Part shown: positions 1 through 64,000 of the stretch, piece after piece
How positions within the stretch are numbered: the first letter of the stretch is position 1
Layout of the letters: the number at the start of each line of letters is the position of its first letter
NCBI GenBank assembly: GCA_021791495.1
Contig: JAJYWN010000011.1
Coordinates: 1,015 to 65,014 of the forward strand
Source of the DNA: Bacillota bacterium
GTDB lineage: Bacteria > Bacillota > Sulfobacillia > JAJYWN01
DNA: 64,000 bases
Direction of reading: 5' to 3'
Notes under the pieces: generated by a model
The model's input: the letters and a program-made list of their open reading frames with translations, nothing else
Databases searched by the model: none
Told to the model about the DNA's origin: nothing
Translations under genes and position numbers: made by a program

Positions 1-186
1 GTACCGGTGACCTACGGAATCGATGTGATCCGTGGCTTCGTGCTGGGCACTAGGACACTCTTGCCGGTGAACCTGGAAGTGACCATCCTGCTTGCTGTCA
101 TGATCGTTTTCGTGTCCGCCGGATACCTCGTCTTCCGTCGGGTCGAACGCATAGTGCGGACCGCAGGGAACCTCGGCTTCCACTAG
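1..186 (+). CDS. C-terminal fragment of an ABC-2 type transporter permease; gene starts upstream of the window
   Basis: Frame 1 is open from base 1 to TAG at 184-186 with high GC3. The translation ...YGIDVIRGFVLG...LLAVMIVFVSAGYLVFRRVER resembles the C-terminal TM helix of ABC-2 permeases. Confidence 0.45.
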   Translation, partial: VPVTYGIDVIRGFVLGTRTLLPVNLEVTILLAVMIVFVSAGYLVFRRVERIVRTAGNLGFH

Positions 187-237
187 TGCCGCTAGCGCCG
201 CCGCCGGGTGCCTCGCGACCTTGGGGCGGATCACCGC

Positions 238-1329
238 TCACCAGGTGGCGGCGTGTTCTCCGTAGCCGTCGTTCTCCGAGCGGCGCATGCGCGTCATGAG
301 GTCGGCCACCGCTTCGGCGGGCGCCTTGCCCTGGAAGATCACCTGATAGACCTGTTCAAGGATGGGCATCTCCACCCCACCGCGCGCCGCCAGATCGCGG
401 GCCGCGGCAGTGGTGCGCACACCTTCCACCACCATGGGTGTGCTTCCCAAATGCCTCTCAAGGTTCTCCCCGCGGCCGATGGCCAGGCCGGCGCGCCGGT
501 TTCGGGAGAGGTCGCCGGTGCATGTGAGAAGCAAATCCCCCACCCCGGCCAAGCCGGAGAAGGTCAGGGGATGGGCGTCCAGGGCCACTCCGAGGCGAGT
601 CATTTCGGCCAGCCCCCGGGTGATGACCGCGGCCCGGGCGTTCAGGCCCAGCCCCAGACCGTCGGCGATGCCGGTGCAGATGGCGTAGACGTTCTTCAGG
701 GCCCCGGCGATCTCCACCCCGACTACGTCGGGAGACGTGTACACCCGTAAAGCGGGGCTGACCAGCGCGTCCTGGACCGCTTCGGCCCACTCGCGGCGGG
801 CGGAAGCCACGACCGTCGCTGCCGGTTGGCGCCGGGCCACTTCCGCGGCGAAATTCGGCCCAGAAATGACGGCCACGCCCGGCTCCTCGGGGCCCCCCGC
901 CCCTTCCGCCCCGACCGACTTGCCCTGGCCCAGTAACAACTCTTCGGCCAGGACTTCGGACATACGCTTGAAGGTGTCGGTCTCCAGACCCTTGGCGGCA
1001 CTGGCGAAAACGCGCGGCCCTCGCCGGTGGCACCGTACTGCCTCCCGGAGCACGGCACGCAAGCCGTGTGAAGGCACTGCCAGGATGACGACGGCGGCCC
1101 CTTCCAGGGCATCGCCCAGTTCGGAGGTGACGTGGACTTCGTCGGGAATCCGAACGCCCGCCAGATAACGGTCGTTACAGCGCGTGGCCGCCACTTCCGC
1201 CGCGAATTCGGGGCGCCGGGCCCATAGCCAGGACGGGCGGCCGTTGGTGGCCACCACAGAGGCCAGGGCCGTGCCCCAGCCTCCAGCCCCCAGGACGGCA
1301 ACTTTTCCGTCAGTCACCTTGATGCCCAC
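238..1329 (-). CDS. gpsA: NAD(P)H-dependent glycerol-3-phosphate dehydrogenase
   Basis: VAVLGAGGWGTALAS Rossmann motif plus GpsA-like downstream blocks (KGLE, ALKNVYAI). The ORF-track N-terminal 117 aa overlap plsY and are not GpsA-like; the likely start is the GTG at 1329 (KVGIKVTDGKVAVLGAG). Confidence 0.88.
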   Translation of the reverse strand: MGIKVTDGKVAVLGAGGWGTALASVVATNGRPSWLWARRPEFAAEVAATRCNDRYLAGVRIPDEVHVTSELGDALEGAAVVILAVPSHGLRAVLREAVRCHRRGPRVFASAAKGLETDTFKRMSEVLAEELLLGQGKSVGAEGAGGPEEPGVAVISGPNFAAEVARRQPAATVVASARREWAEAVQDALVSPALRVYTSPDVVGVEIAGALKNVYAICTGIADGLGLGLNARAAVITRGLAEMTRLGVALDAHPLTFSGLAGVGDLLLTCTGDLSRNRRAGLAIGRGENLERHLGSTPMVVEGVRTTAAARDLAARGGVEMPILEQVYQVIFQGKAPAEAVADLMTRMRRSENDGYGEHAATW

Positions 1330-1996
1330 CTTTCGCACCCTTCGACGTCCCTGTCTCCGCTCCCGTCCCCGACCCCGGGTCCACTCGCTGTCCAAACTTT
1401 GACTCGGTGCCGGCCAAGAGGCGACGCAGGTTGGATTGGTGCCGGTACAGGATGATGGCCGCGGCGTAGACCAAGAAGAGACGGTACGGCAGCGGCAGGC
1501 CAGGCCAGAAAAGACCAAGGACCGCCGCGACAGCGGCACCCGCCATGGACCCCAGCGAGACATAGCGGGTAGCGACGACCAGGACGAGGAAGACGACCAC
1601 GGCCGCCGCGCCCAGAGCCGGCATGAAGAACAAGAGCACCCCGGAACTGGCCGCCACGCTCTTCCCGCCCTTAAAACCAAGGAAGATGGACCAGCTATGC
1701 CCGGTGATGACCGCGGCGCCGCCGATGGCCACGCCCCAGAAGGGATCTCCCGTGACGTACCGTCCCAGCAAGGCCGCGACGAGTCCTTTAGATACGTCCA
1801 GCAGGGCGACGACGATGGCCAGACCGGCCCCGAAGACCCTTAACGTGTTGGTGGCGCCGATCGCGCCGCTGCCGTGTTTGCGGATGTCCACGCCGCGGGT
1901 TTTCCCGGCCAGGTAGCCGAAGGGCACTGAACCTAACAGATATCCCAGGATGGCCGCGACCGCCACGCTGGTCGCGGAAAGGCTGGCGGGCTGCAT
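1310..1996 (-). CDS. plsY: glycerol-3-phosphate acyltransferase PlsY
   Basis: 228 aa multi-TM protein with the PlsY signature DIRKHGSGAIGATN. It is adjacent to gpsA, as in Firmicutes. Confidence 0.9.
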   Translation of the reverse strand: MQPASLSATSVAVAAILGYLLGSVPFGYLAGKTRGVDIRKHGSGAIGATNTLRVFGAGLAIVVALLDVSKGLVAALLGRYVTGDPFWGVAIGGAAVITGHSWSIFLGFKGGKSVAASSGVLLFFMPALGAAAVVVFLVLVVATRYVSLGSMAGAAVAAVLGLFWPGLPLPYRLFLVYAAAIILYRHQSNLRRLLAGTESKFGQRVDPGSGTGAETGTSKGAKGGHQGD

Positions 1997-2003
1997 GTGG
2001 CGA

Positions 2004-3323
2004 TTACCCCTTTCGGTCCTTGGCCCGGAAGACGAACCGCAACGGAGTGCCCGAGTAATCGTAGCGGTCGCGGATTTGGTTCTCCAGGTAACGGTGGTAG
2101 GAATAGTGGACCAGTTCCGGATCGTTCACTAGGAAAATGAAGGTGGGTGGGCGCACCGCCGCCTGGTTCACCAAGTGCACCTTCAACCGGCGCCCCTTGT
2201 CGGCGCGCGGCGGGTTAATGACCATGGCCTCTTTCACCAAGTCGGTGAGCTTGTTCGTGGGCACCTCGGCCGTTTGCGACCGGGCGATCTCGTCGATGGT
2301 CTCCATCACCCGCGGCAGGCGCTGCCCAGTCTTGGCCGAGATGAACAGGACCGGCGCGTAGGGCATGAAGGCCAGGCCTTGGCGAAGCTTCTCCTCAAAA
2401 CGCGGCGCGCTCTTCTCGTCCTTCTCCACCAGGTCCCACTTGTTGACGACCAGCGCCGCGCCGCGCCCCGCTTCGTGCACGTACCCGGCGATGCGCTGGT
2501 CCTGCTCCGTCAGGCCCTCAACGGCGTCGATAAGGATGAGGCAGATGTGGGCGCGGTCCACGGCTTTCAGGGTCCGGATGACCCCGTACCGCTCGACCGG
2601 CGACGTGATACGGGCCTTACGGCGCAATCCGGCGGTATCCACCAGGACATAGCGCCGTCCGTCCTTCACCAGTTCGGTGTCGATGGCGTCGCGCGTGGTG
2701 CCCGGAATGTCGCTGACGATGACCCGATCCTGGCCCAGCAGCGCATTGACGAGGGACGACTTCCCGACGTTCGGGCGGCCCACCACGGCGACCCGCACCC
2801 CCGGGCCCTCCTCTTCTTCCCCATCCGGAGCCGGAAGCCGCTGGACGATGGCCTCCAGTAAGTCGCCGATGCCCAGTCCATGCTCGGCCGAGACCGGCAA
2901 CGGATCACCCAACCCCAGGGAGTAGAACTCGCCGACCTGCTGCTCGATCTCAAGGGTATCCGCCTTGTTGGCCACCAGCAGCACCGGCTTGGAACTCCGT
3001 CTCAATACCTCAGCTACCTCGGGGTCGCTGGGCGACAACCCCTCGCGAGCGTCCACCACCATGAGGACCAAATCGGCATCGCCGATAGCCAGCTCGGCCT
3101 GGCGGATGGTCATTTCGCGGATGTTCTCTTTACTGCCGAACTCCATGCCGCCCGTGTCCACCAGGGTGAAGACGCGGCCATCCCACTCGGCATCGGCGTA
3201 AATGCGGTCGCGCGTGACTCCGGGCTCCGCTTCGACGATGGCGATGCGGCTCTGGGTCAGGCGGTTGAACAGCGACGATTTGCCCACGTTCACACGCCCC
3301 ACGATGGCAACGACCGGTTTCAA
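2004..3323 (-). CDS. der: ribosome-biogenesis GTPase Der (EngA), tandem GTPase domains
   Basis: Two G domains (GRVNVGKSSLFN... and GRPNVGKSSLVN...DTAGLRR) plus a KH-like C-terminus; 439 aa. Confidence 0.93.
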   Translation of the reverse strand: MKPVVAIVGRVNVGKSSLFNRLTQSRIAIVEAEPGVTRDRIYADAEWDGRVFTLVDTGGMEFGSKENIREMTIRQAELAIGDADLVLMVVDAREGLSPSDPEVAEVLRRSSKPVLLVANKADTLEIEQQVGEFYSLGLGDPLPVSAEHGLGIGDLLEAIVQRLPAPDGEEEEGPGVRVAVVGRPNVGKSSLVNALLGQDRVIVSDIPGTTRDAIDTELVKDGRRYVLVDTAGLRRKARITSPVERYGVIRTLKAVDRAHICLILIDAVEGLTEQDQRIAGYVHEAGRGAALVVNKWDLVEKDEKSAPRFEEKLRQGLAFMPYAPVLFISAKTGQRLPRVMETIDEIARSQTAEVPTNKLTDLVKEAMVINPPRADKGRRLKVHLVNQAAVRPPTFIFLVNDPELVHYSYHRYLENQIRDRYDYSGTPLRFVFRAKDRKG

Positions 3324-4738
3324 CCCGCCACCTCCTTGAGTTTTGAGACCAGCGACCGCCCGTCGGCCGGTACCACTTCCACGGCCAGTCCGGTGGCGAC
3401 AGCCACGTCTTCCGGGGACAGGTCGTCAAGGAAGACACCGTCCCCTTCCCTCACGGTCACCGATGGAAGGAAGACGTGCTCCGGACGGCGCCCGGCACCG
3501 ACTTGGGCCTCGAGGGCCCGCCGGATATCTTCGCCGGAAAGAAGACCGGCCACGGTCACCGAAGGGCCGAGGAACTGGTTCTCCACCGGTACTACCGAAA
3601 CCTGGGCGCCGCTGACCTTCTCCAACCTGGGGATGAGTCCGGCCAGCACCGGCGCGAAAAGTGTGCCGGTAACGAGAGCCACTTGCGGGCGGCGGCGGGC
3701 GACCGCCCGTGGCTGGACCCCAGACCGCTCCGGGACCTTCTCCGCCGGAAGCGCGCCTGCCGCCGGACGGGCCCGGGCGACATCGTCCAGGAAGAGACGT
3801 ACCAGTCCGACCCCATTCGCGAGCTGCGGGAAGTCACCGTAGAAGCGCCGCCCCGGAACGCTTTTTCCGGCTTTCAGGTAGAATTCGTCGCTGGCATAGA
3901 GGAAGTCCGCGACCCCATGGTCCCGGCCCAATTCGTCCCGTAACCCTTCCAACTGGCTCAGCACTTCGCGGGCCTTCTCCCGGTCCACCGGGGACACCGC
4001 GGGAAGATCGGAGCGGTGGCCAGTCAAGCCCACGGGCACCACTGCTAAGGAGGCGACGCCAGGCCACAGACCGCCCAGGTCCCGCACGGTCTGGTCCAGT
4101 ACGGCGCCGTCGTTGATTCCGGGGCAGAGCACCACCTGACCATGAACGGTGATGCCGGCTCCGGTGAGCTGACGCAGCCGGTCCATGACCCCGGCCGCGC
4201 CCCACCCCATCATGAACGTCCGCACCTGGTCGGAGGTGGCGTGGACCGACACGTATAGCGGCGAAAGACGGTACTCTGTAATGCGCCGGAGGTCGGCCGC
4301 GGAGAGGTTGGTCATGGTGACGTACGCACCTTGGAGAAAGGAGAGGCGGAAATCGTCGTCCTTGATGTAGAGCGATGGCCGACGGCCTTTCGGCATCTGG
4401 TCGACGAAGCAAAAACGGCAGCGGTTCCGGCAGACCGCCAGCCGGTCGAAAACGGCCGACCCGAAGGACAGGCCCAGGCCGTCGTCACAGTCCTTCTCGA
4501 TGTCCACGACCCACTCTTCGCCCGAAGGTTTGACCACTTTCAACTGGATCTCTTCAGCGGCGACGGCGTAGCGGTAGTCGATGAGGTCACGGAGCTTCCG
4601 GCCGTCCACGGATACCAGAACGTCACCGGGTTCGAGGCCCACCTGCGCCCCGATGCTACCCGGCTCCACGGCGGTGATCTCGCCTCCGGCCACCTTGACC
4701 GCGGTGGGAGACGAGGTATGACCGGACCCAGTGCCCAT
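3320..4738 (-). CDS. DUF512 protein (PDZ domain + radical-SAM-like CxxxCxFC region), conserved der-upstream gene in Firmicutes
   Basis: N-terminal PDZ-like region (GSIGAQVGLEPGDVLVSVDG), the CRNRCRFCF motif and a long DUF512-like C-terminus. Overlaps der by 4 nt. Confidence 0.78.
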   Translation of the reverse strand: MGTGSGHTSSPTAVKVAGGEITAVEPGSIGAQVGLEPGDVLVSVDGRKLRDLIDYRYAVAAEEIQLKVVKPSGEEWVVDIEKDCDDGLGLSFGSAVFDRLAVCRNRCRFCFVDQMPKGRRPSLYIKDDDFRLSFLQGAYVTMTNLSAADLRRITEYRLSPLYVSVHATSDQVRTFMMGWGAAGVMDRLRQLTGAGITVHGQVVLCPGINDGAVLDQTVRDLGGLWPGVASLAVVPVGLTGHRSDLPAVSPVDREKAREVLSQLEGLRDELGRDHGVADFLYASDEFYLKAGKSVPGRRFYGDFPQLANGVGLVRLFLDDVARARPAAGALPAEKVPERSGVQPRAVARRRPQVALVTGTLFAPVLAGLIPRLEKVSGAQVSVVPVENQFLGPSVTVAGLLSGEDIRRALEAQVGAGRRPEHVFLPSVTVREGDGVFLDDLSPEDVAVATGLAVEVVPADGRSLVSKLKEVAG

Positions 4739-4764
4739 GAATTAGAACCTCGTATTAAGACCTG

Positions 4765-5781
4765 TTACTGTTCATTATCCGGCAGGCTCACGCGACCGTC
4801 AAGGGAAAGGCGCGGAACGACGCCTTCTACCAGCCTGATGAAGGAGTAGTAGCGCTGCAGGACCCCCGCCACCGCCAAAGGGCGCCCCCACCACGGCAGG
4901 CCCAGGCCCCGCGACACGAACCCGCCGAGTTTGGCCAGCCAATTGGCGGCTGTCAGGCTGTTGACCATCGTGAGGGAGCCATCGGGTAGTCCATAGGACT
5001 TGACCAAGTCGTTGATGGCGCGCACCAGAATGTGTTTTCCGGTGGCCAGACCGACGATGTACACCTCGCGCCCGTCCCGGTCGTCCCCGATGTAGAACAC
5101 GGTGCCGAGCAGCTTGGCGCTGACACGGTCGAAATGCGGCAAGGCCAGGACTTCCTCCGGCGTCGGTTTGCGCCTGACCGGTAGTTTCCTGGTGTGGATG
5201 GCCGAGGCCACCACCGAGGAGTGAGAACTGCCGTAGCAGTGGTACAGTACTTTCGGCCCCGGACGGGTCGCCAAGGGGGCGGGCGACGGCGATACGCCAC
5301 GTTCTTGGGCTACCCTTGTCAGGCGGCGCTCGACCTCGCCCCGTGTCCGGTCGACGATTCTCTTGATGTTCAAGAATCCCTTGCGGGTCCCCCAAGCCAC
5401 CAGGGGGCGCCCGATGGTAACCAGGCCCAACCCGCGTGACAGGACGCCCCCGAGGCGCATGGCCAGGTTCACGCCGGGGAGGGTGTCCGTCATGACCAAG
5501 TCGTCGTGGGGAATGCCGTAAGCTAAGGCTATCCCCCGGAGGGCCCGGCGGGCGATAGTGTGGTAGCGGCGGCAGCCCAGGACGTAGACCTCGACCCCAG
5601 GCTGGGCGTCGCCGATATACGTCAACCGCCCGTGGTCGGCCGGAGTGGCCTGGTCGAAATGAGGCAGCCGCCTTATTTCCGCCGCAGTGGGACGCCGCTC
5701 ACCGGACAGGGCCCCCGTGTGGAGGGAGGCGGCCAGGACCGATGAATGGGCCCCACCGTAGTCGTAATAAACGACTTTCAA
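4765..5781 (-). CDS. tandem-duplicated DUF3189-like protein (two ~165-aa repeats)
   Basis: Internal repeat: MKVVYYDYGGAHSSVLAA...LPHFDQ...YIGDA / KVLYHCYGSSHSSVVASA...LPHFDR...YIGDD. No known catalytic motif. Confidence 0.6.
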   Translation of the reverse strand: MKVVYYDYGGAHSSVLAASLHTGALSGERRPTAAEIRRLPHFDQATPADHGRLTYIGDAQPGVEVYVLGCRRYHTIARRALRGIALAYGIPHDDLVMTDTLPGVNLAMRLGGVLSRGLGLVTIGRPLVAWGTRKGFLNIKRIVDRTRGEVERRLTRVAQERGVSPSPAPLATRPGPKVLYHCYGSSHSSVVASAIHTRKLPVRRKPTPEEVLALPHFDRVSAKLLGTVFYIGDDRDGREVYIVGLATGKHILVRAINDLVKSYGLPDGSLTMVNSLTAANWLAKLGGFVSRGLGLPWWGRPLAVAGVLQRYYSFIRLVEGVVPRLSLDGRVSLPDNEQ

Positions 5782-5783
5782 GG

Positions 5784-7046
5784 TTACCTCACGGGCTGAC
5801 GGTTGCGTTTCCGCCGCCGGAAAGGCCGGCGACCGTCACTGGTGCCCTCGCCGGTGCTTTCTCGTCTCCCCGCCAGCGCCCGGCCTCTGGCCCAGCGGAA
5901 CCGGCCGAAGAAGCTGGCCATCTCCGTGGACCACAGCTGCCGGAGCTTCTGGCGGGCCTCCGGCCAGTTGCCGGCATTGATGAACAGGAAAGCCGCCCCG
6001 CCCACCAGGACGAGCCCGAGGATCCAGGCCAGGGCAGTCAGAAAGCCCGTGTTCTGCATGGCAGCTCCGCCGCCCAGGGAACTGCCGGTGCTTTGGCCCT
6101 TCAGGAAGCTGGGCAGGGTCTGCCCGACGAAGGTGGCCGCCTGTTCGGCTTCGGCTTTGGGGTTATTCTCGCCCCCAAACTCCAGCAGGAGCGCCCGCGG
6201 GTAAAGGTCCTGGTTGTACTTGCCCACGGCCATGAAAATGCCCTTGACCAGGCCGGGGAATTTCTGGTCCAGCGCTGCTTTCAAGCTCTTGGCGACGCCA
6301 AGGTTCGCGCTCTCGGTGGGGTTGCCGCGGCCCACCACGATCATGACTTTGGTGACCAAGGCGTCGGCCACGGTCGTCTCGTAGGCCGACACGGGCGCGC
6401 TATCGCGGTGGACGTCCAATAGCAGCGTGGGCCGCTTCTTCAGCAGCTGCGTGGCGGTCCGCTTGGACCGGTCGTAGGCGGCGGCGTCGTGGGGGTTGTG
6501 CAGCGCCGGGTCCTGCGTCGCATCCAACCCGCCCTTCTTAGCCGCCAAAGCCAGGGCGGTCCCCACGGCATAGATACCGCCGTGTCCGTCGATACTCGAA
6601 GTACCGTCCCCCGGGATGTAGGATTCGTCACTATGGGTGTGATAGATGGCCACCAAAGGCTTTCCGCCGCTGGTCTGGGCGGACACGGCCTCGGGTGCGG
6701 CTCCCGCATAACCGGTCCCGGTGAGGCCCGCCTCGACCGGCTCCCGTCCGACCTCACGGGCGCGGGCGCGCAGGCCGATGACCTCGAAGACCTCGAACCT
6801 CCGGTTATCACTGTCGATGAAGACATCCCCGACGTTGACGTAGAGGCCTGTCTGCAGGATCACCCGGCCGGACTCGTCCTCGACCGTGTAGTACTGTCTG
6901 GGCAGCTCTTCCTGGCCAAAAGGAGGGGCCGTGGCGGCGCCGGCGGCGGGTCCCCCGGCCAACATCAGACCCACTGTGACCGTCAGCGTCACGGACATGG
7001 CCAAACGAGCCCACACAGCCCACCGGGGGTTACTCATTCTCTTCAC
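5784..7046 (-). CDS. spoIIP: stage II sporulation protein P (SpoIIP amidase family)
   Basis: Signal/TM N-terminus; conserved IYHTHSDESY and LLLDVHRD blocks typical of SpoIIP. Confidence 0.85.
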   Translation of the reverse strand: MKRMSNPRWAVWARLAMSVTLTVTVGLMLAGGPAAGAATAPPFGQEELPRQYYTVEDESGRVILQTGLYVNVGDVFIDSDNRRFEVFEVIGLRARAREVGREPVEAGLTGTGYAGAAPEAVSAQTSGGKPLVAIYHTHSDESYIPGDGTSSIDGHGGIYAVGTALALAAKKGGLDATQDPALHNPHDAAAYDRSKRTATQLLKKRPTLLLDVHRDSAPVSAYETTVADALVTKVMIVVGRGNPTESANLGVAKSLKAALDQKFPGLVKGIFMAVGKYNQDLYPRALLLEFGGENNPKAEAEQAATFVGQTLPSFLKGQSTGSSLGGGAAMQNTGFLTALAWILGLVLVGGAAFLFINAGNWPEARQKLRQLWSTEMASFFGRFRWARGRALAGRRESTGEGTSDGRRPFRRRKRNRQPVR

Positions 7047-7770
7047 CGTCCTTGGGAGGCCGGTTGCGTTTGCGGTGCCGGTGTTCCCGGCCCGGCTGGG
7101 AACCGGGTTGGGCTAGCTCGTCGCGGGAAGGATCGCCGCCGCGTTTCTGCTGTGGGCCCCCTTGCAGGCGTTCGCGTGTCTCGCCGATGACTTCGGCCAG
7201 GAAGACGGCCAGCAGACCCGCGATGATAGTGGTGTCGAAGGCGCCGGCTCCACCCAGCCACGTCCGTCCAGGGGACCTGGTCACCAGGAGCTGGACGTAG
7301 TGAGCCAGGTCCGCCAGGATCACTCCCAGCACGCCTGCCACGAAGGCGCCGCGCCGGGAGCGCCCGAAGAGGTAAGCCACCAGCCCGCCGGCAATGGCGT
7401 AGACATAGGTGGGGTCGATGTAGGCCCGCTCCTCGGGTCCGGCGGGCATGAGACGCCCGGCAGCGTAGATGGCCGCACCGGTCACCACCGCCCCCAAGGT
7501 GCCGCGGACTTTCTCCCACGTCGTGTCGGCGGTGACGATCAGCCAGATCGCCAGAACAGCCGGGACGATGGCGCCACCGACGTTTACGAGTAACCGCATT
7601 GGTCCCGGCACCAGAGTCACGTCCAAGAAACTGCCGACAATGATCAGGGCGATGACACCCAGGGCGGCCCGGTCGGTGAGACGCATCCGGTCCAGGACTC
7701 TTTCGGCCAAGCCGAAATAGATCAGGACCGCGACCACGATCAAGAGGATCAACCCGATGGGCAAAGGCAA
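7030..7770 (-). CDS. polytopic membrane protein (DUF1614-like, tentative)
   Basis: 246 aa with about 6 hydrophobic helices and a charged C-tail. The family assignment is from memory and tentative. Confidence 0.5.
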   Translation of the reverse strand: MPLPIGLILLIVVAVLIYFGLAERVLDRMRLTDRAALGVIALIIVGSFLDVTLVPGPMRLLVNVGGAIVPAVLAIWLIVTADTTWEKVRGTLGAVVTGAAIYAAGRLMPAGPEERAYIDPTYVYAIAGGLVAYLFGRSRRGAFVAGVLGVILADLAHYVQLLVTRSPGRTWLGGAGAFDTTIIAGLLAVFLAEVIGETRERLQGGPQQKRGGDPSRDELAQPGSQPGREHRHRKRNRPPKDGEENE

Positions 7771-7862
7771 GGGACCTACCTCCCTAAAAACCGGTGTGCG
7801 CTTCCCAAAAAACGCAGGGAATCGCAGGTTTAGGTTAACCCGGTCCCAGGGTGATAATTCGG

Positions 7863-9053
7863 CTAGCTTTGGGTATTGCGCCGTCCGCGCGCCGCCGCCC
7901 AGTCCCGCGCCAGACCGCTCAGGACCACGGGTAGGTAGGCCGCCGGACCCACGCCGGCGGCCCCCGACAGCAGCAGGACTTCCCTGATCTGGTCCAGGAA
8001 GCCGCGAAGGTAAACTTCCGCACCCCGGGGGCCGCCGGCGTCAAGGGCCCTCAAGAGGGGCGCGGCCACGGAGACAGCCTTGGCTCCCAAGGCGAAGGCT
8101 TTCACCGCATCCAGTCCGGAACGGATCCCGCCGCCGGCCACCACGTCTAGGCCGCTGCCGGCGACCTCCAGAAGAGAGATGGCCGTCGGGAGCCCCCAAC
8201 TGTAGTGCGCCGGCCGGTGTTCCGACTCCCTGCCCCCAGCCCGCCCGGCGGCTCCCCCGGTCTCCCCGCCCGGCGCCAGACGTCTGGCCGCGGCGCGGCG
8301 GCGTTCCACGTCGCGGAAATCTGTGCCGCCCGCTCCACCCACGTCGATGGCGGCCACGCCGGCTTCCTTCAAGCGGCGGGCGTGCTCCCGGGCGATGCCG
8401 GCCCCGACCTCCTTCACTATTACCGGGAAAGGCACCGCCGCGCAAACGCGCTCGATGGCCGCCAACCGTCCGCGGAAATCCCGGTCGCCTTCAGGCATGG
8501 CCAATTCCTGGGCGGCGTTCAGGTGGAGCTGCAGGGCATCGGCGTGCAGGACATCCGCCGCCCGTTTGGCGTCGTCAGGGGACGAACCGGCGGGCAGATT
8601 GGCAAAGATGATGCCGTGGGGGTTCTCATCCCGGACTACCGAGAAGGTTGCCAAGGCCTCCGGAGACTCACGGAGAATGGTCTGCGAACCAACGGCGATG
8701 GCCGCGCCGGCCAGCGCGGCGGCGCGCGATAAGGCCCGATTCGCCTCCAGGCCGCGGGCTGTGCCGCCGGTCATGGCGTTGACCACGACGGGTGTGGCCA
8801 AGCGCAGGCCGGCGACGGAAGTCGTCAAGTCAATGGAGGCCAGGTCCAATTCGGGCAGACAGTCAGGTATGAGGTGGACGTCACTGAAATGTGTCGACGG
8901 AAACGAGGACTCAGGCGCGGAAACAGCGCCAGCTTCACCCATGTCCTCAGGAGTCCTGAGTACCGCTTCGAGATGTTCGTCCTTTCTTCGGGCCCGCAGA
9001 CCTAGCTGCTGGTTTGGCGGCGGGTTTGGAGCCCGGCGCCCCGGCGCCATCAT
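7863..9053 (-). CDS. fni: type 2 isopentenyl-diphosphate delta-isomerase (FMN-dependent IDI-2)
   Basis: RKDEHL near the N-terminus, NAMTGG, IVKEVGAGI and GGTDF blocks as in B. subtilis Fni. The start is uncertain (Met at ~9053 or a later TTG/CTG). The 5' end overlaps the topA 3' end. There is a low-complexity insertion (AAARRLAPGGETGGAAGRAGGRESEH). Confidence 0.82.
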   Translation of the reverse strand: MMAPGRRAPNPPPNQQLGLRARRKDEHLEAVLRTPEDMGEAGAVSAPESSFPSTHFSDVHLIPDCLPELDLASIDLTTSVAGLRLATPVVVNAMTGGTARGLEANRALSRAAALAGAAIAVGSQTILRESPEALATFSVVRDENPHGIIFANLPAGSSPDDAKRAADVLHADALQLHLNAAQELAMPEGDRDFRGRLAAIERVCAAVPFPVIVKEVGAGIAREHARRLKEAGVAAIDVGGAGGTDFRDVERRRAAARRLAPGGETGGAAGRAGGRESEHRPAHYSWGLPTAISLLEVAGSGLDVVAGGGIRSGLDAVKAFALGAKAVSVAAPLLRALDAGGPRGAEVYLRGFLDQIREVLLLSGAAGVGPAAYLPVVLSGLARDWAAARGRRNTQS

Positions 9054-11232
9054 AACCGGCGGCCGATTCCTTGGTGGCATTTCTCCTCACCTCCGGCCGG
9101 CGGCGCTCCGGGAACGAGAAAACCACCCGCCCATCGTCGGACAGGACCAGGCGGGCGGAGAATGGCCTGTTGTTCTTCGACCGGAAACCACGCAGCACCG
9201 ACGTCTGTCTCTTCTCGATCAGCGCCTGCACATCGTTGGGCGAGATGCGGCGCCCCGCGATTACCTTGCCCACCAGAAAGGCGCATCCCTCGCCGCGACG
9301 CGTGCAGTAATAGAACCGCGGCCCCTCCGTGACACGGCTGCCGCACAAGGGGCACGGCGGCAACACGGCGGCCATGGCGGCCTCTTCAGTGTCGCCGGAC
9401 ATCTCTCGTATGGCGTCGGTGAGGGTCCGCGTGAATTCGGCCGTCTCGGCCATGAAGGCCTGCCGAGCCATTTTCCCGGCTTCGATCTCCCGCAGCTTGC
9501 GTTCCCATTGCCCCGTTAACGACGGGGAGGTCAGGACGGGGACGGGGATGCGTTCGATCAGGAAGATACCCTTTTCGGTCGGCACCAGGGAACGCCTTTC
9601 CCTCACGATGTAGGACAGGTCCAGCAGGCGCTCGATGATGGCGGCCCGGGTGGCCGGAGTGCCGATACCTTCGCCCTTCATCATTTCGCGCAGCTCTTCG
9701 TCGTCGATGAGCTTCCCGGCCGTTTCCATGGCCTGCAGGAGGCTGGCCTCGGTGAAGCGTGCGGGCGGCTTGGTCTGTCCGTGCTCCACTTTCGCGTCGA
9801 GGGTCCGGGCCGGGTCTCCCTCTTTCAACTCCGGAAGCACGGGCAGGTCGGCGTCGAAAGTCGGTTTCTCAATGACATGCCACCCCGGGTCCACCACTTG
9901 GCGGCCCTGGCTGAAGAAAGGTTCGCTCTCGACCACGGTGGTCACCGAGGTCAGGTCGTCCACGGCGGCCGGGAAGAAGGCGGCGATGAAACGGCGGCAG
10001 ACGGCCTCGTACACCTGGCGCTTGTCGTCGCTCCACTGGTTGGGGTCCACTTCTTTCGGGGTGGGCACCAGGGCATGGTGGTCGGACACCTTTTTGGCGT
10101 CGACGAAGCGGCCCGAGATGGGTAGTTTGGGCTTGGCCAGGACGGTCTCGACGTGATTGCCCAGACCGGTGGCCGTTCCGGCGGCCCGCAGCATGGACGG
10201 GAAGCGCGGGATCAGGTCCGGCGGCAGGTGGCGGCTGTCGGTGCGTGGGTAGGTCAGGGCCTTGTCGCGCTCGTAGAGTTCCTGGGCCAGAGAGAGCGTC
10301 TTCGCGGCGGAGAACCCCCGGCGGCGGTTCATCTCGCGCTGGAGTTCGTTCAGATCGTAGAGCAGCGGCGGTGGGAAATGCCGGCGTTTGGTCTCGACTT
10401 CCGCCACCGTACCGTGGCGGCCGGCCACCCGCTGGGCGATGCTCTTGGCTTCTTCCTCGCTCCAGAGGCGTTGCCGGTCTTCGGCGCTGCCGGTGCGGTT
10501 GCCCTTGGCGTCCCTGCTGCCGCCGTCCCAGATTCCGCGCCACTCCCCCGCCTCGCCCCGGAAAGTGGCGAACACCTGCCAGAAATCGCGCGGCTGAAAG
10601 GCGCGGATTTCCTTTTCCCGCTGGACGATCATGGCCAGCGTCGGAGTCTGGACTCGGCCCACGGCCAGGAGGAGTCCCGCTTTCTTCGTCAGCCCGCGCG
10701 AGCCGTTAATGCCCACCAGCCAGTCGGCTTCGTTCCGGCAGCGGGCGGCGGCGAAGAGATTATCGTACTCGGCGGCGGGCCGAAGCGAGGCAAACCCTTC
10801 GCTGATGGCTTCTTCGGTGAGGGACGAGACCCACAGGCGCTCCACCGGCTTGGCGCATCCCGCCGTTTCATAGATGTAGCGGAAGATAAGCTCTCCTTCG
10901 CGGCCGGCGTCGCAGGCGTTGATGACCTTGACCACGTCGGGACGCTCCAGGAGAGAGACAAGGACATCGAACTGTGGCTTGGTCTTCGGTATGGGACGTA
11001 GACGGAACTCCGGCGGCAGGATGGGCAGGGTCTCCATGCTCCATCGCTTCCAGCGGGGCTCGTAGTCCTCGGGCTCAGCCAGCTCCAGGAGATGGCCCAC
11101 GGCCCACGACACGATCATCTCCGGTGACTCCAGGCAGCCGTCGCCCTTACTGAAACGCCCCATGGCCCGGGCGATATCCCGGGCCACGGAGGGTTTCTCA
11201 GCTATTACCAGGATACGCCCTTGGGGGGCCAT
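8947..11232 (-). CDS. topA: DNA topoisomerase I
   Basis: 761 aa with TOPRIM at the N-terminus (ILVIAEKPSVARDIA), topoisomerase IA core blocks and a C-terminal zinc ribbon (CPLCGSRV...YYCTRRGEGCAF). Confidence 0.95.
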   Translation of the reverse strand: MAPQGRILVIAEKPSVARDIARAMGRFSKGDGCLESPEMIVSWAVGHLLELAEPEDYEPRWKRWSMETLPILPPEFRLRPIPKTKPQFDVLVSLLERPDVVKVINACDAGREGELIFRYIYETAGCAKPVERLWVSSLTEEAISEGFASLRPAAEYDNLFAAARCRNEADWLVGINGSRGLTKKAGLLLAVGRVQTPTLAMIVQREKEIRAFQPRDFWQVFATFRGEAGEWRGIWDGGSRDAKGNRTGSAEDRQRLWSEEEAKSIAQRVAGRHGTVAEVETKRRHFPPPLLYDLNELQREMNRRRGFSAAKTLSLAQELYERDKALTYPRTDSRHLPPDLIPRFPSMLRAAGTATGLGNHVETVLAKPKLPISGRFVDAKKVSDHHALVPTPKEVDPNQWSDDKRQVYEAVCRRFIAAFFPAAVDDLTSVTTVVESEPFFSQGRQVVDPGWHVIEKPTFDADLPVLPELKEGDPARTLDAKVEHGQTKPPARFTEASLLQAMETAGKLIDDEELREMMKGEGIGTPATRAAIIERLLDLSYIVRERRSLVPTEKGIFLIERIPVPVLTSPSLTGQWERKLREIEAGKMARQAFMAETAEFTRTLTDAIREMSGDTEEAAMAAVLPPCPLCGSRVTEGPRFYYCTRRGEGCAFLVGKVIAGRRISPNDVQALIEKRQTSVLRGFRSKNNRPFSARLVLSDDGRVVFSFPERRRPEVRRNATKESAAGYDGAGAPGSKPAAKPAARSAGPKKGRTSRSGTQDS

Positions 11233-11235
11233 TCC

Positions 11236-13593
11236 CTATTCGCCCTTGTCTTCGTCTTTTTTCTCTTCAGTCTGTGCCGGTTCGTTCTCCCCTTCGGCCT
11301 GGGGCTTCTCCCCGGCGGCCTCGGCGGTCTTGGCTTCCTTCGCTTCCTTGGCCTCTTTCGCCTCCGCCTTATGGCGGCCGTTCTGCTTCTCGGCCTCCAC
11401 GGCGGCTTTCTTCGATTCGGCCAGGATGGAACCGAAAACGTCTCCCAAGGTGACGCGGGACTCTTCGGTCTCGGTCGCCGCCATCACGGGCTCCTTCTCG
11501 CGCGGTTCACGACGGCGCCGGCCACCGCCGGCCGCCGGTGCGGGCCGTTCTTCGCGCGGTGTTTCGCTGGCCTCGCGGATCGACAGGCTGATGCGGTGGT
11601 CTTTCGAGTTCACGGAGAGGACCCGCGCCTTCACTGTCTCTCCCACGGTGACCACATCGGCCGGCTTCTCCACCCTCCGGTCGGCCAACTGCGAGATATG
11701 GACCAAGCCGTCGATTCCCGGCTCCAACTCCACGAAAGCTCCGAAGGGGGCCAGGCGGACCACTTTTCCCTCGACCACGGTGCCTTCACGGTAACTCTCG
11801 GCGGCCTTGGACCACGGGTCCGGCTGGATCTGCTTGTAACCAAGGGAGATGCGGTCTTTTTCCTTATCAAGGCGCAGGACGATGACGTCAATCTCCTGGC
11901 CTTCCTTCAGGACCTCCGACGGGTGATTCACTCTGCCCCAGGACAGCTCGGAGACATGAAGGAGCCCGTCCACGCCGCCCAGGTCGACGAAGGCGCCGAA
12001 ATCAGTGAGGCGCTTGACCACGCCGTGGCGGACTTGGTTTTCGGCCAGTTCGGCCCAGGTGCTATCCCGCTTGGACTTGGCCTCTTCCTCCAGGGCAATC
12101 TTCCTGGAAAGGATCACCTGGTTCTTCGCCCGGTCCAGCTCGATGATCTTGACCCGAACTTCCTGGCCCACGAACTTGGCCAAGTCTTTCACAAAACCGC
12201 GATCCACGTGAGAGGCTGGGAGGAAACCGCGAAGGCCCACGTTCACGATGAGCCCGCCCTTGACCTCGCTGACCACAGGAGCGGTCAGAACTTCGCCCTT
12301 CTCGAAGGACTCCTTGACGCGCTTCCAACCCACTTCCTCGTCGGCGCGCCTCTTAGATAGGATGAGGTTGCCTTCCTGGGTATCGATGCGCTTCACATAG
12401 ACGTCTATCTCATCGCCGACCTGGACCAGTTGCCTCAGGTCCGCGCTGTCGCGACCGAAATCCGACGCCGGGATGACGCCCTCGGACTTATATCCCACAT
12501 CGACGAGGACTTGGTTGTCGTCCACCGACACGACCTTGCCGCGCACAATCTCGCCGGGCTTCAGGTCTTTCATGGCCGAGGCCATGTCCTCTTCTTCCCC
12601 TGTCGCCTGGCTTTCCTGCGGTTCCGCGTCAGCGGGGGCCGCTTCCTGTGCCGCAGGCGCTTTCTCCTGCTCTTGCTCTGTGGTGCTTTCGGGCTGCTGG
12701 TCTTTCTCTTCCTTTTCGTCGATGGCCGACATCTTCACTCGAACCTCCTCGATACTGCTGGCGGGCGTTGACGCGCCCGCCAGAAGGCCAACCCGGGCCT
12801 TTCCGGTAAACCAAGCTGGATCCAATTCGGTTGTGTTTTCTATGTGATAAGTAGGAATACCTTCTTCCCTGGCGATGGATGCCAATTGGCGGGTGTTCGC
12901 GCTGTTTTTTCCGCCCAGGACTAGAATGACGTCGCATCTCCTAGCCAATTCGCGTGCTTCTTGCTGGCGCTGGGAGGTCACGGCGCAAAGGGTGTTCACC
13001 TGCTCTACCTTGGCTCCGCCCTGGGCGAGGACCCGAGCCACCTCGCGGACGGTCTCTGGTCTCTGGGTCGTTTGGGCCACCAAAGTGACGGGCCCCGATA
13101 GCCCCAGATCCTTCGCCTCACCCGCATTCCGGACCACGAAGACACAGCCGCGGGAGGCCGACGCCACCTCCGACGCGTGTCCCAGCACCCCTTTGATCTC
13201 GGTGTGCCCGGGGTCCCCCACGATGACCGTGTCCCGGCCCTGGGCCACGCTCTCACTGGATTTCTCCTGTAGCCGCCGCACCAATGGGCATGTGGCGTCG
13301 ACGATTTCGTAACCCAGCGCGGCGGCGCGGCGGTAGACCTCGGGAGTGGCGCCGTGCGAAGGGATGACGAGGATGGCTCCGGGAGACGGCGGCAACTGGT
13401 CGAGGTCCGTGACGGTGCGGGCTCCCGAAGCGGCCAGCTCCCGTTCGACCTCCGGGTTATGGACCAGGGGGCCAAAGACAAAGACCGGCCCTCCCCGGCC
13501 CAGTGTCTGACGGGCCTTTTCCACCGCGTCCCGCACACCCGTACAGAAGCCCGCGTGGCGGGCGACTTCCACGTCAATCATGCGGTCCCTCAT
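11236..13593 (-). CDS. ispH: bifunctional 4-hydroxy-3-methylbut-2-enyl diphosphate reductase (IspH/LytB) fused to ribosomal protein S1 repeats
   Basis: N-terminal ~290 aa is IspH-like (GFCTGVRDAV, three conserved Cys regions). It is followed by four S1 domains and an acidic/Lys-rich tail (KEAKEAKEAK). The fusion is known in Clostridia. Confidence 0.9.
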   Translation of the reverse strand: MRDRMIDVEVARHAGFCTGVRDAVEKARQTLGRGGPVFVFGPLVHNPEVERELAASGARTVTDLDQLPPSPGAILVIPSHGATPEVYRRAAALGYEIVDATCPLVRRLQEKSSESVAQGRDTVIVGDPGHTEIKGVLGHASEVASASRGCVFVVRNAGEAKDLGLSGPVTLVAQTTQRPETVREVARVLAQGGAKVEQVNTLCAVTSQRQQEARELARRCDVILVLGGKNSANTRQLASIAREEGIPTYHIENTTELDPAWFTGKARVGLLAGASTPASSIEEVRVKMSAIDEKEEKDQQPESTTEQEQEKAPAAQEAAPADAEPQESQATGEEEDMASAMKDLKPGEIVRGKVVSVDDNQVLVDVGYKSEGVIPASDFGRDSADLRQLVQVGDEIDVYVKRIDTQEGNLILSKRRADEEVGWKRVKESFEKGEVLTAPVVSEVKGGLIVNVGLRGFLPASHVDRGFVKDLAKFVGQEVRVKIIELDRAKNQVILSRKIALEEEAKSKRDSTWAELAENQVRHGVVKRLTDFGAFVDLGGVDGLLHVSELSWGRVNHPSEVLKEGQEIDVIVLRLDKEKDRISLGYKQIQPDPWSKAAESYREGTVVEGKVVRLAPFGAFVELEPGIDGLVHISQLADRRVEKPADVVTVGETVKARVLSVNSKDHRISLSIREASETPREERPAPAAGGGRRRREPREKEPVMAATETEESRVTLGDVFGSILAESKKAAVEAEKQNGRHKAEAKEAKEAKEAKTAEAAGEKPQAEGENEPAQTEEKKDEDKGE

Positions 13594-14239
13594 CCTCAGC
13601 AGCGGTAGTAGCGGTAGCGGCAGTAGCGGCGGCCGCCGCCGGCGCCGGTCTCGACCAACGGCCTTCTGATAAGTCGATGATGCGGTCCATGATGGACTCA
13701 GACAGCCGGGCCAACTCCTCGTTACGGGCTTTTCCTCCCTCGACCGAGAGGTAGACGGGCTCTCCGAAATTCACCTGGATGCGACCCCGAAAGCGGTACT
13801 GCCCGATGATGGCCACCGGCACTACCGGGGACCCGGTCTTGACGGCCACCAGGGCCGCGCCGGGCTCAGCCTTACCTATATAGCCGGTCCGGGTCCGGGT
13901 CCCTTCGGGGAACATGCCAATGGCGTGGCCTTTTTCCAGAAGATCGTAGGTGCGCCGCAAGGCGGTGCGGTCGGGCAGCCCTCGCCGCACGGGGTAGGCG
14001 CCGATCCGCTTCAGGATGGGGCCGAAAACAGGGATCGCAAAAAGCTCCGCTTTCGCCATAAAATAAACGGGCCGCCGGACCATGATGGCAATGGTGACCG
14101 GATCCCACCAGGAGAAGTGGTTGCCGCAGACGACCACGGGCCCGCGGGCGGGGACACGCTCCCGGTGGCTGGAGTCGACTCTGAACCAGAGTGTGTAAAA
14201 GACGCGGAACATCTCGCGGATGAGGACATATAGAAACAT
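13574..14239 (-). CDS. plsC: 1-acyl-sn-glycerol-3-phosphate acyltransferase
   Basis: NHFSWWD (HX4D) and FPEGTR motifs; 221 aa with an Ala/Thr-rich tail. Confidence 0.85.
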   Translation of the reverse strand: MFLYVLIREMFRVFYTLWFRVDSSHRERVPARGPVVVCGNHFSWWDPVTIAIMVRRPVYFMAKAELFAIPVFGPILKRIGAYPVRRGLPDRTALRRTYDLLEKGHAIGMFPEGTRTRTGYIGKAEPGAALVAVKTGSPVVPVAIIGQYRFRGRIQVNFGEPVYLSVEGGKARNEELARLSESIMDRIIDLSEGRWSRPAPAAAAATAATATTAAEDEGPHD

Positions 14240-14241
14240 GC

Positions 14242-15015
14242 TTAGAGTCCCTCCTTCCGCTCCGGTGTGGCCGGATAGCCCGCGGTCTCCGGCGTGCCGG
14301 CCCGCGGGGCTTCCGCACGCTCCAGCCGCCCGGCGGCCTGGCGACAGAGCTTCATGACCTCCGCCGCGACTTCTTCGATGGTCATGCCCGTGGAGTCAAG
14401 CAGAACGGCGTCGTCCGCCTGCCGCAGGGGGTCCATCTGGCGGCTGGTGTCGATACGATCTCGTTCGGCCAGTTCATTCCTGACCTCGTCGAAAGTAACG
14501 CCGAAACCCCGGCCCAACTGCTCTTTCAAGCGGCGGCGCGCCCGTTCGTCCAGGGAAGCCGTGAGGAAAACCTTGACTTCGGCCTCGGGAAGCACGGCCG
14601 TGCCGATGTCGCGTCCATCCAGGACCGCGCCGCCCTGGCCGGCGATCTCCCGTTGGCGGCGCACCAGGGCGCGGCGCACGCCGGGGATTGCCGCCGTGAG
14701 GGAAACGTGGCGGCCCACCTCCGGACTGCGAATCTGGTCGGTCACGGGCTCGCCGTCCACCATCACGGTGGGGCCGCTGCTATTGGGGCCGGCCGGAGCG
14801 AGGTCGATGCGCAGGTTCTCCGCAAGGGTGGCGATGGAGGAGCCGTCTCCGTCAAAGGAGAGACCGCGACGCAAGGCGGCGAGAGTCACGGCGCGATACA
14901 TGGCGCCGGTGTCAAGGTAAAGGTAGCCCAGCTCCCGGGCCACTATTTTCGCGATGGTGCTTTTTCCGGCCCCCGACGGTCCGTCGATGGCCACCCGCAA
15001 ACGGCGACTCGACAC
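14242..15015 (-). CDS. cmk: cytidylate kinase
   Basis: Starts with P-loop IDGPSGAGKST (shown here as VAIDGPSGAGKSTIAK); Cmk-like throughout; cmk-plsC-ispH/rpsA synteny. Confidence 0.92.
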   Translation of the reverse strand: MSSRRLRVAIDGPSGAGKSTIAKIVARELGYLYLDTGAMYRAVTLAALRRGLSFDGDGSSIATLAENLRIDLAPAGPNSSGPTVMVDGEPVTDQIRSPEVGRHVSLTAAIPGVRRALVRRQREIAGQGGAVLDGRDIGTAVLPEAEVKVFLTASLDERARRRLKEQLGRGFGVTFDEVRNELAERDRIDTSRQMDPLRQADDAVLLDSTGMTIEEVAAEVMKLCRQAAGRLERAEAPRAGTPETAGYPATPERKEGL

Positions 15016-15174
15016 AGATAGAAGCCTTTCCCGCGCAACCTTCCCGCATGTTCGGCGGTCGAATAACCGGGGATTTCGACGGCGCGCGCGGTTTTCCTTG
15101 CAGCACCGGCGGCGCCCCTCCGGATTATGCCCACAGTTCCCAGAGCAGAGAACTCCAGAAGGACGCGGCGCCTG

Positions 15175-15738
15175 TTAAGGTCCTGACGGCACCGGAAGCT
15201 CTGCTGGCGGCAGCACTCGTCCGAGGCGGGCAATTGTCCCCTGGGCCGTCAAAGACTGTCCTACGGTGGGATAGGACACACCGCGCGATTCCGCGACTTT
15301 CACGGTCACGGCGCCCCGGTACTTGCCCGGATCTATCTCCACGAGGTCGCCGGGCCTGACAGCGACGGCGGCTGACGCCGTCACGAAGGTGGCCGCTGGA
15401 TCCCCGTTTACCAACACTGTCACCCATGGCGCTGTCTTGTGGCCCACCAAGGTCAGGGTGAGGGAAGCCACGGGAGCGGTGCCAGGGAGGTGTTCCGTCG
15501 CCACGGCCGGGGAGACCGACGGAACGGCCGGAGGGGTGCCGCCGAGAGAAGGCACGCTATAGGTGGCCAGGGACACCCCTTCGAGGTGATCAACGAAAGA
15601 CAGCCAGCGGCGCAGGTCCGGACGGGCCAGGGCGGCCTGGGCCAGGAACACGAGGAGGGCCAGGCCGATCACCAGGCGGACCAGCACCCGCTCCAAACGG
15701 TCACCGAAGGAAAGGAAACGGCGCAACCCCCCACCCCT
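15175..15738 (-). CDS. hypothetical membrane-anchored protein (single N-terminal TM), conserved position between the HI0933 flavoprotein and cmk
   Basis: The ORF-track N-terminus overlaps the flavoprotein gene. A GTG at ~15738 is preceded by GGAGAAGGAA. TM helix LVRLVIGLALLVFLAQAAL is followed by a soluble domain (VLVNGDPAATF...VRPGDLVEID). Confidence 0.45.
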   Translation of the reverse strand, partial: RGGGLRRFLSFGDRLERVLVRLVIGLALLVFLAQAALARPDLRRWLSFVDHLEGVSLATYSVPSLGGTPPAVPSVSPAVATEHLPGTAPVASLTLTLVGHKTAPWVTVLVNGDPAATFVTASAAVAVRPGDLVEIDPGKYRGAVTVKVAESRGVSYPTVGQSLTAQGTIARLGRVLPPAELPVPSGP

Positions 15739-17074
15739 CACGGGTTCCTTCTCCCACTGAGGTATGCCCCAGGCCAGGTGCTTTATGCGCCTGGGAAAGG
15801 GCCTTCCGGGCGGCAACCCGTCCGGCCAGATGGCCCGTGGAGAAAGCGGCCTGCAGGTTATAGCCGCCCGTAAAACCGTCCACATCCAACACTTCGCCGG
15901 CGAAAAAGAGCCCGGGACAGAGCCTCGATTCCATGGTCCGCGGGTCCACCTGGCCCACATCCACCCCGCCGGTGGTGACCACCGCTTCCTCCCAGGACCG
16001 TGTGGCCGTGACCGTCAGGCGCATTCCCTTCAGGAGCCGCGCCAGGCGCTCCCGCTCAGAGCGGGTTATCTGGTGCACGGGTTTCTCGGGTGGAATATGG
16101 GAGAGGCCGATGATGACCGGGATTAGACTGCGGGGCAATAAGCCTCCCAGGGCGTTCTTATACTGGCGGCGCGTCTCGGCTCCGAAGTCCCTCAGGAGCC
16201 GCGCGTCCAGCTGCTCCAGCGAGAGCGCCGGTTTCAGGTCTATCGAAAGCACGGCGGGCAGCGGAATCCGGCCCGTGGCGAGCGCCCGTGAAAGGGAGAG
16301 CACCGTGGGGCCGGACACGCCGAAGTGGGTAAAGAGAAGGTCCCCGAAGAGAGAGACGCCGAGACCGGTCTTGGCGGCCTTTCCGGCACCATCGCCCGCG
16401 ACTAAGGTCACTTGAACATTCTCCAAGGTCAGGCCGGCCAGTGCCGCCACAAACTCCTCCGCGCAGATCATGGGCACCAGGGACGGTCGCGGCTCCACGA
16501 TGCGATGCCCAACCCCCGCGGCCAGGCGATACCCATCTCCGGTCGAACCGGTGGCCGGATAAGACGCCCCTCCCGTGGCCAAGACGACTGCGTGGCCTTG
16601 AAACCGTTCGCCGCCGGCGGTGACGACCACCCACGTTCCCCCATCACTTGCCGGAGGCAGAAGTCCCGCCACCGGCGCCACCGTCCGCACCTTGACCCCG
16701 GCGGCCGCCACCGCCCCCTTCAAGGCGCGCACAACATCCAGGGCCCGGTTCGAGACCGGAAACATCCGCCGGCCACGTTCCACCACCGTGGGCACACCCA
16801 GCTTGTCCAAAAAGGACACAAGGTCAGGGGGGCCAAAGTTGGCGAAGGCACTGTACAGGAAACGGCCGTTGCCGGGGATACCTTGCACCAGGCCTTCCAC
16901 GTCCGTCCAATTGGTCAGGTTGCAGCGCCCTTTTCCGCTGATCCCCAGCTTCAGTCCGAGGCGGTCTTTCTTCTCCAAGAGGACCGTGCGGGCGCCACCG
17001 GCCGCGGCCTGGACCGCCGCCATCATCCCGGCGGGGCCGCCACCGACCACCACCACACCGGACACCGGTTCCAT
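15701..17074 (-). CDS. HI0933/BaiN-like NAD(P)/FAD-dependent flavoprotein (aminoacetone-oxidase family)
   Basis: VVVVGGGPAGMMAA dinucleotide-binding motif and SGKGRCNLTN block typical of HI0933-like proteins; 457 aa. Confidence 0.85.
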   Translation of the reverse strand: MEPVSGVVVVGGGPAGMMAAVQAAAGGARTVLLEKKDRLGLKLGISGKGRCNLTNWTDVEGLVQGIPGNGRFLYSAFANFGPPDLVSFLDKLGVPTVVERGRRMFPVSNRALDVVRALKGAVAAAGVKVRTVAPVAGLLPPASDGGTWVVVTAGGERFQGHAVVLATGGASYPATGSTGDGYRLAAGVGHRIVEPRPSLVPMICAEEFVAALAGLTLENVQVTLVAGDGAGKAAKTGLGVSLFGDLLFTHFGVSGPTVLSLSRALATGRIPLPAVLSIDLKPALSLEQLDARLLRDFGAETRRQYKNALGGLLPRSLIPVIIGLSHIPPEKPVHQITRSERERLARLLKGMRLTVTATRSWEEAVVTTGGVDVGQVDPRTMESRLCPGLFFAGEVLDVDGFTGGYNLQAAFSTGHLAGRVAARKALSQAHKAPGLGHTSVGEGTREGWGVAPFPFLR

Positions 17075-17079
17075 GGAGC

Positions 17080-18492
17080 CTAACGCGCCTCTCCCTCTCC
17101 TGCTACCAGGAGACGGCCCACCTTATCGACGTCGCCGGCCCCCGCCGTCAGGACCATGTCCCCGGGTGCGACTTTCGAGCGGAGGTAGGCGGCGGCTTCC
17201 TGGTGGCTGGGCATGTGGACCGCGGCCGAACCCAGGTCACGAATGTCGGCGACCAAGTCGGCCGCCTTGACCAAACCGGTGTCTTTCTCCCGGGCCGCGT
17301 AGATGTCCAGGAGCACCGCTTCATCGGCCAGGGCCAGGGCCTTCACGAACTCGTGGCGCGAGTGGAAGGTCCGGCTGAACAGGTGGGGCTGGAAGACCAC
17401 ATACAGCCGCCTGGGTTCGAACCGCCTGGCCGTCTCAATGGTGTAGCGGAGGGCCGTTGGATGGTGGGCGTAGTCGTCGATGACGGTCACCCCGCCCACC
17501 TGACCCAACTGCTCGAATCGCCGGTGTACCCCCTTGAAATCGCGTAAGGAACGGGCGATGTCCTTGACGTCCACTCCCAGCCAGAAACAGGCTGCCGTCG
17601 CCGCCAGGGCATTCTGCACATTGTGGACGCCGGGGGTGCCCAGCTCCATGGGGACCAGGCGCCGGTCCCCGCGCACCAAGTCAAACACCGGGTAGGCCGT
17701 CCCGGGGCGGAACCCGACGGCCGCGGCACGCCAGGTATTGTCCGGGGATAGGCCAAAGGTCTCCACCGGCACCTTGGCGGTTTCGGCCACCCGCCGGGCG
17801 TACTGGTTATCGCCGCTGGTGATGAGCACGCCCCCGGTTTTGATGCGGTCGGCGAAATCACGAAATCCCTGGACCACACCCTCGATGCTCTTAAAGAAAT
17901 CCAGGTGGTCGTCGTCGATGTTCAGGATGAGGCCGACTTCGGGACGGAGGGACAAGAAAGAGTTCTCGAACTCGCAGGCCTCGGTGACCATGTACCGGGT
18001 GGTCCCGATACGGGCGTTGCCGCCCAGGGCCGGCACGTCGCCGCCCACTAAGATGGTGGGATCCAGCCCCGCATCCTTCAGAATGACGCCGATCATGGCG
18101 GTAGTGGTGGTCTTGCCGTGGGTGCCGGCGATAGCCACTCCGTGGTCAGCGCGGGCCAAAACGCGGCCCAGGAGTTCGGCCCGGGACAAGACCGGCAGGC
18201 GCCGCTCGGCCGCGCGCACGGTCTCGGGATGCAGGTCTTTCTTCACCGCGGCGGTGTAGACCACCAGATCGCAGTCGTCCACGTGATCCGCGCTGTGGTC
18301 TTTGACGAAGGAGAGCCCCTTTTCCCGCAGCCGGGCGATGACCGGAGAGTACCTGATGTCGCAGCCGGTCACCTGATGGCCCGCGGCTAAGAGCACTTCC
18401 GCCAAGCCGCTCATACCGGCACCGCCGACCCCGACGAAATGAACTCTTTTCATGTCTCCGTCCAGCGGGGATTCGAGTTTCTCCGGGACCAT
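17080..18492 (-). CDS. murC: UDP-N-acetylmuramate--L-alanine ligase
   Basis: VHFVGVGGAGMSGLAEVL and IAGTHGKTTTTAM Mur-ligase motifs; 470 aa. Confidence 0.92.
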   Translation of the reverse strand: MVPEKLESPLDGDMKRVHFVGVGGAGMSGLAEVLLAAGHQVTGCDIRYSPVIARLREKGLSFVKDHSADHVDDCDLVVYTAAVKKDLHPETVRAAERRLPVLSRAELLGRVLARADHGVAIAGTHGKTTTTAMIGVILKDAGLDPTILVGGDVPALGGNARIGTTRYMVTEACEFENSFLSLRPEVGLILNIDDDHLDFFKSIEGVVQGFRDFADRIKTGGVLITSGDNQYARRVAETAKVPVETFGLSPDNTWRAAAVGFRPGTAYPVFDLVRGDRRLVPMELGTPGVHNVQNALAATAACFWLGVDVKDIARSLRDFKGVHRRFEQLGQVGGVTVIDDYAHHPTALRYTIETARRFEPRRLYVVFQPHLFSRTFHSRHEFVKALALADEAVLLDIYAAREKDTGLVKAADLVADIRDLGSAAVHMPSHQEAAAYLRSKVAPGDMVLTAGAGDVDKVGRLLVAGEGEAR

Positions 18493-18728
18493 GGGGCACC
18501 TCCGGCCGACGCCCAGGGGGCGAGCGGCAGTCGCATTTTATGCGCCCAAAGAGGGCTGCGTCACTGCCGCCACAACATACTCCCTGCCCGAGCCGCCTAT
18601 TCTGGAATAGACGTTTACATAACTATGCACCGGAAGGGTCGGCCCCCCGATGGGCGCCTCCGTTCGAAATCCTCCGTTCACAGATCGCGCGGCCACCGTG
18701 ACGCGATTTCCGGCACAGCTAGTACGTG

Positions 18729-18757
18729 CATTCTAACTCTAGGACTATTTTCCTCTA
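18729..18757 (-). promoter_or_regulatory. candidate sigma-A promoter (TTAGAG-17-TAGAAT) about 230 nt upstream of murC
   Basis: On the minus strand: cTTAGAGgaaaatagtcctagagtTAGAATg, followed by a ~230-nt 5' leader that contains a repeated AACGGAGG motif and an ATCGCG...CGCGAT hairpin. Confidence 0.3.
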
Positions 18758-18759
18758 AG

Positions 18760-20151
18760 CTAGAGATGGGTATGCGGCAGGCGCCTGGCCGCCACGGCCC
18801 GCCGGACCACGCGCGGCAGGTCGGCCAGGCCGGCGACATAGAGGCCCTTCGCGCGCAGACGGACGAAAAGCTCCGTGGCCAGACCACCGGTGTAGTCGCG
18901 GACGTCCAGAGGCGAGTTGCCCACGGCGATCACGGGGCGTCCCGATTCCAGGACATCTTGAAGGTTAGCCAGGTTTCCAGGGCCGAAGGGGACGTCGGCC
19001 AAGACGATCGCCGTGGCTGCCGCCATCAGCCGGCGGTTGGCGGCTGAGGCATCCGGGGATACCGGCGAGAAGGGCGGCACCTCGGCTATCTCCAGCCCCA
19101 GGGCGCGGGCTTTCTCCCAGTCCGTGTCAGAAACGTTCAGGACTCCCGTGCTTACCCGCGCGCCTTCCAGGAGGAGCAGGTCGTAGATGGACTGACCGCT
19201 GCCGCCGCCGGCTACGACATGCACACGGAGACCGCCTAACCCGGGGGAACCGTGGGTCACGCCCCCAAGGGTCACGGCGTCTCCTCCACCCTCGTCCGTC
19301 TCAGGGGGGCCGGCAACCACTTCCTCCCACCGCCGTTGCCGCGAGGTATCCGGTAATAATGTGAGCCGGGGGTAGTCGCCCCCCGGACTACGGTCCACCG
19401 CCACCTTGGCGCCGTAGACGGACCTGATGTTAGCGGGGGTCAAGACCTCGCCGGGGCTGCCCATGGCGTAGATCCGCCCTTCTTTCAGGAGGACCAGGAT
19501 GTCGCAGTAGGCCGCGGCCAGGTTTAGGTCGTGGAGGACGGCGATGACCGTCAGGTGGTGCCGCCGGTTCAGGTAACGCACCAGGTCGAGGACTTCCAGC
19601 TGGTGGTTGATATCCAGGTGGGAGGTGGGCTCGTCCAACATCAGTAGCTTCGGTTCCTGGGTCAGGGCCCGCGCCAGGACAGCGCGCTGCCTCTCGCCGC
19701 CCGACAGCTCGGGAAGAGGACGTTCGGCCAACGCCGCCACCTGCGCTTGCTCCATGGCCCGCTCCACGGCCTGGCGGTCGCGGGCGCTTTCCCGGGCCAT
19801 CCGGCCCATGTGTGGATAGCGGCCCATGGCCACGAACTCGCGGACGGTGAATGGAAAACCTACCGCCAGATCCTGCTCCATGACGGCCAATCGCCGGCTG
19901 AGTTCCAGGGGCCGTAGCCCGGCGATGTCCTCACCGTCGAGGCGGACCGTACCACCGTCCCAAGGGCGGACCACCCCCGACAGGACCCGCAGGAGCGTCG
20001 ACTTGCCGGAGGCGTTGGGCCCGATGAGCCCCAGAAACTCACCTTTCAAGGCCGATAGGCTGACATCGTGCAGCACCGCCCGACCCCCGCCATACCCGAA
20101 GGTGACGGAATCGGCCTCCAAGTGAATGGAACTAGCTCTCTCTCCTCTCAT
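18760..20151 (-). CDS. btuD: ABC transporter ATP-binding protein (BtuD/FepC-type) with ~210-aa C-terminal extension of unknown function
   Basis: Walker A GPNASGKSTLL, signature LSGGERQRAVLA, Walker B LLMLDEPTSHLD. The start is an ATG overlapping the permease stop (ATGA). The C-terminal region (RVHVVAGGGSGQ...VIAVGN) is not ABC-like. Confidence 0.8.
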   Translation of the reverse strand: MRGERASSIHLEADSVTFGYGGGRAVLHDVSLSALKGEFLGLIGPNASGKSTLLRVLSGVVRPWDGGTVRLDGEDIAGLRPLELSRRLAVMEQDLAVGFPFTVREFVAMGRYPHMGRMARESARDRQAVERAMEQAQVAALAERPLPELSGGERQRAVLARALTQEPKLLMLDEPTSHLDINHQLEVLDLVRYLNRRHHLTVIAVLHDLNLAAAYCDILVLLKEGRIYAMGSPGEVLTPANIRSVYGAKVAVDRSPGGDYPRLTLLPDTSRQRRWEEVVAGPPETDEGGGDAVTLGGVTHGSPGLGGLRVHVVAGGGSGQSIYDLLLLEGARVSTGVLNVSDTDWEKARALGLEIAEVPPFSPVSPDASAANRRLMAAATAIVLADVPFGPGNLANLQDVLESGRPVIAVGNSPLDVRDYTGGLATELFVRLRAKGLYVAGLADLPRVVRRAVAARRLPHTHL

Positions 20152-21257
20152 ACCCTTGACCGCCTGAGAAGATATAGGAAGAACGGCCCGCCCACGAGGG
20201 CGGTAATGATACCTACCGGGATCTCGGTCGGGGGCAGGATGCACCGGGCCAAAGTGTCGGCGCCCGTAAGCAAGACCGCTCCCCCCAGGGCCGCCGACGG
20301 CAACAGGGACCGGTGATCGGGCCCCAGGGCCGCGCGGACCATGTGCGGGACGACCAGTCCGACGAAGCCGATGATGCCCACCATGGACACCGAGGCGGCC
20401 GTCAAGAGGGAGGCGGTGACCAACACCACCCGCCGCAGTCTTTCGGGGTCGGCCCCCAGGTGCTGTGCGGGTTCATCACCGAGGAGGATGAGGTTCAGGT
20501 CCCGAGCGTAGAAAAGCAGGACGGCGGCACCGGCCAGGACGTAAGGAGCCACCGCGGCCACGTGCGGCCACCCGCGTCCGGCCAGGCTCCCCATGATCCA
20601 GAAGACGATTTCCTTGAGGTCCTGGGAGAAGAAGACTTGCAGTCCGGCCACGATGGCCGCTAGGAAGGAACTGACGGCGACGCCGGCCAAGAGCAGGTTC
20701 GTGACTGGCACCCTGCCGCGGACCCGGGCCAGGTTGAATACCAGGAAAACGGAGCCGATGGCTCCGGCGAAAGCCAGGAGCGGCACGGCTCCGAACCCCA
20801 GGAAGGCGTCCGGCAGGCGGAAGACGATGGCGATGGCGGCCCCCAGGGCCGCTCCGGCCGAGACACCGATAATGTACGGGTCGGCCATGGGGTTGGCGAA
20901 AAGCCCCTGGAAAGCGGTGCCGGCCAAAGCTAAGCCTGCCCCCACCAGCACTCCCAACAGGGCGCGCGGCAGCCGCATGTCCAGGATGATGGTGGCGTCC
21001 ACGTCGGTCCAGTGCGCCGCGGGGAAAAGCCTGCTAACGGTGGCCGCCGGCACACCGATGCCGCGGAGCAGGACTCCGGCTACCGCCGGCAGAGGAATGG
21101 ATACTGCCCCTACCGTCAGAGAAACCACAACTACCAGGGCCAGCAGGCCCCCCAAGATCCAGGGGGCCCGCTTCCTGGCGATCTGACGGCGCCGGGCCGA
21201 GGGGCCGGCGTCGCCGCTGCTACCGGTGGTTATCCCGCCGGTTGCGACTCTGGCCGA
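20148..21257 (-). CDS. btuC: FecCD-family ABC permease (BtuC-like)
   Basis: About 10 TM helices with FecCD blocks (GAALGAAIA..., GIIGFVGLVVPH). The ORF-track N-terminus overlaps the binding-protein gene; the true start is probably the GTG near 21257. Confidence 0.82.
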   Translation of the reverse strand, partial: SARVATGGITTGSSGDAGPSARRRQIARKRAPWILGGLLALVVVVSLTVGAVSIPLPAVAGVLLRGIGVPAATVSRLFPAAHWTDVDATIILDMRLPRALLGVLVGAGLALAGTAFQGLFANPMADPYIIGVSAGAALGAAIAIVFRLPDAFLGFGAVPLLAFAGAIGSVFLVFNLARVRGRVPVTNLLLAGVAVSSFLAAIVAGLQVFFSQDLKEIVFWIMGSLAGRGWPHVAAVAPYVLAGAAVLLFYARDLNLILLGDEPAQHLGADPERLRRVVLVTASLLTAASVSMVGIIGFVGLVVPHMVRAALGPDHRSLLPSAALGGAVLLTGADTLARCILPPTEIPVGIITALVGGPFFLYLLRRSRV

Positions 21258-21261
21258 CACT

Positions 21262-22227
21262 TTACTTGAACTGGTCAGGGTACAGGACTTTGGCCGCTGC
21301 TTCCAAGCCGTCCATAAGGCGCGGACCCGGCCGGGAAACAAGGTCGGGGTTCACCGTGTACACCTTGTTGTTCTTGACCGCCGTGAGCTTGGACCAACCG
21401 TTCAGCTTCTTGACCTTATCCATCGTGTCGGGGGAACTGGAACCGATGACGATGACGTCCGGGTCGTCTTTCAGAAGCGACTCCATACTGTACTGGGAGT
21501 AGGCCTGATTGGTCTTGGTCGCCACGTTGGTTGCTCCCAGCTTCACCAGGATGTCGTTGATGAAGCTCCCCGGCCCCACCGTCCAGAGCTGGTCGTCCAG
21601 CATCCAAAAGACCTTGGGTCGCTTGTCGGCGGCCACCGCGGCCACTTTCGCCAGAACGGCCTTCTCTTTGGCCTGCATCACCCCCACGACTTCCTGGGCT
21701 TTGGCCGCGGTCCCGGTGATCTTCCCCACGAGATTGATCTCGTCGTAGACCGCTGCCAGGCTGGATGCTTGCAAGACGAAGGTCGGCACCTTCAGGCCAT
21801 CGAGCTTCTTTACGATCTCGCTCTGGGCTGTGCCTACCGCCAGCACCAGGTCGGGCTTGAGGCCTACGATCTTCTCGTAGTTGGGGTTGAAAGCGTCGCC
21901 CACCTTCTCTTTCTTCGTCGCTTCGGGCGGGAAGTTATCGAAATTGCTGACGCCGAAGACCTTGTCGCCCAGACCCAAGGCGAAGAGAATCTCGGTGTTA
22001 CTGGGGGCCATAGATACCAGGCGCTGCGGGCGCGTGGCCAGCTTGACTTCACGCCCCGCCTCGTCTTTCAGGGTCATCGGGAAACCGGCCTTACGGTCGG
22101 CCCGGACCTCTTTCGAGAGGAAGCAGCCAGACACCGAAACCGCGGTCAAGGAAGCCAGCAAGGCCGCCACCACGACCGCCTTCCACCTACTCGTCCGTCG
22201 AATGCTCAGTCGCACGGTTTGAAACAC
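21262..22227 (-). CDS. btuF: periplasmic-binding-protein lipoprotein of a B12/Fe-siderophore ABC transporter (BtuF-like)
   Basis: Lipoprotein signal (...AVSVSGC) and a class III PBP fold (KPDLVLAV..., VIVIGS). Immediately downstream of a cobalamin riboswitch. Confidence 0.8.
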   Translation of the reverse strand: MFQTVRLSIRRTSRWKAVVVAALLASLTAVSVSGCFLSKEVRADRKAGFPMTLKDEAGREVKLATRPQRLVSMAPSNTEILFALGLGDKVFGVSNFDNFPPEATKKEKVGDAFNPNYEKIVGLKPDLVLAVGTAQSEIVKKLDGLKVPTFVLQASSLAAVYDEINLVGKITGTAAKAQEVVGVMQAKEKAVLAKVAAVAADKRPKVFWMLDDQLWTVGPGSFINDILVKLGATNVATKTNQAYSQYSMESLLKDDPDVIVIGSSSPDTMDKVKKLNGWSKLTAVKNNKVYTVNPDLVSRPGPRLMDGLEAAAKVLYPDQFK

Positions 22228-22339
22228 CTCCGGAAAATGATCGAGCCCCGGCCTGTACGGTCCGGGGCTTGCTTGCTCTGGCTGGAGCGGCCCGTTAGAA
22301 AGCCGCCCGCCGCACCCCCCTTTCCGACGAAGGTCAAGT

Positions 22340-22520
22340 GTGCTTCCCGAAACGGGCAGGTCTCCTGGCTTCCGTTCTTCCTCCCCGCGCCTTCCCGCCG
22401 GCTGGGCCGGCAGTGGCTAGAGCGGTTCGTCGCGGTTACAGTGGCGGGACCGCGCCGGCTTAGGACCGCGCTCTTCGCGCCAAACGGTCCTCACCGGACT
22501 TCCCTATTATCCCCGCCCCC
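22340..22520 (-). promoter_or_regulatory. cobalamin (B12) riboswitch upstream of btuFCD
   Basis: Minus strand reads AUAAUAGGGAAGUCCGGUGAGGACC ... GCCACUGUAA ... GCCACUGCC ... GGGAAGG ... AGCCAGGAGACCUGCCC. The last segment matches the B12 box (compare E. coli btuB AGCCCGAAGACCUGCC). Position is 5' of the binding-protein gene. Confidence 0.8.
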
Positions 22521-22588
22521 TTCACTAGGGGCGGGGCACCCGTTTCCTTAGAATAACGCTATTCGGTTTTCACTATCCAGTATAGCGG

Positions 22589-23626
22589 CTATTCGCTCCT
22601 CTTCGCAAGCTGGCATTTCGCCGGGTCCAACTGGTCGCAGTCCTCGCAGGTGATGGCGCACGGTTCCAAGTGGATGACGATGGACGACCGGGGGAAGGCC
22701 TGTTTCACGTCTTGTTCGATGTGCTCGGCCACGTCGTGAGCGTCCACCAGGGACCGCGAGCGGTGGAAGACCATATGCAGGTCCACGTGGACCTCCCCTC
22801 CGGCCTTGCGCGTGCGCAGCTTATGAACCCCCACATAGCGGTCGGCGTGGTCCTTGATGATGCCTTCGATGACCTTCTCCTCGGCCTCCGGTAAGCGCGC
22901 ATCCAAGAGGGGCGCGAAGGCCTCCTCGGTGAGTTCCCAGGCGGCCCGGATGATCAGGGCGGCCACGACGATGGCGGCGATGGGGTCTAGGATGGGCAGG
23001 TGCGTGAAGTGGATCAGGGCCAAGCCCACGAAGACACCCACCGAAGTCCAGACGTCGGTGCTGAGATGGATGGCGTCGGCTTTCAGGGCCACCGAGTCGA
23101 GCCGGACCGCGGTGCGCATCAGAAAGCGCGAAACGAAGATGTTCACGATGCTAGAGGTCCCCATGACCGCCATGCCCAGCACCAGGGACTCCACATGCGC
23201 GCCGTGGATCAGCTTCCGGATGGCTTCCAGCAGGATCCAGGCGGCGGCGAAGAAGATGAGGACCGCCTCGACGACGCCGGACACGTTCTCGATTTTTCCG
23301 TGGCCATATTGGTGTCGCTCATCCGCGGGACGGGAAGCCTGCCGCAAGGAAAAGAAGGCGATGGCGGCGGCCAGGAGGTCCAAGCCGGAGTGGATGGCTT
23401 CCGAAAGGACGCTGACCGATCCCATGGTGATCCCGACCACGGTCTTCATGATGACCAGGGATATGTTAGAGATAACCGAGACTCCGGCTGCTCTGACACG
23501 AGGGTCCTCTAGGAACAACAACCCGATCTCTCCTTGTGGGCGGCGTTTATGGGAAACCGCGGGCAACAAAAATGGGACGGCACGATGTGACGTCCCACGG
23601 GTTTCAGTTTTTCCCGCTGCCGGCAA
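22589..23626 (-). CDS. cation diffusion facilitator (CDF) family metal efflux transporter
   Basis: Six TM helices with HxxxD motifs (SEAIHSGLD, HLSTDVWTS), a C-terminal cytoplasmic domain and a Cys/His tail; 345 aa. Confidence 0.85.
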   Translation of the reverse strand: MPAAGKTETRGTSHRAVPFLLPAVSHKRRPQGEIGLLFLEDPRVRAAGVSVISNISLVIMKTVVGITMGSVSVLSEAIHSGLDLLAAAIAFFSLRQASRPADERHQYGHGKIENVSGVVEAVLIFFAAAWILLEAIRKLIHGAHVESLVLGMAVMGTSSIVNIFVSRFLMRTAVRLDSVALKADAIHLSTDVWTSVGVFVGLALIHFTHLPILDPIAAIVVAALIIRAAWELTEEAFAPLLDARLPEAEEKVIEGIIKDHADRYVGVHKLRTRKAGGEVHVDLHMVFHRSRSLVDAHDVAEHIEQDVKQAFPRSSIVIHLEPCAITCEDCDQLDPAKCQLAKRSE

Positions 23627-23689
23627 GGCCCGGGCCGGGGTGTCAATCCGGCTCCTGACTACCGTCTTATTCGGTGTTTGTTCTCTATC

Positions 23690-23893
23690 CTAGCTGGAGG
23701 CGACGGCGGAGTTCAAGTCCTTTATCAGTCTCTCCACGTCCACCTGATGGGCCAGTGCCGCTTCCTCGACGGTCTCATCAACGGAGATGTGGCAACCAAA
23801 ACAGTGCATTCCGTGACGGAGGAAAACTTGGATGGTCTTCGGGCTAACTCTGAGCACTTCGGCGATGGTCTGGTCCTTCTTGATTTCGGCCAC
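23690..23893 (-). CDS. DUF1858 small protein
   Basis: 67 aa; the TIAEVL...HGMHCFGCHIS...TVEEAA pattern is typical of the DUF1858 family. Confidence 0.65.
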   Translation of the reverse strand: MAEIKKDQTIAEVLRVSPKTIQVFLRHGMHCFGCHISVDETVEEAALAHQVDVERLIKDLNSAVASS

Positions 23894-23917
23894 TGTCGTT
23901 CGCCCCCTTTCCCCGAT

Positions 23918-23946
23918 ATTATAGACTATTTCCCCCGCCCCATCAA
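23918..23946 (-). promoter_or_regulatory. sigma-A type promoter (TTGATG-17-TATAAT) for the DUF1858 gene
   Basis: Minus strand gTTGATGgggcgggggaaatagtcTATAATatcgggGAAAGGGGGcgaacgacagtgATG. The -35 element overlaps the rluB stop. Confidence 0.55.
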
Positions 23947-24798
23947 CGGCGAGGAACGGCGCCGCGGCCGCGGGGAAGCAGGGGCGGCACGGGACGCCCG
24001 GCCACTTCTCGCGGTGGCACCGGGCACAGCCCGAGGGACAGCCCGAGGGACAGCCGCTCCACCCCTAGGTCCGCCGCCGGTCGCCCACCGCCTTAACGCA
24101 TCGGCTTCCTCCTGCCGCAGGTAGCGCCACTGCCCGGGAGTAAGGCCTCCCAGAGCCAGGTTGCCGATGCGTGTCCGGACCAGGTTTCGTACCTCGTGCC
24201 CCACCGCCTCCATCATCCGGCGGACCTGCCGGTTCCGACCTTCATGGATGACGATTTCAAGGAGAGCGTCACCGCCCACCTGGCCCACTGTGCGCACCCG
24301 GGCCGGTGCCGTCAGGCCGTCCTCCAGCGTCACGCCGCTGGAAAGGGTGCGGAGAGCCTGCGGGCCGGGAGTGCCGGACACGTGACAGAGGTAGTACTTG
24401 GGGATCTCGTGCCTGGGATGCATCATCGTGTGGGCGAAATCCCCGTCGTTCGTCAGGAGAATCAGACCGCTGGTGAGGAAGTCCAGACGTCCCACAGGGT
24501 AGACCCGTTCCTTGACTCCTGTGACCAAGTCCATCACTGTGGGGCGTCCCTGGGGGTCGCTGACCGTGGTGACGTATCCCGCAGGTTTATGAAGGGCGAC
24601 GTAAAGGCGTTCCCCGATGTGGGTCAGGGGCCGCCCGTCCACTTCAATGTGGTCTTTGTCCGGATCCGCTTTGGTGCCCAGTTCCGTTACGACCGCACCG
24701 TTAACCTTGATCCGCCCCGCCAAGAGCATTAGCTCAGCCTTGCGGCGGGAAGCCACGCCGTGTGCGGATAGGATTTTCTGCAACCGGTCCTTAGCCAA
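23926..24798 (-). CDS. rluB: 23S rRNA pseudouridine synthase RluB (S4 domain + RsuA-family catalytic domain) with Arg-rich tail
   Basis: S4 domain (RLQKILSAHGVASRRKAELMLLAGRIKVNG), catalytic GRLDFLTSGLILLTNDG and HEGRNRQVRRMME. Likely TTG start at 24798 preceded by AAAAGGGGG; the first 35 ORF-track aa are probably untranslated. Confidence 0.85.
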   Translation of the reverse strand: MAKDRLQKILSAHGVASRRKAELMLLAGRIKVNGAVVTELGTKADPDKDHIEVDGRPLTHIGERLYVALHKPAGYVTTVSDPQGRPTVMDLVTGVKERVYPVGRLDFLTSGLILLTNDGDFAHTMMHPRHEIPKYYLCHVSGTPGPQALRTLSSGVTLEDGLTAPARVRTVGQVGGDALLEIVIHEGRNRQVRRMMEAVGHEVRNLVRTRIGNLALGGLTPGQWRYLRQEEADALRRWATGGGPRGGAAVPRAVPRAVPGATARSGRASRAAPASPRPRRRSSPLMGRGK

Positions 24799-24945
24799 AG
24801 AAAAGTGCCCCCTTTTCGCCGCCACCAAAGCTTCGCGGTGCCGCCACGCTTTCCTGTGTAGTGTGGCATCAAAGGAGGTTTGGCTCACGTGCTTGAGAGC
24901 CAAGGGTGAAAAAGAAATAACGATAGGAGGGAGACGAGGAAATGA

Positions 24946-25950
24946 TCAACCGCCCCGGAACTCGCCCCGCATGCGGCGCCAGTCGTCCGCGCCCAGGTCG
25001 GCCTTGCAGGTGCGTATCGGCTCGCCGTCGGAGGTGAACAGGAGACAGCTCCCGCACACACCTTCGCCGCAGCACAGGGCGCGGTTGTTGGTGAAAACCA
25101 TCGGCGCGCGGAGGCCGACACGCTCCATGGTCTGGCCTACCCGGTGGTGGAGCCAGTCGGCCCCGCACGACACGACCAGTCCCGGAGCGGTCTCGCGTAT
25201 CAGGTTCTCGATGTTCAGTCCCCGGTCCGCGGCGTCTCCGGGAAGCGGCGGGTCCAACCTTCCCACCAGCACCCGGGCTCCCGTCGCCCTGGTCTCGGCC
25301 AGGAAGAGTGGCGCGCCGGCTCGGGCGGGGTCGATGACCATGGTGATCTCGGCCTCGGTGGGAGCGACATATCTGGCGACATTCAAGGCCGCTCCCTGCC
25401 CCGGGCCGCGCGCCAGGATGAGGACACGGGTACCGCGGGCAATGTCCAGCGAGCGGCGTCCGAAAAGGCCGTTCCAATAGGGACCGCGGACGTCGACACG
25501 GGCGGCCTCGGCAATGGAACGGGTCTTCGGCCCCAGGGCTTCGATGAGCGCGGTCAGTGCCAGGCGGTCACCCGTGATCTCTGTCTCCAACAGACTGACC
25601 GGGGCGTAAAAGGCCTGCGGATAGCCGCTCTTCTTCAAGAAGACGAAGGTGCCTGGCGCGGACCAGCTCTCGGCGGTCAGACGGTGGGTGGCGATGGTGA
25701 TGAGGACGCTGTCCGGGGCCAGTTCGCGGCGGGCCGTCACCGTGCCGGCCCTTTCCTGGCGGCCGGGCGGCGGGTCCCCGGTGGGGCGGTCCAATTGGTA
25801 CACGCACACACCGCACCACTGGCAATCGCAGAAATCGCGCCCCTGGAACTGCGAGCAGAGGACACAGTCTCCCGTAGCCGCAAGGTAGCAGGGGCAATAG
25901 ATCGAACCGGCATCGGCGCACGGAAAGCTTTTCTGGTGTGTGATCTGCAA
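24946..25950 (-). CDS. PyrK-like FAD/NAD(P)-binding oxidoreductase with C-terminal [2Fe-2S] motif and N-terminal 10-Cys domain
   Basis: FAD beta-barrel (PGTFVFLK), NAD-binding LILARGPGQGAAL, C-terminal CCGEGVCGSC...C as in PyrK/AsrB. The N-terminus is CADAGSIYCPCYLAATGDCVLCSQFQGRDFCDCQWCGVC. TTG start at 25950 with GGAGG 8 nt upstream. Confidence 0.7.
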   Translation of the reverse strand: MQITHQKSFPCADAGSIYCPCYLAATGDCVLCSQFQGRDFCDCQWCGVCVYQLDRPTGDPPPGRQERAGTVTARRELAPDSVLITIATHRLTAESWSAPGTFVFLKKSGYPQAFYAPVSLLETEITGDRLALTALIEALGPKTRSIAEAARVDVRGPYWNGLFGRRSLDIARGTRVLILARGPGQGAALNVARYVAPTEAEITMVIDPARAGAPLFLAETRATGARVLVGRLDPPLPGDAADRGLNIENLIRETAPGLVVSCGADWLHHRVGQTMERVGLRAPMVFTNNRALCCGEGVCGSCLLFTSDGEPIRTCKADLGADDWRRMRGEFRGG

Positions 25951-26007
25951 CTGTCCCGCCTCCCCACCCACACTATGATGGGGAGGGGGGTTGTGACACT
26001 CGTCCTG

Positions 26008-27129
26008 CTAGACCTGGGTCAACCGTTGGAAGAGACCGGCCGGTCCCGACCGGACGACGTCGAAGACGGGACATCCTGTCCGCCGCCCCAATTCATCGAC
26101 GAGGGAGGCATATTCAGCGTCAGCCATGTGGCCGGCTAGATAGTAACGTCCGCGGTGGTCGTACGTCGGGCGGTAGGGGCTGGTGGTGATCGCGGACAGG
26201 CGGACCGCCGACGACAGGAAAACCCTCCAGCCAGCGGCTTTTAGCCGAAGGAGCGCCGCGACGGTGTCCGGGGCGGGGCCGGCGACGGCCAGTGCCGCGG
26301 CCGAAGGGAAGACCATCTCCCCCGGGGCCATGTGACTTTCCACGAGGTATGCGGCCAGGGCGCGGAGAGCTCTGGCTCCAACGAGGGACGGGAAGACCAG
26401 ACGGAACGGCCGGCGGCGGGACACGGGCGGAGGCGCCGCCGTCAAGAAAGCCGCCAGGTCCGCCGCGGCCGTCTCGTCCGTTAGAACGGCCGGTCCCGGC
26501 AGTTCGGCCACAGGAAGCGGGGCGGCCCCTTCTCCCCATCCAACCCCACCTCTCCGTCCTCCATCCTCCGCTCCCGGCAAGTTGAAGAGGAAGGCCAGAG
26601 CCCGCGCTTCGTCCAGGATCACCTGGACGCTCTCATCACGGGCCGCTCCGGTCGAGAGGACCATCTGGTCCACGACCGACAAGGGCGCAAGGCGGTTGAC
26701 CGCGCCATCAACCAGAGCCAGGTCGGTACCCTCGGCCCGCAATGAATCGAGGACCAGCCGCAGTTCCGCCGCGACCAGCGGCCCGGCCAGGACCGTCAGG
26801 CCGGGGTGCAGGACGCGGTAGATGGCGATGGGCCCCAAAGGGGACCGGAAAGGCGTGACCGAAAGAAGCTCGAGTGTGGCCAGGACCGCGGGAGTGGCGG
26901 TCGGTGGCGCGCCGGCCTCGAAGGGGATGGCCGTCGCCACCAGCGCTCCCGCGGGCACGTACACGCGGGGTTTGGGCAACCCGGTGACGTTGTCCTTGGC
27001 TTCCCCGTCCATGCCGATGCTGGTGAGCGCCAGACGCAGCCCCGCCCGGGTCGCTTCGCCGGCGACCGCCGTCAGGGCCGTGGTCTTGCCCGTGTTCTTG
27101 GCCGTTCCGGCGAAGCCGATGCTCTTCAC
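26008..27129 (-). CDS. P-loop ATPase of the DTBS/CobQ/CobA-like class (Walker A GTAKNTGKTT), function unknown
   Basis: GTG start with GGAGA RBS. IGFAGTAKNTGKTTAL resembles BioD/CobB/CobQ (GTxxxxGKT) and CobA (FTGNGKGKTTAA). LALVDGAVNRL resembles the hhhEGAGG block. About 370 aa, Ala/Pro-rich. Confidence 0.55.
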   Translation of the reverse strand: MKSIGFAGTAKNTGKTTALTAVAGEATRAGLRLALTSIGMDGEAKDNVTGLPKPRVYVPAGALVATAIPFEAGAPPTATPAVLATLELLSVTPFRSPLGPIAIYRVLHPGLTVLAGPLVAAELRLVLDSLRAEGTDLALVDGAVNRLAPLSVVDQMVLSTGAARDESVQVILDEARALAFLFNLPGAEDGGRRGGVGWGEGAAPLPVAELPGPAVLTDETAAADLAAFLTAAPPPVSRRRPFRLVFPSLVGARALRALAAYLVESHMAPGEMVFPSAAALAVAGPAPDTVAALLRLKAAGWRVFLSSAVRLSAITTSPYRPTYDHRGRYYLAGHMADAEYASLVDELGRRTGCPVFDVVRSGPAGLFQRLTQV

Positions 27130-27138
27130 AGCCGTCTC

Positions 27139-28998
27139 CTACCGCGAGCGGGCCTTCACCGTGCCGCGCCCGGCGCGTCCGGGGTAGACACCTTCCTCCG
27201 GAGAGCCGAGAAGCCCGGCGTAGATGGCCTCCGGCAGGACGCCGACGCGCGCCACCCGCGTCAAGACGTCTTCGACACCGGCCACCATCTCCGACGCCCA
27301 TCGGGTGGCCGCGGCTGTTGGCTCGATGCGGGACTGGCCGAAGAACCGGAAAGCCTCGGCGGCCGCCGTCAAGGTGTCCAACCGCGCCGCCGCGGTGATG
27401 GCGCCGCCGCTATAGGCCTCATCGGCGGAGGCGATGGTCACCGCCTCGACTCCCAGGCAAGCCGCCAGGGCGGCATGCAGGGCGGTGGACACCGACGACT
27501 GGACGCGGTCTTCCGTCTGGGTCAGGAAACCCACCGGCGCCCCGGGCCAGATGGGGGCATCGATGATCTGCCGGAGGGCCATGACTTTGGCGGCGTTGAA
27601 GTCGACGTAGTTATCGGCCATCTGACCACCGAGCATCACTTCCGGAGAGTAACAGAACAGGGGCTGCAGGACCGGCCGCCCGCCGAGGGCGACGCCCATG
27701 GCGACGGTGGCCAACATCCCAGCCATGGCTTTGTGCGCCGGGACCCCCGACAGCTCCTCATTTGTCACGACGTCGAAAGGAAGACCGTAGCGTGCCGCGT
27801 AGGTCATGGCGGCGTACGCGTCCACCGTCAGCCTGGACGGTTCTGTGCCGGCTCCCAAGGAACCGTAGGCGATATTGATCTTGGTCAGGTCCGCCCCGGC
27901 CACGGCCGCCAAGAGCACCGTCTCGGGCGTGTTCAGACCACGGTGGGCCCTTACCTGCCAGAGGAGGTCGGGCCCGGCGGCCCGCCGCAGGGCCTGGAGG
28001 TTCTCCAAGGTCACCACCGTGCCATCATGTTCGTGAGACAAGAGACCGCTGGGCAGCCCCTCTGTCCGCGCCGCCCAGGAGGGGTCGAAGTGGACCACTC
28101 CCCCCGCTCCCCACTGGCGTACCGCCTGGATATGGGCGGCATCCATGAGCGGGCATCCAGTGCCGTACTGGACGAAAACGGTGGGCTTACCCTCTGGTCC
28201 GGACAGGGGTGACCGCTCCGGCGCGGCGTAAGCCCGCTCCGGCGAAAGAAAGCTCTCTTCGTGCGCCGTGAGGTAGCGGGTATGTTCGGGGGCGCTTTTC
28301 TCCTTGGCAGCCAAGCGGACCGGCTCATCGCAAAGCTCGAGGTACAGTTCCCGGTTCCGTCCCGCTTGGGCGGGGTCGTCCAGGATGGCCCGGCGCAGTT
28401 CCGCGCGCTCCACACCGGGGCTGGTCCGCCCCGCGGCCCAGGACAGGGTCTGAGACGCCACCGTGTGGGCCAGTTCGCCGATGGCCTCGTGCCGGAACTG
28501 GTAGCCAAACCCAGCCGTGAGGTCGCGGCGCCGCGGGGGCGCCTGCCCGGCGGCGGTACCGGACAGCGGGCGCGGGGACTTGCCATCGATATACAGGAGG
28601 ACCATCTCGGGGGTGGTGCCGGGGCCGAAGCAGGCGTCAAACCCAAGTTCGGCCGCGAGTCCGTCGCGCACAGCCATGCCGCCGATCACCAGTTTCGTGG
28701 CGGGACGCAGTCCCGCGGCCTCCATCATGTCGGCCAACCGTCCCAGGAGTTCCGCGGTCCCATATCCCACGGTACGCCCGATCAAGGTGAACTCAGGACG
28801 GTATTCGGAGGCTGCCCGGACGACTTCTTCCAGGGTACGGTCGGGAGGCAAGAGCATGGTCTGATGGCCGGCGGCGTTCAGCGCCCGCCGGATGACTTTG
28901 AGACCGATATCGTGGACGGGGTCGAGCGGGACCAGCAGGACCCGGCGCGGTCTATCGGCCAGATAGGATGGGTTTACTGTGGAATAGGGCTGAGTCAC
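27139..28998 (-). CDS. adenosylcobalamin-dependent mutase homologue: N-terminal B12-binding domain (DxHxxG) fused to a GlmE-like large domain
   Basis: N-terminus aligns with the glutamate mutase S subunit: VLLVPLDPVHDIGLKV ... KLVIGGMAV ... GFDACFGPGTTPE (compare GlmS IVLGVIGSDCHAVGNKI ... LFVGGNIV ... GFDRVYPPGTSPE). C-terminal blocks QVRAHRGLNTPET and INIAYGS recall GlmE (QARHGTPD, ISYNVPY). Likely GTG start at 28998 (GGAGGAGG 10 nt upstream) forming GTGA with the upstream ORF stop. Confidence 0.72.
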   Translation of the reverse strand: MTQPYSTVNPSYLADRPRRVLLVPLDPVHDIGLKVIRRALNAAGHQTMLLPPDRTLEEVVRAASEYRPEFTLIGRTVGYGTAELLGRLADMMEAAGLRPATKLVIGGMAVRDGLAAELGFDACFGPGTTPEMVLLYIDGKSPRPLSGTAAGQAPPRRRDLTAGFGYQFRHEAIGELAHTVASQTLSWAAGRTSPGVERAELRRAILDDPAQAGRNRELYLELCDEPVRLAAKEKSAPEHTRYLTAHEESFLSPERAYAAPERSPLSGPEGKPTVFVQYGTGCPLMDAAHIQAVRQWGAGGVVHFDPSWAARTEGLPSGLLSHEHDGTVVTLENLQALRRAAGPDLLWQVRAHRGLNTPETVLLAAVAGADLTKINIAYGSLGAGTEPSRLTVDAYAAMTYAARYGLPFDVVTNEELSGVPAHKAMAGMLATVAMGVALGGRPVLQPLFCYSPEVMLGGQMADNYVDFNAAKVMALRQIIDAPIWPGAPVGFLTQTEDRVQSSVSTALHAALAACLGVEAVTIASADEAYSGGAITAAARLDTLTAAAEAFRFFGQSRIEPTAAATRWASEMVAGVEDVLTRVARVGVLPEAIYAGLLGSPEEGVYPGRAGRGTVKARSR

Positions 28999-29315
28999 CT
29001 TGCGCCCGCCTCCTCCAACCAAGGATAGGGGACGCCGGGCCGGTTGAGGTACGCACGGGCCCGCACCCTTGCCACTCCCCCGCGGTGCTCAGCGGAAACG
29101 ACGTCGGCGTCGGCGAACCCAAGGCCGCGCAAAAGCTGCAGAATGAGCCTCCTTGCTTCGGCCTCGTCCCGGCAGAAAAGGCACGTTTCGACATCTATAG
29201 CATCCAACACGGCGGCCGCGGCCGCCGCGGCCCCGTCCGGCAGGCCGTCGCGCTCGACCGGGGTGGCCACCGGTGCGTCCGCCCTTGGCAAATCCCTTCT
29301 GGTGTGTCCGTCCAT
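28995..29315 (-). CDS. small hypothetical protein translationally coupled to the mutase gene
   Basis: ATG at 29315 is preceded by AAAGAGGG. Its stop TGA overlaps the mutase GTG start (GTGA). 106 aa with an Ala-run and a CLFC motif. Confidence 0.5.
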   Translation of the reverse strand: MDGHTRRDLPRADAPVATPVERDGLPDGAAAAAAAVLDAIDVETCLFCRDEAEARRLILQLLRGLGFADADVVSAEHRGGVARVRARAYLNRPGVPYPWLEEAGAR

Positions 29316-29358
29316 GGCTGACCCTCTTTCACTCATCACTGATGAGTCGCTACCGGCG

Positions 29359-29415
29359 AAAAAAAAGGACCGCCCTTAGAGTCTGGCCGACCCCTTCGGA
29401 TCGCCGGTCCTTTTT
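29359..29415. terminator. bidirectional intrinsic terminator (A8-GGACCG...CGGTCC-T5) at the 3' end of gntR
   Basis: Plus strand: AAAAAAAAGGACCG-[32 nt incl. small CCGA/TCGG hairpin]-CGGTCCTTTTT. On the minus strand the stem is followed by 8 U. The stem overlaps the last codons of the GntR gene. Confidence 0.6.
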
Positions 29416-30182
29416 CCGCCGCCGTCTTCGCCGTCTCCGTCTCCGCCGGCCACGTCCAACTGGTCATAGTACTTCCGAACGTCGGCAATGAGGTTCTCGA
29501 TGTGCTTCACCATGGCCTGCTCCGCCGCTATTTCGTCCTGCTGGCGGATGGCCTCCATGATCTTCGCGTGGTCGGCCACGATGGTGCTGTGGAGCGTCTT
29601 TCTGATGAACTCCAGGGCCGGCGTCAGTTGGCTATCCTGCCTGATCAGTTCATTGGCTGCCAGGAGGACGCGGTTGCCGGCCGCCTGGGCGATGACGCGG
29701 TGGAACAGAGCGTCGTCTTCGGTGGCGACCTCGCCCGACTGAACGTGCACGGCCTGGCTGGCCAGGGCCTGTGCCAGGTCGGCCAGTTGGGCGTCGGTCC
29801 GGTGGTGGGCAGCCAGTCTGGCTGTTTCTCTTTCGATGGCGCGACGCGCGACCAACACCTCCAGGAGTTCCTCGCGGGTCCGGGCGCGCAGGGCGCCCAG
29901 GAACTCGGAACCCGAAGAGGCCAGACGGCGCTCGCTTTCCAGCTCCGTCAGCCGGTTCTTCCCCTGAGCCGTCAGGCGCCGACCACGGAACCCAAGGCGC
30001 TCGGTGAGGCCTTCCCGGTCCAGGTCCCGCAGTATGCGGCCGACCGTGGCCTCGCTCAACTCCAGGCCCGACGTCCGGAGGTGTTCGGCCAGCGCCCAAG
30101 ACCCCAAGAGGCCGTCGCCCGAAGCATTGATCGCCCGCAAGATCTCGTAGACTCCCGTATCCCGCCCTGCCAGCATGTCCAC
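29376..30182 (-). CDS. GntR-family transcriptional regulator (FadR-like, FCD effector domain)
   Basis: N-terminal winged HTH (EATVGRILRDLDREGLTERLGFRGRRL), C-terminal all-helical FCD-like domain, Gly/Asp-rich tail. Confidence 0.8.
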   Translation of the reverse strand: MDMLAGRDTGVYEILRAINASGDGLLGSWALAEHLRTSGLELSEATVGRILRDLDREGLTERLGFRGRRLTAQGKNRLTELESERRLASSGSEFLGALRARTREELLEVLVARRAIERETARLAAHHRTDAQLADLAQALASQAVHVQSGEVATEDDALFHRVIAQAAGNRVLLAANELIRQDSQLTPALEFIRKTLHSTIVADHAKIMEAIRQQDEIAAEQAMVKHIENLIADVRKYYDQLDVAGGDGDGEDGGGKRTGDPKGSARL

Positions 30183-30396
30183 CCCCCGGTCGGGCGAAAA
30201 CCGCCCGGTACTATGGCCGCCGTTGCTCCCGCCCCAGCCAATCCAGGACGAAAAACAAAGAGATTAGGAAAAGCAGAGCCCCCAGATCGCGCAACGCTCC
30301 CTGGGAACCAGCGGAAACCGGCGACCAACCCATTCTCAGGACCTCCCCGGTCGAAACGCGTAACAATATATGCGCTCCCGACCGGAGAGGTACGAT

Positions 30397-30706
30397 CTTG
30401 ATGGGGGCCGCACCCTTCGCCGCCCGAACGCTTCGTCGGGCACAGCCCGACTGCGCTGGCGGCTGCGGGACCCCGGCCCCCATACCCCCTTCTTCTTGAT
30501 GGGGGCCGCACGAGCCTGCTGAGGGCCGCACCCTTCGCCGCCCGAACGCTTCGTCGGGCACAGCCCGACTGCGCTGGCGGCTGCGGGACCCCGGCCCCCA
30601 TACCCCCTTCTTCTTGATGGGGGCCGCACCCTTCGCCGCCCGAACGCTTCGTCGGGCACAGCCCGACTGCGCTGGCGGCTGCGGGACCCCGGCCCCCATA
30701 CCCCCT
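30397..30706. repeat. tandem array of three ~98-bp highly structured GC-rich repeat units (one unit with a 20-bp internal insertion)
   Basis: Unit: TGATGGGGGCCGCACCCTTCGCCGCCCGAACGCTTCGTCGGGCACAGCCCGACTGCGCTGGCGGCTGCGGGACCCCGGCCCCCATACCCCCTTCTTCT. Terminal inverted repeat ATGGGGGCCG/CGGCCCCCAT with internal hairpins CCCGA-ACGCTTCG-TCGGG and GTCGGG-CACAG-CCCGAC. Located in the 3' UTR of the SelA-like gene, upstream of gntR. Confidence 0.85.
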
Positions 30707-30714
30707 TCCTAAAT

Positions 30715-32175
30715 CTAGAGCAATCCAGCGTGCTTGGCGATGATGTTCATCAACGCGACCAGGCCTTTCAGCGCCAGACGCATCTTGTCTTCGTTCAGAG
30801 AACCGTCGGGCTCTGAAGTGCCCATGCCTGGTGAGATGAAGATGTTACCGTCATAGGCGATGGTCGGAACGATGCCCATCTGGGCGCACCCGGTCTGCAA
30901 CAAGTGCGACCCGGCGTACATGTCCTCGATGGAGAAGATCGGGAAGCCCATCCCCGAGCCCTTCCAGGTGTTCTCGTAGTTGACTTCCACGGTGGTGGAG
31001 TTATAGGACTTGGTCACCACCAGACCATCCCGGACCACCTTCGGCAACCCCTTGAGTTCCTCCTGAACCATGTTGTAGAGCCGGTCCACGGGGTCGGTCA
31101 GGATCCGCGGGTTGTCCCGGAGTACTTTCAGGGCCACCACCTGAGTGAGGAGGGCTTCTTTCCCGGGGTCCTGAGTGACGTAGGCCGCCTTACCGTAAGA
31201 AGCCAAGGTCCCCCACCGATCACCGTGCATCCCCAAAGCGCGGCGGATGGTGACCATCACTTCCTCGCGCCCGATAATGAGGCCGCTAGTGGCCGAGCCG
31301 GTGGCCTTGTCCATACTGTAGACGATGACGTCGGCGTTGATCTTCCGCGGATCGGTCCCGACGAAGGGGAGCCCCCAGGCGTTATCGACGATGTAGGGGA
31401 CGTTATAGTCGTGGGCCAGCTCGCCGATGTACGCCTGGAGGGCGGGCGCGCCGTCCTCGTTCTTTACCCCGTAACCGTAGCCCGGCGTGTCGTAACCGAG
31501 GGAGGCGAAACCGGTGACCAGGTCGGCGTGGACGTCGGCTGTAGCGGCCAGGCGCTCGATACTCTCCTCCGGGTCCACGTCCACCAGCATGGGGACGGGC
31601 CAGTATTTGATGCCGTGGTTGTCGTAACGGGCCCCGGCCAGCGGAACCACGACGACGTCCAGGTTATTCTGGCGTTTCCCGTAGAACCCCATTTCGCCCG
31701 CGGTGGCGCCGCGGTCGGCCAGGAAGTCCTTGTACTTCGGAGGGAAGGGGCGTCCGTAGCCGGCCTGATGGTGCATGTGCTTCTCGTAAGGGGCGATGTA
31801 GCGCGCCCGATAGTTATCGCCGCGTCCGGTGAACGGCGGCGTGCAAAGGGTGTCGAAAGAGACCCACAGGCCCGCCTCGCAGGTATTCAGGGGCGCGGCG
31901 TCCCACTCGTCACCGTAGACGTCCTTCACGATCTCCCGGACCTGCTCCACCAGAGTGGCGAGAGGAATCACCTCCTGGGCGCCCTTCTCGCTGGCGGCCA
32001 GGATATCGTCGCGCAACGGGGCCGGGTTGCCGGAGATGGCGCCGGTCAGGCCAAACTTGCCCTTCAGGCCCGGGGCGATGCCCAGTTCCTCCGCCGCCTT
32101 TCGGGCTTCCGCATAGATCTGCGCCGTGTTCGCCTGCAGGTGTTTATACAGTTGGTAGCGGTACTTGAAAGCCAT
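30715..32175 (-). CDS. SelA/DgaE-like fold-type-I PLP-dependent enzyme (putative ammonia-lyase/transferase)
   Basis: Lys-containing block VYSMDKATGSATSGLIIGREEVM parallels SelA [22 protein letters not shown]. 486 aa; good RBS GAGAGGAGAA. Confidence 0.6.
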   Translation of the reverse strand: MAFKYRYQLYKHLQANTAQIYAEARKAAEELGIAPGLKGKFGLTGAISGNPAPLRDDILAASEKGAQEVIPLATLVEQVREIVKDVYGDEWDAAPLNTCEAGLWVSFDTLCTPPFTGRGDNYRARYIAPYEKHMHHQAGYGRPFPPKYKDFLADRGATAGEMGFYGKRQNNLDVVVVPLAGARYDNHGIKYWPVPMLVDVDPEESIERLAATADVHADLVTGFASLGYDTPGYGYGVKNEDGAPALQAYIGELAHDYNVPYIVDNAWGLPFVGTDPRKINADVIVYSMDKATGSATSGLIIGREEVMVTIRRALGMHGDRWGTLASYGKAAYVTQDPGKEALLTQVVALKVLRDNPRILTDPVDRLYNMVQEELKGLPKVVRDGLVVTKSYNSTTVEVNYENTWKGSGMGFPIFSIEDMYAGSHLLQTGCAQMGIVPTIAYDGNIFISPGMGTSEPDGSLNEDKMRLALKGLVALMNIIAKHAGLL

Positions 32176-32243
32176 AGCCCATTCTCCTCTCTGCCTTGGC
32201 CCGGCCCGGCTCCCTACCGACCATTCCGATCCGGGCTTGCACT

Positions 32244-32708
32244 CTAACTACGGACGGCCACGATCATCTCTACTTCACAAGCGGTGTCCAAGGGCAACTC
32301 GTTGGAGCCCACGGCGGCCCGGGCGTGCTTCCCCTTGTCCCCGAAAGCGGCGACGAGGAGTTCGGAGGCGCCGTTGATGACCTTGGGTTGCGCGTTGAAG
32401 CCGTCGGCACTGTTCACAAAGCCGGTAACCTTGACGACGCGTTCCACCCTATCGAGGTCGCCGATCTCCGCCTTCAGCACCGCCAGGCAGTTGAGGGCGC
32501 AGACGCGCGCCGCCTCATATCCCTGTTCCACGGTGAGATCGCTGCCGATCTTGCCTTTGTACTTCAACTCACCCGCCACCGTGGCGATCTGGCCGGCCGT
32601 AAAGACGAGGTTTCCGACGCGAACGGCCGGTACGTAGGCCGCCAAGGCTTTCGGAGCGTCCGGAACGGTCAAACCCAACTTCTCCAAGTTCTTTTCTACT
32701 TGCGACAT
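32244..32708 (-). CDS. ridA: RidA/YjgF-family reactive-intermediate (enamine/imine) deaminase
   Basis: 154 aa with YjgF/chorismate-mutase-like fold blocks (VRVGNLVFTAGQIA, ARAAVGSNELPLDTACEVEMIVAV). Confidence 0.85.
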   Translation of the reverse strand: MSQVEKNLEKLGLTVPDAPKALAAYVPAVRVGNLVFTAGQIATVAGELKYKGKIGSDLTVEQGYEAARVCALNCLAVLKAEIGDLDRVERVVKVTGFVNSADGFNAQPKVINGASELLVAAFGDKGKHARAAVGSNELPLDTACEVEMIVAVRS

Positions 32709-32737
32709 GGTTTTCTAGGGGTCCCCTCCTGTCTTAG

Positions 32738-33181
32738 CTATAGCCCGCTGATGGTCACTGGATCTTCCACCCGCAGGCCCAACTCCTCGCCGGACAGGCG
32801 CTCACCGGTCCGGATCACGATGTTCAGATGGTTCGGGGCGTGAGTCTCGTCGAACCCCACCACGGTGCCGGCGGTCTTGCCACCGATGTGGACGGCGTCC
32901 CCGCACACCACCACGCCCCCCCGGACGAACTCGACGAAGCCTAAGTAGTGGATCCGATCGACCGTGCTGCCCGGAGCGGCATCATCTTCGGAAGTCGCGA
33001 TGAACTCGTGTACATCCCCCGTTTTCACCGTCCGCGAGATGGTCTGGATGAGGTGCAGGCCGCGATCCTCCATGCTCCCCCGGAGTACAGCCACCAACTT
33101 GCCGTTAAGTGGTCGCTTAGCTGCGTACGGGCTCTTCGTGAAGGCGCGGCGGCCGTATGGGTCGTTGGCCGACTCCACCAT
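32738..33181 (-). CDS. hypothetical small protein, possibly PTS-IIA(glucitol)-like fold
   Basis: 147 aa; segments GDAVHIGGKTAGTVVGFDE and NHLNIVIRTGE are reminiscent of SrlB-like proteins. Weak call. Confidence 0.4.
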   Translation of the reverse strand: MVESANDPYGRRAFTKSPYAAKRPLNGKLVAVLRGSMEDRGLHLIQTISRTVKTGDVHEFIATSEDDAAPGSTVDRIHYLGFVEFVRGGVVVCGDAVHIGGKTAGTVVGFDETHAPNHLNIVIRTGERLSGEELGLRVEDPVTISGL

Positions 33182-33280
33182 GGTCTTGGTCTGTCCTCCC
33201 CTGAATCCTACTCATCAGTGATGAGCGCCATGATGGACATTCTGCCCATCCTAGGCGATTCCTTCTACCGAAAAGGCCTT

Positions 33281-33829
33281 CTAGCCAAAAATCCATCCGC
33301 AAACAAGAATCGCCGCGATAAACCCGACCGCATCACCGATGAGCCCGACGGGCAACGCGTATCGCGGGTCCCGCACCCCTACGGACCCGAAGTACAAGGT
33401 GAGGACGAAGAAGGTGGTGTCGGAACTCCCCTGCACCACGGCGGCGAGCCGCGAAACGAAGGCGTCGGCTCCGTGAGTCTTCATGACTTCACCTACCAGA
33501 CCCAGGGTGGCAGATCCCGACAAAGGGCGGAGGAGGACGACGGGGATGACGTCGGCGGGGATGTGGAACAAGGTGGTGAAAGGCGAGATGGCGCGCGCCA
33601 GGAGGTCGAATAACCCGGAGGTGCGGAACATTCCGACGGCCATGAAGATGGCCAGGACAAAGGGGAAGATGCGCAGGGCGATGGCTAGGCCTTCCTCGGC
33701 GCCCTCGATGAAGGTTTCGTAGACTTTCACACCTTTCAGGTATCCGTACAAGGGAATGCCCGCCAGGATGACCGGGAGAAGCCATTGCGCCAATAGGTTG
33801 ATGACGGCCATCGCTTGCCCCTCCCTCAC
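33281..33829 (-). CDS. spmB: spore maturation protein B (nucleoside-recognition/Gate-domain membrane protein)
   Basis: 182 aa with 4-5 TM helices; same size and order as B. subtilis spmA-spmB. The alternative reading is a YjiG-like transporter half. Confidence 0.65.
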   Translation of the reverse strand: MREGQAMAVINLLAQWLLPVILAGIPLYGYLKGVKVYETFIEGAEEGLAIALRIFPFVLAIFMAVGMFRTSGLFDLLARAISPFTTLFHIPADVIPVVLLRPLSGSATLGLVGEVMKTHGADAFVSRLAAVVQGSSDTTFFVLTLYFGSVGVRDPRYALPVGLIGDAVGFIAAILVCGWIFG

Positions 33830-34416
33830 TTCCTCCGCCGGGCGTGCCGGCGGGCCATGGCACTATTGGCCATCAAGGTGGCGGCCGTGCCACAGAGGCT
33901 GGCGAAAACCGAAGGGCCCACAATGTCCATGGGATTGGCGGCACCCGAAGCCAGACGCAGGGCGATCAAGGAGGCCGGCACCAAGGTGACAGACTGCGTC
34001 ACCAAGGCCATGAAAGTGATCATCGACTTCGAGGCCACCGCCTTGTCCTCGGCCAGTTCAGACAGGCCGGCCATGGCCTTCAACCCGAAGGGGGTCGCGG
34101 CGTTGCCTAGACCGAGGAGGTTCGCGCTGACGTTCAGGACGATGGCCCCCAGCACCGGGTGATCGCGTGGTATCTCCGGGAAGAGCCGCGCCGTCAAAGG
34201 TGCCAGAGCGCGGGCGATGAGATGGACCAGGCCCGACTTCTCGGCGATCTTCATCAGCCCCATCCACAGGCAGAGCACGCCGGTGAGGCCCAACACCAGG
34301 TCCACGGCCGAGCGGCCCGAGGCCATGGCCGCGGCCGTCACTTCATTGACCTGGCCACGCGCGCCGCCGTAAATCACCGCCGACACGATGAGGAAAAGCC
34401 AAATCACGTTTAACAA
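33826..34416 (-). CDS. spmA: spore maturation protein A (nucleoside-recognition/Gate-domain membrane protein)
   Basis: 196 aa membrane protein (B. subtilis SpmA is 196 aa); overlaps spmB by 4 nt. Confidence 0.65.
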   Translation of the reverse strand: MLNVIWLFLIVSAVIYGGARGQVNEVTAAAMASGRSAVDLVLGLTGVLCLWMGLMKIAEKSGLVHLIARALAPLTARLFPEIPRDHPVLGAIVLNVSANLLGLGNAATPFGLKAMAGLSELAEDKAVASKSMITFMALVTQSVTLVPASLIALRLASGAANPMDIVGPSVFASLCGTAATLMANSAMARRHARRRK

Positions 34417-35143
34417 GGCGCTCGCCTCCGCGCCGTATGTCTATGAGGCCGACCGCGCCCTATAAACCCTTCCACAATATTCCTCGGCGCTCCGCTTTCC
34501 AGCCACCTATATTCAGCGGTGCGGTGGGGACAATACGTGTCGAGGTCCACAGCAGCCGAGCGCAGACTGGCGCCGGTTCCGCGAGGGATCGGCGTTAGTC
34601 GAGCAACGGTTGCTGCAGGCCGGACCGGTAAACCCTCTCCAAGGATCCGTTCGCCTTGTTTAAGGTATCCCTGGCGCACGGTCTCCTGGTCAGGGCCCGT
34701 GAACCGGTCTGCAGTAGCCAGAGCGCAGATCGTTATGGGTTCCCACCGGGTTTGCACTAGTCTGGAGTCGACTAGTGCAGGCTCCACAAGGATCCATGAC
34801 GGTCGAGCTAAGATAGCTACAGGTTCTGTAGTGGTTTGTACTGGCCGAGAGGTCAGTACAAGCTGCGAGAGACCGGTTGGATCTGTAGCTGTCGAGCAAA
34901 GGTTAGTGTAGGCGTCGCAGAGGTTATCGGCAGCCTAACGGTTGTCGTTAGCTTTCAGGATGTCTATATTAGCCGGAGCGAAGGTTGCTGTGGGCTTCAA
35001 TATTTCCTCCACCGTCTCCCTGGGGGCTGAGGTTCGGGACGTTTGTCTATTGACAACACCGGTTTGCTTGGACAAGGTATAGGTGACGGCCCTAACGGGG
35101 CTGCCGAGAAAAAAGGCCTTCGGCCACACAGGGAGGATCTGAA

Positions 35144-35365
35144 GTGGCGGATTCCAAGACGATGGACCTGAAAGTTACCGGCATGAGTTGCATGCACTGC
35201 CGCATGGCCGTGGAACGTGCTCTGAAAGGCGTTTCCGGCGTATCCACCGCCAGCGTGGACCTGGCGTCGGGAAGGGCCAAGGTGACCTACGACCCAGGGC
35301 AGGCAGGCTTGAAGGATTTTGAGAAGGCGGTTGAGGAAGCGGGCTATAGTGTCGCCCAAGCCTAG
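35144..35365 (+). CDS. copZ: copper chaperone CopZ (heavy-metal-associated domain)
   Basis: MDLKVTGMSCMHCRMAVERAL contains the GMSCxHC metal-binding motif; 73 aa. Confidence 0.88.
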   Translation: MADSKTMDLKVTGMSCMHCRMAVERALKGVSGVSTASVDLASGRAKVTYDPGQAGLKDFEKAVEEAGYSVAQA

Positions 35366-35438
35366 GCAGTACCGGTTTGCCCCCCCGGCCCCGTCCAGTT
35401 TCCAGTTTACGTAACTGAAGGGCGGCCCCCGGCATACG

Positions 35439-36818
35439 ATGAGCCAGGGGGCTGCTCTTTTGTTATTCGAAGATTCCACGGTCACCCTTTCCAGCGAAGA
35501 CGCCCGACACCTGGGATTGAAGCCCGGCGACGGACTCCTGGCATGCGGAAGAAAAACCGCGCCGGTACGGTTCCGCCTCGGGGCCTCGGCGCATACCCTC
35601 GAAATCCCCTTCTCCCTTCTGTCTCTCTTCGGTCTATCTGCTGTGGAGACCGGGACCATAGGGCTATACCGGGGTCCGGACCGAATTCCGCGTCTGGGTC
35701 CGGTAGTCACGATGCTCCATAGCCTGCCAGCGCCGGAGTTACCGTTTTTCGAAGGGCTGTTCGCCCAGAACCTCGCCAGAGAATGCCGGGAAAAGGGCCT
35801 GCTCTTTTCCCTAATGCTCCCGGATCAGTTCGACTTCGTCTCCCGCCAGGGGTACGGCGCGCTGGCGGTGCCCCAGGGGGTTGGAAGGACGAAGGCCGCC
35901 TGGCAGGACCAGCCGGTCCCTCTGCCCGACCTGATCTTTAACCAGGTAGCGCTCCTGCTGCCTGGTCAGGAGGAACCCTACGGCCGTGTCTGGCGGTCCT
36001 ACTCAACTCGTCCTGGTGGATTCCCGGTCCTGCTGACCCGTGGCGGCTTGAACAAGACCAAGGCCTTTCAACTCCTGGCCGCCGACGATTTGGCGTCGTC
36101 GTATTTGCCGTGTACGCGGACGGTGCACTCCGTTGCGGCGATTCAGGACCTCCTCCTTGAGTTCGGACAGGTCTTCCTGAAACCGGAGGGCGGGTCGCAC
36201 GGCCTCAACATCATCCGGCTGACGGACCAAGGCTCTGCCGTTCTGGCGGAGTTCCGCCTCGGAAACGAAAACGTGCGCCGTTCTCTCGCGTCCCCCGACG
36301 AATTGGAGTCCTTCCTGAGGCCGGCTTTTTCGGCCTCGACGTACGTCTGCCAACAAGCCATCCGGCGGCCGGAGGTCGACGGCGGTGTCGTCGACTTCCG
36401 CGTGGGCCTCGCCCGAAATGACAGGGGTGAATGGGAGGTCTGCTATTACAGACTCAAACACGCTCCTCCTGGTGCGATCTGCACGAACTGGGGGTATGGG
36501 ACCGCCTGGTATGACTTGGAGGATATGATGGACCGGGTCTTTCCCGGAAGAGAGTCCGTCGTGCGAGAAGCCCTGGACAGGTGCGGTTTGGCTGTCGCCA
36601 GAGCAGTGTCCGGCGCCGAAGGAGGGGACTGCTGTCAGCTGGCGGTGGACGTGGTGCTAGACCCGGACCGGCACCCGTGGGTCCTGGAAGTCAACGAGCG
36701 CCCCGAACACGGAGAAAGGGAAGGGCAACGGGTGGCTCATCGCCTGGCCGGCTACTTCGTTCTTATCGCCGGGGCCGCCGGCCGCCTTCTGGTCAGAGTC
36801 TTGCCGGTGGCCGGCTAG
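35439..36818 (+). CDS. YheC/YheD-family ATP-grasp protein (sporulation-associated)
   Basis: VFLKPEGGSHGLNIIRL, DFRVGLARNDRGEWEV...TNWGYGTAW and VLEVNERP blocks typical of the YheC/D-like ATP-grasp family. Confidence 0.7.
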   Translation: MSQGAALLLFEDSTVTLSSEDARHLGLKPGDGLLACGRKTAPVRFRLGASAHTLEIPFSLLSLFGLSAVETGTIGLYRGPDRIPRLGPVVTMLHSLPAPELPFFEGLFAQNLARECREKGLLFSLMLPDQFDFVSRQGYGALAVPQGVGRTKAAWQDQPVPLPDLIFNQVALLLPGQEEPYGRVWRSYSTRPGGFPVLLTRGGLNKTKAFQLLAADDLASSYLPCTRTVHSVAAIQDLLLEFGQVFLKPEGGSHGLNIIRLTDQGSAVLAEFRLGNENVRRSLASPDELESFLRPAFSASTYVCQQAIRRPEVDGGVVDFRVGLARNDRGEWEVCYYRLKHAPPGAICTNWGYGTAWYDLEDMMDRVFPGRESVVREALDRCGLAVARAVSGAEGGDCCQLAVDVVLDPDRHPWVLEVNERPEHGEREGQRVAHRLAGYFVLIAGAAGRLLVRVLPVAG

Positions 36819-36895
36819 CCGTAAAGTGACATCCGTGTGACACAATAGTGACCTGAAGCATTTGCCCTTGTTAGCTGGGCACATATACTTGAAGC

Positions 36896-37123
36896 ATGAG
36901 GGACACACTTGACGTCCGCGAGAAGAGAATGCTTCAGATCCTGACCTACATCCAGCGCAATCCGGACTCAACGGGGGCGAAAGAGGTCTGCCGGGTCATC
37001 CTCGGAAGGGACCATGTGGATGAGGAGGCCATCAGGTCTTTGAGGATCCGGCTGCCCCACGCCGATGAAACCGCCGTCCGGACTTGCTACGATGTGGTCT
37101 GCTGGACAGAAGACGACGGCTGA
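36896..37123 (+). CDS. small hypothetical ORF (75 aa) in a locally low-GC stretch; uncertain
   Basis: ATG lies inside an inverted repeat (CTGAAGCAT...ATGCTTCAG). No obvious RBS; overlaps the 3' end of the convergent ligD-pol gene. Confidence 0.25.
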   Translation: MRDTLDVREKRMLQILTYIQRNPDSTGAKEVCRVILGRDHVDEEAIRSLRIRLPHADETAVRTCYDVVCWTEDDG

Positions 37124-38088
37124 GCCGCGCCTCTAGCCTGATGGGCGGTGGACGGCGGCGCGGCCCGTCCGAAGACAGAAAGAGCTCCATCAAGCTTTTG
37201 CCGGTAGTCCAACACCGGCGCGAAAAGGTCCCCGACCCGTCTGGTGCGGTCGGGGACGTTGCTTATGGTGAATGAGGTGGGGTGGACAAAAGGTAGTTCC
37301 TCCCACGTCACGGGAGTCGACACCGTCCCCAAGGGTTGGGGCCTGGGGCTGTAGACCGAGGCGATGGTCTTCCCCATCACGTTCTGCAGGTGATCGATGT
37401 ATACGCCAAGGCGCCGCGCCACCCGGCGCTCGCGGGTGGTCCGCCCGGGGAAGGTTTGGTGGATGAGGTCCGCCACATCCCCCACCCAGCCGGCAACCGT
37501 CGGATAGGGATACCGGTTTTCAATGGGCACGTAAAGGTGGAGCCCGGTGGCGCCCGACGTCTTCGGAAAGGCTTCCAGCCCCATCTCTCTCAGGACGTTC
37601 TTCACCCAGAAGGCGACTTCCACCACGTCGCGGAAGGTGGCCGGCGGTGACGGGTCCAGATCGAAGATGGCGAAGTCGGGGTACTCCGGCGTCTCGACCG
37701 ACGACAGCCAGGGGTGCAGCTCGATAGCGCCCTCCTGAGCCAGCCAGGCCAGGGTGGCCGGTTCGCGGCACACCACGAACTGGATCACCCGGTCCGCATG
37801 GGGCGCGTAGTAAGGGTACGTGGTGATCCACTCCGGAGCGTGGGCGGGCAGGTTCTTTTGGTAGAAAGTAGGGCCCTCGATGCCTTCCGGATACCTTGTG
37901 ACCACCAGGGGCCGTCTGGCCAGATGCGGCAGGAGAACCGGGGACACGGCCAGCAAGTAGGAAATGAGGTCGGCCTTGGTATATCCGGCCGCCGGCCAGA
38001 AGGTCTTGTCCAAATTGCTGAAGTTGACGCGGCGGCCTTCGACCTCTAGAAGCTGCCTTGTGCTGCGGCTCAACTCAAAACGCACTCC
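37087..38088 (-). CDS. ligD: NHEJ DNA polymerase/primase (LigD polymerase domain) encoded as a separate gene
   Basis: KTSGATGLHLYVP (LigD-Pol FKTSGGKGLH-like) and NLDKTFWP. The ORF-track N-terminus overlaps the ligase gene; the real start is probably the GTG/TTG near 38088-38076. Confidence 0.78.
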   Translation of the reverse strand, partial: GVRFELSRSTRQLLEVEGRRVNFSNLDKTFWPAAGYTKADLISYLLAVSPVLLPHLARRPLVVTRYPEGIEGPTFYQKNLPAHAPEWITTYPYYAPHADRVIQFVVCREPATLAWLAQEGAIELHPWLSSVETPEYPDFAIFDLDPSPPATFRDVVEVAFWVKNVLREMGLEAFPKTSGATGLHLYVPIENRYPYPTVAGWVGDVADLIHQTFPGRTTRERRVARRLGVYIDHLQNVMGKTIASVYSPRPQPLGTVSTPVTWEELPFVHPTSFTISNVPDRTRRVGDLFAPVLDYRQKLDGALSVFGRAAPPSTAHQARGAAQPSSSVQQTTS

Positions 38089-39071
38089 TCCGGGCCTTTG
38101 TCTGGGCGTAACCCCCTGTAGGTAGGATGCCTCAATCGCCGGTCGGCGGTGAGTTCGGTAAACTCGATTTCGCACACCAGCTCCGGCCGTACCCAGACTG
38201 TCTGGCGGCGCAACGGGGCCGGCACGTCCCGCAAGGGTGGCGAGAGGCCTTCATCTAACGGCCGCAGCAGTCCCAGGAGCCGCTGGACCTCCTGGCCCGT
38301 GAACCCCGTGCCGGCGTTTCCGATGTAGACCAACTCCCCGCCACCTGGCCCGCCGGGCTGTGTCCCTTCAGCCGGCGCCTCGCCGCCGGGTCCGGGGAAC
38401 ACCCCCAACACCAGCGACCCCAGGTGGGCGAAACCCGCGCCGCGGGTGTAACCGGCGATGACGCAGTCTATGGTCTTGGTATTCTTGATCTTCAGCCAGT
38501 CCTCGCTGCGGACGCCGGGCCGGTAGACGCTGACGGCCCTTTTCGCCATGATTCCTTCGAGGTCCAGTCGCTTGGCGGCCTGAAACAGGCTCACTCCCTG
38601 GCCCGGGAAGACCTCCGACCGGACGATCGGCGCGGGCCCGCTAGTGGGGGCCACCCCTCCGAACAGGCCGGCCAGGCCGTCCCGCCGCTGCGTCAAAGGA
38701 GTGCCCAAGAGGCTTGTTCCGTCGAAGTAGAGGAGGTCGAAGGCGACGTAGGTGAAGGGTCCCTGACCGCGCTGCAGCCGCCCGAAGTCGGGTCTGCCGT
38801 CCACCAGCGCCACCACTTCCCCGTCCAGGACCAGGCGACGGCCGGGCCAGAGTTCGTGAAGCCGGCAAAGCTCAGGGTAATGTGGCGAAAGGTCCAGCAG
38901 GTTGCGGCTCTGGAGGCGGGTGCGCCCGTCGCCCAGGAAAGCGATGGCACGGTACCCGTCCCACTTCACTTCGAAGAGGAAGTCCGGCGAGTCGAAGGGG
39001 TGGTGCGCCGTGGCCCCCAACATGGGGGGTATGGGACCTTCGAACAGGTCGGCCGGTAGCCGCGCCGTCAC
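38070..39071 (-). CDS. ligD: ATP-dependent DNA ligase (LigD ligase domain)
   Basis: Adenylation motif I EVKWDGYRA. C-terminus ...TYRGLRPDKGPEEC is a typical ligase-domain end. 333 aa. Confidence 0.85.
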   Translation of the reverse strand: MTARLPADLFEGPIPPMLGATAHHPFDSPDFLFEVKWDGYRAIAFLGDGRTRLQSRNLLDLSPHYPELCRLHELWPGRRLVLDGEVVALVDGRPDFGRLQRGQGPFTYVAFDLLYFDGTSLLGTPLTQRRDGLAGLFGGVAPTSGPAPIVRSEVFPGQGVSLFQAAKRLDLEGIMAKRAVSVYRPGVRSEDWLKIKNTKTIDCVIAGYTRGAGFAHLGSLVLGVFPGPGGEAPAEGTQPGGPGGGELVYIGNAGTGFTGQEVQRLLGLLRPLDEGLSPPLRDVPAPLRRQTVWVRPELVCEIEFTELTADRRLRHPTYRGLRPDKGPEECVLS

Positions 39072-39078
39072 TAAGATC

Positions 39079-39966
39079 TTACACCAAGGGACCGCGGATC
39101 GGTGTTTCCGGAGCCGCCGCTCCCCCGCCGGCGCCGGCGGCAGCCGCGGCAGCAGCGGCAGCAGCGGGGCCGGCCGCCCGGCGTCCTCCCGGTAGATCGG
39201 CGGTCATCTGGACACTGGCGCGGAGTGCTTCCATGAGGTCAATGATCTTGTGTGGTTCGGCCTCCGGCTGAAAGTGCACCTCGTGCCCCTCCACTTTCTG
39301 GTGGATGAGGTCGAGGAGCGCCCGGCGGTACTCGTTCGTGTATTTCCCGGGCTCGAAGGTGGTCGAAAGGTTGTCAATCAGGGTTCTGGCCATCCTTACT
39401 TCGTTCTCGTGAAGCTCCGGTCCTTGGTCCAAACCTTCCAGTCCCCGCCATGAACGCACCTCATCGGGCCAGTACATGGTCTCCAGGACCAGCGCCTGAC
39501 CCTCGTACACCCGGATAGTGGCCAGGGCCTCCTTGGTGCGGATGACGACCTTGGCCACGGCCACCCGGCCCGTGGACTCCATTGCCTTCCGGAGGAGCGT
39601 ATAGGCCTTGATACCGCCGTCGGCCGGTTCGAGGAAGTAGGTTTTGTCGTAGTAAACGGGATCGATGTCCTCCAGGTTCACGAAGTCGATGATGTCCACC
39701 ACTTTCCCGGCGGCATCGGGGAGGCGTTCCAAATCGGCTTCGTCGATAATCACATGCTGGCCCTTCTCGAACTCGTAACCGTAGACTATCTCCTCCTGCG
39801 AAACCTCGCGGTTACAGGTAGGGCACCACTTCAGGTACCGGACCGGCGTTCTGCATTCGCTATGCAGGTACCGGAACTTGACGTCTTTCTTCTCCGTGGC
39901 GGTGTAAAGCCGGACGGGTATGTAGACCAGCCCGAAGGTGATGGCGCCTTTCCAGAGTGTACGCAC
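39079..39966 (-). CDS. ku: Ku protein (NHEJ)
   Basis: MRTLWKGAITFGLVYIPVRLYTA Ku N-terminus, the Ku core, and a C-terminal poly-Ala/Gly tail. Confidence 0.9.
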   Translation of the reverse strand: MRTLWKGAITFGLVYIPVRLYTATEKKDVKFRYLHSECRTPVRYLKWCPTCNREVSQEEIVYGYEFEKGQHVIIDEADLERLPDAAGKVVDIIDFVNLEDIDPVYYDKTYFLEPADGGIKAYTLLRKAMESTGRVAVAKVVIRTKEALATIRVYEGQALVLETMYWPDEVRSWRGLEGLDQGPELHENEVRMARTLIDNLSTTFEPGKYTNEYRRALLDLIHQKVEGHEVHFQPEAEPHKIIDLMEALRASVQMTADLPGGRRAAGPAAAAAAAAAAGAGGGAAAPETPIRGPLV

Positions 39967-40009
39967 GGTGCTGCTCCGCCCCCCTTCTCCAAATCACCGC
40001 CGGGCGTCT

Positions 40010-41329
40010 CTAGCCCCGCCGGTACACGGTCAAAGTGGAAAGCATGCTGGAGAACAGCCCTCTTAACCTATCCACGAACAGTTCCAAAACGGTGGCGGCC
40101 CGGACGTCCTCCGCCGCCACCACCTCAAGGGACCCGAGGACCTCCCCATTCAGACTGGCGCTGACAGAGCCCAGAACGGCACCGGCGGACACGGGCGCCG
40201 TAACGTAGGCCGGCACCTTTTCTTCCCGTTGCAGGGCGGCCTGTTCCGCGGCATTCAGGGGCAGCACCAGGTCGCGCGCCGCCACCAACTTCACCCGGTC
40301 TTCCCCGCCGCGCTCTACGCGGACCGTCCCCACCACGTCCCCCTTATGGACCAGGGTGGTGACCTGATAACCCTGGTAGGCGGTATCCAGAAGGACCTGT
40401 GCGTCGGTGTACATCCGACTGCTGTTCAAGACGGCGGCGATGACCGACCAACCCCCCCGGGACGCAGACGCCACCAGACACTTGCCCGCCTGACCGGTGT
40501 AGCCGGTCTTCACCCCGGTTGCTCCCTCATAGCTCCAGAGAAACTTGTTGTGACTGTGCAGCGCCCTGTCTTCGGCGTGACCATTCCAGGGAACCACTTT
40601 CCGGCGCGTGGCGACGATGGCGGCGAACTCAGGGTTCGCCATGGCCGCCCGGGCGATGACCGCCAGGTCACGGGCGGTGGAGTAATGGCCATTCTCGTCC
40701 AATCCGTGGGGGTTCTTGAACTGGCTCGACGTTGCCCCGAGTTCCCGCGCCTTCTCGTTCATGAACGCGGCGAAACTTTCGACGGAGCCGCCGACTCCCT
40801 CCGCCAAGGCCACCGCCGCGTCGTTACCGGAGTTCAGCAAAAGGCCGTAAAGCAAGTCCCGCACGGTCAGCTCTTCGCCCGCCGCCAGCCACATGGACGA
40901 GCCGCGGGTGGAAGCGGCCTTCGGGCTGACCTTGATCTTTGCCTCCAAATCCGCCTTCTCCAGCACGACCAAGGCGGTCATGATCTTTGTAGTGCTGGCT
41001 GGGGCGCGGCGCTGATCGGCGTTGCGCTCTGACAAGACGCGGCCGGTCACGGTGTCAAGGACGCAATAGGCGGTGGCCGCCGCCGCCACCGGCGAAGCCT
41101 TGGCGGACGATGCCGTTTCCAAGACGGCGCCGCCTTGCTCGGTGCCTGGCGTCGATATGGGACTCGCGGCTTCGCCCGACGCCGGCCAGAAGGTTACGGC
41201 CAGAGCGCACCAGACGACCACGAAGGCGCGAAACACGGAGAGACGGGCCGCGTCTGCGCAGCCCGTCGTGGTTTTCCTAAGCGTCTTGCCGCCCTGACGG
41301 CTGAACCCTGGTCGGGTGCGGCTGCTCAA
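40010..41329 (-). CDS. D-alanyl-D-alanine carboxypeptidase (PBP5 / S11 family; DacB/DacF-like)
   Basis: Signal peptide; SxxK active site (ASTTKIMTAL); SxN and KTG motifs (SGN, KTGYT); C-terminal PBP5 beta-domain. Confidence 0.85.
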   Translation of the reverse strand: MSSRTRPGFSRQGGKTLRKTTTGCADAARLSVFRAFVVVWCALAVTFWPASGEAASPISTPGTEQGGAVLETASSAKASPVAAAATAYCVLDTVTGRVLSERNADQRRAPASTTKIMTALVVLEKADLEAKIKVSPKAASTRGSSMWLAAGEELTVRDLLYGLLLNSGNDAAVALAEGVGGSVESFAAFMNEKARELGATSSQFKNPHGLDENGHYSTARDLAVIARAAMANPEFAAIVATRRKVVPWNGHAEDRALHSHNKFLWSYEGATGVKTGYTGQAGKCLVASASRGGWSVIAAVLNSSRMYTDAQVLLDTAYQGYQVTTLVHKGDVVGTVRVERGGEDRVKLVAARDLVLPLNAAEQAALQREEKVPAYVTAPVSAGAVLGSVSASLNGEVLGSLEVVAAEDVRAATVLELFVDRLRGLFSSMLSTLTVYRRG

Positions 41330-41838
41330 ACCTTCGGCCCTTCCGCCCTGACCTGGGTGCTCTTTTCCTGCTTTCCGCCGGCTCCGAACCGGTCGAGCAG
41401 GTGCGGAGCCATGTCGAGGAGCCGGTCGAGGACCGCGGTCCGGTCTACCGGGAGCAGCCTGACGTTGTCCTTAGCGACCACCAGAAACCCCACGGGGTGG
41501 ATGGTGACGCCGCCGCCGCTGCCGCCGCCGAACCCCAAGTCGTTCTCACCCGCTCCGCCGGCCTTGCCCCCGGCGCCGCTCCCGCCATTCGTCCCGTTCC
41601 CACCGCTATTGCCGCCGCCGGCACCGTTGCCGCGCCCGCCGCCGTTGCCTTGGCCTTCGGCCGTCGCATCGTACTGGGCGCCCCCCGCGGCAAAGCCGAA
41701 AGCCACGCGGGAGACGGGGATGATGACCGTACCGTCCTGGGTTTCCACGGGGTCGCCGACGATGGTGTTGACGTCCACCATTTCCTTGATGTTTTCCATG
41801 GCCGTTTTCATCAGGCCTTGAATCGGGCTGTCTTCCAA
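41326..41838 (-). CDS. ytfJ: sporulation protein YtfJ (GerW family) with Gly-rich insertion
   Basis: IVGDPVETQDGTVIIPVSRVAFGFAAGG ... GGVTIHPVGFLVV matches YtfJ/GerW. It is adjacent to the ytfI homologue, as in B. subtilis. Confidence 0.8.
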   Translation of the reverse strand: MEDSPIQGLMKTAMENIKEMVDVNTIVGDPVETQDGTVIIPVSRVAFGFAAGGAQYDATAEGQGNGGGRGNGAGGGNSGGNGTNGGSGAGGKAGGAGENDLGFGGGSGGGVTIHPVGFLVVAKDNVRLLPVDRTAVLDRLLDMAPHLLDRFGAGGKQEKSTQVRAEGPKV

Positions 41839-41860
41839 GGCTCCACGCTCCTCTCCAGTA

Positions 41861-42499
41861 CTAACTCCGGCGAGGCGCTTTTTGCATCTTCGTCGCAGCT
41901 ACACCGGCCTTAGCAATCGCAACCATAATATGACCGATTCGGATTTTGAATATGCAGTGGATGGTGACCTCGAAGGCGGCGACGGCAAAGACCGGATGGA
42001 CCTCGAAATGGGGCTGTCCGGGTGCCAGGCGGAGCCGGTGGCGGAGGTAGGCCATGGCCCCCCCCACGGCCATCCAGGCGGCGCCCCCCGCAATGCCGGT
42101 TACGGCGGCGTCGTCCACCCCGAATCGCACCCTGGTTTCCAGCAAGGGGAAATAGGCCCGGTGTGACAGGTAATCGACTATGCCGGCGTAGACTAAAGCG
42201 GCGTCCCGATACCGCACCAAGCGGGTCACCGGGCTCTCCGGGGCCGTCGGTGTGGCGGGGGTGTGACCGCGCTCCAGGAGGACGCGGACGAACCGTATGC
42301 CGTCGGAGAGCAGCGAACGCCGTTTCAGGGGGACTTGGTAGGTGACCTCCCAGATGCGCCGGGGGGCCCTGAACCAGACCTGTAGCGCATCTACTTCGCC
42401 CGCGTGACGGTAGCGGCCTTCCACCTCGACGAAGGCCCGCGTTAGAAGAAGCAGCGCCGCGGCCAGCACGGCCGCCCAGAAGAAGAAAATCCAGGACAT
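41861..42499 (-). CDS. DUF2953 / YtfI-like sporulation protein
   Basis: N-terminal TM segment; the position immediately upstream of ytfJ reproduces the ytfI-ytfJ operon. Confidence 0.6.
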   Translation of the reverse strand: MSWIFFFWAAVLAAALLLLTRAFVEVEGRYRHAGEVDALQVWFRAPRRIWEVTYQVPLKRRSLLSDGIRFVRVLLERGHTPATPTAPESPVTRLVRYRDAALVYAGIVDYLSHRAYFPLLETRVRFGVDDAAVTGIAGGAAWMAVGGAMAYLRHRLRLAPGQPHFEVHPVFAVAAFEVTIHCIFKIRIGHIMVAIAKAGVAATKMQKAPRRS

Positions 42500-42563
42500 C
42501 GGCCAGAAGTCCCCCTGGCGTAGGATGCCGGGGGGCGAGTGCGGCTATGCGGGGCGCCGCCGC

Positions 42564-43169
42564 CTATTCGGGACGGGTGTCGGGTGTCCCCGTCCCCTCG
42601 GGTGGAGTCACGAAGAGTGGCCCCGGAGTCTGTTCCACGTCTTTCAGCGAAGGTAGTTCCGCCAGGTCGCGCAGCCCGAAATGCTCTAGGAATTGGGGGG
42701 TGGTCCCATACAGGATGGGCCGCCCCACGGCTTCCTTGCGTCCCACCTCCCGGATGAGGCGGCGTTCGACAAGGGTGGCCACGGTGCTCTCCGACCGCAC
42801 GCCACGGATCGCGTCGATCTCCACCCTGGTGACGGGCTGCCGGTAAGCCACTACCGCCAAGGTCTCCAGTGCCGCCTGGGTCAGCCCCAGGTTGCGCGGC
42901 CCCATGAGTCGGGCCACGGCGTCGGCGAATTCCGGTTTGGTATAGAGCCGGTATCCCCCGGCCACCTCCTGCAGGACCAGACCACGGGTGGAGGACTTCA
43001 ACACTTCCTGGAGACGGCCTAAGAGTAGCCGCACTTCGGTCTCCGGAAGACGGCTGGCCTCGGACAGGCGGTCCGGCGCCACGGGGTCGGGCGAGGCGAA
43101 AAGGAGCGCCTCGATCAGAGCTAGCTTTCCTCCCCAGGCAACATCGGTGATGTCAATGGGGCTGGTCAT
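42564..43169 (-). CDS. scpB: segregation and condensation protein B
   Basis: Tandem winged-helix ScpB blocks (LIEALLFAS..., TLAVVAYRQPVTRVEIDAIRGV...). The start is probably the internal Met that overlaps the scpA end. Confidence 0.85.
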   Translation of the reverse strand: MTSPIDITDVAWGGKLALIEALLFASPDPVAPDRLSEASRLPETEVRLLLGRLQEVLKSSTRGLVLQEVAGGYRLYTKPEFADAVARLMGPRNLGLTQAALETLAVVAYRQPVTRVEIDAIRGVRSESTVATLVERRLIREVGRKEAVGRPILYGTTPQFLEHFGLRDLAELPSLKDVEQTPGPLFVTPPEGTGTPDTRPE

Positions 43170-44013
43170 GTCCATCCTCCCGTAAGGTAGCGGCCGGTGC
43201 ACCGGACGCACGGGCGTTCGGTCCCTTCGCGGCGTCCGCCGGTGACGCCGGCTCCGTGGTCGCGGTCGCTTCGGCGCGGCGGTAGAAGATCACCATTTCG
43301 GCGAAAGCGAAAGGCTGCTGCACCATGATACGCCGCTGCCGGACCAGTTCCAGAAGAGCCAGGAAAGTGACTACCACCATGAGGCGAGAACGCCGCGACC
43401 CCACCAGGTCGGTAAAGCTGCAGCCCGCCTTCCGCGTTGCCAGACGGCGGACGATGTCCTGCATTTTCCGACGCACGGAAACCTGCTCCCGCGATATCTC
43501 GGCCGGCTCCTGGGGCGCCGTCGCCACCAGCATCTTCTGAAAGGCCAGCGCCAGTTCGAAGAGGCTGACCTTCGGTGAAAGCAAGGCCTCCCCGGCCTCG
43601 GGCGGGGCGTCGGCCGGATGCGGGTACAGACCCGACCAGGAACTGGCCATTTCGCGCATGTCGGCGGCCACTTCCTTGAAACGGCTGTACTCGGCCAGGT
43701 GCCTCACCAGTTCTTCCCGGGGATCCAGCTCCTCCTCCCCCTCGACGGAGGTGGCGGCCTGTTTGCGCGGCAGGAGCATCCGCGCCTTGATCTCCAGCAG
43801 GGTGGCCGCCATGACCAGGAACTCACTGGCGACTTCCAGGTCCAGCACCTGCATCTCGGACAGGTAGTCCAGATATTGGCCGGTCACCCGGGCGATGGGG
43901 ATATCGTAGATGTTGATCTGGTCCTTCTCACAAAGATGCAGCAGAAGGTCCAGGGGCCCCTCGAATATCTCCAGCTTGACCTGATAAGCCAAAGGGACTC
44001 CCCCGCCCGTTAC
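43153..44013 (-). CDS. scpA: segregation and condensation protein A (kleisin)
   Basis: YQVKLEIFEGPLDLLLHL...QINIYDIPI ScpA N-terminus. Likely GTG start right after the trpS stop. Confidence 0.85.
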   Translation of the reverse strand, partial: VTGGGVPLAYQVKLEIFEGPLDLLLHLCEKDQINIYDIPIARVTGQYLDYLSEMQVLDLEVASEFLVMAATLLEIKARMLLPRKQAATSVEGEEELDPREELVRHLAEYSRFKEVAADMREMASSWSGLYPHPADAPPEAGEALLSPKVSLFELALAFQKMLVATAPQEPAEISREQVSVRRKMQDIVRRLATRKAGCSFTDLVGSRRSRLMVVVTFLALLELVRQRRIMVQQPFAFAEMVIFYRRAEATATTEPASPADAAKGPNARASGAPAATLREDGHDQPH

Positions 44014-44996
44014 TGCTGTATGCGCATGGCCCGGCGGACTTCCTCTACCGTCTCGGCCGCCCATTTCCGGGCCTTGTCGCGGCCGGCGGCCAGAATGTCA
44101 TCCAGGACTTCCGGCCGGCTTTCGTAATAACGGCGCCTCTCGGCCAGGGGGCCGATACGTCCCGCCAGCCGGTCGGCCAAGTCGCGCTTGCATTGCACGC
44201 AGCCGAAAGCACCTTTCACACAGCCCTCCGCAATCTCCTGCACCCGTTCCGAGGAGAAGATCTTATGGAAGGCGTGGACCGTGCAGACATCGGGGTGGCC
44301 CGGGTCGGCTTTCCGGATGCGTGCGGGGTCGGTGATCATCATCTGGACTTTCTGCCGGACCACGGCCTCGTCGGCCGACATGGGGATGTCGTTGCCATAA
44401 CTCTTGCTCATCTTCCGGCCGTCAACCCCGGGGAGTAGCTTGACTTCCGTGAGCAGGGCCTGCGGTTCGGGCAGCACGGGCCCGTAGATGGAATTGAAGC
44501 GGCGCGCCACTTCGCGGGTGAGTTCCAGGTGCGGCAGTTGGTCCTCGCCCACGGGGACGTAACCGGCCTTGAAGATGAGGATGTCGGCCGCCTGGAGCAT
44601 GGGGTAACCGAGAAAACCGTAGGTGTGAATTTCCCGGCCTTCGAGCTGCTGGAGTTGCTCCTTATAGGTTGGTACCCTCTCCAGCCAGGCGATGGGCGTG
44701 ATCATGGACAGGAGCAGGTGCAGCTCGGCAATCTCCTTCACGTCCGATTGAAGGTACATCGTGCACCGCTCCGGGTCCAGCCCGGCCGACAGCCAGTCCA
44801 CCAAAAGCCCGCGCACGTTCGCCGTGAGGTCTTTCGTGTCCTCGTACCCGGTGGTCAGGGCGTGCCAGTCGACGATGGCGAAAAAGCAGTCGTAAGTGTC
44901 CTGCAGCCGGACCCAATTCTCCAGGGCTCCAAGATAATTGCCGAGATGCAACCGCCCCGTGGGGCGCATGCCGCTCATGATCCGTTGGCGGGCCAT
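44010..44996 (-). CDS. trpS: tryptophan--tRNA ligase
   Basis: Class I HIGH-type motif (GRLHLGNYLG) and KMSKS. 328 aa. Confidence 0.93.
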   Translation of the reverse strand: MARQRIMSGMRPTGRLHLGNYLGALENWVRLQDTYDCFFAIVDWHALTTGYEDTKDLTANVRGLLVDWLSAGLDPERCTMYLQSDVKEIAELHLLLSMITPIAWLERVPTYKEQLQQLEGREIHTYGFLGYPMLQAADILIFKAGYVPVGEDQLPHLELTREVARRFNSIYGPVLPEPQALLTEVKLLPGVDGRKMSKSYGNDIPMSADEAVVRQKVQMMITDPARIRKADPGHPDVCTVHAFHKIFSSERVQEIAEGCVKGAFGCVQCKRDLADRLAGRIGPLAERRRYYESRPEVLDDILAAGRDKARKWAAETVEEVRRAMRIQQ

Positions 44997-45016
44997 AGCC
45001 TTAGCTTACCTCCCAG

Positions 45017-45805
45017 TCAAAATGGCAGACCGAACAGGCGCGCCACGCCCTCAACGCCCACGAGGACTACACCGGTGACGGCCGAGATGAAGGGGCCGAG
45101 CACGTAGCGCACGGCTCCGGAAAAGACCAGCACGAACAGGACCAACGGACCGTAAGGGGCCAGGTTCTCCACCGCCCGCGCCTGGTTTTCCGGTAGAAGG
45201 CCGATGAGCACGTTGGCGCCGTCCAGGGGTGGTACCGGGATCAGGTTAAAGGCCGCGAGCGTGATGTTGATGGAGAGCGCGTACCGGATGATGTCGCCGA
45301 CGTAATGCACGTTCGCCACGAAGGGTATCCGCAGAAAACCGGAAACCAAGAGAACGCCAAGGAAAAAGGCGGCAATGACGTTCGCCAGCGGGCCGGCGGC
45401 GGCGATGAAGGTCATGTCACGGCGTGGGTGGCGCAAGTTCCGGGGGTCGATCTGCACGGGCTTGGCCCACCCGAAACCGTAGAAAAGGAGCAAAAGCGTG
45501 CCGATGAGGTCCAGATGAGCCATGGGGTCCAGCGTCAACCGTCCCTGCAGGCGCGGAGTGGAATCGCCCAGGGACACGGCGGCGCGCGCGTGCGCATATT
45601 CGTGGACCGAAAAAGCCAGGACCAAACCGGGCAAGAGCAAAACCAGATGAGATAGGTCGAACCCCTGCAAGAAATCCACTCCTAGGTCGGCGGCGTCTCG
45701 GCGCCCGCGGCGCCGGTCCCTGCCAGGCTGTCTCCGGCAAGCTCCCCTCATTATACCATAGGAAAAGAAATGGAGCGCCACGCGGCGCTCCACCCCGTGA
45801 GCCAC
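45017..45805 (-). CDS. site-2 protease family zinc metalloprotease (peptidase M50-like)
   Basis: HEYAHA (HExxH) in a TM helix; NLIPVPPLDG with the third zinc ligand Asp; multi-TM. Confidence 0.75.
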   Translation of the reverse strand: MAHGVERRVALHFFSYGIMRGACRRQPGRDRRRGRRDAADLGVDFLQGFDLSHLVLLLPGLVLAFSVHEYAHARAAVSLGDSTPRLQGRLTLDPMAHLDLIGTLLLLFYGFGWAKPVQIDPRNLRHPRRDMTFIAAAGPLANVIAAFFLGVLLVSGFLRIPFVANVHYVGDIIRYALSINITLAAFNLIPVPPLDGANVLIGLLPENQARAVENLAPYGPLVLFVLVFSGAVRYVLGPFISAVTGVVLVGVEGVARLFGLPF

Positions 45806-46135
45806 TCTTGAAGAGTAGGCCTATCTCCCTATCGCCAGGACGCGTCGCCTCGCCTGGCCACCACTCTTTCGGCGACCTCAAGCATCTTCTGGACTCCGGG
45901 ACCCCGCTGCGTGGAACCTATCTGGTGGGCTTTCCGTCCACTGTGCTGAAATTCGTTGGAGACCTGCCGCCGCAGGTCGGCCAGATAGTCATCAGCCCCT
46001 ACGACCAACGGTTTGCGCCGTTTCCGAGCCACCATGCCCAAGCCCCCCGCCCGCGTCGTTTCTTTCAAACCTGAGTTTTCCCCGGTTCGGACGGTTTAGG
46101 CCACGGACACCCCATCGGTTTCCTGGAGGCGAGCC

Positions 46136-46891
46136 TCAGGACGCGGCAGCTTGCGAAGGGATGGTTGAGGCGATTTTCGCTACCAATTCCACGCGGGAAG
46201 CCACCAGGGCGGGATCGGAAACCTTGCCGTTCTCATGGAGGAAAACTCCGTACTTGGTGACTTCAATTCCGCGGAAGCCGGTGGACCCCGCCTCTAAGAT
46301 CCTGTTCTGGATCTCGGGCGAGAGAACGGACTTGATTTCATCGTCGACCCGGCCGAGCACCCAGAACCGGCCATCGAAGGCAGCGTTGCCCGTAGCGATG
46401 CGATGCCCTTTGGGCTCGGTTTTCACCACGCTGCGGTCTTGAATGGTGAAACCTTGCAGCTTCGAGTCGCGGTAGGCCGAGATGCGTGTGGCATCGGGGG
46501 CCGCGGTGTCAAAGTCCACCGCCAACGGCACCCGCACCATAACGAAGGAGCCGCCGTACTCGCCCGCGGCATACGGGTAGCGGCCGTCTACCTTCCACTT
46601 GAAGACATCGCGGTCCTTCGTGTAACGCAGCTGGGCAGTGACCTTCCCCGTCTTGTCATCCGCCGCCGTCCCTACATAGGTCAGCCCTAACCGGGAGGCC
46701 ACCTCTTTCAAGGTGGCGGCGAAGCGACGGCTGGCGTAGATCAAGACAGCGGCCTGGAAGGCGCCGCCCACCAGAACAAGGATGACCACCGACCGGCTGC
46801 CCCATGGAGCCGGGATCAAGGCGAACACCGCGACCGCCAGGACCGCCACCACAGCCCACAGGATGATGGTAAGACGCTTTTCCAACGACAC
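46136..46891 (-). CDS. hypothetical membrane-anchored protein
   Basis: Two N-terminal TM helices followed by a ~190-aa soluble domain; high GC3 coding signal. Confidence 0.5.
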   Translation of the reverse strand: MSLEKRLTIILWAVVAVLAVAVFALIPAPWGSRSVVILVLVGGAFQAAVLIYASRRFAATLKEVASRLGLTYVGTAADDKTGKVTAQLRYTKDRDVFKWKVDGRYPYAAGEYGGSFVMVRVPLAVDFDTAAPDATRISAYRDSKLQGFTIQDRSVVKTEPKGHRIATGNAAFDGRFWVLGRVDDEIKSVLSPEIQNRILEAGSTGFRGIEVTKYGVFLHENGKVSDPALVASRVELVAKIASTIPSQAAAS

Positions 46892-46954
46892 CGGGACCGC
46901 CTCCCTTTATAGATGAGGTTTCCAGTCGGACCCGGTTAGAGAATACGCCGCGCC

Positions 46955-47233
46955 TTAGTCCCCTGCCTTCTTTTCCGAAGCTTTGGCGGGCGTTGATGAG
47001 GACGTTGAGGAAACGGACCCCGCCTGCTCCTGCTTAGCCTTGGTCTTGTATTCAGACGAGCGGTAGTCGGTGTTGTGGAACCCGTCGCACTTATATAGTA
47101 CCATCACGTTCCGGCCAACCAGCTTTTTCACCGGGCTCCCACAGGCCGGGCAAGTGGCCAGGGGTTCCGCCTTAATGCTTTGGACAAGTTCGAAGACCCC
47201 GCATTTCGGGCAGCTATATTCGTAAGTCGGCAC
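46955..47233 (-). CDS. FmdB-family zinc-ribbon protein
   Basis: VPTYEYSCPKCGVFE...CPACGSP is the FmdB signature. GTG start at 47233 with AAAGGGGG RBS. The upstream ORF-track residues are promoter sequence. Confidence 0.75.
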   Translation of the reverse strand: MPTYEYSCPKCGVFELVQSIKAEPLATCPACGSPVKKLVGRNVMVLYKCDGFHNTDYRSSEYKTKAKQEQAGSVSSTSSSTPAKASEKKAGD

Positions 47234-47275
47234 TGCGGCTGACCCCCTTTGCAGCAGATTTCTTGCACAGTTTCT

Positions 47276-47305
47276 TATATAGGTCAGTCCAGCGTCGTTT
47301 GTCAA
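47276..47305 (-). promoter_or_regulatory. strong sigma-A promoter (TTGACA-18-TATATA) for the FmdB-like gene
   Basis: Minus strand gTTGACAaacgacgctggactgaccTATATAag, then RBS and GTG about 45 nt downstream. Confidence 0.55.
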
Positions 47306-47352
47306 CAGCTACGCCTCGCCTATGAGGCTAGATGGTCGTGTGCACCATCATA

Positions 47353-47661
47353 TTAGTCTTGGCTTTTCTCGCTTTTTTCCTGCTCTGGGCGAGAAGCCCG
47401 GTCTTTGGACGACCCTTCCTCCTCAGCCCTGGAGCCGGCTTCAAACTGGGCCTTTGCGGCGAGGTTTAGCATCTCCAGGTCGAAACGGCCTGGAGACATC
47501 GCGTTGATTGCCGCGGGGCTGATGGAGGTTGCATCCTCGGCACCCGATCGCGTCAGCCCCTGCCACCGGGTGTCTCCGCCGGCTCCGCCCGTCAGATGCT
47601 CGGAATACTCGGAATGCCCAGAATCCTGCCGCCGGCCGCCTTTATCCTGCTTGTCGTTCAT
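47353..47661 (-). CDS. small hydrophilic acidic protein (102 aa), unknown function
   Basis: Excellent RBS (AAGGAGGG-6-ATG); low-complexity charged sequence. Confidence 0.5.
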   Translation of the reverse strand: MNDKQDKGGRRQDSGHSEYSEHLTGGAGGDTRWQGLTRSGAEDATSISPAAINAMSPGRFDLEMLNLAAKAQFEAGSRAEEEGSSKDRASRPEQEKSEKSQD

Positions 47662-47761
47662 GACAAACCCTCCTTGCGGGGCTTTTCCTTTGCAGACGAT
47701 CGTCGAACCATCGTCGGTTGCTCGCGGTCCTTAGGTTGCCCCACCTTTCATGGACAACGCG

Positions 47762-47791
47762 TTGTGGAGGCGACGCGGACTGCGGTAGAAT
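47762..47791 (+). promoter_or_regulatory. candidate promoter (TTGTGG-18-TAGAAT) giving a near-leaderless rsmI transcript
   Basis: The -10 element TAGAAT ends 9 nt before the rsmI ATG. Confidence 0.35.
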
Positions 47792-47800
47792 GGTGGCAGT

Positions 47801-48544
47801 ATGCTGTACCTGGTAGCCACGCCCATCGGAAATCTGGAAGACCTGAGCTTCCGCGCGGCGCGCATTCTTAAGGAAGCCGACGTGCTGGCGTGCGAGGACA
47901 CGCGGCGCACGCGCATCCTCCTAGAGCACTACTCGATCTCCGCGCCGCGCGTACTCATGTCTTACCACGAGCACAACGAGGCCAAGGCCGGCGACACCAT
48001 CCTGGATTACTTGGACCGCGGGATGAACGTGGCCCTCGTGACTGACGGAGGGTACCCCGCCATCAGCGACCCGGGCTATCGGGTGGTGAGCGAGGCGCGC
48101 CGGCGCGGGTTGCGCGTCGAAGTGATCCCGGGGGCGGGCGCGGTGGAGACGTCGCTGGTGGCCTCGGGGCTCCCCACTTCAAGTTACACCTTCAAGGGGT
48201 TCCCTCCCACCAAGCCGGGGCCGCGGCGCCGCTTCTTCGAAGCCGAACGTGATCTACCCCATACGCTGGTGGTCTTCGAATCACCACTTCGCGTAGGCAA
48301 GATGCTCGACGACGCCCTGGCGGCCCTGGGGGACCGCCAGGCGGCGGTTTGTGTAGAAATGACCAAGATGTTCGAGGAAGTCCACGGCGGCTACTTGTCG
48401 GACCTGGCCTCGAAATTTCGCGAAGCCAAGATCCGCGGCGAGGTTACGGTCGTCATCGCTGGGAACAACCCCAAGTTCGCGCGGGGCGGGGCGCCCTCGT
48501 CGACGACGGAGGTCCGAGAAGGGATGCCGCCCTCTCGCTCTTAG
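47801..48544 (+). CDS. rsmI: 16S rRNA (cytidine1402-2'-O)-methyltransferase
   Basis: MLYLVATPIGNLEDLS...LACEDTRRT and tetrapyrrole-methylase fold blocks typical of RsmI. Confidence 0.9.
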   Translation: MLYLVATPIGNLEDLSFRAARILKEADVLACEDTRRTRILLEHYSISAPRVLMSYHEHNEAKAGDTILDYLDRGMNVALVTDGGYPAISDPGYRVVSEARRRGLRVEVIPGAGAVETSLVASGLPTSSYTFKGFPPTKPGPRRRFFEAERDLPHTLVVFESPLRVGKMLDDALAALGDRQAAVCVEMTKMFEEVHGGYLSDLASKFREAKIRGEVTVVIAGNNPKFARGGAPSSTTEVREGMPPSRS

Positions 48545-49041
48545 AAACGCCCCCGGAAAAACATCTCGTCGGCGGGCATTTTGGCCTTGCATTGCCCTTC
48601 TCCCTCATAGCGACCGACGGCCATCATCATCACCGGCCAGCCCGGCGCGGCCCCGCCGATCATGCCCGGGACTTCATCCCTGGCGAAGGTACCCAACCAG
48701 CACGTGCCGAGCCCCAGGGCCCAGGCCATGGTCTCCATTTGGGTCATCGAGATGAAGACGTCGGCGGTGGCCCCCCGGCTTTCCACGTTAGTGGACCACC
48801 CCAGGATCAGTAGACCGGCTTTCGCCGCGAAGGGGTTCATTTTCGCCGCCTGGGCGAAACGGGCCACTTCCTCGCGACCATGGATCAAGATAAACCGGCG
48901 TGCCTGCCGGTTACTGGACGAGGCCGCCCAACGGCCCGCCTCTTCGATAAAGTGCAGCTCTTCGTCGGTGAGGGGTTCACCAGTGAAGGTACGGACGCTC
49001 CTTCTCTTCTGGAACTGTTGCAGCAGCTCTTGGGGTGTCAT
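48541..49041 (-). CDS. nitroreductase-family protein
   Basis: RRSVRTFTGEPL and the FMN-binding nitroreductase fold. Start taken at MTPQELL. Confidence 0.75.
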   Translation of the reverse strand: MTPQELLQQFQKRRSVRTFTGEPLTDEELHFIEEAGRWAASSSNRQARRFILIHGREEVARFAQAAKMNPFAAKAGLLILGWSTNVESRGATADVFISMTQMETMAWALGLGTCWLGTFARDEVPGMIGGAAPGWPVMMMAVGRYEGEGQCKAKMPADEMFFRGRF

Positions 49042-49103
49042 CTTTTCCCATCCTCCTAGGACAACTCGTATGTGGTGCCGTCTTCCTCTCGGATATCGGC
49101 CGT

Positions 49104-49823
49104 CTACTTCCTTCCCCAAAAAACGGAATATCGCGATACACAGGCCACCGGCCCGGAGCGCAGGTCTCTTTCCAGCAGATCGACGCCACGGCGCCAGGCT
49201 TCCTCAGATATGAGGTGTAGGCTGGAAAAGGCCTTCTCACGGTAGGCCTGGCTGCTCTCGAGGCCATAGGGAAACTCCTCTAACCCTTCTCCAGCGTCCC
49301 GGAACCCGACGTCCCTCATCCATTTTAGCACCTCGGCGCTCTTCGGGTAGCGCCGCAACTCGGCCTCGACCGTTTCCGGGAAGTACCGGGAAAGGGGCAC
49401 CCGAGCGCGGATGACTTCCTCCGAGTCGGTTACGGTGCAGACCCTGCCTCCCGGTCTCAGGACACGGAAGGCTTCCGCGAAGTACTGCGCCCGCCCTTGG
49501 ACGTGGTGAATGACGTCCACCGAATAGACCAGGTCGAAGGCAGCGTCGGGGAAGTCCAGTCCTTCAGCCCACCCCCGACGGAAGGTGGCCGGGACCGCTT
49601 TCTCCCCGGCGCGGGCCAGCATCTCCTCAGACGGGTCGATGCCCCAGGCCCGGCATCCCGTGGCTGAAACTATGGCTGCGAGGTAGTTGGCCGTTCCGCA
49701 CCCGACCTCAAGGACGTCCGAGGTCTCACCCACCTCACCCCTCTCCAGGAGATTGCGAAGGACCCCAGGATGGACCCGGCGGTGCCGGGCGTATTCCTGC
49801 GACAGCCTGTTATAATCAATCAC
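49104..49823 (-). CDS. class I SAM-dependent methyltransferase
   Basis: Motif I VLEVGCGTANY; post-I GIDPSEEML; motif LRPGGRV. Confidence 0.8.
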   Translation of the reverse strand: MIDYNRLSQEYARHRRVHPGVLRNLLERGEVGETSDVLEVGCGTANYLAAIVSATGCRAWGIDPSEEMLARAGEKAVPATFRRGWAEGLDFPDAAFDLVYSVDVIHHVQGRAQYFAEAFRVLRPGGRVCTVTDSEEVIRARVPLSRYFPETVEAELRRYPKSAEVLKWMRDVGFRDAGEGLEEFPYGLESSQAYREKAFSSLHLISEEAWRRGVDLLERDLRSGPVACVSRYSVFWGRK

Positions 49824-51130
49824 GTGACCATCTCCTTGATAGCGGGGTCACCGATCTCCTTGGCGACACTCATATACTCCTGGGCCACCAGGGCGGGGAG
49901 ACTCAAGGCCACCGCCTCCGCCAGAGGTAGCCAGGCATATCGGTCGTGCTCACGTGACAACCTCACGGTGGCATCCTTTTCCGCCTCAAGCCAGTAAACA
50001 GGCCAGTCCCGGTTGTCACCTGACGCCTGGACGCAGGTGTCAGCGCTAAGGCCCGTCTCCTCCTTCAACTCCCGCGCGGCACAGTGGTCCACTGTCTCAT
50101 CCGGGAGGCGCGCGCCGGCCGCCGGTCCCCAGGCCCAATTGCTGTCGTAGCCGGGACCCTCGTGGCTCCGGTGGAGGGCAAGGTACTCAAAGCGCCCCCT
50201 TGACCTCCGAAAGACCACGACGGCGCAGCCGTAAGGTGGACCCCCGCTGACCGGGGCGCCGTCATAGGTACGTTCGTGGTACAGGCCCGACCAATGGCTC
50301 AGATCGCATTCTTCGAAGACTTGCGGCGTGATGACCTGGACTTCAGGGCGGATGTCGCTCAACAGCCGCCGAAAAACCCCTACGTCCATCCTGCGTAGGG
50401 GCGGCCAGGCGAGGGCCGGTGGGTGTAGCATGGGGCGAGGCTGTTGCCCAGCCGGGCCCAATGAGCGGAACAGGTCGTCCCAATGGATGGGGATAACGAC
50501 CCGCGCGCCGGAGGTTTCGAGCAAACGGCGGTAGTAACCTGGCCGCTTATGGACCGCCACTGCCACGATGGGAGCCGGCCGCACTTCCTCCGGCTTCTCG
50601 CCCGCCAGCGATAGGAGCGGCTTCCCACCGACGAAGAACCGAAACCCCAAACAAACATCCATCCGGTAATCCCCGGCTCGCGCTGGGAAACGGAGACCGG
50701 GTGGCAATGGACCAGCGTTGTAGGGGCGGCCCAAAACGGTGCCGTGGGTGGTTTCGAAGACCTCCACGCGGAAGGCTCCCAGATCGACGCTGTCTCCAGG
50801 ATGCACTTCTCTGATCGTTCGCGAGTCCACCCCGGCAGCCTGCGCCAGACGGCAAGTGTTGGCAGACCCGAGGACCATCGCCCCGGTCGCCTTGGCCAGG
50901 TCCGGTGCGTCCAGCAGATGGTCCCAGTGCGCATGGGTGACCAGGATGTGGCTGCACCGGGGCACGTGCCGAGAAGCCAGGCCGGTAATGGGGCTCACCC
51001 GCCCCAGCCACAGGCGCCAGAAGGGGAAACGGCTGAAAAAGGGGTCGACGACCACCGTGGTCCATCCGGCCCGGAGTTCCAAGCCGGCCGCACCCAGCCA
51101 TCGTAGGACTACCTTGCCACTCTCCGGCAT
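49820..51130 (-). CDS. fusion of an MBL-fold metallo-hydrolase domain and a C-terminal NUDIX hydrolase domain
   Basis: N-terminal HxHxDH (LVTHAHWDHL) in a ~300-aa MBL-like region. C-terminal Nudix box GPAAGARLPDETVDHCAARELKEETGL. Confidence 0.7.
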   Translation of the reverse strand: MPESGKVVLRWLGAAGLELRAGWTTVVVDPFFSRFPFWRLWLGRVSPITGLASRHVPRCSHILVTHAHWDHLLDAPDLAKATGAMVLGSANTCRLAQAAGVDSRTIREVHPGDSVDLGAFRVEVFETTHGTVLGRPYNAGPLPPGLRFPARAGDYRMDVCLGFRFFVGGKPLLSLAGEKPEEVRPAPIVAVAVHKRPGYYRRLLETSGARVVIPIHWDDLFRSLGPAGQQPRPMLHPPALAWPPLRRMDVGVFRRLLSDIRPEVQVITPQVFEECDLSHWSGLYHERTYDGAPVSGGPPYGCAVVVFRRSRGRFEYLALHRSHEGPGYDSNWAWGPAAGARLPDETVDHCAARELKEETGLSADTCVQASGDNRDWPVYWLEAEKDATVRLSREHDRYAWLPLAEAVALSLPALVAQEYMSVAKEIGDPAIKEMVT

Positions 51131-51149
51131 GACTCGGTTACTTCCACGC

Positions 51150-52558
51150 TCAGAATCCGCGGGCCTGCTTCAGCCTCCGGTCGAACTCCATGACTTCGTC
51201 CTGCTCGGCTACCCACCACTCCTGGCTGCGCTGTGCGTCCAGCTCCCGCACCGTCTTGCCGTGCTGCTCCACCCACGTGTAGTATTTCAGATTCAGCCAG
51301 CGACGCCTTTGGTGCTCGGTCCCTTCCTGGACCCAGTCCGTTTTCACACCGTGGAAGATGCTTTCAAGGTAGACGGCCGCACGGCCGCGGTCCACGGACC
51401 CGTACTCGAGTTCCATGTCGCCCATGACCGATTGGTAGCGGTCCAACGCGTCCGTGGCCACGGTGATCACGTTATCCCGGGGGCCGAGGCCGTAGAACTT
51501 GGCCGTCTTGACGGCCCCCAGGATGTTCGCCACGCCCGAGATGCCGACCAGCTGCCCCAGCTTCTCCACGAGTCCGGGGCTCACTCCAGCTTCTCCCGCC
51601 AGGTATTCGCGGCCGGCCGGAGCGCTCAGAAGTTGCAGCCCCTTCTTGCACTCCAGGTCATCCACGGCCATCACCGCGTCCATGTTCATCACGTTGTGAA
51701 TCCAACTGACGTGTTTGTCACCGATCCCTTGGATGGCGTGGCTCCCATACCCGTTCTCGAACAAGGTCGGGCACTGGACCGGCTCCAGGCCCACGATACG
51801 ACAGTCGCGGAACACCTGCTTACAGCGGTCGCCGGCGGCGATGGTCCCCGCCGAACCCATGGCGGAGACGAAGGCGGCGATCTGGCCATCGCCCAGCCCC
51901 TGGCGGTTCAAGTCCACGGCCGCCTCCACCGCACTGCCGCCGGTGACATGGTGGTGGAAGCGGTAGTTGGCCATCTCTTGGAACTGGTTGAGCACCCGGA
52001 TACGCGCGTCCTTGGCCAGCTCCCGGCAGGCGTCGTAGATTTCTTTGACGTTACTTTCGGAACCGGGCGTACGCATCACCCGCGCCCCGTAGGAGGCGAT
52101 GCCCTCAAACCTTTCGCGGCTCATGTCTTCCGGCATGACTACCACGGAGGCGTACCCCAGGCGCGGACCCAACCAAGCTCCGCCAATGCCGTAGTTCCCG
52201 GTCGACGGCCAGACCAGGGTGTGTTCACCCGGCCTGATCTCGCCGGCCAGTTGCTTCTCCATGGCCACCGCGTAGGTGGCGCCCACCTTATGGCTGCCGG
52301 TGGGAAACTCCCGGCCGTACAGGACGAGGATGTTGGCGTCTACCCCCGTGAGGGCTTTCTCCAGTACGAAATAGCGAACCCTCCCCGACGCGTCTTTCCA
52401 GGTGATATTGAAAAGGTTCACCGGGTCGAGCGGAGCCGTGTCCCTAAGCAGCAGAGCCCGGTGCCGGACCTCCGCGGGCATCCGCTCGGGGTGCAGCATT
52501 TCCTCGAAGGTGGGGCCGAAAACGGGTGCCGGTCCGGCCGAAGTGTGCGCCGTCTCCA
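51150..52558 (-). CDS. fold-type-II PLP-dependent enzyme (cysteine synthase/Trp-synthase-beta superfamily) with ~150-aa C-terminal extension
   Basis: PLP-lysine block FPTGSHKVGATYAVA; glycine-rich loop STGNYGIGGAW. ATG at ~52558 with AAAAGGAGAG RBS. Confidence 0.7.
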
Positions 52559-52751
52559 TGGATACTCTCCTTTTTCCGTCATCCGCCCTTGAGGATACCC
52601 CATTCTCCTTCTCGTTGCCATCCCTCTCTCCACCAGCATCTTCCTTCCAGTCAATGGTTTGCCTGTTTAGACCGCCGGAGGTATACTTGGCGAGAGGCGA
52701 TGCGCTACGGACCATTATCTACTCATATCACTTGAGCAACTTGGCTTTTCG

Positions 52752-53549
52752 GTGCTGGCGGGGTTCGTCGGTTCGCTCCTCGGCCTGGGTGGCGGAATCA
52801 TCATCGTCCCGGCCCTCACCCTCGTGTACGGTGTGGACATGCGTTTTGCCATCGGCGCCAGCATCATCACGGTGATCGCCACCTCCAGTGGCGCGGCCGC
52901 CGCCTACGTCCGGGATAAGATCACCAACATCCGCGTGGGGATGTTCCTCGAAATGGCTACCACTACCGGTGCCTTGACCGGCGCTTTCCTGGCGGGAATG
53001 TTCTCGAACCGCGTCCTTGAGGCCATTTTCGCGGCGATGATGGTATACTCGGCCCTGATGATGCTGCGCCGTCGCAAGGTGGAGCTTCCCGAAGGCGTAG
53101 AGCGTACCCCTCTCGCGAACAAGTTGAAACTTCATGGCGAATATTATGATCAAGCCCTGAAACGCTTGGTGCACTACAACACCACCGGCGTTGTCCCCGG
53201 CTTGGCGGTCATGTTCATCGCCGGCATTTTCTCCGGGCTTCTGGGAATCGGCAGCGGTCTCTTCAAAGTCTTGGGCATGGACGTCTTCATGAAACTGCCG
53301 ATGAAGGTCTCCACCGCCACCAGCAACTTCATGATCGGCGTCACTGCCGCCGCCAGTGCCGGCGTCTACTTTGCCCGCGGGGACGTGAATCCGGCCATTG
53401 CCGCTCCGGTGGCTCTCGGGGTGCTAGTGGGAGCCACTCTGGGCACACGGGTCATGACGCGGATGAAGAACGTTACTCTACGCCTCACTTTCGTACCCAT
53501 CCTCATTTACACAGCGATAGAGATGGCCGTCAAGGCCTACCGCGGATAG
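52752..53549 (+). CDS. TSUP/TauE-SafE family (DUF81) anion exporter
   Basis: Duplicated 4-TM repeats with GLGGGIIIVPAL and GIGSG motifs. Confidence 0.8.
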   Translation: MLAGFVGSLLGLGGGIIIVPALTLVYGVDMRFAIGASIITVIATSSGAAAAYVRDKITNIRVGMFLEMATTTGALTGAFLAGMFSNRVLEAIFAAMMVYSALMMLRRRKVELPEGVERTPLANKLKLHGEYYDQALKRLVHYNTTGVVPGLAVMFIAGIFSGLLGIGSGLFKVLGMDVFMKLPMKVSTATSNFMIGVTAAASAGVYFARGDVNPAIAAPVALGVLVGATLGTRVMTRMKNVTLRLTFVPILIYTAIEMAVKAYRG

Positions 53550-53552
53550 GAG

Positions 53553-54032
53553 GTGGCACCATTGGAGGAAAAGGAAAACAACAAGACAGCGAACTGGACC
53601 CACCCCTTGGCCGGCCCCGCCGCCACGGTGCTGCCGCCCCCGGAAGGCTCTCCCCCACCTTCGGGTGAGGCCGATAGCACCCGGATTTTCAACATGGAGA
53701 TCTTCATCAGTAAGAGCCTGCGCTGGGGCGTCCTGATCAGCGCGGCGGTCATTATCGTCGGGTTTGGTCTTCTCCTGGCGACCGGCCGGAGCGGATACCC
53801 GGAAGGGGTCTTTCCCACCGGCCTCAGCGACGTTATCGCCGGACTGGCCGCCCTGAAGCCCTTCGCCGTCATCGCTCTAGGGCTGGCCCTGCTCATCGCC
53901 ACCCCGGTCTTCCGCGTCGGCTCGTCCATCATCGCTTTCGCCTTGGAGGGCGACCGGCTCTACGTCGGCATTACGGTTTTCGTTTTTGCCGTCCTGATGC
54001 TCAGCTTTTTCCTGGGGAAGGCTGGGGGCTAG
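53553..54032 (+). CDS. DUF1634 membrane protein (conserved partner of DUF81/TauE)
   Basis: Three to four TM helices, 4 nt after the TauE stop; classic DUF81-DUF1634 pairing. Confidence 0.65.
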   Translation: MAPLEEKENNKTANWTHPLAGPAATVLPPPEGSPPPSGEADSTRIFNMEIFISKSLRWGVLISAAVIIVGFGLLLATGRSGYPEGVFPTGLSDVIAGLAALKPFAVIALGLALLIATPVFRVGSSIIAFALEGDRLYVGITVFVFAVLMLSFFLGKAGG

Positions 54033-54083
54033 CGCCCGCGCCGCTCGCCGCCTACGGGGACGTCAGCTTGAAGGGGTGACACC

Positions 54084-55925
54084 ATGCCTCCGATCCGGGC
54101 CCGTCTCGCGTCTTTCCGGTCTCTTCGCGGCTCCACCCTGGCTTTTGGCCGTATCTTGGCCCGCATTTTGCTGGCAACCCTAGTCTACCTGTCCATCACC
54201 ACTTCACTGGTCTGGGCCGCCGGCGAGACCAGCGGCCCAGACGCAGGTCCCGCCCCCGAGACCACCGCACCTGGCGTGGCTCCGGGCGGTCTGTCTCCCG
54301 CCGTCCAGTCGCTCCTGGATTCCCTGGAGATGAGGATCCGCTATTTGGAGGAGCAGCTGTTCATCCTGAGTAGCCGGGTTGACCGCGCGGACCGCTCGGT
54401 CAAGACCGCAGCCGACAGCATCCGGCCTTCGGTGGTAGGCATTGTCGCCAGGCGCCCGGTTATCGACCAGGATGGTTATCCTTCTCTCCTCACCGTCAGC
54501 GGGTCCGGATTCGTGGCCAGGGCGGATGGAGAGATCTGGACCAACTACCACGTGATTGAGGGAGCCGCCACCATCAAGGTGATGCTGAATGACCGCCGCG
54601 TCTTCGACGCCCGCGTGCTCCACTCAGATAAGCTCTACGATCTCGCACTCCTGAAGATAGACGCTAAAGACTTACCTGTACCGCCGCTCCGGAGAATCGA
54701 CGCCGGCGCGGTCGGTGAAACCATCGGCGTGATGGGCAGCCCCGATGGCTTACAGCATTTCAACAGCGTCTCCTCGGGCGTGGTGAGCGGCGTCGGCATC
54801 GCCACCTCGGGCTTTACACCCTACATCCAGACCGACGCTCCCATCAACCCGGGCAATAGCGGCGGACCCGCCTTCGACCTGGACGGGAAAGTGGTGGGCA
54901 TCGCCTCCTGGAAGCTGGTTGGCCTCAGTGTCGAGGGGTCCGGCTTCCTTATCCCCAGCTCTACCCTGGAGGAAGCGGCCGCCCAGTTCGAAGCCCAGGG
55001 GTATGTAGTCCGCTCCTTCCTCGGGGTTTCGGTGGAGGAGTCTTGGGAGACCTCGGTGGGACTCTCTTCCGAGGAAGGGCTGGGCGTCGCTTCGGTGGTG
55101 GTGGCCTCCGCCGCCGAGAAAGCGGGCCTGAAGCCTGGCGATGCCATCCTCCAGGTCGGCGGGAAGAGTGTTTCCAGTATGTTCGAGTTGACCGAGGCCC
55201 TGAAGCTCCACCGCCCCGGCGAGTCCGTCACGCTGACGGTGCGCCCGGTGGCGGAGTCTCCGAGTCCGTCTCCGGCGCCGCATGGGCTTGCTCTCTCCCC
55301 GCTTCCTTCACCCACTACGAAGACCCTGAAGGTGACCTTACGCCAGCGTCCACCCGACAGCGGCCTCTCCGGCAGCATCCGAGAAGATGAAGGCTACGGC
55401 ACGGGCATATGGCTGGAACCCAGCGAGACCGAGGCCGATGGGGCCGCTCATTACGGGCGCTTTGGTTACAAATACCGTGACGGCTTCGACATGCTGGAGC
55501 CTTGGGTGTTCGGAGACGGCTACGCCTCCGCCACGGTGGTGACGCCTTATCTGTCTCTAGCTCTGGATTCGTACGCGGCCGAAGCAAAGGACAATCCCCT
55601 CAGGGCCGCGGACATCGAGACCGCCAGGCGAGCCGGAGCCTATCGACTCAGCGTCTTCCTGGACATCCTTGAGGATTCCGAGATTGCGCTAAAGGGCATC
55701 ACCGTGGTCCTGCAGCAGGGGGATATCACCCTAAGCCCCCTGGCCGAAGGAGCCGTGGAGATCGCCCCATCCTCCTACGCCCCGGCGCCACCCAGGGTGA
55801 AGTGGCATCGGGCTTTCACCTTCGCGGTGGACGACTTGAACCCGGATATGGGCTTCGCCGTGGTGGCAACGCTTCCTGGAGGTCGGAACATCGTCATTCC
55901 CGTGGATGTGGGGCGCATCCGCTAG
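54084..55925 (+). CDS. HtrA/DegP-like trypsin-fold serine protease with PDZ domain and ~200-aa C-terminal extension
   Basis: Catalytic His (TNYHVIEGA), Asp (DLALLKID) and Ser (GNSGGPAF). PDZ (GLKPGDAILQVGGKSV). The extra C-terminal domain is uncharacterised. Confidence 0.8.
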   Translation: MPPIRARLASFRSLRGSTLAFGRILARILLATLVYLSITTSLVWAAGETSGPDAGPAPETTAPGVAPGGLSPAVQSLLDSLEMRIRYLEEQLFILSSRVDRADRSVKTAADSIRPSVVGIVARRPVIDQDGYPSLLTVSGSGFVARADGEIWTNYHVIEGAATIKVMLNDRRVFDARVLHSDKLYDLALLKIDAKDLPVPPLRRIDAGAVGETIGVMGSPDGLQHFNSVSSGVVSGVGIATSGFTPYIQTDAPINPGNSGGPAFDLDGKVVGIASWKLVGLSVEGSGFLIPSSTLEEAAAQFEAQGYVVRSFLGVSVEESWETSVGLSSEEGLGVASVVVASAAEKAGLKPGDAILQVGGKSVSSMFELTEALKLHRPGESVTLTVRPVAESPSPSPAPHGLALSPLPSPTTKTLKVTLRQRPPDSGLSGSIREDEGYGTGIWLEPSETEADGAAHYGRFGYKYRDGFDMLEPWVFGDGYASATVVTPYLSLALDSYAAEAKDNPLRAADIETARRAGAYRLSVFLDILEDSEIALKGITVVLQQGDITLSPLAEGAVEIAPSSYAPAPPRVKWHRAFTFAVDDLNPDMGFAVVATLPGGRNIVIPVDVGRIR

Positions 55926-56051
55926 GGCCTGGTAGCCTGTGGCTTAGTGCATAGCTCCGCTGGTCGCAGGTGTTGCCCCGGCCGCCAGCGAAATCCTAGC
56001 GCAGTCGTACCGTACGTTTCCCACGGTTTCCTCAGAAATGGGGGCGGGGCG

Positions 56052-56489
56052 GTGCCGCCCGTGGTGGTCGATAGTCTACTAATAGCTGGATTCGTGGCCG
56101 TCATCCTCTTTTGGTGCTGGGCCGAGTTCGTCTTCGACCGCGCGGTCAAACCTTTCCTCATTCAGGACCCCCTCCACCCCTCCAAGCCGTCCCTGCAGGG
56201 CTTCCGGCGCCCCACCACGATGATGGCCCGGTTATGGATGCGCTCCGCCTATGCGAAAGAAGACTTCTTCTCCTGGGAGGAGAAGATGGCCGTGGTACGC
56301 CGTCACCGCACTACCAGTCTGGTCTGCGCCGGCATCATCGTCCTCATCCTCATCCTCGGTTTTCGCCAGGCGATGCTGGAGGACAAGACGTGGTTCCCCC
56401 GCACCTCCGAAGAGGCCGCACCGGTCGCCGCCGCGGTCGACCCGGCGACCCGGGGGATCTCAATGAGGAGGGATCCGTGCCATGGTTGA
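56052..56489 (+). CDS. hypothetical 2-TM membrane protein
   Basis: The ORF-track N-terminus has no RBS; an internal GTG at 56052 precedes the TM helix LLIAGFVAVILFWCW. Overlaps the next gene by 8 nt. Confidence 0.4.
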   Translation: MPPVVVDSLLIAGFVAVILFWCWAEFVFDRAVKPFLIQDPLHPSKPSLQGFRRPTTMMARLWMRSAYAKEDFFSWEEKMAVVRRHRTTSLVCAGIIVLILILGFRQAMLEDKTWFPRTSEEAAPVAAAVDPATRGISMRRDPCHG

Positions 56490-57600
56490 GGTCCGCCTGG
56501 ACGACCGGCTCCGGCTCCTTTCGGCCATGCTCCTATTCACTGCCCAGGGTTCCCATCAGACGCACTTCGCTCCCCACCCGATCCGAATCCGCACCCTCGA
56601 GTGGCTTGCGCCCCATAGCGGACACTCGTCTCTGCGTATCTTCCGCCGGCTGGCGGAGAGAGTCTTCATTTCTTTCTTCTACTCCTTGGGTGTCCAACTG
56701 GGCGCGGCGCCTGACTTCGCCCCGCCGGATGAGGCCGTCCTGGAACCAGACATAATGACTCACCTCGAACGGGTCGCCAAGGATAGCGGATGCTCTTCTA
56801 CGTACCTGCTTAACGAGTTGTCCGAGTCCATGGGCGATTTCTACTCGGCCGGCCGTCTCCCGGCCTTGTGGTCCGCCACGTCCGCCGCCTGGGATAGCGT
56901 GCGCGCCGGCGCCGTCCGGGCCGTGGATTCCTGTGGTCTCGCAACCTGGCTGAAGAGCTTCTTCGGTCCCGTCAATTTCCGGCTGGTGGTGGTCCCCCTG
57001 GCTACCAGTCCCCCCAGCATGGGCTTTGGCCCGCGGAACAGCTCTGAAGGATACGCCATTATCGGTCCAAACTGTGTTTCGCGGCCTGGGAGCGAGGCGG
57101 GGCTCTGGCAAGGGCTGGTTAGGGGACGCGGCGAAGTGGTTGCCTCAAAGACCTCAAAGACCTGGGTGGAAGAACCGTTCGACTATGCGTTGTCCTTCGA
57201 TGCCAGTACCCAGACCATGATGGTCCACGAGTTTTCGCACAGCCTCATCCGGGAGTTCTTCGGGCGGAACCCAGACCTTGCCCACGTGACTTCGGCCATC
57301 AATGCCAAGTTGCCACTGAGAGGATACTTCCCCAACATGTATCCCGAATGGCCGCTCCGGCTCGAAGAGATCATTGTTCGGGCAGTTCAGACCCTTTTTC
57401 AGTCCGACCACGGCGGAGAGGCGGCCGGCCGGCGCGCCCTCGAAGCTCAGGTGAGCGAGTTCGGCCTCGAGGTATTGCCCGAAGTCCACCGAGCCCTTGC
57501 TGACTATGCGCGGGCGAAGAAGGCCGGGGATTACGGTAACCTTTCGGAGTTCGGTCCGGAGCTTGAGAAGCGGTTGCTGGCCTGGGCCGAGAAGAGCTAG
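56482..57600 (+). CDS. hypothetical protein with HExxH zinc-metallopeptidase-like motif
   Basis: MMVHEFSHSLIREFF; 372 aa with no signal peptide. The family is uncertain. Confidence 0.5.
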   Translation: MVEVRLDDRLRLLSAMLLFTAQGSHQTHFAPHPIRIRTLEWLAPHSGHSSLRIFRRLAERVFISFFYSLGVQLGAAPDFAPPDEAVLEPDIMTHLERVAKDSGCSSTYLLNELSESMGDFYSAGRLPALWSATSAAWDSVRAGAVRAVDSCGLATWLKSFFGPVNFRLVVVPLATSPPSMGFGPRNSSEGYAIIGPNCVSRPGSEAGLWQGLVRGRGEVVASKTSKTWVEEPFDYALSFDASTQTMMVHEFSHSLIREFFGRNPDLAHVTSAINAKLPLRGYFPNMYPEWPLRLEEIIVRAVQTLFQSDHGGEAAGRRALEAQVSEFGLEVLPEVHRALADYARAKKAGDYGNLSEFGPELEKRLLAWAEKS

Positions 57601-57630
57601 GACACGCTAGAGACAGGGACAAGATCAGAG

Positions 57631-59274
57631 TTAGCCGACCCGTAGCCAAAACGTCTTCAGGTAGGCCGGTTCCCGTCGCGACGGTGGGAAATCCGGAGAC
57701 TGGCTGGCGAAGAAACTCCGCTCTATGGTGCGCCCCGCTCGGGCCGCGGCCGTCTCCATGGTGACCGCGAAACGCTCCGGGGAAATTCGCGCCGCGTTGG
57801 TGGAGGCAAAAAGCACTCCACCCTTCTTAACCAAAGGCAGGGCCGCATCTACCAGGGCGTCGTAGTCCTTCTCGGCCCGGAAGGCCCCTCCCGGTTTCGA
57901 CGTCGAGAAAGTTGGCGGGTCCAGGAGGACCACATCGTACTGGCGCCCCTTGTGGGCCAGCCGACGCATCCAGTCGAAGGCGTCGCCGTAGATGAAATCG
58001 TGGTCTCTTGGATCCAGCCCGTTCAGCACGAAGTTCCGCCTCCCCCATTCGAGGTACTTCCTGGACAGGTCGAGGCTGGTGGTTTTGGCACCCGCCTTAG
58101 CTGCGCAGACTGAAAACCCGCAGGTATAAGCGAAGACGTTTAGGACTTCGGCGCCTATGGGAGTGCCGGAGAAAGGGCGGAATCCCGGTCCCACGTAGTC
58201 CACCGAAAGCCGCCGGCGGTTATCGCGTTGGTCCAGGAACAGCCCGGTCGAATAACCTTCCTCGAAACTCAAAGCATAGAGGACACCGTTCTCGCGGACC
58301 ACGAATTCCGGAGGGGCGGCTTGTCCCCGGACCAGCGCCGGCGACGCTTCCGAAGGCGAAACGTTCCTCACCGCCGTGGTCAGAGTCTTGTGATAGGTCC
58401 CTTTGGCTCCGGCGGTCGACGCCAGTGTTTCCAAGTGCTTGACCCGGTCACCGGACAGCGGCTCTCCGGCTTGGGACATCAGGTACGCGCCCAACCGGTC
58501 CACCGACCATCCCGGCCAGCCGTCGGCTGCCCCGTTCAGCATGCGGTAAGCGTCGGTATCCTCCCGGTCCACCACCGCCCGCCGCAAGCCCTCCGCAGGG
58601 TCAGCCGCGAAGTCGGTCTCGGTTCGTATCTCCATGGGTTCTCCGGTAGCCGGATGGACGAAACGCAATCCTGCCGCATGCAGGCAGAGCCGGGGCGCGG
58701 CGGCACCGCCGTAGAGGGAGTCACCCAGGACCGGACACCCGCTGGCCGCCGCGTGGACGCGGATCTGGTGGGTGCGGCCGGTTTCAGGACGGGCCTGGAC
58801 CAACGTAACGCGGGATCCGCCGGGTGAGCCACCGCGCGCCAGAGCAGCGTCGACCCGCTCGCCCACCTTTTGGAAACGGGTTACAGCCACCTGGGCACCT
58901 TTCGGCTGTGGCGGCACCTTTCCCTCGGGGAACTCCCGATACCGGTCGCCTTTCCTGCCGATCAAGGACCGGCGGACCCAATCGTTCTCCGGCACAGGGC
59001 GGTCGGTGAGGAACTCGTAGGTCTTCCCCACCCCTCGCTCCGCGAACTGGCGCGACAGGCTCTGGCGGGCGCGCGGCGACTTGGCGAAGAGGAGGATGCC
59101 CGAGGTCTCCTTGTCCAGACGGTGCATGATAGTGAGATCGGCCCACCTCGGCTCGCGCGCCCTCAACCATTCGTAGACACCCGCCGGCGCATAAGGGTCC
59201 GGGACATGGGTATTCCAACCCGCCGGCTTGTCGACAGCCAGTACGTCTTCGTCCTCATACAGGATCATCGTCAC
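57631..59274 (-). CDS. bifunctional RNA-modification enzyme: RluA-family pseudouridine synthase fused to RlmI-like SAM-dependent methyltransferase
   Basis: N-terminus: LAVDKPAG...HRLDKETSGILLFAK (RluA motif II) and RTHQIRVH. C-terminus: FAYTCGFSV and LDPPTFS blocks match RlmI/YccW. Confidence 0.75.
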   Translation of the reverse strand: MTMILYEDEDVLAVDKPAGWNTHVPDPYAPAGVYEWLRAREPRWADLTIMHRLDKETSGILLFAKSPRARQSLSRQFAERGVGKTYEFLTDRPVPENDWVRRSLIGRKGDRYREFPEGKVPPQPKGAQVAVTRFQKVGERVDAALARGGSPGGSRVTLVQARPETGRTHQIRVHAAASGCPVLGDSLYGGAAAPRLCLHAAGLRFVHPATGEPMEIRTETDFAADPAEGLRRAVVDREDTDAYRMLNGAADGWPGWSVDRLGAYLMSQAGEPLSGDRVKHLETLASTAGAKGTYHKTLTTAVRNVSPSEASPALVRGQAAPPEFVVRENGVLYALSFEEGYSTGLFLDQRDNRRRLSVDYVGPGFRPFSGTPIGAEVLNVFAYTCGFSVCAAKAGAKTTSLDLSRKYLEWGRRNFVLNGLDPRDHDFIYGDAFDWMRRLAHKGRQYDVVLLDPPTFSTSKPGGAFRAEKDYDALVDAALPLVKKGGVLFASTNAARISPERFAVTMETAAARAGRTIERSFFASQSPDFPPSRREPAYLKTFWLRVG

Positions 59275-59320
59275 GGGGACAGGAACGCCTCCCCAGGTCT
59301 ACACACGCTTCTCCCGACCT

Positions 59321-59761
59321 CTATACGGATCTCTCTATCAAGCTAACCGCGAAGCGGTAGCCGGCTCGTTCCGCCAGGCCCTGAACGGTATGGCGGACGG
59401 CTCCGAAATCGAAGGTGTAAGAGTATTCCTTCCCAAACAGGACCGATTGCTCGGCCACCGTCCCCGTGCGCTCCTTCCCCTTGATCCGGTAGCTCTCAGT
59501 CTTCACCCCGAAACCGGGACCGAAGCCATCCCCGGCGGCACTGGAGAGGCCCGCCCCACTCTCCTTCAGCACCTCGAAGAAACGGACCTCCTTCTTCTCC
59601 TCGTCCACCCGCAGCCTGGCCCGGTAGGTCAGGGTCTTCCGGGAGAGAAAGGCCTTCCGCTCGGCCACCTTGGTGTCCAGAAGCAGAGAGCCGTCCTTCT
59701 GGACCTGAAAGGGGGCGGGCGTGGACCGGAATGATTCCTGGATGGTCTCTAACAGTGGCAT
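59321..59761 (-). CDS. hypothetical protein
   Basis: ATG at 59761 with GGAGG 8 nt upstream; 146 aa with no recognisable motif. Confidence 0.5.
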   Translation of the reverse strand: MPLLETIQESFRSTPAPFQVQKDGSLLLDTKVAERKAFLSRKTLTYRARLRVDEEKKEVRFFEVLKESGAGLSSAAGDGFGPGFGVKTESYRIKGKERTGTVAEQSVLFGKEYSYTFDFGAVRHTVQGLAERAGYRFAVSLIERSV

Positions 59762-59938
59762 TGGCCGCACCTCCGCGTGTCATCAAAATTACCTGGACAG
59801 GCCCCGTCAAACCTCATTGCCAAGACCCCATAGGCAATGGTAACATGAGACAGCAATCTTGGCATTATCACCCAACCGGAATCAGCTATATGACGTTCAC
59901 GTAACCCCTAAGGGTGACCCCACAAAAGGGGGGCGGCA

Positions 59939-61372
59939 GTGGACAAACAGGCGACCGCGCGAGGGTGTTACGCTCTTCTTCTCGGGCTCTTCTTCGGCTG
60001 GCTCCTCTCTTTTCCGATGTACGGCCCGGTCATGGGAGCCATGGCCGGAGCCCGGGACGTGGAACCAGGCTCGATAGTGACCACCTTCCTGATCACTCAT
60101 GCCGCCGGTCTCTTCGGGTTCGGGTTCCTGGGTTCCAGGCTACCGCTAACGTGGCCGTGGTTCGTCTATGGTTCCCTGGCCTGTCTGGTCCTGACCCTTT
60201 CTTTCGCGGCCTTGCCCCCGTCCTGGTGGTCTCCGGCCATGGGCCTTCTGGGCCTCTTTGCCTCGCTCCCAGTTATCGTCTGGACCAGATACTTCGCGGA
60301 TTCAGCCCCCTATGCTTGGAGAGGCCGGACCATCGCTGTGGCGCAGATCGGCGCCAACCTGCTCCTAATCTTGGTAGGGCTGGCCTTGGGCTACGTGCCT
60401 CCCGTGGCCATGCTGGTAATCAGCGCGGCCTTTCTCATCTTAGCCGCCGCCAGCGCAGTGTACCTCCTCCGGCGACCGGGCGGCCTGCCATCAGCCGGGC
60501 TGTCTCCTGTCCCACCGGCGGCGCATGAGGCTGAGGCGGCGCCACCTTTGCCGCTTTGGCAGCTCATCTGCCTCATCATCTTCTTCTTCTTCGGGGCCGG
60601 CCTGGTGAACCAGGTCGTCTATCCGGCCCAATCCGGGATCGCGACCTTGCCTACGGCCTTGGGCCTCCTCGCTTACATCGTCTTTGACGCCCTTAGTGGA
60701 TATGCGGCCGACAGAGTCGACCGCCGCCACGTTGCGGTAGGCGGACTGGTGGTTCTGGGCCTCTCGCTCTTCATCGGAGCTTCTCTAAGTACCGCCTTCG
60801 GCTTGCACGCCGCCCAATTCCTCGTCCAAGCCGCTTACGCCCCCATGGATGTCTTTCTATGGGTGACCTTGGCAGATATCGCCCCGAGAGCCAAACCAAC
60901 CGTCTACTTCGGCCTCGGCCTAGGCTTGAACGTTTTCACTATTTACGCTGGCTCCCTTGCCGTCGGGCGCCTGGCATCCATGTTCCCTGGTAGCAGTGGC
61001 GCTCTCATTGCCGGCGCGGCCCTCTTTCTTGCCGTTCCCCTGGTCGCCTTGGCTCCGGTCCGGATTTCGCCCCTGCGAGCTGTCGCGCCGGTCGCGCACG
61101 GTGAGACGTCGGTCCTGGCGTCCTTCGGCCTCACCTATCGTGAGCGGGAGATCGCCCTCCTCCTCCTCGACGGTGCCAGCAACGATGACATCGTCGCGCG
61201 GCTCTCCATCTCGCCCAACACTTTGAAGACACACCTGCGGCATATCTACCAGAAGACAGAGACCGGCAACCGCCGGGAGCTGATTCTGAAGGTCACCCGG
61301 CGGAGCGAACCCGCGGCGGCGCCGAAGAGCGTGCCGAAAGGTGCGCCCAAAAGCGGGACTAAGGCCGGTTAG
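59939..61372 (+). CDS. polytopic membrane protein (MFS-like, ~12 TM) fused to a C-terminal LuxR/FixJ-type HTH domain
   Basis: About 400 aa of TM helices, then LTYREREIALLLLDGASNDDIVARLSISPNTLKTHLRHIYQKT (GerE/LuxR HTH) and a Lys/Pro tail. Confidence 0.75.
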   Translation: MDKQATARGCYALLLGLFFGWLLSFPMYGPVMGAMAGARDVEPGSIVTTFLITHAAGLFGFGFLGSRLPLTWPWFVYGSLACLVLTLSFAALPPSWWSPAMGLLGLFASLPVIVWTRYFADSAPYAWRGRTIAVAQIGANLLLILVGLALGYVPPVAMLVISAAFLILAAASAVYLLRRPGGLPSAGLSPVPPAAHEAEAAPPLPLWQLICLIIFFFFGAGLVNQVVYPAQSGIATLPTALGLLAYIVFDALSGYAADRVDRRHVAVGGLVVLGLSLFIGASLSTAFGLHAAQFLVQAAYAPMDVFLWVTLADIAPRAKPTVYFGLGLGLNVFTIYAGSLAVGRLASMFPGSSGALIAGAALFLAVPLVALAPVRISPLRAVAPVAHGETSVLASFGLTYREREIALLLLDGASNDDIVARLSISPNTLKTHLRHIYQKTETGNRRELILKVTRRSEPAAAPKSVPKGAPKSGTKAG

Positions 61373-61385
61373 TTCCAGCCTGGTT

Positions 61386-63446
61386 TCAGGGTCGGATCGT
61401 TATCTCGTAGTTCACTCCGTCCCAATCCACCTTCGCCTCCAGAGCGTTGGCCACGAAACGCAGGGGAACGACGGTCCGGTCATTCACGATGGTCGGGGGC
61501 ACATCGAGGACAGATGACTGTCCGTTGACCAGAGCATCCTTGCGCCCCACCCATAGGACCACTACTTTCGTCCCTTTAGTGTAGGTCACACGCCGTTCGG
61601 TGCCCTCCCACTGAATGTCGGCCCCAAGGTTCTCCCCAATGAAACGCAGCGGGACCAGAGTGCGGCCATTCTCGATGAACGGCGCCAGGGGGAGACTCAC
61701 TTCCTGGCCTTTCACTTTGGCGATCGGGTGGTTGATTTTCAGCCAGATGACCATTTCCCCCTGGGCTGTAGCGGAGAGGAAGACCGGCGTACCCTTGCCG
61801 CCGCCGGGGTAGGTCGGGACGACCTTGTAGTAGTAGGTCCGTCCGGCCTCGAGGCCGGTGTCCTTGTACTGGGTTCCCGTCAGCGGGAAATCGGTCAGGG
61901 GGGAGTTGTCATCGAAGACGCCCTGGATCGTGGAGCGGTAAACATAGTACCCGTAAGCCGACTGCCCCGCGGCGTCCTTGGAGGTGGAAGCGTTCCAGGT
62001 CAGGTCCACCGACCCTTCCGAGCCTCCGGTCGTCCCGCCGGTCGCGCTCCCCCCGGCAGCCCCGCCGGCGCTCCCTGTCGAGCCGGATCCCGGTGCCCCG
62101 CCCGTGGTCGCGTAGGCGACGGTGGCCAAGAAGAGGTCTTGTGCTTTTCCGTCAGGGCTGACCAGGGAGAGGAGGAGCTTCCGCCCGTCGGAGGAGCCGA
62201 AGCGGTAATCGGAATCGGAGTTGATGGACGGCACCCCGAAGTTCCAGCTGGCGGGAAGGCCCTTTTCGCCGGGCTTCAGGAGTACGGTGATCCCATCGCG
62301 GCGCGAAAGGGAGACTTCCTGAACGCCGGTGGCCCATACAGGATGTAGAAGAATACCCGGCTGGTCATCCCAAAAGGCGTTGTCAAACCAGCCGTCGGGG
62401 TCCTGAAACTCGATCTTCTCACCGCCGGCAGACGGGAAGAAGGCCGCGGAATTATAGCCTTCGCGAGCAAAGAAGTATTTTCCGCTATCCACCAACTGAT
62501 AATTGCAGCCAATAAGCTCGGGGGCCATCAGGGCCGGCGTTCCGCCCCCGAGAGGGACGGTGTAGTAGGCACTGCCGACATCGGGAATGCGGTAGGCGAC
62601 GAAGGCCGCGTAGGCGCCGTCGACGATGCTTCTCCCGATGGCGTACGGGTGACCGGCTACGGAGACGACTCTGGTGTTCGGGTCTTTCGCCGTATACCCC
62701 GCCAGTCTCGACGCCTGACCCGAAGCTATGTCATAGACCACCACTGCTTCGGCTCCGGAGTAATCCCCCTCTCCGGTGGCCTCGATAGTATAGACCAGTT
62801 TCGTGCCGTCTCCGGTCAGGTCCCAGCCCATGCGGTCCAGGTTCACCGTGTAGTTGCCGGCGGGGACACCCATCCCACTCGGTACTTTCAGGGGAATGAA
62901 CCTGATGCTCCCACTGGCCACATCGACGATCCCAAATCCTTCGTCGTATCCACCGGAATAGTTCTCCAGCATTTGGAGGACCATGGTGGACCCGTCGGCC
63001 GAGAACCTTATCTTCTGCGCGCCCAGGGTCACCTGGTAATTGAGGTCGTCCGCCCGGTAGCGCGGCCCCCGGACGCTGGTCGCCGGACGGGACACCCCTT
63101 GGCGAAGTATCTCTTTAACCCACGAACCATCGGTAGCCGCAGCCTTCACGATGGTGTAGTTATAGCCCGGCTGTTCCGGGATGGGCGCTTCTTCGATCCA
63201 GGCTACCCGGGAGCCGTCACGGCTGATCTGTATTCCCCATTTCAGGGTCCCGGAGTTGGTGATGCGGTTCACGCTGACCGTCGGGGAAGAGGCCGGAGCC
63301 GCCTGGGATGCGGCCGGCCACAACAGACTGGTTAGTAGAACGATTGCCAGAACCAGCCCTAACGCCCTCGGAAGCGGGAGATGCGGCGCCGGACGGAAGA
63401 GCCCGCCAAGCCGCGCGCAGCCGGTAACGGAAGTTCTAGGCAACAA
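61386..63446 (-). CDS. large secreted protein: beta-propeller (TolB-like) repeats + fibronectin type III domain + C-terminal copper-amine-oxidase N-domain-like repeats
   Basis: Signal peptide. FN3-like segment (VDLTWNASTS...YYYKVVPTY). Two C-terminal repeats (NGRTLVPLRFIGENLGADIQWEG / NDRTVVPLRFVANALEAKVDWDG), which is the Cu_amine_oxidN1 pattern. Confidence 0.7.
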   Translation of the reverse strand: MLPRTSVTGCARLGGLFRPAPHLPLPRALGLVLAIVLLTSLLWPAASQAAPASSPTVSVNRITNSGTLKWGIQISRDGSRVAWIEEAPIPEQPGYNYTIVKAAATDGSWVKEILRQGVSRPATSVRGPRYRADDLNYQVTLGAQKIRFSADGSTMVLQMLENYSGGYDEGFGIVDVASGSIRFIPLKVPSGMGVPAGNYTVNLDRMGWDLTGDGTKLVYTIEATGEGDYSGAEAVVVYDIASGQASRLAGYTAKDPNTRVVSVAGHPYAIGRSIVDGAYAAFVAYRIPDVGSAYYTVPLGGGTPALMAPELIGCNYQLVDSGKYFFAREGYNSAAFFPSAGGEKIEFQDPDGWFDNAFWDDQPGILLHPVWATGVQEVSLSRRDGITVLLKPGEKGLPASWNFGVPSINSDSDYRFGSSDGRKLLLSLVSPDGKAQDLFLATVAYATTGGAPGSGSTGSAGGAAGGSATGGTTGGSEGSVDLTWNASTSKDAAGQSAYGYYVYRSTIQGVFDDNSPLTDFPLTGTQYKDTGLEAGRTYYYKVVPTYPGGGKGTPVFLSATAQGEMVIWLKINHPIAKVKGQEVSLPLAPFIENGRTLVPLRFIGENLGADIQWEGTERRVTYTKGTKVVVLWVGRKDALVNGQSSVLDVPPTIVNDRTVVPLRFVANALEAKVDWDGVNYEITIRP

Positions 63447-63618
63447 CCATTCCCCCCAACTTGGTGGATACAGCTATTTCTACCGCATAGTCGGAGGGGG
63501 GAAAATCACCCGCAGGGGTGATTGCGAGGGGAAGGATCGGGCTCTTGCAGAGGTGAGACCGGGGTGAGGAGTCTCACCCCGCCTCCGCTGCAACTCTTCC
63601 GGGGTTTTCTCTGTGTCG

Positions 63619-64000
63619 CTACTTCCCTTTCCGGTAAGCGAAGACACCGCCCCTGGCCGATCTGGTGTCCAGCGCCGTCAGGAACGACCCGGGGGCCACT
63701 TCGTCCACCAGGCGGACCAAGGCGCGCTGGGCGCGGCGGTCCAGAGAGATCATAAGTACGTCGCGAGGGCCCTCCCGGCCTTCTCCGGTCAGGACCGTGA
63801 CCCCGAAGCCCTGCTCCCGGGCTACACTGGTCAGGATTTCGGCATCCTGCCGGGACCCGGGGATGACCTGCATGGTCAGAATGCCAATGGCCAGCTTCTC
63901 TTCCACCACCCCGCCCACGAAAGTGCCGGTGGCGAAGCCCGCCGCATAGGCAACAATCTTAAAGGGGTCGTTCAGACTGGACATTACCCAGCCCAGAGCG
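63619..64000 (-). CDS. C-terminal DUF2179 domain of a YitT-family membrane protein; gene probably continues upstream past the window edge
   Basis: VIPGSRQDAEILTSVAREQGFGVTVLTGEGREG...LMISLDRRA resembles DUF2179. The ORF starts only 16 nt from the window end. Confidence 0.45.
   Translation of the reverse strand, partial: ALGWVMSSLNDPFKIVAYAAGFATGTFVGGVVEEKLAIGILTMQVIPGSRQDAEILTSVAREQGFGVTVLTGEGREGPRDVLMISLDRRAQRALVRLVDEVAPGSFLTALDTRSARGGVFAYRKGK

Follow-up and report, generated by a model that had tools for sequence, protein, structure and literature searches.

A predicted cobalamin-riboswitch-controlled corrinoid importer whose BtuD ATPase carries a widespread Rossmann-like MJ0874-family domain

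In the 64,000-nt stretch of Bacillota bacterium DNA analysed here (the window), a btuF-btuC-btuD locus follows a cobalamin riboswitch, and its BtuD homologue continues well past the ABC cassette, which raises the question of what this C-terminal extension is and whether it sets the transporter apart. The analysis indicated that the btuD gene is not unusual: its tail is a widespread and already catalogued but functionally unstudied Rossmann-like domain (Pfam MJ0874), and it is well supported that the ATPase is a BtuD-MJ0874 fusion and that this fusion is the standard architecture in a large, phylogenetically broad BtuD subfamily.

It is well supported that the locus encodes a type II ABC importer under cobalamin-riboswitch control, with corrinoids as the predicted substrate and with a BtuF lipoprotein, a BtuC permease and a BtuD ATPase as its predicted components. 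The cobalamin riboswitch aptamer (RF00174) was located at 22338..22558 on the minus strand with 103.9 bits (E 6e-25) against a gathering score of 31.5, and the match spans model positions 1-189 of 189, that is, the full aptamer. Its end lies 122 nt from the btuF start on the same strand, as the 5′ leader of a B12-related operon, and btuF, btuC and btuD follow downstream, all on the minus strand and overlapping or adjacent to one another. The Pfam-assigned Peripla_BP_2, FecCD and ABC_tran genes, encoded together 3′ of the aptamer, make up the type II BtuFCD layout, in agreement with the riboswitch-controlled btuFCD proposed in the initial annotation. That annotation had also placed a GC-rich 9-bp palindrome between the stop of the CDF gene and the riboswitch 5′ end, and had taken it as a CDF terminator and insulator. 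The cmscan alignment put the palindrome (22511..22536, minus strand; arms CCCCGCCCC at 22536-22528 and GGGGCGGGG at 22519-22511) inside the aptamer match instead, as the P2 hairpin, the first internal hairpin of the RF00174 consensus structure at about model positions 22-45. It is directly followed by the conserved AUAAUAGGGAA in place of a T-run, and the terminator scan returned no terminator-like site there, so the terminator and insulator role was rejected. The expression platform, assigned from sequence and RNA folding to 22216..22337 on the minus strand, contains a hairpin AGCCCCGG...CCGGGGCU (22269..22244), then CGAUCAUUUU and then the RBS GGAGGUG (22231..22225). This hairpin was recovered in MFE and centroid structures alike, with a region z-score of only -0.79, and the T-tract of the platform failed the terminator scan. 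A promoter-like site, TTGCGA-18 nt-TATACT (22579..22608, minus strand), which is a consensus match only, lies just 5′ of the riboswitch and overlaps the CDF gene 3′ end; the consensus scan of the region gave 2 such sites versus 0.5 expected.

The btuF gene (21262..22215, minus strand) encodes a 317-aa class III substrate-binding lipoprotein (Pfam Peripla_BP_2, 9.5e-40) with the signal peptide ...LTAVSVSGC, and the same 317-aa gene was called on the independent contig L048. Its best NCBIfam matches were a PGF-CTERM-anchored substrate-binding protein, IsdE and BtuF. The FecCD-type permease gene btuC (20148..21260, minus strand; Pfam FecCD, 8.3e-97) has an uncertain start, since the GTG at 21260 gives 370 aa versus the 335 aa of the gene caller on L048, and its product best matched the NCBIfam model PRK09535, 'vitamin B12 ABC transporter permease BtuC', with 331 bits, under the cutoff of 461. 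Judged from the riboswitch and from the best matches to the B12-specific models PRK09535 and PRK09536, a corrinoid is the probable transported substrate.

The btuD gene most likely starts at ATG 20151, overlapping the btuC stop as ATGA, and ends with the stop codon at 18760-18762 (minus strand); from this start the protein has 463 aa, not the 494 aa given earlier. Its ABC cassette comprises residues 1-262 (19366..20151, minus strand; Pfam ABC_tran, 6.4e-30); the NCBIfam model of HmuV type reaches no further than residue 262, and sequence matches in the PDB break off at ~265. The 201 aa beyond the cassette consist of a 45-aa disordered linker (residues 263-307; 19231..19365, minus strand), delimited by AlphaFold pLDDT and homologue spacing, and a 156-aa alpha/beta domain (residues 308-463; 18763..19230, minus strand). 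The ~210-aa extension originally described therefore stands in so far as the ORF runs ~200 aa past the cassette, but only 156 aa of it are a folded domain and the rest is linker; the motifs RVHVVAGGGSGQ, IVLADVPFGPGN and VIAVGN that had been quoted from it are all present. The linker begins with a short helix and continues with the low-complexity segment PPETDEGGGDAVTLGGVTHGSPGLGG, with pLDDT values under 50 at residues 289-301. The distance between the conserved Tyr (VYG) and the domain His is 64 residues here versus a median of 35 in 51 homologues, in which the linker typically has ~12-15 aa after the ABC tail, and the low-complexity middle (~30 aa) is specific to this lineage.

The AlphaFold model of the C-terminal domain (pLDDT 91.6, pTM 0.88) contains six alternating beta-alpha units, which bears out the Rossmann-like beta-alpha pattern noticed in the extension, and the C-terminal 156 aa are well supported as an autonomous Rossmann-like alpha/beta domain on a flexible linker. 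The extension is a member of the known family PF27219, which is precomputed on a protein 100% identical to this BtuD (P0164) and on L048, and which is assigned to almost all close homologues, including 14/14 and 44/44 domain-only matches. PF27219, 'MJ0874', is a family without described function, for which the literature search found no mention; going by its name, the family is presumably called after a stand-alone archaeal protein. A Pfam set that did not include PF27219 gave no match to the extension at E≤10, and no TOBE. A TOBE, MalK-type or MetN-C2 regulatory domain was rejected on this ground and on the fold, which is alpha/beta and not beta-rich or ACT-like; no solved ABC ATPase covers the extension either, so its description as unlike the known ABC ATPase regulatory domains was retained. 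CbiZ and CobW, once suggested as relatives, were detected neither at E≤10 for the window domain nor among the 25 families listed of the 36 matched when 55 diverse members were scanned. A B12-binding domain of the PF02310 type was likewise set aside, with no HMM match and with the DxHxxG...SxL...GG motif absent from the domain consensus, and the top 50 PDB fold matches of the domain included no B12-binding protein.

A profile search with the domain returned 1320 clusters at E≤1e-3, 801 at E≤1e-10 and 333 at E≤1e-30, and the matched proteins typically have 410-440 aa with the domain at ~residues 210-420. Among 47 genome loci spanning at least six phyla, the ABC cassette lies immediately 5′ of the domain in all 47 and shares a single frame with it in 46. 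The architecture that had been implied to be unusual is thus the norm for a large BtuD subfamily (PF27219 'MJ0874'; PRK09536) in Bacillota, Actinomycetota, PVC phyla and Euryarchaeota. The same loci bear on whether the long ORF is an artefact in which btuD was joined, by a frameshift or by faulty assembly, to another gene 3′ of it. Single disrupted examples do occur, L023 being frameshifted and L054 and L055 having separate gene calls for the cassette and the domain; the second ORF of L054, however, begins with ABC-tail residues and so marks a broken fusion. With an identical btuD gene on an independent assembly, uninterrupted frames at 46 of the 47 loci and hundreds of full-length homologues of 410-450 aa, a merged-gene artefact is effectively refuted and its probability negligible.

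Sequence conservation points to where the domain may act. Across 248 homologues, whose median identity to the window domain is only 39%, the near-invariant positions are H4, G8, G10, D35, D37, G83, G85, N86, R111 and D112; G8, D35, D37, G83, N86 and D112 are 100% invariant, and H4, G10 and R111 near-invariant. In the model, the invariant GxG, DxD, GxGN and RD motifs line a crevice where strands 1, 2, 4 and 5 reach their C-terminal ends. Rossmann-type folds usually take up their ligands in a crevice at this end of the strands. The domain is therefore most likely to bind a small molecule that carries a phosphate or a nucleotide, and the model suggests a small-molecule site at this place. This clustering of invariant polar and Gly-rich residues in a canonical ligand crevice, and not on a flat surface, speaks against a purely structural domain that would act, with no small-molecule ligand, as a BtuD dimerisation clamp or stabiliser or as a protein-docking surface. 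Such a role would have a precedent in the MalK C-terminal domains, which hold the dimer through the transport cycle (PMC4245157), and would fit the lack of detectable catalytic family membership; yet one genuine stand-alone homologue has no ABC gene nearby and lies among unrelated genes, and the structural role was considered improbable.

The nearest folds were weak DprA/SLOG-type Rossmannoids (TM ~0.58). The PDB search gave DprA (5mll and 4ljk; E 3e-4, TMq 0.55-0.59), and the viral matches in BFVD were of SLOG type (YpsA-related SLOG, DUF2493 and deoxyribosyltransferase-like), none at E≤1e-3. The Pfam family LDcluster4 was matched by 1 of the 55 members (E 0.055). Set beside the GxGxxG loop and the acidic residue at the strand-2 end of classical NAD(P)-binding Rossmann domains, the domain consensus reads GxGxG and then DxD after strand 2, and only weak local matches were obtained, to the first beta-alpha-beta unit of KARI (4kqx, E 0.064) and, in 10 of the 55 members, of F420_oxidored (best E 0.0014). 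The recurrence of these weak nucleotide-binding Rossmannoid matches (DprA, KARI, F420_oxidored, SLOG), the confident model and the invariant strand-end-loop residues are all in favour of a ligand site. They also bring up an enzyme whose substrate would be the imported corrinoid on its way out of the transporter, for instance a nucleotide-loop hydrolase or transferase, which would be a third kind of cobamide remodelling, a reductase, or a dealkylase or decyanase using a nucleotide cofactor. Complete invariance of six residues at so low a median identity is typical of active or metal sites, the SLOG, LOG and deoxyribosyltransferase-type folds forming the nearest weak structural class include enzymes of N-glycosidic bonds (PMC6459960), and the weak NAD(P)-binding beta-alpha-beta likeness would suit a cofactor-using enzyme. 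None of these matches, however, amounts to a significant enzyme family (all have E>1e-4 or TM<0.6), a 150-aa domain leaves little room for a corrin plus a cofactor, and no conserved Cys or flavin-type motif was found. The CbiR fusions described below cut both ways, as they show that this position does recruit processing enzymes, whereas an added CbiR would look redundant if the domain itself remodelled cobamides. An enzymatic role appears rather unlikely.

The genomic context ties the domain to B12. Of the 47 loci, 27 have a cobalamin riboswitch on the same strand immediately 5′ of the operon; in the other 20, none was found in the locus DNA scanned. BtuD-MJ0874-CbiR triple fusions were identified in P0027, P0083 and L047, where the CbiR part scored 223-282 bits against the equivalog cutoff of 105, and they strengthen the idea, raised in the initial annotation and plausible, that the extension has a corrinoid-processing or regulatory role. 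In some loci, cobT-cobS-cobY or cbiA/cobQ genes directly follow the domain. Such arrangements could also reflect a corrinoid acceptor or chaperone role, in which the domain would take the cobamide from BtuC at its cytoplasmic exit and pass it to an adenosyltransferase, CbiR, CbiZ or the enzymes of nucleotide-loop assembly but would not regulate the ATPase. The strict association of the domain with B12-type transporters, the short typical linker, which would keep it near the exit, the fusion of CbiR directly behind it and the salvage genes immediately 3′ in some archaeal loci all agree with such an acceptor. On the other hand, the domain resembles no known B12-binding fold or motif (no DxHxxG, no PF02310 match), the invariant His sits mid-strand in the model and not in a loop able to ligate cobalt, and no conserved downstream partner emerged across 116 neighbouring ORFs; a pure acceptor was accordingly judged unlikely.

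The reading that was preferred, albeit tentatively and at somewhat under even chances, is a corrinoid importer whose BtuD-MJ0874 fusion would provide a ligand sensor or hand-off module in the cytoplasm. Since BtuD works as a dimer, two C-terminal domains would hang beneath the nucleotide-binding domains. Each might bind a small ligand, either a cobamide, recognised by its nucleotide loop or by its adenosyl group, or a nucleotide cofactor. In a cobamide-replete cell the sensor domain would then restrain ATPase closure, a trans-inhibition proposed by analogy with MetN and ModC, and it may in addition retain the incoming corrinoid until salvage enzymes take it over. Several observations weigh against a sensor: the known trans-inhibition domains belong to type I importers and have other folds; the six fully invariant residues, which include three Asp and one Asn, look more like a catalytic or metal site; similarity to known B12-binding domains was not detectable; the stand-alone homologue has an unrelated context; and 20 of 47 loci had no riboswitch in the DNA scanned.

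Compared with known systems, the locus shares its three-component layout and nucleotide-binding-domain fold with E. coli BtuCD-F, HmuUV, BhuUV, FhuCDB and MolBC. Foldseek matched the BtuD cassette to HmuV (4g1u; TMt 0.90, 42% identity), BtuD (4dbl; TMt 0.87) and also FhuC. The solved type II importer ATPases, however, end at ~250-265 aa, none with a C-terminal accessory domain, and they match only ~260 of the 463 BtuD residues (TMq ~0.5). The C2 domain of MetN and the TOBE-like domains of ModC and MalK share the attachment point at the C-terminus of the nucleotide-binding domain, with two copies under the dimer, but they are beta-rich or ACT-like and occur on type I importers, whereas the domain here is Rossmann-like alpha/beta and sits on a type II importer. 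In MetN and ModC, the ligand of the regulatory domain is the transported substrate, and the C-terminal domains bring about trans-inhibition (PMC4245157). The SLOG and deoxyribosyltransferase-like Rossmannoids, of which SLOG domains bind nucleotides and small ligands (PMC6459960), likewise have strands 1 and 4 followed by Gly-rich loops, but TM remains below 0.6, identity is 9-17% and no SLOG family passed any threshold. CbiR, a cobamide-remodelling phosphodiesterase with a TIM-barrel of the AP endonuclease 2 superfamily (Mok et al., 2020; PMC7733943), shares the pathway context and in three homologues follows the MJ0874 domain within one fused protein, while the window BtuD is without it and ends right after the MJ0874 domain. 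Closest among curated models is the haloarchaeal BtuCDF, represented by the corrinoid transporter of Halobacterium sp. NRC-1 (Woodson et al., 2005, as cited in PMC5282855): PRK09536 and PRK09535 were the top NCBIfam matches for the ATPase and the permease, and haloarchaeal BtuC and BtuD are well supported as the nearest curated models of the locus, as judged by profile scores. BtuD matched PRK09536 (NF007082) at profile positions 14-350 of 402 with 336.1 bits versus a cutoff of 537 and therefore represents a related subfamily, not an equivalog; both proteins score under the equivalog cutoffs, and the last ~50 PRK09536 positions are unaligned. The C-terminal domain itself aligns to PRK09536 positions 268-350 (E 2.7e-11), so the extension is common to the curated haloarchaeal corrinoid-ATPase model, whereas the locus here comes from a high-GC bacterium and has a riboswitch and a BtuF of lipoprotein type.

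A cobalamin riboswitch aptamer (RF00174) was identified at 22338..22558 on the minus strand, with a score of 103.9 bits against a gathering threshold of 31.5 (E 6e-25, model positions 1-189), and no other Rfam family was found anywhere in the 64-kb window. The aptamer is followed by three co-directional minus-strand genes: btuF (21262..22215; Pfam Peripla_BP_2, 9.5e-40; a lipoprotein-type signal ending ...VSGC), btuC (20148..about 21260; Pfam FecCD, 8.3e-97; best NCBIfam match to the haloarchaeal model PRK09535) and btuD, whose long ATPase ORF spans 18760..20244. These results bear out the riboswitch-btuF-btuC-btuD order read in the initial annotation and demonstrate that the operon is controlled by a B12 riboswitch. 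The operon is flanked on the same strand by a CDF cation-efflux gene (22589..23626) on its upstream side and by murC (17080..18492) downstream. On the plus strand, a 441-aa ORF (21226-22551) lies opposite btuF and the riboswitch; no evidence supports it as a gene, and at the high GC content of this region long antisense ORFs are to be expected.

The btuD start at ATG 20151 overlaps the btuC stop codon as ATGA and retains the first strand of the nucleotide-binding domain (NBD), which is modelled with pLDDT >90 in the full-length AlphaFold model; BtuD was therefore taken as a protein of 463 aa (18760..20151, minus strand). On L048, an independent contig with the identical operon, the identical protein (P0164) is called automatically from GTG 20076, 25 codons further in, as a 438-aa product, and this start removes the first NBD strand; the automatic btuC call of 335 aa places that start at ~21155, versus the upstream in-frame GTG 21260. 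The upstream in-frame starts, ATG 20151 for btuD and GTG 21260 for btuC, look more likely than the automatic calls. By fold comparison, the BtuD ATPase was identified as a type II importer NBD, with TMt values of 0.90 to HmuV and 0.87 to BtuD.

The palindrome between the CDF gene and btuF had been read as a probable CDF terminator and insulator, which proved wrong. In the cmscan alignment its arms, CCCCGCCCC (22536-22528) and GGGGCGGGG (22519-22511), pair as P2, the first hairpin inside the aptamer, and are directly followed by the conserved AUAAUAGGGAA; no T-run follows the palindrome, and the terminator scan returned no site there. Upstream of the aptamer, a consensus-type promoter-like site for the riboswitch/btuFCD transcript, TTGCGA-18-TATACT (22608..22579, minus strand), reaches into the final codons and stop of the CDF gene, and its -10 element is contained in the 30 nt that separate the CDF stop (22589-22591) from the aptamer. 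Since no terminator-like site belonging to the CDF gene was found, transcription from this gene could possibly run on into the riboswitch leader. On its 3′ side, the aptamer is followed by a GC hairpin (22269..22244), then by CGAUCAUUUU and then by the ribosome-binding site GGAGGUG. This expression platform folded no better than shuffled sequence (z -0.79), and because of this insignificant score neither a terminator nor a ribosome-binding-site-sequestering mechanism is claimed.

The ABC cassette of BtuD ends at residue 262, as determined with Pfam ABC_tran and the 261-position HmuV-type NCBIfam model, and the closest PDB sequence relatives, FhuC (7lb8) and HmuV (4g1u/5b57), cover residues 22-265 only. 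Beyond the cassette the protein continues for 201 residues. AlphaFold modelling of the last 166 residues (15 sequences) gave six beta-alpha units with pLDDT 91.6 and pTM 0.88, and the full-length model (51 sequences; pLDDT 90.7, pTM 0.74) was confident per domain, with disordered residues 289-301 parting the two folded units. From the cassette end and this disordered stretch, the extension was divided into a 45-aa linker (residues 263-307; 19231-19365, minus strand) and a 156-aa modelled domain (residues 308-463; 18763..19230, minus strand). Thus, the ~210-aa non-ABC, Rossmann-like extension described earlier is a real alpha/beta domain, but it measures 201 aa, with 45 of them linker and 156 folded. 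The linker is ~30 residues longer than usual, since 64 residues separate the conserved VYG tyrosine from the first histidine of the domain versus a median of 35 among 51 homologues; the low-complexity ~30-aa insert, PPETDEGGGDAVTLGGVTHGSPGLGG, is predicted to be disordered and was found only in the closest relatives (P0165, P0239 and P0030).

A Pfam scan of the extension was empty at E<=10, because the release scanned predates the family PF27219, named 'MJ0874'. When the domain alone was used as the query, 14 proteins were retrieved, all 14 with precomputed PF27219, and most of the closest relatives in the full-length BtuD search (about 412-460 aa) combine PF00005 with PF27219. These include the cultured Desulfolucanica intricata, Acetohalobium arabaticum, Sporohalobacter salinus and Ca. 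Contubernalis alkaliaceticus, as well as archaeal MAGs, and they are usually annotated as 'heme', 'iron complex' or 'cobalamin' ABC ATP-binding proteins. Within NCBIfam, whole BtuD matched best to the equivalog PRK09536, a 402-position model for the ATPase of haloarchaeal corrinoid ABC transporters, with a sub-cutoff score (336 bits; cutoff 537). The extension by itself matched positions 268-350 of this model with E 2.7e-11, indicating that this curated archaeal model already contains the MJ0874 domain. When 1.84 billion representatives were searched exhaustively with a profile, 1320 clusters matched at E<=1e-3, while 801 passed E<=1e-10 and 333 passed E<=1e-30. A typical protein of the family has 410-440 aa, with the domain at residues about 210-420.

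A genome scan with the motif PFGPGN[LV][ASE]N yielded 47 loci from Actinomycetota, Bacillota, Lentisphaerota/Victivallales, Verrucomicrobiota, Armatimonadota, Sumerlaeota and Bacteroidota MAGs. An ABC cassette directly precedes the domain in every one of them, in a single uninterrupted frame in 46, and the btuF-btuC-btuD order is conserved wherever the sequence of the locus extends far enough. The independent assembly L048 carries the identical CDF-btuF-btuC-btuD order and the identical protein, which, together with the single frame in 46 of 47 loci, speaks against a frameshift-merged pair of genes; that the long btuD ORF is an artefact is accordingly considered extremely improbable. The architecture, which the initial annotation implied to be unusual, is instead the usual one in a large BtuD subfamily that is already catalogued; the window gene is a typical member of that family, and its operon is textbook.

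Some exceptional arrangements were recorded. The PF27219-only proteins P0002, P0014 and P0286 each start at a contig edge and were ruled out as stand-alone genes. Among the short PF27219-only proteins, P0289 is the single genuine stand-alone gene (L051:4001-4414, 137 aa, Euryarchaeota MAG GCA_034660575.1); it lies between a CTP synthase gene and an ATPase gene, and no ABC transporter gene was found within 4 kb of it. Apparently split ABC and MJ0874 genes in two assemblies (L054/L055:3086-4528) were rejected as such and represent a disrupted fusion, the second ORF opening with ABC-tail residues; both carry an archaeal-type btuFCD with the ATPase broken in two at the same place, and cobT, cobS and cobY-like genes come next. 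In addition, ABC proteins of ~540-560 aa (P0166, P0169 and others, for example from a Thermaerobacter sp. MAG) score like true orthologues against the NBD; they lack PF27219 and are probably tandem-ABC proteins.

The B12 link was evaluated across the family. Rfam scans covered all 47 loci, and in 27 of these the operon is immediately preceded by a cobalamin riboswitch on its own strand; on archaeal-type contigs cobT-cobS-cobY-like or cbiA/cobQ-type genes directly follow the domain. In P0027 (694 aa), P0083 (690 aa) and a protein at locus L047, the MJ0874 domain is followed by a third domain, which matched CbiR (NF041277) with 263, 223 and 282 bits, respectively, against a cutoff of 105. CbiR is a cobamide-remodelling phosphodiesterase (PMC7733943). 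The L047 triple fusion spans 3915-6269, and the hosts of such fusions include a Victivallales MAG; no mention of a BtuD-CbiR fusion was found in the searched literature. Collectively, these results demonstrated that the BtuD tail is an autonomous conserved domain tied to corrinoid transporters.

An enrichment test across 116 downstream ORFs revealed no conserved downstream partner, its top families belonging to a clade-specific two-component system. In L049 and in Actinomycetota MAG loci (L005-L032 and others; about 5414-8000), a conserved two-component system (histidine kinase and LuxR-type response regulator), convergent with btuD, lies immediately 3′ of it, which looks like clade-specific synteny. 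An FeS_assembly_P gene occurs nearby in some loci (4 of the 116 ORFs; L049), and in a Halanaerobiales MAG (L004:68-1163) an array of 13 tRNA genes lies directly upstream of btuC, at the position taken in other loci by btuF and a riboswitch.

In sequence and profile searches no Pfam or PDB family matched the MJ0874 domain significantly. TOBE, CbiZ, CobW and the B12-binding domain did not match it, so that the extension is not a common ABC regulatory domain such as TOBE and the proposed CbiZ/CobW relationship found no support. PDB searches returned noise-level matches only (haloalkylphosphorus hydrolase, 2-deoxyribosyltransferase, KARI and topoisomerase I); the topoisomerase I relationship was dropped as the match falls outside the Toprim domain. 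Weak matches to F420_oxidored in 10 of 55 diverse members, and to KARI 4kqx (profile, E 0.064), concern the first beta-alpha-beta unit, as found in NAD(P)-binding families. Foldseek against PDB ranked DprA first as a weak fold match (5mll, 4ljk; E 3e-4, TMq 0.55-0.59), followed by Rossmann-type nucleotide binders, namely the PurK N-domain, FtsZ, CoA-transferases and LarB. Among BFVD viral predicted structures no match reached E<=1e-3, and the sub-threshold ones were repeatedly of SLOG type (YpsA-related, DUF2493, nucleoside 2-deoxyribosyltransferase-like). SLOG proteins form a Rossmannoid superfamily that binds nucleotides or small ligands or processes nucleotides (PMC6459960). The motif-based candidates, a CbiX-type chelatase half and HAD, Toprim and PIN folds, were discarded for want of a sequence or fold match.

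Conservation was assessed on 248 full-length domain copies, with identities to the window domain from 28% up (median 39%). H4, G8, G10, G29, D35, D37, G83, N86 and D112 (domain numbering) are conserved in at least 98% of them, and L19, G23, A41, P53, F54, G85, N89, L90, R111 and G116 in at least 90%. Mapped on the model, the GxG, DxD, PF, GxGN and RD motif loops lie at the C-terminal ends of strands 1, 2, 3, 4 and 5, and H4 lies inside strand 1. Folds of this kind typically have their ligand crevice at these strand ends. This placement points to a specific small-molecule or catalytic site in the modelled domain rather than a passive spacer, and a merely structural clamp appears improbable. The strong invariance of three aspartates and one asparagine would also suit an enzyme acting on the imported corrinoid, which is a possible but less favoured reading; a pure corrinoid acceptor or chaperone is rated slightly lower still.

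BtuD would act as a dimer, with the MJ0874 domain hanging off the NBD C-terminus. The regulatory domains of MetN, ModC and MalK, through which type I importers are trans-inhibited (PMC4245157), are attached at this same place, and the shared position favours a ligand-sensing or hand-off role; a cytoplasmic module of this kind is, on present analysis, the most likely role of the domain, if a tentative one. Somewhat more tentatively still, MJ0874 may represent the first described case of an accessory domain on a type II ABC importer. It would then either sense cobamides or nucleotides and gate the BtuCD ATPase from the cytoplasm, adding trans-inhibition to riboswitch control, or be a hitherto unrecognised cobamide-processing enzyme directly coupled to import, with the window protein as an ordinary representative. 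The searched literature yielded no function, structure or paper for MJ0874/PF27219 or a BtuD C-terminal extension, and the initial annotation, largely correct in what it observed, was appropriately cautious about function. The interest rests with the family rather than the window gene: a pocket-bearing cytoplasmic domain that type II B12 importers carry and that is now and then fused further to CbiR. If the domain does sense or process cobamides, B12 homeostasis would gain a post-translational layer, and the occasional CbiR-transporter fusion would be easier to explain. Among Gram-positive, PVC-group and archaeal B12 importers, a large share carries a conserved, confidently modelled cytoplasmic domain with a predicted invariant pocket; the solved type II importers all lack such a C-terminal domain.

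Follow-up and report, generated by a model that had tools for sequence, protein, structure and literature searches.

Three head-to-tail copies of a palindromic unit lie between the gene for a PLP enzyme and that for a transcription regulator in a putative amino-acid-catabolism operon, at positions 30401-30708 of the window (the whole 64-kb stretch of DNA analysed here), and together they probably constitute a lineage-specific intercistronic minisatellite, an array of the VNTR type whose unit is a long GC-rich palindrome. The tandem array itself is confirmed and lies far beyond chance. Its copy number, its absence from related species and its likeness to known repeat systems are set out below together with the readings that compete with this one.

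Architecture of the tandem array

The three copies are 98, 118 and at least 92 bp long and differ only by a 20-nt insert in the middle one; each unit is composed of an 83-nt imperfect palindrome and a 15-nt linker (ACCCCCTTCTTCTTG on the plus strand, CAAGAAGAAGGGGGT on the sense strand). TRF returns a period of 118 at 30405-30629 (100% matches, score 450) and a period of 98 at 30523-30708 (100% matches, score 372), and blastn with the 98-nt unit aligns to 30401-30498, 30523-30616 and 30617-30708 at 100% identity in each case, in agreement with the three tandem 98-bp copies of the preliminary description. Head-to-tail repetition of exact or near-exact units of about 10 to more than 100 bp is one mark of a VNTR locus, and the TRF periods of 98 and 118 display it here. 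Because the three copies are 100% identical, their amplification is recent. Outside the array, the blastn search of the 64-kb window with the unit yields nothing longer than a 14-nt chance match.

The copy nearest the regulator gene (30401-30498, minus strand, 98 bp) consists of a palindrome at 30401-30483 and a linker at 30484-30498. The middle copy (30499-30616, minus strand, 118 bp) carries the insert at 30512-30531 (GAGCCTGCTGAGGGCCGCAC), which had been described as a 20-bp partial duplication; the 20-nt length stands, but only 9 nt (GGGCCGCAC) duplicate adjacent sequence, and the other 11 nt are new, with no other occurrence in the window. The copy nearest the PLP-enzyme gene (30617-30708, minus strand) comprises the full 83-nt palindrome at 30617-30699 and the first 9 nt of the linker. 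It had been taken for a truncated copy, yet its hairpin is complete and only the last 6 linker nucleotides differ, because this is the edge of the array.

Both genes beside the array are on the minus strand, and its placement behind a PLP-enzyme gene and before a GntR/FCD regulator gene holds. Upstream in the sense direction is the gene for a fold-type-I PLP enzyme of 486 aa (30715-32175, minus strand), whose stop codon is 6 nt from the end of the array and 15 nt from the first hairpin. The name SelA-like, given to this gene earlier, has only a distant similarity behind it: the protein has weak Aminotran_5 and distant DgaE/SelA-related matches, the latter at 30.8 bits against a cut-off of 385, and all of its matches fall below curated cut-offs. 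Its closest named relative is from Caldinitratiruptor microaerophilus (78% aa identity). Downstream is the gene for an FCD-domain (GntR/FadR-type) transcription regulator (29376-30182, minus strand), as had been noted, but the array is not directly upstream of it; a 40-codon gene that had been overlooked stands in between.

Predicted fold of the unit

The ends of the palindrome, ATGGGGGCCG and CGGCCCCCAT, have six perfect occurrences in the window, every one inside the array, and pair to give the perfect 10-bp terminal stems that had been claimed for the unit. The two separate hairpins thought to be enclosed by this stem do not appear; the predicted fold is instead one continuous rod-like imperfect hairpin with helices of 10, 3, 6, 3-5 and 7 bp, internal loops between them and an apical loop of 3 nt. 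Folded as RNA, a single unit reaches -55.2 kcal/mol (z = -5.05) for the plus strand and -61.2 kcal/mol (z = -4.18) for the minus strand, and none of 200 shuffles is as stable as the real sequence, while the same unit folded as DNA gives -29.4 kcal/mol (z = -4.22) and -31.6 kcal/mol (z = -3.62), respectively. The whole-array region has a z of -9.2 on the sense strand. The middle copy with its insert still folds, into a long hairpin with a small side stem, and neighbouring units can also pair through CGGCCCCCAT-15 nt-ATGGGGGCCG, which creates alternative structures. The sense strand of the array has no U-tract, which argues against classical terminator action, and a terminator scan finds no terminator-like site there; the reading of the units as classical terminators was accordingly dropped.

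Folds of this strength, some -61 kcal/mol per unit on the sense strand, would also suit a functional structured RNA, whether a repeated small RNA, as the preliminary description proposed, or a cis-regulatory leader or attenuator acting on the small gene and the regulator; the ability of adjacent units to pair and the position of the array directly upstream of a hairpin that sequesters a Shine-Dalgarno (SD) sequence point the same way. However, at Rfam gathering thresholds the array is unmatched, the sole match in the window being a cobalamin riboswitch elsewhere, and in E-value mode (E up to 10) the best hits in the array region are eukaryotic miRNA models at 18 bits and E 0.6, which is noise. 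The 98-bp unit contains neither a promoter-like nor a terminator-like signal and leaves no room for either, both strands fold about equally well, as those of a DNA palindrome would, and one-copy strains exist. The nearest relative, from which the element is absent, keeps the hairpin next to the array, the small gene and the regulator, so the conserved regulation needs no element. A functional RNA is thus decidedly improbable, and the small-RNA proposal in particular finds no backing. The palindrome could matter at the DNA level, through cruciform formation or protein binding, or not at all.

Copy number in near-identical genomes

A second mark of a VNTR locus is that copy number varies among close genomes. 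The ENA assembly ERZ27237183 has 0 mismatches to the window over 21.5 kb, yet carries one copy of the unit, and one copy is likewise present in GCA_027335225.1, with 1 mismatch in 9.1 kb (99.97-100% identical). The variation is thus 3 versus 1, with the proviso that the one-copy contigs could be assembler collapses. Three-copy and one-copy backgrounds are separated by 0 SNPs in 21 kb and by a length difference of 216 bp, and the one-copy allele is exactly the product expected if copies 1 and 3 had recombined.

That two further assemblies of this population have one copy, and that the 90-aa gene is called in three of the four large contigs with the locus, could be taken to mean that the three-copy array is an assembly artefact and that one copy is the true state. 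Several features of the array speak against this. Its internal junction, ACCCCCTTCTTCTTG, is one base off from the joined single-copy flanks, and since this base is present in neither flank, reads with the junction must exist; the middle copy, moreover, has its unique 11-nt insertion. The longest exact repeat within the array is 107 nt, below k = 141. Finally, the k = 31 Logan assembly of SRR13178629 includes a contig that matches the window without a mismatch over 11,050 nt and stops at position 30425. A break is predicted exactly there: with a tandem junction present, the 31-mer starting at 30396 would be the first to have two different left neighbours, and the 31-mer before it ends at 30425. 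This break counts as independent only if the window assembly came from other reads, and the same reads are possible. An artefact is therefore very improbable, and the array is probably real and variable in copy number.

The site without the element in related species

The nearest sampled relative (Logan contigs from SRR22746128/119/112; 76-83% nucleotide identity in the flanking genes) has an empty site. There the PLP-gene stop codon is followed, in order, by 27 unrelated nt, a conserved hairpin (hairpin 2, described below), the small ORF and the regulator. The palindrome has no similarity to the empty-site sequence of this relative beyond that of shuffled controls, and an origin of the palindrome by template switching from ancestral local sequence was rejected, the alignment score being equal to the shuffled mean. 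In more distant relatives (74-78% aa identity) merely 27-87 bp are found behind the PLP gene. The element was therefore acquired recently and in this lineage only; genomes that otherwise agree fully carry different numbers of copies. A search with the regulator protein yields 100% identity and then at most 54%, with no species at intermediate distance, and for this reason no diverged copies of the unit are at hand.

Two side observations concern relatives. The three independent contigs from SRR22746128/119/112 all start at the same base, 147 nt before the PLP-gene stop codon, which suggests strain-variable or repeated sequence within the PLP gene of those samples. In a relative at 75% aa identity (L034, positions 11470-11498), the gap behind the PLP gene is GCCTCGAAAGAAGAAGGAGGAATATAC, followed by ATG, and represents an AAG-rich ribosome-binding site. 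It resembles the linker of the array on the sense strand (CAAGAAGAAGGGGGTATG), and judged by this resemblance the linker may derive from an ancestral ribosome-binding site.

Searches for further copies

The preliminary description had raised the possibility of a dispersed repeat family and proposed a BLASTN count of further copies; within the 64-kb window there are none, and the relative's site is empty. A pattern built from the terminal repeats (ATGGGGGCCG-N55-85-CGGCCCCCAT) was scanned against a collection with one genome per species (~186,000 genomes, 596 Gb), the JGI metagenomes and IMG/VR, with 29, 28 and 1 matches, respectively, all of which have interiors that are unrelated by blastn and by eye. 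These 58 matches are about the number expected by chance for 20 specified bases in collections so large. The present species is seemingly missing from the species-genome collection, since otherwise the pattern would have picked up its single-copy locus. An exact interior 34-mer of the unit has 0 matches in the JGI metagenomes, an exact interior 22-mer has 0 matches in viral contigs, and plasmid and phage collections hold nothing matching the unit. A word-indexed protein search with the six-frame translation of the unit gives nothing at E <= 1, but it carries no weight, since it also missed the product of the 90-aa ORF, with which 29 residues are identical (BLASTP, 57 bits). Within the reach of these searches, the evidence points to a unit confined to this locus and not to a dispersed family. 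A low-copy family dispersed elsewhere in the genome is an alternative to be set beside this, the copy search having covered the 64-kb window.

Comparison with known repeat systems

The array most resembles loci of the MIRU-VNTR type, which likewise repeat units of tens to about 100 bp exactly and head-to-tail between co-oriented genes, occur in one lineage only with a short gap in relatives, and differ in copy number among near-identical strains. Composite units with small internal insertions and spurious ORFs annotated across the repeats are also common to both, as is an effect on downstream expression, proposed or measured for such loci and proposed by inference for the array. The rnc-fpg1 intergenic VNTR (VNTR3239/ETR-F) of M. 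tuberculosis is lineage-specific and polymorphic, an ORF annotated in it is spurious, and downstream expression correlates with the length of the repeat (PMC2734929). The likeness has limits. MIRU form a family at ~41 loci in one genome, whereas the array is known from one locus; MIRU units are not long palindromes, whereas the unit of the array is an 83-nt palindrome; and the MIRU host is an actinobacterium, whereas that of the array is an uncultured GC-rich member of the Bacillota.

The REP/BIME elements of Enterobacteria and Pseudomonas share with the array GC-rich imperfect extragenic palindromes, often behind a stop codon in operons and sometimes clustered, as well as the way in which they are proposed to act, by an RNA hairpin stabilising the upstream mRNA or attenuating read-through, which is what we infer for the array. 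REPs are 20-40 bp palindromes with a 5-13 bp stem and a small loop, have an unpaired GTAG or CGTC tetranucleotide at one end, form dimers head-to-head or tail-to-tail, with head-to-tail dimers 'negligible', and have proposed roles in termination and mRNA stabilisation (PMC3733652). In contrast, the unit of the array is an 83-nt rod-like hairpin of several helices, its ends are ATGGGGGCCG and CGGCCCCCAT, and its sole CGTC is internal, with its GTC paired inside the apical stem. Units of REP clusters alternate in orientation, whereas all units of the array are head-to-tail. Dispersed REP copies number from tens to thousands, compared with one locus in the 64-kb window and none in the three pattern-scanned collections, and REPs are often linked to RAYT (IS200/IS605-type) transposases, of which there is none among the ~50 window proteins. 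The REP/BIME reading suggested in the preliminary description thus fails on size, orientation, tag and the absence of a second locus in the 64-kb window.

Bacterial MITEs are the other mobile class that invites comparison: they too are ~100 bp long and intergenic, have terminal inverted repeats, can fold into a long RNA hairpin if transcribed with their neighbours, and are present in some relatives but absent from others. Families such as Correia/NEMIS, RUP and ERIC have many dispersed copies, target-site duplications of defined form, and a parent IS whose ends match theirs. The unit of the array does possess terminal inverted repeats (10 bp, perfect), and AAG flanks each block of hairpin plus 6 nt, although the 27-nt empty site of the relative is unalignable. 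Dispersed copies and a parent IS were not found: within the window the terminal repeats occur only in the array, the genome, metagenome, viral, plasmid and phage collections gave no related sequence, and no matching IS or transposase was seen among the ~50 window proteins.

These comparisons bear on the possibility that the unit belongs to a dispersed mobile palindromic family, REP/BIME-like or MITE-like, which inserted here and then became self-adjacent or was duplicated. The perfect 10-bp terminal inverted repeats, the palindromic body, the intergenic location and the empty site in a related species are all as an insertion would predict, and the sense-strand AAG on both sides of each hairpin (…AAG GGGGT[H]C AAG…) is readable as a 3-bp target duplication. 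Yet comparison with the empty site does not show a clean insertion, since the flanking 27 nt are replaced and not duplicated, and neither a second locus in the 64 kb nor a transposase or RAYT among the ~50 window proteins accompanies the unit. With the terminal-repeat matches (29 + 28 + 1) all unrelated in their interiors, the interior 34-mer absent from the JGI metagenomes, plasmids and phages without a match, and size, order and missing tag unlike those of REPs, a dispersed mobile family is unlikely.

The array is not a CRISPR, in keeping with the earlier judgement, since the units abut via the identical 15-nt linker and there are no unique spacers. On inspection, an attC reading was discarded for lack of RYYYAAC/GTTRRRY cores, and a retron reading for lack of a nearby reverse transcriptase. 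By the tests that could be run, the array is not a member of REP/BIME, MITE, CRISPR or any Rfam family.

Reading frames across the array and the 40-codon gene

A spurious ORF of 162 aa (30211-30699, minus strand), whose exact product is not on record, crosses the array and measures 90 aa in the one-copy allele. In either allele it stays open and runs in frame into the 40-aa gene, the difference of 98 + 118 = 216 bp being 72 codons. The 90-aa version has been annotated as a gene in one assembly by a gene caller. These facts would be expected if the array were translated, with the ATG at each palindrome start, after AAGGGGGT, beginning an N-terminal extension of the small protein to 90 aa (one copy) or 162 aa (three copies). 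The composition and conservation of the ORF argue otherwise. GC3 is 0.72 across it (0.65 in the tail) versus 0.80-0.84 in neighbouring genes, and the unit is not a multiple of 3 in length, which puts the middle copy in a different frame. Between the SD-like run and the ATG there are 1-4 nt, compared with a spacing of 6-8 nt at the neighbouring genes inspected, and the ATG is buried in the 10-bp terminal stem. A phmmer comparison of the 162-aa ORF with 1.84 billion cluster representatives found a real relative for the 40-aa tail alone, which is how the species with the empty site came to light; the unit-encoded part was unmatched, and three other matches were of low complexity. In the relative, which lacks the extension, a good SD is located 7 nt before the 40-aa start, and the synonymous pattern of conservation starts only there. 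Judged on these sequence features, the 162-aa ORF is not coding over the array, and a translated array is scarcely credible. The ORFs over the array had been called artefactual on first reading, a verdict that GC3 and the unit length sustain for the repeats but not for the last 40 codons, which are a real gene.

This gene (30211-30333, minus strand), the 3' end of the spurious ORF, encodes a 40-aa product (MGWSPVSAGSQGALRDLGALLFLISLFFVLDWLGREQRRP) with one hydrophobic helix and no Pfam match. Compared with the relative, it has 19 synonymous and 5 non-synonymous codon differences, distributed 6/2/18 over the three codon positions, a pattern by which the ORF is recognised as a genuine, conserved small membrane-protein gene. 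Its SD, GGGGAGG, is 8 nt before the ATG. Hairpin 2 (30341-30391, minus strand), of 13-16 bp, begins 9 nt downstream of the array in the sense direction and is kept in the repeat-free relative; its 3' arm (CGACCGGGGAGGT) includes the SD of the 40-codon gene, which suggests translational control of the 40-aa protein by SD sequestration. The AT-rich loop of hairpin 2 (ATATATTGTTAC) has a GT..AC motif, which might double as an operator of the FadR/GntR type.

Proposed origin and effect of the array

For the lineage-specific minisatellite that we favour, the most coherent course of events would begin with the entry of the 83-nt imperfect palindrome into the gap between the PLP gene and the small ORF, after the split from the nearest sampled relative. 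Some strains would then have amplified the palindrome head-to-tail together with its 15-nt linker, while otherwise identical strains carry one copy, and copy number would change, most likely, by replication slippage or unequal recombination between identical units. Because it lies inside a string of same-strand genes, the array is probably co-transcribed, and each transcribed unit would fold to a rod-like hairpin of about -55 to -61 kcal/mol. Such hairpins would impede 3'-exonucleases and partly block read-through. This barrier would stabilise the mRNA of the upstream enzyme, lower or uncouple expression of the small protein and the regulator downstream, and grow stronger with more copies. By analogy, the array would work, if at all, like a REP-type RNA hairpin, and a transcript-stabilising or attenuating role appears to be its most plausible functional consequence. 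The array may equally be selectively neutral.

A bolder reading holds that the palindrome is the first known example of a new mobile or self-amplifying element, present in few copies in an uncultured Caldinitratiruptor-related lineage of Bacillota, and that its variable tandem copy number, as an RNA barrier of 1-3 hairpins, serves as a heritable, reversible 'dial' on expression of the SD-sequestered small membrane protein and of the operon's own FCD-family regulator; this we consider quite unlikely. Should the minisatellite reading be correct, the locus adds one more bacterial intergenic tandem repeat that changes faster than point mutations accumulate, and its variable length would be useful as a strain marker in metagenomes. 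Assemblers and gene callers are known to stumble over loci of this kind, and the deposited sequences already include a 90-aa 'protein' from this one. For the B12-mutase-like/PLP-enzyme catabolic operon, any regulatory effect would be modest in size and confined to the locus. Of greater use is a finding made along the way, that the region hides a genuine 40-aa membrane peptide gene whose ribosome-binding site is sequestered.

Genomic setting

The window has a G+C content of 64.5% and is ordinary core chromosome, with der, gpsA, topA, ispH-S1, cmk, murC-like, scpAB, trpS, Ku/LigD and sporulation genes; no transposase, integrase or RAYT is found among the ~50 window proteins scanned. The G+C content and the sporulation genes, taken with the Caldinitratiruptor microaerophilus match of the PLP enzyme, indicate an uncultured GC-rich member of the Bacillota. 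The array is embedded in a same-strand string with short gaps, in which two Gate-domain membrane proteins, a DUF6917 protein, a RidA-like protein and the PLP enzyme precede it and the regulator follows. Beyond the regulator, still on the minus strand, are genes for a 106-aa protein, a B12-binding mutase-like protein of 619-627 aa, a KamB-like reactivase subunit and a flavoprotein.

From the Gate-domain pair to the flavoprotein (24946-34416, minus strand), this string is a conserved, uncharacterised cluster whose NCBIfam matches are all far below cut-offs, and homologous clusters are found in Heliobacteria, relatives of Desulfotomaculum, Symbiobacteriaceae and Negativicutes; the cluster may represent an unknown B12-dependent aminomutase pathway. 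The cobalamin riboswitch of the window (22338-22558, minus strand; Rfam RF00174, 103.9 bits) sits a few kb from the B12-binding mutase-like genes, upstream of a Peripla_BP_2/FecCD/ABC-ATPase transporter operon that is presumably for B12 uptake.

Two further repeats were noted in the window. A perfect 16-bp inverted repeat at 7951-8041 (ACGCCGGCGGCCCCCG ... CGGGGGCCGCCGGCGT, 59-nt spacer) was discarded as a relative of the array, being unrelated and inside an FMN-dependent dehydrogenase-like coding region. At 24026-24055, in the 3' part of a pseudouridine-synthase gene, a perfect 12-nt tandem repeat (ACAGCCCGAGGG x2.5) overlaps a 14-nt chance match to the apical stem of the array unit.

Follow-up and report, generated by a model that had tools for sequence, protein, structure and literature searches.

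A large, regularly folded RNA with a predicted forespore-type promoter between spmA and copZ of an uncultured Bacillota bacterium, candidate for a new class of bacterial RNA

The 727-bp gap between spmA (33826-34416, − strand) and copZ (35144-35365, + strand) in the window, that is, the whole 64-kb stretch of DNA analysed, held no credible ORF, as had been reported in an initial annotation of this DNA; ORFs of up to 130 aa had no Pfam match. The GC content of the window was 64.5%, lower than the ~68% first given for the genome, and that of the island, first put at ~50%, was 57.8% overall (62.8% at 34417-34749 and 53.6% at 34750-35143). The structured element occupied 34542-34998 only, and the remaining island consisted of 34417-34541 (spmA 5' region and RNA promoter) and ~35000-35143 (upstream of copZ):

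34417-34506, − strand: translation-initiation and upstream region of spmA, with Shine-Dalgarno GGAGG (− strand) and, at 34468-34487, a conserved block; outside the RNA
34507-34512, + strand: −35-like element CTATAT of a predicted forespore-type promoter; best combined matrix match, 13-nt spacer
34526-34535, + strand: −10-like element GGGGACAATA, pattern GGnnAnAnTA; score 11.3, ending 6 nt before the RNA core
34542-34998, + strand: RNA core, from the helix A 5' strand to the helix A 3' strand; 457 nt, 141 consensus pairs, 98% canonical
34999-35048, + strand: possible 3' end region, with U-rich AAUAUUU after helix A and a weak terminator-like hairpin (35019-35038) followed by ACGUUUGUCU
35050-35143, + strand: copZ upstream region, with conserved TTGACAA-N11-TGGACAAGGTATA and RBS GGGAGG; not part of the RNA

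The assignment of 34417-34506 to the spmA 5' region was inferred from its position; the block adjoining the spmA start was conserved with homologous loci L083 and L092. The copZ upstream elements were conserved in the copZ-bearing L083 and absent from homologues without copZ. TTGACA (35050-35055) and TATAGG (35078-35083), read at first as a promoter-like element, were 22 nt apart, which is too wide for standard sigma-70, and the promoter scan made no call. No dyad of a CsoR/CopY/CueR-type operator was found upstream of copZ, and no tRNA or tmRNA was found in the window.

The + strand folded with a minimum free energy (MFE) of -369.1 kcal/mol, against -278.2 +/- 6.5 for dinucleotide shuffles (z = -14.0); the z of the − strand fold was -4.7. 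In the consensus structure, 108 pairs of the window RNA were Watson-Crick and 32 were G·U, with none A·C, and homologues had 22-40 G·U against 0-2 A·C pairs. The presence of 32 G·U and no A·C pairs in the helices indicates an RNA read from the + strand. The packing of short hairpins first noticed in the island was far above chance, but the hairpins were not scattered: they formed one 457-nt RNA, and nhmmer and covariance-model (CM) matches in homologues spanned exactly the 34542-34998 core. Its architecture was a closed hub of six helices bearing nine perfect uninterrupted 14-16-bp helices, arranged as closing helix A, hairpin B, arm C and three two-tier arms of ~31 bp (D/E, F/G and H/I):

34542-34557, + strand: helix A, 5' strand; pairs with 34983-34998 across 425 nt, 7 of 15 pairs covarying
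34558-34564, + strand: hub linker L1, GAGCGCA; G34560-C34561 pair with G34978-C34979 of L6, invariant
34565-34600, + strand: arm B, 16-bp hairpin with GCGA loop; 9 of 16 pairs covarying
34601-34607, + strand: hub linker L2, GAGCAAC; G34603-C34604 pair with G34723-C34724 of L3
34608-34719, + strand: arm C, conserved basal 16-bp helix (34608-34623 with 34704-34719) and variable imperfect extension (34625-34701)
34720-34727, + strand: hub linker L3, AGAGCGCA
34728-34804, + strand: arm D/E, helix D (34728-34742 with 34790-34804; 8 of 15 pairs covarying) and helix E (34748-34762 with 34770-34784; 10 of 15 covarying), with a 5x5 internal loop CCACC/CACAA and a 7-nt terminal loop
34805-34811, + strand: hub linker L4, GAGCUAA; G34807-C34808-U34809 pair with A34895-G34896-C34897 of L5
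34812-34893, + strand: arm F/G, helix F (34812-34826 with 34879-34893) and helix G (34831-34846 with 34851-34866), with an asymmetric internal loop and a GAGA terminal loop
34894-34900, + strand: hub linker L5, GAGCAAA
34901-34974, + strand: arm H/I, helix H (34901-34916 with 34959-34974) and helix I (34920-34935 with 34940-34955), with a UAAC loop
34975-34982, + strand: hub linker L6, GGAGCGAA
34983-34998, + strand: helix A, 3' strand

The hub linkers were purine-rich, of the form GRGCNNA, and paired two by two (L1:L6, L2:L3 and L4:L5), which makes the hub a roughly three-fold repeat. Each helix strand had the form 5'-GRYY...RGYC-3', so that helix ends were near-palindromic and G·U pairs stood at fixed places. 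Loops included ones of GNRA type (GCGA, GAGA, GAAA), and there were purine-rich internal loops. The arms were detectable paralogues: the covariance model of arm H/I matched arms B, C and F/G within the same RNAs, and direct repeats D1, D2 and D6 occurred among the arms. The extension of arm C was missing in L089 and in all low-GC members, and the F/G internal loop of low-GC members held an extra small hairpin. Two of the inverted repeats first singled out in the island were cores of helices, GCACTAGTC-N7-GACTAGTGC (34754-34778) of helix E and GTACTG-N10-CAGTAC of helix G. The other two were local palindromes rather than pairings backed by covariation: CUACAG of CTACAG-GTT-CTGTAG paired with 34883-34888 (helix F), and in place of CTAAC-N7-GTTAG the apex of arm I paired CGGCAGCC with GGUUGUCG. 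An ACCGGU palindrome in the F/G internal loop, considered as a dimerisation site, was not conserved in L061 or in low-GC members, and a K-turn reading of the hub internal loops was set aside on inspection because loop sizes misfit. A search for tertiary pairs among unpaired alignment columns gave nothing convincing, with no tertiary covariation found.

Comparison with related genomes, proposed in the initial annotation, found the RNA core conserved in ~15 loci from high-GC uncultured Bacillota and low-GC Desulfotomaculia-like genomes, all carriers found being metagenome-assembled. Synteny led to homologues L083-85, L089-91, L092, L103, L105 and L106, and nhmmer to L061, which lies in a GTDB genome (E = 3e-75). 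Scanning metagenomes with a DNA pattern gave L093-L100, all eight of them true members (E-values between 1e-25 and 1e-109). Because the metagenome pattern fixed the arm-I apex and L6, the invariance of those eight members at these sites is in part an ascertainment effect; L103 and L105, to which the pattern had not led, differed there. The RNA was ~92% identical between the window and L083, against only 62% for the flanking YheCD protein, and its position beside spmA was syntenic in six high-GC lineages. The mini-variant L106 kept only arm H/I and helix A. IleS homology placed L099 near Desulfotruncus and Desulfallas; the RNA was not at the ileS locus of cultivated Desulfotruncus alcoholivorax and Desulfofarcimen acetoxidans. 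A SpmA search of genome contigs gave, among the matches listed, relatives ~50% identical, L061 being a true member among them. The arm H/I covariance model found no further members in 80 spmA neighbourhoods of other Firmicutes and Bacteroidota; the RNA does not accompany spmA as a rule. A metagenome scan with YheCD peptides gave no homologous loci.

In a 12-sequence alignment, RNAalifold gave 142 pairs, 77 with double-sided changes; the sequences represent ~9-10 independent lineages in two clades, and many covariation cells are inherited and not independent events. In an independent count, 98.0% of cells in 141 pairs were canonical vs 28-43% with slid partners, and 76 pairs had compensatory double changes vs 10-26 with slid partners. 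The covariation score was 0.545, vs 0.07-0.18 in slid controls, and 0 of 500 shuffles reached 0.545. Hub linkers took part in these changes, L2:L3 (alignment columns 66:189) switching from G-C to C-G between clades and L4:L5 (columns 275:418) from U-A to C-G. Covariation support was as strong as for curated families, and the compensatory changes across homologues are those expected of a free-standing structured ncRNA gene.

The same changes bear on a protein-coding origin, decayed or unrecognised, which has a negligible probability: both strands carry ORFs of 125-130 aa that overlap the region, but these lack Pfam matches, homologue indels were not multiples of three and included a 78-nt arm deletion, and substitutions fell in base-paired couples and not at third codon positions. 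They bear equally on the proposal that the island is a decayed mobile element, repetitive DNA (MITE or REP/BIME-like palindromes) or a horizontally acquired island, with inverted repeats devoid of RNA function. Its GC is below that of the surroundings and the arms are alike in sequence (repeats D1, D2 and D6; cross-hits of the arm model), as such an origin would have it. The RNA was nevertheless a single copy per locus, with no second one elsewhere in the 64-kb window or among 100 further loci, and outside the island the linker-plus-helix motif occurred in the window only as often as expected by chance; many dispersed copies in either orientation, as in REP, BIME or MITE families, were thus not seen per locus or in the window. 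The position by spmA was fixed in six high-GC lineages, viral contigs and plasmids had no match, non-Watson-Crick pairs were all G·U on one strand (32 vs 0 A·C), pairing was kept by compensatory changes over a large evolutionary distance, and the architecture was nested, long-range and closed by helix A. This reading, one of three offered at first for the island, is extremely improbable. The lower GC of the island is attributed to A-rich linkers, U-rich G·U-bearing helices and AT-rich promoters and not to foreign origin.

The matrix used to score promoters was derived from 43 sigma-F/G promoters mapped by experiment in C. difficile (Saujet 2013, PMC3789822, Table S6); this species is AT-rich, and the matrix may therefore favour AT-rich intergenic DNA. 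The promoter-like site before the RNA ranked second among 127,940 positions in the window; the first- and third-ranked sites preceded DUF1614-spoIIP and ytfJ. Its −35-like element was conserved in L083 and L092. The predicted −10 ended 5-8 nt before the core in every member (10-11 nt in the ileS-SASP clade), and sites of the family were in the top 0.002-0.08% of positions in their own locus, except in L103 (0.6%); scores were modest in L061 (5.8) and L103 (6.2). In silico, a match to the forespore sigma-F/sigma-G consensus was therefore present at the right distance. A sigma-E/sigma-K reading was discarded, as no CATA-type −10 element was seen by eye.

At the 3' side, low-GC members had strong canonical intrinsic terminators starting 5-10 nt after helix A, and L061 and L097 had a U5 tract 3-6 nt after it. 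The predicted terminator of the window was weak and not conserved, the 34999-35048 segment being deleted in L083, and transcription may read through into copZ there. As predicted in silico, a promoter and a terminator of its own framed the core, which had no conserved ORF, the terminator of the window itself being weak.

A function at the DNA level, with single-stranded hairpins serving replication, recombination or a retron-like element, would also allow G·T wobble, and an RNA cannot be told from ssDNA by strand bias alone. Genes for reverse transcriptase, integrase, relaxase or replication adjoined the element in none of the loci, the promoter-like site at fixed distance and the intrinsic terminators framed exactly the core, and GNRA-type loops and purine-rich internal loops are typical of RNA; a DNA-level function is accordingly held to be exceedingly unlikely. 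The first of the three initial readings, a structured ncRNA gene, had strong support: G·U pairs were strand-specific, the element was better conserved than the flanking proteins, 76 pairs covaried, and the element had promoter-like and terminator signals of its own. It is almost certainly a real structured RNA gene on the + strand.

The neighbours of the RNA varied across loci and included spmAB, copZ, yheCD, LigD/Ku, ileS and SASP genes, among others. On the same strand, copZ followed the RNA in the window and in L083, and an alpha/beta-type SASP gene lay directly 3', in tandem and within 60-70 nt, in L099, L103, L105 and L106. No forespore-type promoter was found between the RNA and the SASP gene in these four loci, which makes co-transcription with the RNA likely there. 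Downstream genes were convergent in L089 (ADH), L061 (SASP), L097 (LigD), L094 (zinc-ribbon gene) and L096 (HlyIII). A SASP gene was thus directly 3' of the RNA in two unrelated contexts, adjoining it in convergent orientation in L061.

These arrangements bear on the reading of the RNA as a 5' leader that acts in cis, as riboswitch, thermosensor or stabiliser, on copZ in the window or on the SASP gene in the Desulfotomaculia-like clade. Besides the same-strand copZ of the window and L083 and the likely co-transcription of SASP genes, the single-sequence MFE structure paired the copZ RBS GGGAGG (35131-35136) with CCUUCC (34468-34473), as a leader might. Set against these were the convergent genes of five loci, the change of downstream gene between clades, the strong terminators after the RNA in low-GC members, and a conserved core that stopped at helix A, with the stretch up to copZ variable and partly deleted in L083; the long perfect helices were also unlike known ligand-binding aptamers. 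The RNA was therefore not the constant 5' UTR of a related same-strand gene, and a cis-acting leader is quite improbable. The long copZ leader suggested at first was not supported, since the same RNA occurred where copZ was lacking and downstream genes were convergent or absent; the RNA is not a regulator of copZ.

No Rfam family was matched in the cmscan that the initial annotation had recommended (Rfam 15; 4227 models including OLE, ROOL, GOLLD, HEARO, raiA, 6S and riboswitches; gathering threshold and also E <= 10). The island of the window had nothing at gathering scores and just a chance snoRNA fragment at E <= 10; in 11 homologue loci the RNA was unmatched at gathering scores, the sole hits being T-box leaders elsewhere in the loci, and L103 had sub-threshold chance hits only. 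A literature search for an earlier description surfaced only CsfG, Bvs196, raiA and OLE-type RNAs. The RNA very probably belongs to no catalogued family, although absence from Rfam and the searchable literature does not prove that it was never described.

Among known RNAs, OLE, ROOL and GOLLD resembled the window RNA in being large (~400-460 nt in the window type), free-standing (here by prediction) and rich in covarying helices and multi-helix junctions. OLE occurs in anaerobic and extremophilic Bacillota, and RNAs of the window type were also found in anaerobic Bacillota. The window RNA differed in matching none of their Rfam models, even at E <= 10, in having no prophage or tRNA neighbourhood, and in its greater regularity (perfect 14-16-bp helices, near-palindromic ends, repeated linkers and paralogous arms). 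Unlike OLE, which is associated with oapA/oapB/oapC and isoprenoid-pathway genes, it had no oapA/B/C-type or other OLE-associated neighbour. CsfG and Bvs196/S357 are likewise independent RNA genes with predicted or shown sigma-F/sigma-G forespore promoters, conserved among spore formers (PMC9147052); they are smaller, are described from Bacillus and are thought by their authors to pair with mRNAs, and Bvs196 differs greatly in size and predicted stability (294 nt and consensus MFE -82 kcal/mol, vs 457 nt and -369 for the window RNA; PMC9147052). The raiA motif RNA (ModT) is a structured Bacillota ncRNA whose loss affects sporulation (PMC10861870, PMC11706538); it differs in length (~200 nt), in being very widespread and in fold, and its Rfam model had no match in the window. 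The likeness to CsrB/RsmZ and 6S is an analogy of mechanism only, a module being repeated within one RNA (~9 near-identical helix types in the window RNA). By that analogy, the repeated helix module suggests multivalent binding or double-helix mimicry. The window RNA lacked both GGA loop motifs and a 6S-like open-promoter bubble and left the corresponding Rfam models unmatched, and its repeated unit was a paired helix and not the single-stranded loop of CsrB/RsmZ.

Taken over all readings, the probable one is a new class of structural RNA that is free-standing and expressed in the forespore. Transcription would start at ~34540-34542 from the sigma-F/sigma-G-like promoter and end shortly after helix A. 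The forespore-type promoter signals point to an RNA made in the developing spore, and forespore expression, judged from sequence, is somewhat favoured. The RNA may act in trans as a structural RNA; a role as a base-pairing regulator is unlikely because nearly all nucleotides are locked in helices. It might serve a protein with affinity for A-form helices as a multivalent scaffold or decoy or, alternatively, assemble with itself into a particle, as other large ornate bacterial RNAs do; such scaffold, decoy or assembly functions are put forward tentatively, as possible and not as likely. OLE, ROOL and GOLLD are reported to form homo-oligomeric RNA assemblies (PMC12286853), which would make self-assembly a reasonable possibility for the hub-and-arms RNA.

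Alpha/beta-type SASP genes are canonical forespore genes; the proteins they encode cover spore DNA and impose an A-like helix on it. More speculatively, and with a low probability, the RNA could be a spore-specific multi-armed A-form duplex particle, either self-assembling or acting as an A-form DNA mimic that binds, buffers or delivers alpha/beta-type SASPs. If true, this would explain the nine near-identical perfect 14-16-bp helices, the forespore-type promoter and the recurrent SASP adjacency in two contexts, and the repeated SASP link makes the hypothesis concrete and testable.

Large intricately folded bacterial RNAs are rare, and each class (RNase P, tmRNA, 6S, OLE, ROOL, GOLLD, raiA) opened new biology. 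The present RNA, a candidate new class among them, had an unusually regular, near-designed look (pseudo-three-fold hub, fixed-length paralogous arms, G·U pairs at fixed positions), which makes it a well-defined target for structure determination. Its sequence signals point to the developing spore, a compartment whose RNA-level biology is little known, and the RNA may also serve as a marker for uncultured spore-forming Bacillota and Desulfotomaculia-like bacteria.

The island between spmA and copZ spans 727 bp (34417-35143), and its immediate neighbours are:

33826-34416, - strand: spmA (Pfam Gate)
35144-35365, + strand: HMA/copZ gene, 73 aa

Past spmA lies spmB, and past copZ a YheC/D ATP-grasp gene, LigD, ligase and Ku. 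The same contig occurs, identical, in NCBI MAG GCA_027335225.1 and one ENA assembly. GC content was 57.8% in the island vs. 64.5% in the window (left third of the island 62.8%; 53.6% from 34750 onward), so that the dip noticed in the initial annotation is real but smaller than stated there (~50% in a ~68% GC genome, neither figure being reproduced). Open reading frames of up to 130 aa overlap the island, none with a Pfam match, in agreement with the earlier view that it holds no credible ORF. The description of an island rich in hairpins was otherwise largely borne out, except for some pairings: two of the four inverted repeats listed are the cores of helices E and G, and two are local palindromes unused by the fold.

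The minimum free energy (MFE) of the + strand was -369.1 kcal/mol vs. -278.2 +/- 6.5 for dinucleotide shuffles (z = -14.0), with z = -4.7 only on the - strand. The + strand MFE structure is a junction with radiating helices, not a string of small hairpins:

34542-34557 with 34983-34998, + strand: helix A, closing the junction
34565-34600, + strand: arm B, GCGA loop
34608-34719, + strand: arm C, basal helix conserved, extension variable
34728-34804, + strand: arm D/E, two tiers
34812-34893, + strand: arm F/G, two tiers, GAGA loop
34901-34974, + strand: arm H/I, two tiers

Each helix runs for 15-16 bp without interruption and carries 3-5 G·U pairs. On the consensus structure the window forms 108 Watson-Crick and 32 G·U pairs, and no A·C. 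Neutral decay of perfect palindromes would produce G·U and A·C mismatches equally often; mismatches of the G·U type only thus show selection on a transcript of + polarity, or at least on a single strand. The proposal of a decayed mobile element or acquired remnant was rejected. All six junction linkers read GAGCNNA(G) and pair two by two (L1:L6, with invariant GC/GC; L2:L3, switching from G-C to C-G between clades; L4:L5, from U-A to C-G), which makes the hub three repeats of short helix, 3 nt, arm and 2-3 nt. Helix strands start G-R-Y-Y and end R-G-Y-C in all helices and sequences, a rule that gives near-palindromic helix ends and explains the G·U pairs at fixed positions. Arms B, C and F/G were likewise hit by a covariance model built on arm H/I, so that internal duplication gave rise to the arms.

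Homologues were found well beyond the strain. High-GC relatives were located through protein neighbours with the same gene order. In L083-85 (SpmA 88% identical, YheCD 62%) the 700-bp gap is retained and the RNA core is ~92% identical to that of the window, far above the conservation of the adjacent YheCD. L089-91 (SpmA 63% identical) carry the RNA but neither copZ nor yheCD, and the RNA there faces a converging ADH gene. Among 80 spmA neighbourhoods, nhmmer found L061 (E = 3e-75), from the GTDB MAG labelled 'Bacillota bacterium DBS2-4.bin104', with the RNA again divergent from spmA. A single DNA pattern, made up of positions invariant in a four-way comparison, brought in the low-GC members: eight metagenome loci (L093-L100; 44-65% GC), all eight true homologues by nhmmer, each of which alone folds into the same hub-and-arms shape. 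In one of these, L099, the IleS beside the RNA is ~75% identical to that of Desulfotruncus, Desulfallas and Desulfoscipio. Synteny with ileS gave three further members, L103 and L105 (full length) and L106, a mini-variant of ~130 nt (L106:6085-6196, - strand) in which only helix A and arm H/I are left. Still present in L106 are the promoter-like site (score 16.7), the hairpin that trails the RNA and, downstream, the gene for an alpha/beta-type spore protein (SASP); the variant may be a minimal core that still functions or a product of deletion. The RNA was absent at the ileS locus of two cultivated relatives, Desulfotruncus alcoholivorax (L101) and Desulfofarcimen acetoxidans (L104). Ordinary T-box leaders, unrelated to the RNA, lie upstream of ileS at L099:1813-2030 and L103:3723-3942.

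In a MAFFT alignment of 12 sequences (527 columns), RNAalifold gave 142 pairs, 77 with compensatory double changes. An independent count on that structure, with partners slid by 1-3 columns as control, gave:

Observed and slid-control values on the RNAalifold structure
Cells forming a standard pair: 98.0% observed, 28-43% slid
Pairs with double-sided changes: 76 observed, 10-26 slid
Covariation score: 0.545 observed, 0.07-0.18 slid

None of 500 column shuffles attained the observed values, and every long helix had 6-10 covarying pairs, many covariation cells being inherited and not independent events, as the lineages form two clades. In eight members the arm-I apex and L6 were prescribed by the pattern used to find them; that these sites can vary, and that the family is under-sampled, is shown by L103 (AGCGCAGGU) and by L105, whose apex is altered. 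The fold is conserved, strand-specific and backed by covariation, and the unit is discrete and conserved. Of the three readings put forward earlier, that of a structured RNA gene is right.

Helix A marks both ends of the conserved core in every member. Low-GC members carry a canonical intrinsic terminator beginning 5-10 nt past helix A; in L061 and L097 (a metagenome locus) helix A is followed by a U5 tract. The window has no more than AAUAUUU and, at 35019-35038, a weak terminator-like site that is deleted in L083; the 3' end there is putative, and transcription may run on into copZ. Genes downstream vary among loci or converge on the RNA; with the core bounded by helix A and the low-GC terminators, this marks a free-standing gene, and the long copZ leader suggested earlier was rejected.

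Every member has an A/T-rich GGnnAnAnTA 5-8 nt before the core (10-11 nt in the clade beside ileS and SASP genes). Comparison with B. subtilis consensus strings was by eye. Matrices (-35 GWATAA, -10 GGnAAWAMTA, spacer 12-15 nt) were derived from 43 mapped C. difficile sigma-F/sigma-G promoters (Saujet et al. 2013, PMC3789822, Table S6). Ranked against all positions of its locus, the site preceding the RNA fell within the top 0.002-0.08% in almost every member; L103, at 0.6%, was the exception. Three low-GC members have GAATA-N14-GGnCATAATA, resembling the C. difficile spoIIR promoter. The three top-ranking of 127,940 window positions were:

7840, - strand: rank 1, ~70 nt before the DUF1614-spoIIP operon
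34507-34535: rank 2, CTATAT-N13-GGGGACAATA, before the RNA
41935, - strand: rank 3, ~97 nt before ytfJ

Ranks 1 and 3 are sporulation contexts in a high-GC organism, which supports use of the C. difficile matrix here; the site at 41935 falls within the 3' end of a DUF2953/ytfI-like ORF. These in silico matches would place transcription of the RNA in the forespore, under a promoter of the sigma-F/G type.

The RNA has an alpha/beta-type SASP gene next to its 3' end in two arrangements, which belong to unrelated gene contexts:

L099:4953-5144 (L099/L093), - strand: tandem
L103:6845-7024, - strand: tandem
L105:5850-6029, - strand: tandem
L106:5830-6021, - strand: tandem
L061:4950-5264, + strand: convergent

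Tandem genes lie immediately 3' on the same strand, 60-70 nt away; a hairpin whose U-tract is poor takes up the spacer, and no forespore-type promoter separates RNA and gene. Their products are short and atypical, with a conserved GW motif (Pfam SASP 25.7-32.7 bits; cut-off 22). In the unrelated, high-GC L061 the SASP gene is strong (105 bits), 90 nt off. The window has no SASP gene within its 64 kb. SASP genes are estimated at a handful per genome, so that two independent adjacencies are unlikely by chance; they are consistent with forespore expression of the RNA and may reflect a functional link.

None of the members matched an Rfam-15 family, and no description of the RNA was found in the openly accessible literature searched. 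The element is a strong candidate for a new class of large structured bacterial RNA. Closest in kind are the large, ornate OLE, ROOL and GOLLD, of which neither models nor genomic contexts fit; they form homo-oligomers (PMC12286853). Closest in predicted expression are the Bacillus forespore sRNAs CsfG and Bvs196, which by description are much smaller and for which base-pairing with mRNAs has been proposed (PMC9147052). The present RNA is unlikely to be a base-pairing regulator or a ligand sensor. It would act in trans, and since nearly all nucleotides are paired and one helix type recurs ~9 times at fixed length, a multivalent scaffold or decoy for a protein binding A-form helices, or a self-assembling RNA particle, seems most plausible. 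SASPs bind duplexes in an A-like form, and a link of the RNA to them on this basis is speculative.

Other features flank the RNA. Between the start of spmA and the predicted promoter of the RNA is a 20-nt block, CCTTCCACAATATTCCTCGG (34468-34487), possibly the spmA promoter or an operator, which is invariant in the window, L083 and a further relative (L092); L089 and L061 do not conserve it. Upstream of copZ, TTGACAA-N11-TGGACAAGGTATAGG (35050-35083), conserved in L083, is a direct repeat, not a dyad; the TTGACA...TATAGG described earlier as promoter-like has a 22-nt spacing, which rules out a standard promoter of the sigma-70 or MerR type. The copZ ribosome-binding site is closely preceded by a small conserved hairpin, GGCC-UUC-GGCC (35108-35130). 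In the - strand reading U6 comes after it, which gives it the look of a weak terminator; L083 does not share the T-tract. A small conserved ORF of 63-75 aa between yheCD and LigD (window 36896-37123, + strand; L083:6057-6248) has no Pfam family and is gene-called in both relatives. The sole Rfam match in the window is a cobalamin riboswitch (22338-22558, - strand; RF00174, 103.9 bits).
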